A stretch of 13,602 bases of DNA. Source: Okeania sp. Its GTDB lineage: Bacteria > Cyanobacteriota > Cyanobacteriia > Cyanobacteriales > Microcoleaceae. Positions 1 through 13,602 of this stretch are shown one piece after another. The notes beneath the pieces were generated by a model. That model ran no database searches. It saw nothing but the letters and a program-made list of their open reading frames with translations, and was not told the origin of the DNA. Within the stretch, counting starts at the first letter, position 1, and every line of letters starts with the position of its first letter. The position numbers and the translations under genes were made by a program. The stretch is taken from the NCBI RefSeq assembly GCF_035285525.1, contig NZ_JAYKGW010000131.1, positions 1-13,602 on the forward strand, written 5' to 3'.

Positions 1-258
1 CTTTTTCCCAAGAAAGAAGTCTAAACCAAAACTGTAACGTTATAGTTTTTGAGAATTTACCAATAAAGATTTACTCAACCAAATTTGAGAATAATCTTTT
101 CATCTTTTTCCCAAGAAAGAAGTCCGAACCAAAACTGTAACGTTATAGTTTTTGAGAATTTACCAATAAAGATTTACTCAACCAAATTTGAGAATAATCT
201 TTTCATCTTTTTCCCAAGAAAGAAGTCCGAACCAAAACTGTAACCTTATAGTTTTTGA
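1..258. repeat. Tandem direct repeat, 103-bp unit x 2.5 copies (1-103, 104-206, 207-258), truncated by the window edge
   Basis: Direct comparison of the copies. Copy 1 vs copy 2 differ only at gtctaaacc vs gtccgaacc. Copy 3 has gtaacc instead of gtaacg and diverges after gtttttga at 259. The whole unit is repeated, not a repeat-plus-unique-spacer pattern. Confidence 0.95.
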
Positions 259-274
259 ATGATATAAAATCCCC

Positions 275-1822
275 CTATTCATTTACTCCTACTTTAATCA
301 GACACTGTGGATTTTCAACTTGCTTTCTAGGACGTTGAGTACGCAACAAACCAATATTGCTAGTCAATATAAAACTAGCAAAACTAGCGATCGCTATAAT
401 CGGAATTATTGATGTATCAGATAAAACACTCAAAATAATCGAGGTACTAATCGGAGTTTTAGTAATTGCTACATTAATAGCAGCCATGCAACATAACATC
501 GCAATAGTTGGATGTACCCCTGGAATACCTAAACTAATAGCTAACCCTAAACTTGCTCCCGTAAAAAATAGGGGAAAGATAAAACCACCTCTAAATCCAC
601 CATGAATAGTTAAAGTAATAGCTATCATTTTAGCCAAACAAATTCCCAGTAACATCATAACCGTAAATGTAGCAGCTGGTTCAATTAACTGAGTTTCAAT
701 TTGTTGCTCACTAAAAAAAAGAGTTTGGGGATATAAAACAGCCAACCAACCAATACCAAATCCTCCCAAAATTCCTCGCAAAATATGCCTATTTTCAATA
801 GGTTCAATGGCAAACTGTATAAGTCGAAAAATTCCAATAAACAAAATTCCAGCTAAAGCACCAACTATTCCTAAAATTCCAGCTTCCAAAAGACTTAACC
901 AACTCAAAGCAGGAATAGCATCAAAATAGTCAAAGCGATAGATACCGCCAATTTCTAACCCAGTGCCAAAGCGAAACACGCCAAAACTAAAAATTCCGGC
1001 CACAACCGCTGGAATAATTGCTTCGTAATACTGAATCCCCCGACGATGGGGAATCTCCAGAGCAAACAATGGGCCTCCTACAGGATCCCCAAAAAATGCT
1101 GCTAATGCTGCCCCCATACCACAAAATGTCAAAATTCGCGTTTCTTTTAGACTTAAATTAAGTTTATCAGCAATCCAACTTCCAAAACTGCCATTAATTT
1201 GTACCAAAGGTGCTTCAGGTCCTAAACTGCCACCAGCAGTAATTGATACTAAAGAAGTAGCAATCATTCCTGGAGTTTGATTTGGTTCCAAGCGACCAGG
1301 ATCGTGAATTTTATCAATTACTTTTGCCATTTCTCCTGGTTGACCAAAGAAATGGAGACATAAACCAACACCAAGTCCGCCAATTGTTGATATTATCCAA
1401 GTATAGTTCCATGCTGGTAGCCAGTCTGGAAAAATTCCTGTGAAGTAGTGCTTCCCTATTTCCCATACCAACTCCAAAAAGTTTTCTAAGACAAAGTAGT
1501 AAACTGTAGCAACTAATCCTCCTATAATACCAACAGCACTGGTATAAAGTAGAACTTTTGAGTATAATAGCTCATGGGTTTGACTGCTCAGTTCTAGTTC
1601 GTTGTCTTGAAAATTTTGGTTGTCCATACTAAAGAAAGGATTTTGAATTTCCTTTTGAATCAAAATGTTACGAATGAGACCAAATACCAATACAAAAAAG
1701 CCTATCAAGAAGATAGAAACAAAAATACCCATTGTAGTCACAAAAATGATTACTTGTTTCCTGCTACTCAAAGATTTGTAGCTATACTTGTTATAGTTGA
1801 TGGGAGGTATTACCCTCCGCAC
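275..1822 (-). CDS. ClC-family voltage-gated chloride channel / H+-anion antiporter homologue (no CBS domains)
   Basis: 515-codon ORF, highly hydrophobic throughout. ClC hallmarks: GSLGPEAPLVQ (gating-Glu motif, cf. GREGP), GMGAALAAFFGDPVGGPLFALE, and GGFIFP (GxFxP). The start is uncertain: the GTG at 1822 lies inside the predicted intron domain VI, and the first ATG is at 1732. Confidence 0.9.
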   Translation of the reverse strand: MRRVIPPINYNKYSYKSLSSRKQVIIFVTTMGIFVSIFLIGFFVLVFGLIRNILIQKEIQNPFFSMDNQNFQDNELELSSQTHELLYSKVLLYTSAVGIIGGLVATVYYFVLENFLELVWEIGKHYFTGIFPDWLPAWNYTWIISTIGGLGVGLCLHFFGQPGEMAKVIDKIHDPGRLEPNQTPGMIATSLVSITAGGSLGPEAPLVQINGSFGSWIADKLNLSLKETRILTFCGMGAALAAFFGDPVGGPLFALEIPHRRGIQYYEAIIPAVVAGIFSFGVFRFGTGLEIGGIYRFDYFDAIPALSWLSLLEAGILGIVGALAGILFIGIFRLIQFAIEPIENRHILRGILGGFGIGWLAVLYPQTLFFSEQQIETQLIEPAATFTVMMLLGICLAKMIAITLTIHGGFRGGFIFPLFFTGASLGLAISLGIPGVHPTIAMLCCMAAINVAITKTPISTSIILSVLSDTSIIPIIAIASFASFILTSNIGLLRTQRPRKQVENPQCLIKVGVNE

Positions 1823-1828
1823 CTCTAC
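1793..1828 (-). ncRNA. Group II intron domain VI-like hairpin with candidate branch-point A
   Basis: Minus strand reads GUAG-A-GGUG-C-GGAGG-GUAAUA-CCUCC-CAUC-AA-CUAU. This gives three stacked helices with an unpaired AA on the 3' strand, 7-8 nt from the proposed 3' splice site. Confidence 0.6.
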
Positions 1829-1832
1829 TTCA

Positions 1833-1867
1833 GAATCGGACGTGCGACTTTCACCGCATCACGGCTC
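1833..1867 (-). ncRNA. Group II intron domain V
   Basis: Minus strand reads GAGCCGUGAUGCGGU-GAAA-GUCGCACGUCCGAUUC. It has the AGC triad at nt 2-4, a 5-bp upper helix capped by a GAAA tetraloop, the 2-nt AC bulge on the 3' strand, and a lower helix with one C*A mismatch and one extra U. Confidence 0.8.
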
Positions 1868-3245
1868 CTAGCAGTCTGTGGTAACATCTCAGTTATAGAC
1901 AAAATCCGTTGATTAGGACTAAACCGGGTCAAGGTTTAGTTGTTCCTCATCTTCCACGGTCTCAGTCAGCGAGTGCCTTTGGCCTACTGCCTTGGGGTTA
2001 CTTACCTATGTGTCGTCTTGCGCTCGACTTTCGCCTGGGCAATTTTAGGCTAAAGGTTTTTACCCTGCACCCATAGACTTAGGAAACTTCACTCTAAGGT
2101 GTCTAAGCATCATCACCCTTCCTTTGAGGTTTCTTGACTGCCGGGGATAATTTCGTTCCCCCATCCTACCCGATAGCAAGATTTCCGAGCTTTCCTCCTA
2201 CTGACCAACTAACCTGCTTTGGTCAAACTTGCTTATCGTTTTTCCTCGTTCCGAATTACAGATTGTTTTGACGGTTTAGGGCTATCCCATTAATTCGCCT
2301 ACACAATCCCCAGGGATGCGTCTAACTATCAAATTTGACGCGGGGATGCTCGTGTGTTGTCAGGACACTTTTGGAGTGACTCCTTGCCAGGAAGTAAGAC
2401 ACTTTTTCAGGACATTCCGCCCCGGTACCCATGCCGTCTCCCCATCACCCCCAGTGTGCCTATCACCCTTAGCTCTGGTTGAGACCTGATACCAGCTTCA
2501 CTCTGCTAGTGGAAAAGGTCTAGCTCGGTGGGCCAGGTCGGGAGTCCGTTGTCCCCTAACGGGCTGGATTTTCACCAGCATCCGTAACTCAGTTATCACT
2601 ACAAGGCTCTTCTTTGGTGGCCTCGCGTTGGCAGGCTCTTCCTCCATGGCCTTGTTAGACCCTATTCATACCGCTCTAGTTGCTAGAGGCTCCTAATAGA
2701 AACGAGTCGCACTTGACATCTTCCTGAAACAGGTCTTGAGATTCTGTTCAGAATAAGCAAACTTTTCTATGGAACTATGAAATGGTCTATTGTAATAATT
2801 TAGAATTTAGAATTGAAGCAACTATTCAGGTGGAGGGGTTGACAAATAATCATATTTATGTTTTTACTACTTTCCATAAACCTTTTAGTCTGATTTATAG
2901 ATTCTTTAGTATCCTTAGATATAGTTTTTGGTTTTGAAACACTGACTATGCACAAAATCAAGAATAATGCAATCCCAATATCTGAATACTTACGGTCTAT
3001 TTAACAACAAAAGATAAATTAGACATTTCCAGAAATAATAAATCAAATCAATTATCGTACAGAAATTATCAATTTTTTCTTCCTATCTATTGCCTATTCC
3101 CGATATTTAGGGTTTGTTGATTAAAGATAAAAGTCTTTATGTATAAAAGTAAGTGCCTTTTCTAGTTGTGAAATAGTACCATATCTTCCCCTTATAAGGC
3201 CAAAAAAGTGTAGGTCATCTACAACTCCTTATTCCTCTAGACTCT

Positions 3246-3269
3246 GTAGGGACGTTGCATAGTCCCTAC
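3246..3269 (-). terminator. Perfect 8-bp hairpin (GTAGGGAC N8 GTCCCTAC) downstream of the gltA stop; possible terminator built from STRR-like sequence
   Basis: The stem was read directly and lies about 55 nt past the gltA stop. No U-run follows on either strand, so terminator function is doubtful. Confidence 0.3.
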
Positions 3270-3323
3270 CTACTCCCTACAAAGATCAAAAAGACTTCCC
3301 ATAAACAAACCCTATCTAAATAT

Positions 3324-4466
3324 TTAACGTTTTTCAGCAGGAGTATAATCAACATTATGAGATCCTGTATAAATTTGTGTAGGACGGAAAATACGATTAA
3401 CTGCCAATTGTTCTTTCCAGTGAGCTAACCAACCAGCTACACGAGCAATAGCAAATATAGGTGTAAATAAATCGCTAGAAATACCTAATTTGCGATAAAC
3501 TAGACCAGAATAAAAATCTACATTTGGATAAATTCCTTTGTGCCCTAGTCTTTCCTCTACAACCTTTTCTATCTCTAAAGCTATCTCATAATATTTGTCG
3601 TATCCAAACTTTTCAAATAACTCTACTGCTAATGCCTGAAGAATAACTGCTCTTGGGTCTTTAACCTTATAGACTCGGTGACCAAAACCCATAATTTTTG
3701 CCTTAGTCTCAAAACATTTTTCTAGATATGGTCTAACATTTTCTACCGAACCTATTTCAGATAACATACTGATTACATCTTCATTTGCTCCTCCATGCAA
3801 TGGACCTGCCAAAGTTCCTACTGCTGAAGCTATAACACCGTAGGGATCAGTCAAAGTAGAAGATGTTACCATTGCTGAAAATGTAGAAGCATTAATAGTA
3901 TGTTCAGCATGGAGAGTCAGACAAATATCAAATACTTTTGCTGCTAATGGATCCGGTTCCTTTTCATTAATCATATACAAAAAGTTAGCTGCATAATCCA
4001 AATCATCTCTTGGTTTAACAGGATCGTCACCTTTACGCATTAACTCAAAGGCAGCTACCATCGTCGGTATATTAGCAAGTAGCCTGACCACTGCTGTCCT
4101 AATATATTCGGGATTATCAAGGGCACGACGAGAATAAAATAAACCCAGAGCTGCTGCTGAAGTCTGTAGAGCATCCATAGGGTGTCCAGTTTCTGGGAAA
4201 CATTTCATCATGTCCCTAATTCTATATTTAATTCTTCTATTATCGCGAATCTCTTGCTCAAAGCTTTCTAATTCTTTTTTGCTAGGAAGGTTGCCCCAAA
4301 TTAATAAATATGCTGTTTCGAGAAAAGAACTTTCTTTGGCTAATTTTTCTATATTAATGCCTCGGTATTCCAATATCCCTTGTTGTCCATCGACGTAGCT
4401 GACACTTGATTGGGTAGCGGGAACACCTTCTAAACCAGGCTTGTATTCGATGCAGACGACGGACAT
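3324..4466 (-). CDS. gltA: Citrate synthase
   Basis: 380-aa ORF with the citrate synthase signature GFGHRVYKVKDPR, plus GPLHGGANE and LTLHAEH active-site contexts. An AAGGAG Shine-Dalgarno lies upstream of the ATG. Confidence 0.95.
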   Translation of the reverse strand: MSVVCIEYKPGLEGVPATQSSVSYVDGQQGILEYRGINIEKLAKESSFLETAYLLIWGNLPSKKELESFEQEIRDNRRIKYRIRDMMKCFPETGHPMDALQTSAAALGLFYSRRALDNPEYIRTAVVRLLANIPTMVAAFELMRKGDDPVKPRDDLDYAANFLYMINEKEPDPLAAKVFDICLTLHAEHTINASTFSAMVTSSTLTDPYGVIASAVGTLAGPLHGGANEDVISMLSEIGSVENVRPYLEKCFETKAKIMGFGHRVYKVKDPRAVILQALAVELFEKFGYDKYYEIALEIEKVVEERLGHKGIYPNVDFYSGLVYRKLGISSDLFTPIFAIARVAGWLAHWKEQLAVNRIFRPTQIYTGSHNVDYTPAEKR

Positions 4467-4470
4467 GACG

Positions 4471-4476
4471 CTCCTT
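4471..4476 (-). promoter_or_regulatory. Shine-Dalgarno (AAGGAG) for gltA
   Basis: Minus strand reads aAAGGAGcgtcATG, a 4-nt spacer to the start codon at 4466. Confidence 0.5.
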
Positions 4477-4566
4477 TTGAGTTAAAAATGTGAATATATC
4501 TAAAAATATATTATTAAGTATTTTTGTTATGTTATTTTTTTTACAAAAATCAATTAATAATTATGA

Positions 4567-5067
4567 TTAATCCAGTATAAATCTTGGTGGTGTTAACCAA
4601 AACATTTGACTATTGCCTACTGGTGAACCAACTTCTGGTAAGGAAATACCTATTACGCCTGCTTTTTTGAGTATTAATACTTCTCTGGTTTCTCCCCAAA
4701 TTAGAATTTCTGCCCAATTTGCTAAGTCTGGTTGATGGCCTACTAGAGCTAATTCTCTATTTTTTTGAGGTGGCCATGTTTCTAGCCATTGTAGCCAAAG
4801 ATTAATATCTCCATCAGGGGCCAGGGGTGAAAATTCTTCTACTTTGGGACTTAATTTATGAGCTTGCAGAATTTTAGCTGTTTGATTAGCTCTAACTAAG
4901 GGACTGGTAAGAATTAGGTGGAAATGAAGACCTAGTTGGTTTAATTTTTGAGCAATTTTGTGGGTTTTGCGATCGCCTATTTCTGTTAAAGGACGTTCTG
5001 CATCTGTAGGACAATCTTCTCTACCAGCGGCAATACCGTGACGAATAAAATAAATATTTGTAGTCAT
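4567..5067 (-). CDS. sixA: Phosphohistidine phosphatase, SixA type (histidine phosphatase superfamily)
   Basis: 166 aa. RHG motif at the N-terminus (IYFIRHGIA), SPLVRANQTA and LVGHQPDL. Size and motif order are typical of SixA. Confidence 0.8.
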   Translation of the reverse strand: MTTNIYFIRHGIAAGREDCPTDAERPLTEIGDRKTHKIAQKLNQLGLHFHLILTSPLVRANQTAKILQAHKLSPKVEEFSPLAPDGDINLWLQWLETWPPQKNRELALVGHQPDLANWAEILIWGETREVLILKKAGVIGISLPEVGSPVGNSQMFWLTPPRFILD

Positions 5068-5073
5068 ATTTTT

Positions 5074-5106
5074 AGGGAGTAGGAAGTAGGGAGTAGGGAG
5101 TAGGGA
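5074..5106. repeat. STRR-type heptamer array, GGGAGTA x about 4.5
   Basis: agggagtaggaagtagggagtagggagtaggga read directly. The same heptamer recurs at 6252-6277 and as its reverse complement at 3270-3280 and 5648-5657. Confidence 0.9.
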
Positions 5107-5620
5107 ATAATGGATAATTGATAATGAAGTAGTTAGATAAAGATCAAGAGACAGTTATTACTCTTACTTCTCTGTTTTCCCATCCTTGTCATACTTCTCG
5201 TCCTGCTCAAACTCTGCTTTTTTCAGGGAGTCTTAAGTAGGGTTTGCGCTCAAAAGTCTTATGGGTAAGGGTAGAAAACAGAAGGCAGAAGGAATGGGAA
5301 TTATAGAATAATAGGAATATCCTTATGCAATGTCCGTACAGAAGAATCGTCCCTTGATTTTCTTGCCCTATCTTGACCAAAATCCTAGATTGATTTTTCG
5401 GGAACCGTACCATTACCAGCTAAAAGCTGGTACTTTATTAGTACCTGAAAAGGCTCAAACCTTTACTTATCAAAACTTTGATATTTCCATACGCCAGCCC
5501 TAAGTGATTTTACCAGACTACTATCACTCTTTTTCCTTTCGCCTCATCTCCTTACTACACTGTTTCATCTTAATAGATGTAGGTTGGGTTTAGGGACGAA
5601 ACAAGGGCAACAATCTTTCT

Positions 5621-5657
5621 CCCCCAGTCCCCCAGTCCCCCAGTCCCCTACTCCCTA
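5621..5657. repeat. STRR-type heptamer array, CCCCAGT x 3, followed by CCCCTACTCCCTA
   Basis: cccccagtcccccagtcccccagtcccctactcccta read directly. CCCCAGT matches the STRR1 heptamer of heterocystous cyanobacteria as I recall it. Confidence 0.9.
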
Positions 5658-5664
5658 ATTCTGA

Positions 5665-5699
5665 TACAAAAAACCCTGCACTGAAATAGGCAGGGTTTT
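5665..5699 (-). terminator. Rho-independent terminator directly after the HNH gene stop (bidirectional shape)
   Basis: CCCTGC/GCAGGG stem, extendable by A-U pairs to about 10 bp, with a 10-nt loop. On the minus strand a run of 6 U follows; on the plus strand TTTTC follows. Confidence 0.7.
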
Positions 5700-6203
5700 C
5701 TACATACCAATCACATATTTTTGCCATTCTTTGTTTTTACCACTTTTAACGTATTTAGTCAATTCAAAATACAGGCTACTATGGGGTTTTCGAGGCCGAC
5801 AATGCAAAGCCATATTAGCCTCTTTTGGTGTACGACTTCCTTTGCGGACATTACAACTCACACAAGCAGTCACAAGATTTTCCCAGGTATCTGCACCACC
5901 ACGCGATCGCGGTATTACATGATCTATGGTCAAATTATCACCCGTATAATTACAGTATTGACAAGAATGACTATCTCTGTGCATAATATTTCGGCGTGTT
6001 AAAGGAATATCTTTATAAGGAACTCGGACATAGTAGCGCAGTCGGATGACTGTAGGTAGGGGAATATTAGGAAGGATATACACCCCTTTGTGTTCAATTT
6101 GCTCCGCTTTATCTTTGAGCAACAAGACGATCGCTCGTCGCCAACTCGTGATATTGAGCGGTTCATAAGAAGCGTTCAACACTAAAACATTGGCCATTGA
6201 CAT
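5700..6203 (-). CDS. Small stand-alone HNH endonuclease family protein
   Basis: 167 aa. C-terminal HNH/zinc-finger module: HSCQYCNYTG...IDHVIPRSRGGADTWENLVTACVSCNVRKG. The N-terminal 70 aa or so (VLVLNASYEPLNITSWRRAIVLL) have no assignable function. Confidence 0.85.
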   Translation of the reverse strand: MSMANVLVLNASYEPLNITSWRRAIVLLLKDKAEQIEHKGVYILPNIPLPTVIRLRYYVRVPYKDIPLTRRNIMHRDSHSCQYCNYTGDNLTIDHVIPRSRGGADTWENLVTACVSCNVRKGSRTPKEANMALHCRPRKPHSSLYFELTKYVKSGKNKEWQKYVIGM

Positions 6204-6251
6204 TTCTGAAAAGAGAATTTTTGATCACATATTAGCACAATTAATATATTT

Positions 6252-6277
6252 AGGGAGTAGGGAGTAGGGAGTAGGGA
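6252..6277. repeat. STRR-type heptamer array, GGGAGTA x about 3.5
   Basis: agggagtagggagtagggagtaggga read directly, in the divergent HNH/alr spacer. Confidence 0.9.
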
Positions 6278-6468
6278 TTAGAAGGAAACCTTAGAAGTTT
6301 CTTTAAGAAACCGGGTTTCTGGGTAGGTTGGGACATTTAATAAATGCTCAAACTTAGTCAAAGATTAATGCATAAATTTTTAATTTTTAATTTTGACTTG
6401 CGCCCTACAGCCTGAATTTTGCCAATTTATGGAGTAATTGTTTTAATGAATAAAAAATTTAACTGATT

Positions 6469-6474
6469 GAGGAG
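6469..6474 (+). promoter_or_regulatory. Shine-Dalgarno (GAGGAG) for alr
   Basis: ttGAGGAGtgacggaaaATG, a 9-nt spacer to the ATG at 6484. Confidence 0.5.
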
Positions 6475-6483
6475 TGACGGAAA

Positions 6484-7695
6484 ATGTTAAGTTGGGAAAA
6501 TGCTTTTTTGAAAACTCAAGCCACAGAAATTTTAAATCAGGGATCAATAGAAAGTGATATAGTTGGAGGTATTTGTCAAAGAGCATGGGTAGAAATTAAT
6601 GATCGGGCACTGACCTATAATGTCCGAGAACTTAAAAGTCTTTTATCAGCTAAAACGAAATTAATGGGAGTGGTAAAAGCAGATGCTTATGGACATGGAG
6701 CGTGTAAAGTATCTCAAAGTATTTTAGAAGCTGGTGCAGATTGGTTGGCAGTGGCAACAGTTCCAGAAGGAATAGAATTAAGATTAGCTGGAATAGAAGC
6801 ACCAATTTTAATTTTAGGGGCAACCGATCAACCTGAACAAATTCAAGCGATCGCTCACTGGGAACTACAACCAACTATTGGTACGCCTCAACAAGCTTTA
6901 GTTTTTTCGGAAACTCTTTCTTATTACACGGAAGCAATGCCAGTACATCTGAAGTTGGATACAGGAATGTCTCGCTTAGGAACATCTTGGCAACAGGCAG
7001 TAGAATTTGTAAAATTTGTACAGGGCTTGCCAAATTTAAAAATTGCGAGTATTTATTCCCATTTAGCTACAGCAGATGAATCAGACCAGACAGTGATGAG
7101 ACAACAGCATCAAAGATTTCAGGAAGCAATAGGTTTGTGTTGTATTGATGGCAAAGGTTTTCCTGGTGATATCCGACTTCATTTAGCTAACTCCGCAGCA
7201 ACTTTAACTGACTCTGCTTTACACTACGATATGGTGAGAGTGGGTTTAGCTATTTATGGTTTATATCCAGCACCTCATCTACAGGAGAAAATTAAGTTAA
7301 AACCAGCAATGGAAGTAAAAGCTAGGGTAACGCAAGTCAAAACTATTGAAGCAGGTACTGGGGTGAGTTATGGTTATAAGTTTATTGCTCCCAAACAGAT
7401 GCGGTTAGCAGTGGTGGGTATTGGTTATGCTGACGGTATACCTCGTAATCTTTCTAATAAGATGAAAGTTATTGTGCGCGATCGCCTAATTCGGCAAGTG
7501 GGAGCTATTACGATGGATCAGTTGATGCTGGATGTGAGTGATATTGCCGATCTAGAAACAGGTGAAGTAGTAACTTTATTAGGGCAAGTTGGGGAACATC
7601 GAATTTCTGCTGAAGACTGGGCAAATACTTTAGGAACTATTTCTTGGGAAATTCTTTGTGGTTTCAAGCATAGGTTGCCTCGTGTAGGAGTTTAG
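6484..7695 (+). CDS. alr: Alanine racemase (PLP-dependent)
   Basis: 403 aa. PLP-lysine motif VVKADAYGHGA near the N-terminus, a C-terminal beta-domain with GYADGIPR, and length and domain order typical of Alr. Confidence 0.92.
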   Translation: MLSWENAFLKTQATEILNQGSIESDIVGGICQRAWVEINDRALTYNVRELKSLLSAKTKLMGVVKADAYGHGACKVSQSILEAGADWLAVATVPEGIELRLAGIEAPILILGATDQPEQIQAIAHWELQPTIGTPQQALVFSETLSYYTEAMPVHLKLDTGMSRLGTSWQQAVEFVKFVQGLPNLKIASIYSHLATADESDQTVMRQQHQRFQEAIGLCCIDGKGFPGDIRLHLANSAATLTDSALHYDMVRVGLAIYGLYPAPHLQEKIKLKPAMEVKARVTQVKTIEAGTGVSYGYKFIAPKQMRLAVVGIGYADGIPRNLSNKMKVIVRDRLIRQVGAITMDQLMLDVSDIADLETGEVVTLLGQVGEHRISAEDWANTLGTISWEILCGFKHRLPRVGV

Positions 7696-7727
7696 AAATA
7701 CAGAGGATTCTAATTTGGTGAGGTACA

Positions 7728-7754
7728 CCAGTGCGGGCATTTTTCCCGCACTGG
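7728..7754. terminator. Perfect 10-bp GC-rich hairpin between the convergent alr and M28 peptidase genes (likely bidirectional terminator)
   Basis: CCAGTGCGGG-cattttt-CCCGCACTGG read directly. It sits in the 73-bp convergent spacer. There is no clear U-tract on either side. Confidence 0.6.
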
Positions 7755-7768
7755 GAACATTGAATTAT

Positions 7769-8698
7769 TTAAGATATAACCCCTACAAAATCTGCAATAA
7801 CTCTCTCTAAACCAACGACAACTCTGGTGAATCTATCAAAATCTATTTTGTCAATAGTATCTTCTGGTTGATGATAATAAGGATAGCGAAGAAAAGCAGT
7901 ATCTGTCACCATTAAAGCTGGATAATTTTGTTGCCAAAATGCCCAGTGGTCTGATAAATCTACTCCAGAAAATAATGCTGGAAGTGCCGCACCTTCTGAG
8001 GGAAATTTAGTATGGCGACGAAAAGAAGAAATAGCATCACATACTAATTTTCTATTCGCCATATTACTAACAAAAGTAATGTAATTTCCTGTAGAAGGAT
8101 AAAAATTATCAAGACCAGGAGGAAACTTTTGACTACCCAAATTATCGGAATAATAACCAATAGTTTCTAGACTGAACATGGCGAAAATATTTTCTTGGTT
8201 TTGTCGGCAATTTTTAGCATAGACAAAACTACCCATATTAAGAGTTCTAAAAAAAGGTGGTTCTTCATTAGCAAATTCTACAAAACGCAAAGTTCTTGAT
8301 GTTTTTTTCTCAGAAAATTTCCTGGCTAATTCTAATACTGCTACTGTGCCTGTACCATTATCATTAGCTCCTGGGCAATTAAAAACTGAGTCATAATGAC
8401 TCCCTACTACTACAATTTGTTCTGGTTGATAAGAGCCTTTGATTTCTACTTCTAAATTTTCAAATGTTTGATTATCAACTTGATAGGTTTGCCGTCGAAC
8501 TTGATAATTATATTTACTAAATTCACTAGCAATAAAATTAGCTGCATTTCTTAGTTGAGAATAATTTGAATAGTTTCGTTCGCCAATTTCAACAGCTAAT
8601 TTGTGTAAATTATATTCTAGTAAATATTTGAGATAAATTTCTGCTTCTGTTAGTGGTGGTAAAACACCGCGATAACTTTCTCCAGGCATTTTTAGCAT
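7769..8698 (-). CDS. M28-family zinc metallopeptidase (aminopeptidase-like)
   Basis: 309 aa. VVVGSHYDSV and PGANDNGTGTVAVLELAR match the M28 metal-ligand motifs. No obvious signal peptide. Confidence 0.85.
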   Translation of the reverse strand: MLKMPGESYRGVLPPLTEAEIYLKYLLEYNLHKLAVEIGERNYSNYSQLRNAANFIASEFSKYNYQVRRQTYQVDNQTFENLEVEIKGSYQPEQIVVVGSHYDSVFNCPGANDNGTGTVAVLELARKFSEKKTSRTLRFVEFANEEPPFFRTLNMGSFVYAKNCRQNQENIFAMFSLETIGYYSDNLGSQKFPPGLDNFYPSTGNYITFVSNMANRKLVCDAISSFRRHTKFPSEGAALPALFSGVDLSDHWAFWQQNYPALMVTDTAFLRYPYYHQPEDTIDKIDFDRFTRVVVGLERVIADFVGVIS

Positions 8699-8761
8699 AG
8701 AATTATCCTTTTTTTAGGGAAGAGGTATGGAGGTATGGAGAAAAGAGGTGGGAATTTCATT

Positions 8762-8894
8762 ATTAATTATTAGACATCTCCTCCAAATGAGGGAACAGGG
8801 AACACTAGATATGTGGGAACAGGAAGAAATAATTGATAATTTATGGATAAGAATTGATTTAATTTTTTATTTTTGGAGATGTCTATTAATTATT
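8762..8894. repeat. Long inverted repeat (arms 8762-8787 and 8871-8894) enclosing GGGAACA heptamers; MITE-like or large stem-loop
   Basis: The arms share TAGACATCTCC exactly plus flanking AATTA(T/A), about 20 of 22 positions once a 3-nt bulge is allowed. The interior carries gggaacagggaacac (8791-8805) and gggaacagg (8815-8823). The right arm ends 3 nt before the rnhA stop. Confidence 0.75.
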
Positions 8895-8897
8895 CAT

Positions 8898-9371
8898 TTA
8901 CTTATAACCATAATCTAAATCTAAATCTAGTTGTTGAGAAGCTTTTACTGCTAATTCATCACAACGCTCATTTTCTATATTTCCAGAATGACCCCTTACC
9001 CAAGAAAATTCAACTTGATGTTTATCGCATAAATCTAACAATTTTTCCCATAGATCAGGGTTCATTGCTTTATCTTTTTTATTCCGTTTCCAATCATTTG
9101 CTTGCCAACGTTTTGCCCAACCTTTTGTGGCAGCATCAACTATATATTTAGAGTCAGTATATAGGGTGACAATAGAGGTAAATTCTAGTTGTTCTAAACC
9201 TACTATTACTGCCATTAATTCCATACGATTATTAGTAGTTAGTTGATAACCTCCAGATAATTCTTGCCGTTGTTTTCCAGACAAAATAACAATACCATAA
9301 CCACCAGGGCCAGGATTTCCACTACAAGCACCATCAGTATAAATAGTAATTTCTGGTTGGTTTTCTATCAT
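8898..9371 (-). CDS. rnhA: Ribonuclease HI
   Basis: 157 aa. IYTDGACSGNPGPGGYG, NNRMEL, YTDSKY and WVRGHSGNIENERCDELA carry the complete DEDD catalytic set in canonical order. Confidence 0.95.
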   Translation of the reverse strand: MIENQPEITIYTDGACSGNPGPGGYGIVILSGKQRQELSGGYQLTTNNRMELMAVIVGLEQLEFTSIVTLYTDSKYIVDAATKGWAKRWQANDWKRNKKDKAMNPDLWEKLLDLCDKHQVEFSWVRGHSGNIENERCDELAVKASQQLDLDLDYGYK

Positions 9372-9457
9372 ATTAGCTCCTTTTTATTAAAGTAAATTTG
9401 CTCTATAAATAATAGAATGATATGGTGGTTAAGCACAGTAATAAGAGCTAGAGAAAA

Positions 9458-10177
9458 ATGAACAATCAATATACAGGGTTTACTGAGTATTATGATTTGT
9501 GGGTTACTTCTGGTTATTATAACTACCAGGATATTGCTAAGGAAACACATTCAGTTATCGGGAATGGTCGCCAGATTATTGAGTTAGGTGTAGGAACAGG
9601 GTTACTAGCACAAGAGTACATTAATATTGATCCAACCTGCGAGTTTACAGGAGTTGATTTTACCTCTTCCTTGCTGGAAATTGCTGAGAAACGCTTGGAA
9701 AATCGGGTTAAATTGATTGAAGCTGATGCTGTAACAATGGACTTAAATACAAAGTTTGATGTGGCCATATCCAATGGAGGAGTGTGGGGAATTCTTGATT
9801 TAGGTGATAAATGGGAATTTGGAGGCCATGTTGCAGGGATTGAAGCTAATAGTCAAGGTTTGAGAAATGTAGCTTACCACTTAAAAGAAGGAGGATTATT
9901 ATTATTACACCTGCAAAAACCACATCCAAACTATGAAAAATCTATAGGTGAGGGAATTATCTATTCTCAGTCTATTGAAGAAGTAGAAGATACGGTAGAT
10001 TATCATACTCTACTGAAGAGCTATTTATTCAAGAAAGAAGAAGAAATTGTGGTTCAAGAGCAAATTAAAATTACCTGTTTTAAACCAGAAATTTCTGAGA
10101 AATTGTTAAGTGAGGCGGGATTTGATTTCCAAGGTACTAGCAATGGCGATCGCTTTGCAATTTACAAAAAGCGATAA
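9458..10177 (+). CDS. Class I SAM-dependent methyltransferase
   Basis: 239 aa. Motif I IIELGVGTGLL, post-I GVDFT, FDVAISNGG, and an N-terminal YYDLW...YNYQDIAKE segment reminiscent of small-molecule methyltransferases. Confidence 0.8.
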   Translation: MNNQYTGFTEYYDLWVTSGYYNYQDIAKETHSVIGNGRQIIELGVGTGLLAQEYINIDPTCEFTGVDFTSSLLEIAEKRLENRVKLIEADAVTMDLNTKFDVAISNGGVWGILDLGDKWEFGGHVAGIEANSQGLRNVAYHLKEGGLLLLHLQKPHPNYEKSIGEGIIYSQSIEEVEDTVDYHTLLKSYLFKKEEEIVVQEQIKITCFKPEISEKLLSEAGFDFQGTSNGDRFAIYKKR

Positions 10178-10234
10178 TTAATTTCAATCCTGAAAGCTTT
10201 TTCTACGAAGTTTAGTAATACAAAAAGACTATCT

Positions 10235-10747
10235 ATGAGTATTTCCATTCAGCAGGTTAGTACCTCTGAGCAATTAAATTTATGTCACCAGATGCAAATA
10301 GCAATTTTTCATCACGAACTAAATTTGTTCGGAATGCAAATACCTGATGACTACGATCGCTCATCACTTTATATGCAAATTGTTGATTCCCAAGTTGTTG
10401 TGGGAACTTACCGCATTGTTCCTAATACCTCTCTCGGACTGCCAATACAAGAAACTGGATTTAATCTTGAGCAATTTGAGAAAAATAAGATATGTGAAAT
10501 GTCTCGTCTAGTTCTTCTGAAAGAAAAGCGGGGTAAAATCCCTTTTAGCCAAGTTTTCTCTTCCGCTCGTAATGCTGCCAAAGAGCATTACAATGCTTCT
10601 ACTCTAGTTGTGGCGATCCTGCCTCAAAATGTGTCTCTGTTTAAACGGTATGGTTTCTCACAGGTGGGGGAACCGCTGCACGATCCGACTGTTAAGTCTA
10701 CCGACAAGAATGAGTCAGTTATTATCCCAATGCAAACGTATATTTAA
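10235..10747 (+). CDS. GNAT-fold N-acyltransferase-like protein (Acetyltransf_5 / N-acyl amino acid synthase-like)
   Basis: 170 aa. The pattern ...FHHEL...DDYD...MQIVDSQVVVGTYRIV...CEMSRLVLLKEKRG...FKRYGF resembles the GNAT subfamily that includes N-acyl amino acid synthases and OlsB-like enzymes. Subfamily assignment is by eye only. Confidence 0.6.
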   Translation: MSISIQQVSTSEQLNLCHQMQIAIFHHELNLFGMQIPDDYDRSSLYMQIVDSQVVVGTYRIVPNTSLGLPIQETGFNLEQFEKNKICEMSRLVLLKEKRGKIPFSQVFSSARNAAKEHYNASTLVVAILPQNVSLFKRYGFSQVGEPLHDPTVKSTDKNESVIIPMQTYI

Positions 10748-10885
10748 TCAGAACTTACACAGACGCACCCAGAAACTTGGTTTATTGTAGACTTTTCGTC
10801 AAAAACAATGATTTGTAGCAGAAACTGGGTTTCGCGTAAGTAAGTTATAGTTACTCTTCTGTCTGAATTTATAATCATAAAACTG

Positions 10886-11923
10886 ATGAACTTAATCTCA
10901 CAAACTGAAGCTCGTAAAGCAGATCATTTACGCATTTGCTTAGAATCAAATGTCCAATTTAACCATACCACTAACGGGTTAGACCGTTACCGTTTTACCC
11001 ACTGCTGTTTACCAGAACTAAATCGCAGTGACATAGATATAACAACTACATTTCTGGGAAAGCAACTCGGTGTGCCATTATTAATATCTTCGATGACGGG
11101 TGGTACCGAACAAGCAAAAATGATTAATTATCGGTTAGCTCAGGTTGCTCAAAAGTATAAGATAGCTATGGGGGTTGGTTCGGAACGAGTTGCTGTAGAG
11201 AACCCCAAGGTAGCTGATTCTTTTGCTGTGCGATCGCTTGCTCCTGATATTCTGTTGTTTGCTAATTTAGGTGCTGTTCAACTCAATTATGATTATGGCA
11301 TTAATCAGTGCCAACAAGCGATTGATATTTTACAGGCAAATGCTTTGATTTTACATCTCAATCCTCTTCAAGAATGTATTCAAACTGAAGGTGATACTAA
11401 TTTCCGAGGTCTTCTTGACAAAATATCAAAATTGTGCTACTCATTGCCAGTACCAGTAATTGCGAAAGAAGTAGGTAATGGTATTTCTGGGAAAATGGCG
11501 CAAAAATTGATTGATGCTGGAGTCGCAGCGATTGATGTGGCGGGAGCTGGAGGGACTTCTTGGGCTAAAATTGAAGGTGAACGTGCTACAGATCCTATTC
11601 AGCGTAGGTTAGGAAATACTTTTGGTAATTGGGGTTTACCGACGGCAGAATGTATTACTTCGATTCGAGACTGGAACTCAGATGTTCCTTTGATTGCTTC
11701 TGGAGGTTTACGAAATGGGTTGGATGTGGCAAAGGCGATCGCTCTCGGTGCAGATTTAGGTGGATTAGCTTGGCCATTTCTCCAAGCAGCAGTGGAGTCG
11801 GAGGAATCTTTAAGTTTATTAGTTGATATTTTAATTGCGGAAATAAGGACGGTTCTATTTTGTACGGGTAATGCTAATTTAGCAGATTTAAAAAAATCTG
11901 GTACTTTGGAAAGATTAATATAA
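10886..11923 (+). CDS. fni: Type 2 (FMN-dependent) isopentenyl-diphosphate delta-isomerase
   Basis: 345 aa. [38 protein letters not shown] and [14 protein letters not shown] are the typical IDI-2 TIM-barrel motifs. Confidence 0.92.
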
Positions 11924-11940
11924 TTGTGAAAAAAACGGTA

Positions 11941-11971
11941 GGGGTTTGGTCTCCAAATCCTATTTTTCTTT
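11941..11971 (+). terminator. Rho-independent terminator after fni
   Basis: GGGGTTTGG-tct-CCAAATCCT stem (9 bp including 2 G-U pairs, 3-nt loop), followed by ATTTTTCTTT. Confidence 0.55.
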
Positions 11972-12041
11972 AGGTTTTGATAAATATAGCAATGTGCGCA
12001 CTTAATCTTCACAAATTACAGGAGCTGTCCAATAGCTAAAA

Positions 12042-12127
12042 GCGTTATATTATCGGCCATTCATTCTCCCTGTTCCCTCTCTTGCTTGATTGGATATGGC
12101 GTATCGGCTGTCGCCGACATATAACGC
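12042..12127. repeat. About 86-nt hairpin-forming element with 15-16-nt terminal inverted repeats (small dispersed repeat / MITE-like)
   Basis: GCGTTATATTATCGGC (12042-12057) against GCCGACATATAACGC (12113-12127), plus an inner CGGC-tgtc-GCCG hairpin. Confidence 0.7.
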
Positions 12128-12160
12128 GTAGCGTCCCGGAGGGAAAGGACACCTCGCCAT

Positions 12161-12216
12161 CCCTTAACCGCTGTTCCCTGTTCCCTTAACCGCTGTTCCC
12201 TGTTCCCTGTTCCCTG
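12161..12216. repeat. 22-nt direct repeat x 2 (cccttaaccgctgttccctgtt) running into a CCCTGTT heptamer (STRR-type) array
   Basis: 12161-12182 and 12183-12204 are identical, followed by ccctgttccctg. This is the reverse complement of the GGGAACA units at 8791-8823. Confidence 0.9.
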
Positions 12217-12249
12217 CGCTATAAATTAAACTTCTCATAATGAATTTTT

Positions 12250-12915
12250 ATGTTATTGCAAGCTAACCAACGGACAAAATTAGATGATTCTGACGATCGC
12301 TTATTTTATTCTTTTCCCAGGTTTGTCACCCATGTGGATGAAGGGTTTATCGATCGGTTGACTAATTTATATCGTGATCGCCTCCAACCTCAGACTAAAA
12401 TTTTAGATATGATGAGTAGTTGGGTTTCTCATTTACCAGAGGAAATGGAATTTAGTCATGTGGAAGGACATGGTATGAATGAGGAGGAGTTGGCAAAAAA
12501 TCGTCGATTAAATCATTATTTTGTGCAAAATTTTAATCAGGATTTAAAAATACCTTTACCGGACAAAGATTTTGATGCGGTGTTGAATTGTGCTTCAATT
12601 CAATATTTACAATATCCTGATGCTATATTTTATGAAATTTATCGTATTTTGAAACCTGGTGGAATGGCAATTATTAGTTTTTCTAACCGGATGTTTTATC
12701 AGAAGGCGATCGCTGCTTGGCGAGATAATTCGGAGGAGGAAAGAGTAAAGTTAGTAAAGAGTTATTTTGACTCTATAAAAAATGCTAATGGGGTTCCAGG
12801 TTTTAGTCAAGTAGAAGTAATTTCTCAAAAGTCAAATGTACCTAATTTTTTGCAGATGTTAGGTTTAGGAGCAGGGGATCCTTTTTATGCTGTAATTGCT
12901 TATCGTCAGATTTAA
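12250..12915 (+). CDS. Class I SAM-dependent methyltransferase (Methyltransf_11-like)
   Basis: 221 aa. KILDMMSSW (degenerate motif I), FDAVLNCASIQYL, and ILKPGGMAIISF. Confidence 0.75.
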   Translation: MLLQANQRTKLDDSDDRLFYSFPRFVTHVDEGFIDRLTNLYRDRLQPQTKILDMMSSWVSHLPEEMEFSHVEGHGMNEEELAKNRRLNHYFVQNFNQDLKIPLPDKDFDAVLNCASIQYLQYPDAIFYEIYRILKPGGMAIISFSNRMFYQKAIAAWRDNSEEERVKLVKSYFDSIKNANGVPGFSQVEVISQKSNVPNFLQMLGLGAGDPFYAVIAYRQI

Positions 12916-13006
12916 GATTAGGTGATAGTTTTAGGTAGTTGTTAGTAAGTTAAGATATATTTTTTGTGGTGGTTTATTGTAATTATTTTTGTTAACATAA
13001 AGGGTA

Positions 13007-13040
13007 GCGGGAGCATCTTACTCCCGTACTATTTTATTGA
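13007..13040 (+). terminator. Possible terminator after the second methyltransferase
   Basis: CGGGAG-catctta-CTCCCG hairpin followed by tactattttatt. The stem is short and the U-tract interrupted. Confidence 0.4.
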
Positions 13041-13142
13041 TTATTACTATGCAGAAATTCCGTTTTTTTTATCGACAAATATCAGTCTTTATTGCCAAAA
13101 AAATTAGGGTTCAAAACTATCCTTAGAAGGAGAGAAAAAATT

Positions 13143-13308
13143 TATAGGAAATTCCAAGTATAGCAATTCCCATACTTGTGAGGTAAAGTTTTCTATCCTC
13201 CCTTACCCCCCTTTGAAAGGGGGGAAAAGTGAGCAAAAAGTTCCCCGCATGATCGGGGAATTTAGGGGGGATTATAAATGTACCTTACAAGAAAAGGGAA
13301 ATCCTATA
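13143..13308. mobile_element. MITE-like structured element (about 166 bp) with imperfect terminal inverted repeats and internal C6/G6 hairpins
   Basis: Left end TATAGGAAATTCC...CTTGTGAGGTA, right end TACCTTACAAG...GGGAAATCCTATA. Internal hairpins are CCCCCC-tttgaaa-GGGGGG (13206-13224) and TTCCCCG-catgat-CGGGGAA (13241-13260), with a third G6 run at 13265-13270. No coding capacity. Confidence 0.55.
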
Positions 13309-13457
13309 TTATGAACCACAGATTTAATTATTAAATCTTTTAAGTGCGAGTCGGAAAACTCGCTTAGGTGTGCTTGATAAAAGTGGAATCCGCTGTATAT
13401 TCACTATTTTAATTCTTTAGTTTTAGTCAGAGTTACTGATAATTGAAATGCTACTAC

Positions 13458-13602
13458 CTAACTCCTATTTCGTAGAATTTTGTTTTTTCTTTCTAATATA
13501 ATTTCAAACTGAGAAATCATTTTTTTTAAATAAGGAGTATCATAACCATTAATATAGTAAAGATAAACTTCCTGTGGGTCATCGGGGTAATAGCGAAATG
13601 GT
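13458..13602 (-). CDS. 3' end of an unidentified ORF entering from beyond the window (partial)
   Basis: My own translation of the minus strand: PFRYYPDDPQEVYLYYINGYDTPYLKKMISQFEIILERKNKILRNRS*, stop at 13460..13458. That is 47 open codons in AT-rich DNA reaching the edge. No family recognised. Confidence 0.35.
   Translation of the reverse strand, partial: PFRYYPDDPQEVYLYYINGYDTPYLKKMISQFEIILERKNKILRNRS

Follow-up and report, generated by a model that had tools for sequence, protein, structure and literature searches.

What is the GC-rich, largely ORF-free block that lies between gltA and clc in this Okeania DNA, and is it still able to function? A sequence-only reading of the window (the whole stretch of 13,602 nucleotides analysed) had proposed that the minus strand carries, at exactly 2712..1790, a group II intron that is ORF-less and non-autonomous. 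This core proposal is upheld by an Rfam match, by boundaries that can be fixed to the nucleotide, by covariation, by the matching of exon-binding sites to exons, by an ORF-bearing sibling and by the lack of any reverse-transcriptase remnant. The element is a group II intron of 923 nucleotides, complete and ORF-less, in which intron nucleotide n corresponds to window position 2713-n. The explanation that best accounts for the data overall, and that very probably is correct, is that of an intron, putatively of the IIB or chloroplast-like type, that descends from an ORF-bearing ancestor and would depend on a maturase acting in trans.

Boundaries and genomic context

The upstream host gene is gltA, encoding citrate synthase (3324..4466, minus strand; Pfam Citrate_synt, E = 1.6e-136), and the downstream host gene is clc, encoding a ClC-type chloride channel (275..1732, minus strand; Pfam Voltage_CLC, E = 7.5e-52). 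This gene order is kept in two intron-free loci, L125 and L126, from Okeania sp. SIO3B5 and O. hirsuta. Deleting 1790..2712 from the window yields an alignment with both gltA-clc spacers that is free of gaps over the junction, and the 5′ exon target GGGAAGATGTCAA runs uninterrupted in each. Another ORF-less copy, L107, is located at a different locus in Okeania sp. SIO2F4; it is 84% identical to the window copy, with homology extending exactly from GTGCGAC to CTATAAC. The intron-free orthologous site and the sibling copy elsewhere thus define the exact ends of the whole intron (1790..2712, minus strand). Its 5′ end (2712..2706) is the GUGCGAC that the earlier reading had pointed to, which fits the GUGYG consensus, is identical in L107, L121 and L123 and is conserved across all sibling copies. 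The proposed ...AAC 3′ end at 1790 is likewise confirmed by the sibling boundary and the intron-free loci.

The GC content of the intron is 49.9%, compared with 36.4% in the rest of the window, in agreement with the GC-richer block described previously. Insertion took place 57 nucleotides 5′ of the clc start codon, and the 3′ exon is, as judged from the intron-free loci, a 57-nucleotide leader between intron and clc ATG (1733..1789, minus strand) whose first base, A1789, would serve as IBS3. The clc product matches an NCBI ‘Okeania sp.’ protein of 485 amino acids at 100% identity; that protein starts at the ATG at 1732..1730. A mechanical ORF call gives 515 amino acids, beginning 30 codons 5′ of the accepted start (at 1822) with its first 11 codons within the intron; this extension is spurious, and an annotation based on it would mis-extend the clc start into the intron. 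A mechanical 101-amino-acid ORF with a TTG start (1607..1912, plus strand) also overlaps the intron 3′ end. The claim that the block holds no ORF of at least 60 amino acids is therefore accurate for 1913..2712 but fails at the 3′ end of the intron, where both of these ORFs intrude.

gltA, the intron and clc share one strand, so the intron probably forms part of the clc leader transcript. Scans for promoters and terminators in its surroundings gave no signal above chance. The window copy is not a twintron, as its flanks consist of host spacer DNA.

Domains V and VI

The full Rfam model RF00029 (Intron_gpII) matches 1869..1790 on the minus strand with 40.4 bits (E = 3.7e-5; gathering score 40), as the sequence-only reading had anticipated, and RF04356 (plastid ndhA/ndhB domain V) matches with 36.5 bits, below its gathering score of 61. 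These two models cover domains V and VI only. RF00029 scores of relatives range from 47 to 62 bits, and the window copy is barely above threshold because of a C·A mismatch and an inserted U. The domain V match is unique in the window and none of 200 shuffles produces one. The Rfam group-II-D1D4 models, which the earlier reading had also suggested as a check, gave no match on the intron even at E values up to 10. These models do not cover this intron lineage, and their silence has no bearing on group II membership itself.

Domain V (1833..1867, minus strand), identified with RF00029 and RF04356, is 35 nucleotides long and carries the AGC triad, GAAA loop and AC bulge that were originally recognized. 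It is imperfect, however, with an extra bulged U and the C·A mismatch (A at 1836), the latter of which had gone unnoticed. The bulged U is common to the whole intron family. By contrast, the mismatch, which adjoins and faces the catalytic AGC triad, reflects a G-to-A change private to the window copy, all 7 of 7 relatives having a C-G pair.

Four nucleotides (UGAA) separate domain V from the domain VI hairpin (1793..1828, minus strand; fold z = -3.7), an arrangement that agrees with the initial description. The A residues at 1798 and 1797 are unpaired in the fold. A1797, 8 nucleotides from the end, is the candidate branch point and is invariant in 8 copies, and the basal stem of the hairpin covaries (GUAG/CUAU versus GGAG/CUCU).

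Relatives and the fold of domains I to IV

Sibling copies and a full-length parent, for which a search had been suggested, were sought in other DNA. Exact searches of genome contigs with domain V gave 0 matches, and relatives were recovered with a degenerate pattern; a plasmid collection yielded only domain V-VI matches located beside reverse-transcriptase genes. At loci other than that of the window copy we found two ORF-less copies, L107 and L124, and one full-length, ORF-bearing relative, L121. The L124 copy is nested in the reverse-transcriptase gene of another intron, at its HNH-coding end. L121 is 82.6% identical over intron nucleotides 1-551 plus domains V and VI, and its 495-amino-acid ORF has RVT_N, RVT_1 and GIIM domains and an HNH motif.

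Minimum-free-energy folds of the entire intron from a single sequence were uninformative. A consensus fold was derived by using RNAalifold on four copies together with pair counts, with slid and shuffled alignments as controls. For domains I and II, 133 pairs are predicted, 97.3% of the cells are paired and 26 pairs show compensatory changes, compared with 1-4 in slid alignments; 0 of 500 shuffles reach the observed value. The window copy retains 127 of 132 pairs in these domains. Covariation in fact supports domains I, II, IV (basal stem), V and VI of the expected six-domain fold, with domain III represented by a provisional hairpin of 20 nucleotides.

Domain I (intron nucleotides 7-468; 2245..2706, minus strand) is closed by CUCGUU/AACGAG according to RNAalifold and the pair counts. 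Domain II (nucleotides 476-541; 2172..2237, minus strand) has two stems; in L121 both are rebuilt from other bases, and 8 pairs are compensatory. The position of domain III is occupied by a hairpin, GGGGG-AACGAAAUUAU-CCCC (2143..2162, minus strand), and L121 has a hairpin of different sequence (GCAAGC/GCUUGC) at the equivalent place. It is preceded by GGGUAGGAU, possibly J2/3, and ends at nucleotide 570, abutting the domain IV stem that starts at nucleotide 571. Because this hairpin is unusually small, the numbering of domains there is provisional. Domain IV lacks an ORF (nucleotides 571-843; 1870..2142, minus strand) and has the basal stem GGCAGUC/GACUGCU. Its counterpart in L124 (GGCAAUC/GAUUGCU) shows compensation, and in L121 the stem is rebuilt (GGGUAAUC/GAUUAUCU). 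The interior of this domain is 89-90% identical to other ORF-less copies and to these only.

A candidate zeta′ receptor resembling the 11-nucleotide receptor is formed by CCUAAAC as the 3′ half (2274..2280, minus strand) and GCAUGG as its partner (2434..2429). The motif is part of the internal loop between helices GACGG/CCGUC and GGGU/GCCC and is invariant in all copies. From its resemblance to the canonical UAUGG/CCUAAG receptor, we take CAUGG/CCUAAA to be a candidate receptor for the GAAA loop of domain V. Another potential tetraloop receptor, CCUAAG..UAUGG at intron nucleotides 631-643, was rejected: its two halves adjoin each other, and neither L107 nor L124 conserves the motif. Candidate positions for gamma-gamma′ and epsilon-epsilon′ are invariant among the copies at hand.

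Exon-binding sites

The 5′ exon target (2713..2727, minus strand), also present in L125 and L126, consists of IBS2 UCAGGAAG (2727..2720), a single A, and IBS1 UGUCAA (2718..2713). EBS1 is UUGAUA (intron nucleotides 381-386; 2327..2332, minus strand), which is presented in the loop of a hairpin (2341..2318) with a covarying stem and pairs with IBS1 through 6 base pairs including one G·U. EBS2 is CUUCCUGG (intron nucleotides 319-326; 2387..2394, minus strand) and pairs with IBS2 at exon positions -15..-8. Cognate EBS1-IBS1 helices comprise 6 base pairs in the window copy and 6, 6 and 7 in L107, L121 and L124, whereas non-cognate combinations form at most 4. Likewise, the segment homologous to EBS2 in each of these three relatives is complementary to its own exon. 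These complementarities indicate that the exon-binding sites have diverged between copies to fit the exon that flanks each one.

A different EBS1, flagged there as a weak point, had been suggested in the sequence-only reading, namely UUGAC at 2226..2222. These nucleotides belong to the inner stem of domain II, which is made of other bases in L121, and their L107 counterparts do not fit the exon of that copy; the true EBS1 is at 2332..2327. For contacts with the 3′ exon, a delta-delta′ interaction of the IIA type, between the base 5′ of EBS1 and the first base of the 3′ exon, was also rejected, because the former is an invariant U, whereas the exon base differs between copies. Candidates for delta′ (A, 2294) and EBS3 (U, 2293) are found on the minus strand in the internal loop below the EBS arms. 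The column at 2293 reads U, U, G, G against first 3′-exon bases of A, G, C, C, and the adjoining A is invariant, a pattern that weakly suggests this assignment as it comprises four copies only.

Given these contacts, insertion would have occurred by reverse splicing into DNA between ...UCAGGAAG-A-UGUCAA and A..., guided by EBS2, EBS1 and probably EBS3.

With an Rfam score only 0.4 bits over threshold and no match to the D1-D4 families, one might suppose that a domain-V-like hairpin has arisen by chance and that the surrounding GC-rich, non-coding DNA has nothing to do with introns, being for example a structured RNA or a different mobile element. This supposition is refuted by the evidence as a whole and is exceedingly improbable. 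The boundaries given by the empty site and by the siblings coincide with GUGCGAC and ...AAC, domain IV of L121, a relative so similar over nucleotides 1-551, codes for a group II reverse transcriptase/maturase, and covariation is extensive and accompanied by cognate EBS-IBS matching.

Loss of the protein gene and need for a maturase

The earlier assertion that domain IV carries no reverse transcriptase/maturase ORF proved correct. Stop codons are present in all three frames, and searches by tblastn with the L121 protein (E < 1), by sensitive blastn and by Smith-Waterman alignment to L121 domain IV reveal no reverse transcriptase/maturase remnants in the intron or in the 13.6-kb window. An HNH ORF at 5700..6203 was considered as a possible fragment of an intron protein and discarded, because Okeania loci that lack the intron have it in synteny and it shows no match to the L121 protein. 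With no trace of the protein gene left, splicing would need a maturase from elsewhere. Proteins 82-86% identical to that of L121 are encoded in four Okeania assemblies, and the same lineage is found in Trichodesmium erythraeum IMS101 with 80% identity. The small ORF-less lineage very probably derives from a protein-encoding intron by loss of the entire ORF from domain IV, and has since spread to fresh sites in Okeania-like marine filamentous cyanobacteria.

Among solved structures, the L121 protein best matches the T.el4h protein (E = 1.8e-61), which is classed as CL/IIB1 (PMC2882425). Like the EBS3 column and the receptor-like motif, this match hints at the IIB or chloroplast-like subgroup, a candidate assignment that forms part of the best explanation.

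A self-sufficient intron that splices in vivo without a maturase, as proposed for Clostridium tetani C.te.I1, would also have a complete fold of domains I to VI such as that seen here, and one such bacterial case is on record (PMC4424553). Yet the Okeania genus has close protein-encoding copies and a matching protein lineage, which is the usual situation for trans-dependent ORF-less introns (PMC4424553). Moreover, the 5′ part of domain IV retains the motifs GCUUAGACAC...AGUGAAGU in common with the ORF-bearing relative, and domain V, weakened as it is, is less likely to support catalysis unaided. Self-sufficiency is thus most unlikely, and dependence on a protein in trans is preferred. For such a trans-dependent intron, excision would follow the two-step branching pathway, with A1797 of domain VI attacking the 5′ splice site and a full-length relative at another genomic site supplying the maturase; the reaction would join ...GAUGUCAA to AAGUAUAG.

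Is the window copy still active?

The private G-to-A change opposite AGC in domain V makes the splicing ability of the window copy uncertain. The isolated domain V hairpin has a predicted stability of -8.2 kcal/mol, compared with -15.2 in relatives, a cost of about 7 kcal/mol. Measured against shuffled sequence, it yields z = -0.25 and the relatives z = -3.0. Of the pairs affected by private substitutions, 5 of 13 are broken in the window copy, the highest share, versus 2 of 11, 3 of 14 and 1 of 5 in the siblings, all of these being small numbers.

These features raise the prospect of a dead copy, in which a past insertion has lost catalytic competence through the domain V change and the broken helices and now persists as inert DNA or leader RNA. 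The mismatch facing the C of the AGC triad is found in no relative, isolated domain V is no better than shuffled sequence, pair-breaking private substitutions make up the largest fraction among the four copies, and the Rfam score is lower than that of relatives by 10-22 bits. Furthermore, a non-coding location removes selection for splicing, and such a copy could persist because leaving it unspliced in a non-coding spacer is of little cost to the host. Against this, the ribozyme is otherwise intact through domains I and II, no damage is seen in domain VI, the branch A or either terminus, and EBS1 and EBS2 still fit the flanking exon perfectly. In addition, C·A appositions may be tolerated as wobble-like pairs. 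On balance, we give the loss of activity distinctly less than an even chance, and the prospect that the window copy still splices efficiently appears only a little better than even.

A bolder proposal is that the ORF-less lineage lives as a parasite on its parent family and actively retargets itself, having acquired new EBS1 and EBS2 sequences and colonized new sites that include the parental HNH-coding region, and that the window copy acts as a splicing-gated 5′ UTR of clc. We regard this combination as quite unlikely; if it were true, expression of the chloride channel could hinge on the supply of maturase in trans.

Comparison with known ORF-less introns

Twintrons are on record, as are trans-mobilized ORF-less introns whose exon-binding sites have diverged (PMC2882425, PMC4649490, PMC4424553). 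Because ORF-less introns are already well known in cyanobacteria, the Okeania element adds a family member rather than a new principle. Such elements are easily missed because intron searches usually start from the reverse-transcriptase gene. At the level of Rfam families, the Okeania intron gives a full domain V-VI match above the gathering score of RF00029, and its domain V resembles the plastid ndhA/ndhB type of RF04356.

The comparison with TeI3 of Thermosynechococcus elongatus (CL/IIB1; Mohr, Ghanem and Lambowitz 2010, PMC2882425) reveals many parallels. Both are cyanobacterial ORF-less derivatives of a protein-encoding intron, of the IIB type in TeI3 and putatively so in Okeania, and in both a single ORF-less lineage is present at several, mostly intergenic sites with EBS sequences diverged to fit. 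Some copies form twintrons by lying inside a related intron's protein gene, as L124 does, and there is reliance on a related protein in trans, which is probable for the Okeania intron. In addition, the T.el4h protein is the best match to the L121 protein among solved structures. However, TeI3 keeps N- and C-terminal ORF remnants around one deletion, whereas domain IV of the Okeania intron is without a detectable remnant. In TeI3 twintrons the insertion falls between the first and second ATG of the ORF (PMC2882425), in contrast to the L124 insertion at the HNH-coding end. Also, TeI3 exists as many near-identical copies in one genome, while the Okeania copies are about 15% divergent and reside in separate genomes or metagenome contigs; a further difference is the 35-nucleotide Okeania domain V with its extra bulged U.

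As described, the ORF-less introns of Trichodesmium erythraeum IMS101 (Pfreundt and Hess 2015, PMC4649490) similarly occupy a marine filamentous cyanobacterium, include twintrons and are thought to depend on trans-encoded maturases. Those documented to splice interrupt protein-coding genes, whereas the Okeania intron is in a leader or spacer, where host-gene function does not enforce splicing. An ORF-less copy inside the ORF of a related intron, comparable to L124, is also reported for Methanosarcina, where both ORF-less and RT-encoding introns home into the ORFs of related introns (Dai and Zimmerly 2003, as summarized in PMC4649490 and PMC2882425); by these summaries, the host there is archaeal and the introns form nested arrays, unlike the non-nested window copy.

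The Okeania intron is a further example of an established class, comparable to TeI3 and the Trichodesmium ORF-less introns, and involves no new mechanism. Beyond Thermosynechococcus and Trichodesmium, it documents one more ORF-less lineage of cyanobacteria that has spread by EBS change and by invasion of a related intron's protein gene. Spread of this kind has been proposed as an early step toward introns that rely on shared splicing machinery.

Insertion site of the element

The source is a whole 13,602-bp NCBI contig labeled Okeania sp., in which a citrate synthase gene (gltA; 4466..3324, minus strand) is followed by a ClC chloride-channel gene (clc; 1732..275, minus strand). Translation of clc from its ATG at 1732 gives a 485-aa channel protein, for which NCBI has a 100% identical record. 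The same gene order is present at two intron-free loci, from Okeania sp. SIO3B5 and O. hirsuta. When positions 1790..2712 are deleted in silico, the remainder of the window aligns straight over the junction with both of these loci. The window reads ...TTCAGGAAGATGTCAA up to the junction and AAGTATAGCTAC... beyond it, and the same stretch is uninterrupted in SIO3B5 (...TTCGGGAAGATGTCAAGGATGTGACTAA...). The clc start codons of all three loci align, 57 nt downstream of the junction. This empty-site comparison defines both insertion ends to the base, and locates the insertion in the clc leader or spacer, outside coding sequence.

Once the intron is subtracted, the gltA-clc spacer of the window is still 668 nt long, versus 237 nt for that of SIO3B5 and 480 nt for that of O. 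hirsuta; the extra AT-rich spacer DNA at ~2790-3320 is shared only partly with O. hirsuta. A mechanical clc ORF (275-1822, minus strand) starts at a GTG (1822), 30 codons ahead of the accepted ATG, and its first 11 codons fall within domain VI of the intron. A longest-ORF gene caller would mis-annotate the clc start.

Sequence features and composition

The sequence-only reading had described a group II intron on the minus strand that begins with GTGCGAC (2712..2706) and has, near its other end, a 35-nt domain V (1867..1833) and, past a 4-nt linker, a domain VI-like hairpin before a possible AAC terminus at 1790. All of these features are present, with the domain VI hairpin at 1828..1793 and the terminal AAC at 1792..1790, and the observation is confirmed with small corrections. 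Of the Rfam models it had named, RF00029 (Intron_gpII) matches in full length at 1869..1790 on the minus strand (40.4 bits, E = 3.7e-5; gathering score 40) and is the sole gathering-level Rfam match in the window, whereas none of the group-II-D1D4 families matched even in a permissive scan of the window. The same scan gave 36.5 bits for the plastid ndhA/ndhB domain V model, under its threshold. The element is indeed GC-rich (49.9% G+C, versus 36.4% in the remaining window sequence). Its description as ORF-free stands for 1913..2712, which holds no ORF of 60 aa or more, and fails at the 3′ end, where a mechanical 101-aa plus-strand ORF overlaps the last 123 nt and the 5′ extension of the clc ORF overlaps the last 33 nt.

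Related introns

Among genomes sampled at one per species, no exact match to domain V was found. Relatives came from a degenerate pattern search and from a single metagenome scan, and were then compared by BLAST. A second ORF-less copy, 84% identical over its full length, lies in Okeania sp. SIO2F4 (locus L107) with unrelated genes on both sides, and the homology is bounded exactly by GTGCGAC at the start and CTATAAC at the end. A 2,209-nt relative on a metagenome contig (L121) is 82.6% identical at intron nt 1-551 and matches again over domains V-VI, and within its domain IV lies a 495-aa ORF whose product has RVT_N, RVT_1 and GIIM domains plus an HNH motif. The third ORF-less copy (L124, 5677-6561, minus strand) is cut by a contig end. 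Because its 3′ exon encodes NHDNWKPKNLLAIHESCHDYIHMGKRSKA and a stop, the C-terminus of an L121-type protein, and is followed by another domain V-VI 97 nt further on, this copy is the inner member of a twintron, inserted into a related intron at its HNH-coding end.

The domain IV interior (273 nt) is 89-90% identical among the three ORF-less copies and is common only to them, with no similarity to the protein gene. The ORF-less form is therefore a separate lineage, which has reached at least three different sites. Four Okeania assemblies and Hydrocoleum encode proteins 82-86% identical to the L121 protein, with Trichodesmium at 80%, and the closest solved structure is that of the T.el4h protein, from a CL/IIB1 intron (PMC2882425). 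Full-length members of the family to which the element belongs encode a reverse transcriptase/maturase/HNH protein, and the window element is without any protein gene. With its ends defined and relatives encoding the family protein, the proposal of an ORF-less group II intron holds.

Other intron remains were also encountered. L107 also has, at 4771-4848 (plus strand), what is left of the domain V-VI of another intron; this degenerate sequence scores below the Rfam threshold and lies on the opposite strand, 295 nt from the SIO2F4 copy. On a 4.3-kb contig of Microcoleus sp. AR_TQ3_B6, domain V-VI is matched three times and the intron 5′ end GTGCGAT occurs twice, at a distance of ~550 nt, which suggests introns of a related family in a nested or tandem arrangement.

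Conserved secondary structure

In an RNAalifold analysis of four copies, domains I and II have 133 predicted pairs, 26 of which show two-sided changes with pairing kept. By an independent count, 97.3% of cells are paired. None of 500 shuffled controls reaches the observed pairing values, and structures slid by 1-3 columns yield just 1-4 compensatory pairs.

Domain I (intron nt 7-468) is closed by the helix CUCGUU/AACGAG, and both stems of domain II (nt 476-541) are of other sequence, still paired, in L121. A 20-nt hairpin at the domain III position (nt 551-570), also rebuilt in L121, directly adjoins domain IV; the domain II/III numbering is provisional because this hairpin is small for a domain III. 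The basal stem of domain IV (nt 571-843), GGCAGUC/GACUGCU, is compensated in L124 (GGCAAUC/GAUUGCU) and replaced in L121 (GGGUAAUC/GAUUAUCU). The stems of domain VI (nt 885-920) covary, and eight copies share an invariant unpaired A, 8 nt from the end. An internal loop of domain I with CAUGG/CCUAAA resembles the canonical 11-nt receptor, and by this motif resemblance is a candidate receptor for the GAAA loop of domain V. The element is shown to be a group II ribozyme whose two ends are defined.

Exon recognition

Variation in domain I falls precisely on the stretches expected to bind the exons. The EBS1 of the window, UUGAUA, faces its own 5′ exon end UGUCAA, and the same hairpin loop carries GCAUCU in L107 (exon AGAUGU), UAUAAA in L121 (exon UUUAUA) and CCGUCGA in L124 (exon UCGACGG, inferred from homologous HNH-coding DNA). 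Cognate helices in the four copies are of 6, 6, 6 and 7 bp, versus at most 4 bp for non-cognate combinations. Exon positions -15 to -8 (UCAGGAAG) are paired by a second segment (CUUCCUGG in the window), which also matches cognate exons across copies, less sharply than EBS1. In an internal loop below the EBS arms, the column of window position 2293 has U, U, G and G versus first 3′-exon bases A, G, C and C, making it a candidate EBS3, although four sequences are too few for certainty. Insertion is precise, at a site complementary to the exon-binding sequences of the element. The EBS1 originally proposed, UUGAC at 2226..2222, is ruled out as an exon-binding site by its position in the inner stem of domain II.

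Condition of the window copy

Position 1836 is A in the window and G in seven of seven relatives, creating a C.A apposition at the pair made by the C of the AGC triad. For the isolated domain V hairpin, the predicted folding energy of -8.2 kcal/mol is no improvement on shuffled sequences, versus -15.2 kcal/mol (z = -3.0) for the relatives, and this change places the Rfam score of the window 10-22 bits under theirs. The main rival explanation makes the window copy a possible relic, disabled by its domain V change, and differs only in present-day activity. Private substitutions keep or break pairs at a ratio of 8/5 in the window, which is somewhat worse than the 9/2, 11/3 and 4/1 of its siblings. 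In the window, 127 of 132 domain I-II pairs are kept, and the exon-binding sites retain a perfect match to their own exons. The copy is largely intact, with a catalytic core that is perhaps impaired.

Other features of the window

A 103-bp unit repeated in 2.5 tandem copies (98% identity) at 1-258, just past the clc stop codon, accounts for a set of repeated small ORFs. Short heptamer and octamer tandem repeats (TAGGGAG, TCCCCCAG, CTGTTCC), of a kind common in filamentous cyanobacteria, lie at 5073-5106, 5620-5648, 6251-6281 and 12171-12216, and three of these arrays flank a free-standing 167-aa HNH endonuclease ORF (5700-6203, minus strand) on either side. This ORF is syntenic in both intron-free loci and has no match to the L121 intron protein, and is therefore unrelated to the intron. 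Methyltransferase and FeeM-like genes at 9455-10748 share 70-76% DNA identity with a Candidatus Paraprochloron terpiosi contig.

Proposed mechanism and comparison with known introns

The element has the testable features of an ORF-less IIB / chloroplast-like group II intron; splicing is predicted and the exact class is provisional. Insertion would have occurred by reverse splicing and reverse transcription, with the family protein acting in trans. The intron would be co-transcribed with the clc leader and excised by branching at A1797, aided by the family maturase. These putative steps follow those demonstrated for the Thermosynechococcus TeI3/TeI4 introns (PMC2882425) and proposed for Trichodesmium introns (PMC4649490), and fit the general statement that bacterial ORF-less introns are nearly always found in genomes with related protein-encoding introns (PMC4424553).

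Unlike TeI3, the window element lacks ORF remnants, has a domain V of 35 nt and is known only from single copies that have diverged, each in another genome or contig. ORF loss, dependence in trans, retargeting by EBS change and nesting in the protein gene of a relative are all already documented, and the interest of the element is therefore modest. It is of value chiefly for annotation, and it adds to the examples of ORF-less introns spreading in marine filamentous cyanobacteria.

Follow-up and report, generated by a model that had tools for sequence, protein, structure and literature searches.

Results

The window, as we call the whole 13,602-nt stretch of Okeania sp. DNA that was analyzed, carries a ClC (Voltage_CLC) gene on its minus strand. 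Read from ATG 1732, the gene spans positions 275..1732 and encodes 485 amino acids (aa), with a full-length match to Pfam PF00654 (E = 1.4e-52, covering 1-344 of the profile's 346 positions) and, in a homologue search, 87% identity to an Okeania ClC. Start-codon analysis brought up an alternative start on the same strand, ATG 1627..1625, corresponding to a protein of 450 aa. The underlying ORF is longer (minus strand, 275..1822; 515 aa with GTG 1822 as the start); its earliest ATG is the one at 1732, and KYSYKSLSSRKQVIIFVTT is the translation of codons 12-30. Codons 1-11 (1822..1790) fall within a match to the Rfam domain V/VI family RF00029 (1869..1790), which bears out the original prediction that a group II intron adjoins the ClC gene and that the GTG start lies inside intron domain VI.

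RF00029, related copies, and empty sites together delineate a group II intron of 923 nt without an ORF at 1790..2712 of the minus strand (GUGCG...CUAUAAC). Its G+C content is 50%, compared to 37% for the whole window. With a score of 40.4 bits (gathering score, 40), the Rfam match covered the full model (1-77), comprising a hairpin for domain V, with the AGC triad, a GNRA loop, and one C.A helix pair, and next to it domain VI with its bulged A. The termini, GUGCG at 2712..2708 and AC at 1791..1790, conform to the GUGYG/AY pattern of group II introns. From the alignments we could also read by eye the closure of domain I (CUCGUU/AACGAG), a domain II hairpin, and, at the position of domain III, a short hairpin with compensatory changes. 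None of the covariance models for domains I to IV matched, and a whole-intron minimum-energy fold bore no likeness to a group II structure and was unusable.

The boundaries were defined by comparison with related copies and with empty sites. All family copies in Okeania genomes start with GTGCGAC and end with CTMTAAC, and the sequence shared by independent copies (L010, L006, L015, L021, and others) begins and stops exactly at these ends, their flanks being unrelated. The alignments of two full-length copies, L010 (89% identity) and L006 (84%), set in at the first base of the intron and stop precisely at its final one. Furthermore, two Okeania genomes (L001 and L004) with the same gene order as the window (histidine phosphatase, citrate synthase, ClC) harbor an empty site in which ...GGGAAGATGTCAA joins the homologue of the 3' exon with zero gap. 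Copy ends, gapless empty sites, and the EBS1-IBS1 covariation described below all place the intron exactly at 2712..1790 of the minus strand, as judged from these sequence comparisons, and the splice sites originally guessed (2713|2712 and 1790|1789) turned out to be exact.

We then analyzed the pairing of the intron with its 5' exon, and both EBS1-IBS1 and EBS2-IBS2 pairings, as expected for a group II intron, were found (all coordinates on the minus strand). EBS2 (CUUCCUG, intron positions 319-325, 2388..2394) lies in a loop that is hypervariable among copies and forms 7/7 Watson-Crick pairs with IBS2 (CAGGAAG, 2720..2726). EBS1 (UUGAUA, intron positions 381-386, 2327..2332), in the loop of the hairpin 2341..2318, forms six pairs, including one G-U, with IBS1 (UGUCAA, 2713..2718), the hexamer that ends the 5' exon. 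In 5/5 copies this exon hexamer and the EBS1 loop covary, the EBS1/IBS1 sequences of the other four being UCUACU/AGUAGA (L010), GCAUCU/AGAUGU (L006), UAAAUU/AAUUUA (L021), and CAAUAC/GUAUUG (L015). A candidate EBS3 column, U2293, whose expected partner is the first base of the 3' exon, fits 5/5 copies (L006 via G-U), with a single informative change. Another stretch, UUGAC at around 2222, was rejected as EBS1 in favor of the hypervariable loop 2332..2327 because it is nearly invariant across copies with different exons; its one U/C difference between copies does not track IBS1. An IIA-type delta-delta' pairing adjoining EBS1 was also dismissed, as L010 does not fit it. A metagenome scan for the 16-mer target site TTCRGGAAGATGTCAA gave at least 120 matches, the pattern being too short, and since blastn found none of the matches listed to resemble the locus, we regard these as chance matches.

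Domain V (1833..1867, minus strand, RF00029) contains a substitution that is unique to the window. Because of A1836, the helix of the AGC triad has a C.A mispair in place of a C-G pair; Rfam flags it as a non-standard pair, while all 26 other loci matching the domain V pattern (26/26) have a G at the equivalent position. The predicted energy of the hairpin is -8.2 kcal/mol versus -15.2 for the family sequence, and this mispair may, on sequence grounds, lead to poor or absent splicing of the window copy. A second G-to-A change unique to the window is found at 1798 in domain VI (1790..1828, minus strand, Rfam), the domain that contains GTG 1822 and in which A1797, 7 nt ahead of the 3' splice site, is the candidate for the bulged branch point.

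The longest ORF inside the intron is 57 aa, and no ORF for an intron-encoded protein (IEP) was found. Similarly, tblastn with the family reverse transcriptase gave no match in the window, including the 290-nt domain IV insert, and no reverse transcriptase was found within these 13.6 kb. In a relative, L021, the ORF is intact; its 503-aa product has RVT_N, RVT_1, and GIIM domains and, of the solved structures, matches 6ME0 chain C best (E = 2e-66). In domain IV of the window copy, ATGCTTAGACAC (2099..2110, minus strand) is identical to the 12-mer that opens the 503-aa ORF of L021; this start remnant of an IEP ORF is likely a leftover, putative maturase-binding site. The window intron thus derives from a family encoding a reverse transcriptase/maturase, one that is probably related to T.el4h. 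Okeania sp. SIO2F4 harbors both the ORF-less L006 and the intact-ORF L021 in one genome, and the L010 copy sits within an IS5-like transposase ORF. In agreement with this picture, ORF-less copies nearly always co-occur with related copies in the same genome, whose protein may work in trans (PMC4424553), and many maturase-less introns of Trichodesmium splice (PMC4143802).

On the 5' side of the target site, the exon contains a conserved block (2727..2769, minus strand, ~78% identity to Okeania) that is possibly a promoter or leader. The block showed no conserved coding potential. Promoter and terminator scans of the window spacer found no consensus promoter in the block and nothing there above chance, and those of both homologous Okeania spacers found nothing either. 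A permissive Rfam scan of 1500..3400 for a riboswitch or other leader RNA motif returned domain V matches only.

We next asked whether the intron splits the ClC coding sequence. As originally noted, ligation of the exons lengthens the open ClC frame by exactly 18 codons, where TAG 2769..2767 closes it; the added stretch contains zero in-frame ATG and only TTG 2760..2758. Also as noted, AGGAAG (2725..2720) directly precedes ATG 2719..2717, an ATG that is out of frame by 2 nt. In a coding sequence interrupted by the intron, translation would start at TTG 2760 or, given a 2-nt shift of the 3' splice site, at ATG 2719, and the N terminus would be built by splicing. The open frame over the ligated exons (18 + 19 codons) is mildly unusual, and ATG 2719 with the preceding purine run is conserved in Okeania, both of which favor such an arrangement. 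However, when we compared the intron-free loci of Okeania sp. SIO3B5, O. hirsuta, and a Trichodesmium-like contig (L001, L004, and L002), the ClC frame stopped 1 to 5 codons upstream of the ATG 1732 equivalent in all three. The distance from the insertion site to this ATG equivalent is 54 to 57 nt in the intron-free relatives, with 1-nt indels, and the stops and frameshifting indels in these stretches mark the homologous 57-nt 3' exon leader of the window (1733..1789, minus strand) as non-coding. Coding continuity across the ligated exons was not found in the intron-free orthologues, which start at or after the ATG 1732 equivalent. This is the outcome that the original prediction had itself named as refuting, and it refutes the proposal that splicing assembles the authentic ClC 5' end.

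The remaining elements of that proposal fared no better. Codons 11-30 had been taken for a genuine, positively charged N terminus, but KYSYKSLSSRK is conserved in no relative, and no resembling residues were found among the orthologues. The ORF opened by the conserved ATG is 4, 4, and 13 codons long in the window, L001, and L004, respectively, and in 0/3 cases in the ClC frame. AGGAAG as a Shine-Dalgarno ribosome-binding site was rejected: it touches the ATG without a spacer and is part of IBS2, and IBS1 in turn overlaps the TG of the same ATG. A 3' splice site 2 nt further upstream would add AC, which is absent from the empty sites, while canonical splicing yields the empty site gaplessly; together with the AAC or ACC that terminates every family copy, this excludes the shifted site. 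Mononucleotide shuffles stayed open in 16% of cases for the 57-nt leader, 10% for leader plus domain VI, and 4% for 5' exon plus leader, and because of these proportions the open frame is weak evidence alone. Overall, it is extremely unlikely that the coding sequence is interrupted by the intron. ClC is intact, with all of its coding sequence inside the 3' exon, and the open frame, which reads KYSYKSLSSRKQVIIFVTT in the leader and runs on into domain VI and across the ligated exons, would, from the sequences compared, be a chance feature of one genome. The fallback of the original prediction, insertion into 5' leader or intergenic DNA, is thus supported, with ATG 1732 or ATG 1627 as the ClC start.

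Between these two start codons, the relatives disagree. If the protein begins at ATG 1627 (MDNQNF...), a 35-codon hydrophobic stretch would be untranslated and the intron would lie 162 nt upstream of the start. In 89/98 orthologues, the YYF[VIL]LE motif is found 40 to 54 residues from the start, which is the 1627 register, and the extension is absent from the annotated proteins of Okeania sp. SIO3I5 (MDNPNV / MRRSFPSMDNPNV) and Dapis (MDNQNV / MIEKKIPRLFPSMDNQNV). The Okeania SIO3B5 gene is annotated with 445 aa from the 1627 equivalent in GenBank and with 481 aa in RefSeq. Furthermore, dN/dS is 0.3 to 0.7 in the extension versus 0.07 to 0.26 over the following 120 codons, and substitutions in the extension are spread nearly evenly over codon positions. 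On the other hand, the frame of the extension contains 0 stops in 4/4 sequences, against 1 to 5 in the other frames, and comparison of the window with the two Okeania loci shows one indel only, 3 nt in length (alignment of the Trichodesmium-like L002 becomes possible no earlier than at its own, later ATG). At the 1627 position, Ile replaces Met in the Trichodesmium-like and Okeania SIO2G4 proteins, which must therefore start upstream, and a hydrophobic helix followed by basic residues would fit an extra helix with an N-out/C-in orientation. A start at ATG 1627 is therefore a real possibility, somewhat short of an even chance.

Discussion

The intron very probably lies in non-coding DNA upstream of an unsplit ClC coding sequence, with a frame that is open by chance. 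We propose that an ORF-less group IIB-type intron of 923 nt inserted in the sense orientation into the DNA between citrate synthase and ClC, with ATG 1732 lying 57 nt and ATG 1627 lying 162 nt downstream. The site would have been recognized via RNA-DNA pairing, EBS2 with CAGGAAG and EBS1 with UGUCAA, and the insertion, as well as any splicing, was presumably helped in trans by the reverse transcriptase/maturase of a full-length relative. The intron family has spread among Okeania-like cyanobacteria. Bacterial ribosomes initiate internally on mRNA, and the ClC protein sequence should therefore be independent of splicing.

Whether the intron still acts on ClC expression is a separate matter. The window copy could be a decaying, splicing-impaired fossil; ClC expression would then use a long leader that stays unspliced, or a promoter within or after the intron. 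Both unique G-to-A changes, A1836 and A1798, fall within the most conserved 80 nt, and the former breaks a pair of the AGC-triad helix whose G is present in the 26 other loci and lowers predicted domain V stability by 7 kcal/mol; in the RmInt1 intron, genomic copies are inactivated by single point mutations (PMC4496777). However, the remaining ribozyme is 84 to 89% identical to its relatives with all recognizable elements intact, and the EBS/IBS match is retained at both sites. A C.A pair can, moreover, be tolerated as a wobble, and a sequencing or assembly error may underlie both substitutions, so that we consider a fossil rather unlikely. A leader intron co-opted as a regulator, in which maturase-dependent splicing sets the amount of translatable ClC mRNA, would suit the position alone, as the intron shares the strand of ClC and separates its start codon from the conserved block upstream. 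Yet the intron and the start region show no conserved pairing, and all relatives examined have an empty site, so that the insertion would be recent and not conserved; such a role is very unlikely. Slightly less probable still is that an intron with a weakened domain V and a trans-acting maturase gates ClC expression, or that an unspliced message yields a GTG 1822 product with 30 extra N-terminal residues.

An intron lying outside the coding sequence, in non-coding DNA upstream of ClC, matches what is usual for group II introns in bacteria, most of which are found outside housekeeping genes, and the window copy is another ORF-less member of a known group II kind, with ordinary biology. The main value of the locus is in annotation, and it has no bearing on open questions in splicing or ClC biology. 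The longest ORF, from GTG 1822, reaches into the intron and should be avoided, the gene having its start at ATG 1732 or 1627. The locus also provides a clean pairing of an occupied target site with empty sites, and EBS-IBS covariation in a small Okeania family could aid the cataloguing of group II introns without an ORF, as these escape searches that rely on the reverse transcriptase gene.

The closest known systems are the ORF-less introns of Thermosynechococcus elongatus and Trichodesmium erythraeum, which depend on the maturase of a related copy. As in these families, the window copy has a ribozyme, probably of the IIB type, with GUGCG, EBS1/EBS2, and domains V and VI, it lacks an IEP while close relatives with an intact reverse transcriptase/maturase occur in the same genera, and the EBS loops have diversified between copies, so that each copy matches its own site. 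The protein of the relatives is, among solved structures, closest to the T.el4h maturase/reverse transcriptase (6ME0). Unlike those families, the window copy has a domain V mispair, and about 230 nt of its domain IV are unrelated to the protein ORF. The verified Trichodesmium introns are located within host genes (17 introns, 10 host genes; PMC4143802), whereas the window copy lies in a non-coding leader. With mobile introns of the Ll.LtrB/RmInt1 type, it shares EBS-IBS target recognition and insertion outside essential coding sequence, and family copies are likewise found in other mobile DNA (L010 in the IS5-like transposase ORF). Unlike them, it has no reverse transcriptase ORF and thus could not move by itself. 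Finally, its sense orientation at the 5' end of a conserved gene recalls the organellar and cyanobacterial introns that split housekeeping genes, but here the exons failed the continuity test and the ClC coding sequence is unsplit.

Boundaries and target recognition of the intron

On the minus strand of the window, the genes encoding a histidine phosphatase (4567..5067) and citrate synthase (3324..4466) are followed by a 1.6-kb spacer and the ClC gene (longest ORF, 275..1822). On the same strand, Rfam recognized a group II intron domain V/VI at 1869..1790 (40.4 bits, for a gathering score of 40), and the GUGCG of the intron 5' end begins at 2712. Scanning species-representative genomes with a domain V pattern returned 26 loci. 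By blastn against the window intron, we recovered full-length, ORF-less copies in Okeania sp. SIO3B5 (L010; 916 nt, 89%) and Okeania sp. SIO2F4 (L006; 939 nt, 84%), together with two ORF-containing relatives of ~2.2 kb each (L021 and L015). The copies are alike from the G of GTGCGAC through the C of CTMTAAC, and their flanks are unrelated.

The closest ClC homologues are found in Okeania, whose ClC contigs keep the order histidine phosphatase, citrate synthase, and ClC without the intron. The window 5' exon (...CAGGAAGATGTCAA) and 3' exon (AAGTATAGCTAC...) aligned with one unbroken stretch in the intron-free loci of Okeania sp. SIO3B5 (L001) and O. hirsuta (L004), with gap-free junctions at 5946|5947 and 5463|5464, respectively. 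Furthermore, the final six exon bases (UGUCAA) pair with an intron loop of sequence UUGAUA (2332..2327), and loop and exon covary in every copy (UCUACU/AGUAGA in L010, GCAUCU/AGAUGU in L006, UAAAUU/AAUUUA in L021, and CAAUAC/GUAUUG in L015). Another hypervariable loop of the intron (CUUCCUG, 2394..2388) forms 7 of 7 pairs with CAGGAAG (2726..2720). Because the copy ends, the gap-free empty sites, and the EBS-IBS pairing agree, we assign the intron, on sequence grounds, to 2712..1790.

Position of the insertion relative to the ClC gene

The original prediction favored splicing as the step that assembles the 5' end of ClC, and the landmarks it described were correct. A GTG at 1822 lies inside domain VI, the first ATG of the ClC ORF is at 1732, the ligated exons stay open for 18 codons up to a TAG at 2769..2767 with a TTG at 2760 as the sole in-frame start, and an ATG at 2719, which follows AGGAAG, is 2 nt out of frame. 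Such a frame stays open in 4% to 16% of shuffles, depending on the stretch, and is thus no more than mildly unusual. The purine run AGGAAG was rejected as a ribosome-binding site: it is IBS2 and pairs with the CUUCCUG loop. A shift of the 3' splice site by 2 nt in the upstream direction, which would bring ATG 2719 in frame, was also discarded, since it would leave an AC that is absent from the empty sites.

Assembly of the ClC 5' end by splicing was refuted by stops and indels in the intron-free relatives. In L001, L004, and a Trichodesmium-like contig (L002), the ClC frame is closed 1 to 5 codons upstream of the ATG equivalent to 1732, and in such relatives the 54 to 57 nt between the insertion point and this ATG carry single-base indels. 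The conserved 5' exon ATG leads into unrelated mini-ORFs of 4, 4, and 13 codons. KYSYKSLSSRK-like residues were present in none of the homologues compared, and the orthologue comparison found the upstream residues not to be conserved in intron-free orthologues, an outcome that the original prediction had named in advance as evidence against itself. Judged by these comparisons, the intron leaves the ClC coding sequence unsplit. The fallback reading, with the intron in the leader and the ClC start in the 3' exon, is supported; the insertion position is ordinary, and the intron is another copy of a known element type.

Start of the ClC protein

The ClC start lies inside the 3' exon under either of two candidate codons, ATG 1627 (MDNQNF...) and ATG 1732. 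In 89 of 98 orthologues, a YYF[VIL]LE motif stands 40 to 54 residues from the start, which matches ATG 1627, and the longer N-terminal extension is absent from Okeania sp. SIO3I5 and Dapis. The shorter form is also favored by the annotation of a single SIO3B5 gene as 445 aa (GenBank) versus 481 aa (RefSeq) and by a dN/dS of 0.3 to 0.7 in the extension versus 0.07 to 0.26 over the next 120 codons. ATG 1732, on its side, would account for an open hydrophobic extension of 27 to 36 codons common to the window, several Okeania strains, and a Trichodesmium MAG, with 0 stops in its frame versus 1 to 5 in the other frames and a sole indel, of 3 nt, among the window and two Okeania loci. Moreover, the downstream Met is replaced by Ile in two lineages, which must therefore start upstream.

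Within the Okeania/Trichodesmium/Dapis clade, the ClC start varies, the 27- to 36-residue extension being present or absent, or the downstream Met being lost (window 1628..1732, minus strand; L001 6001..6108; proteins P0121 to P0136). In O. hirsuta (L004, 5519..7056) and in L003 (5681..7074), ORF calling splits the ClC orthologue into two overlapping parts (164 and 351 aa in L004, 110 and 357 aa in L003), which suggests that the gene is frameshifted or a pseudogene or that the sequence contains an error.

Possible defect in domains V and VI

Position 1836 (minus strand) is an A in the window and a G in 26 of 26 other loci. In the AGC-triad helix of domain V, this change replaces a C-G pair with C.A, at a cost of ~7 kcal/mol in the predicted hairpin. 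Similarly, position 1798 (minus strand) is an A in the window and a G in all family copies. Genomic copies of RmInt1 are inactivated by single point mutations (PMC4496777). Given both changes and this precedent, the window copy may splice poorly. The two G-to-A changes may be true decay or may stem from an error in the assembly. With the coding sequence unsplit, poor splicing would leave the ClC protein unaltered.

Neighboring genes and repeats

A stand-alone HNH endonuclease gene (5700..6203, minus strand) has the alanine racemase gene on one side and the histidine phosphatase gene on the other, a position conserved in Okeania; in L001, an IS605 OrfB-type gene is inserted beside it. A dispersed repeat of ~65 nt (~84% identical) occurs in the citrate synthase-ClC spacer (3020..3084), at 8821..8885, and in Okeania contigs (L001, ~3008..3069; L025, 7375..7437; L005, 5705..5771). 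This spacer is filled with further short dispersed repeats, and dispersed repeats may explain why it is, intron excluded, ~430 nt longer than in Okeania SIO3B5. From directly behind the ClC stop codon (275..277) to the contig end, a 103-nt unit forms 2.5 tandem repeats with 98% identity (1..258). Heptamers and octamers are tandemly repeated as well, all of them intergenic: TAGGGAG four to five times at 5073..5106 and 6251..6281, TCCCCCAG 3.6 times at 5620..5648, and another repeat at 12171..12216. Similar short tandem repeats are known in filamentous cyanobacteria.

Relation to RT-encoding and other bacterial introns

The window intron harbors no intron ORF, its longest internal ORF being of 57 aa, and tblastn matched no remnant of the family protein in the window. 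The intron can be aligned with both L021 and L015 over its first 551 and its last 82 nt. The L021 protein is intact (503 aa), with RVT_N, RVT_1, and GIIM domains and a C-terminal Cys/His motif. Among solved structures, it is closest to 6ME0 chain C, the T.el4h intron protein. The window copy retains the opening 12 nt of the L021 ORF (2110..2099), followed by ~230 nt in domain IV that bear no relation to this ORF.

The L010 copy of Okeania SIO3B5 (1540..2455) sits within an IS5-like transposase ORF (...STKIHGVV|DALGNP...). As this type is found on at least three contigs (also L007 and L014, with the same 3' flank), the intron may spread as an insertion-sequence passenger. Introns in Actinomycetota and Mycobacterium MAGs (L008, L011, L012, L019, L028, L029, and L030) carry the same 28-nt domain V pattern; neither their domain VI nor their flanks show any relationship to the cyanobacterial family.

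In bacteria, introns that lack an ORF are found alongside relatives that can supply a protein in trans, and housekeeping genes are not the site of most bacterial introns (PMC4424553). The window intron fits this pattern in being ORF-less, in having ORF-bearing relatives, and in lying outside housekeeping coding sequence. Likewise, the related genus Trichodesmium harbors many introns that, like the window intron, are devoid of a maturase, and these splice (PMC4143802).
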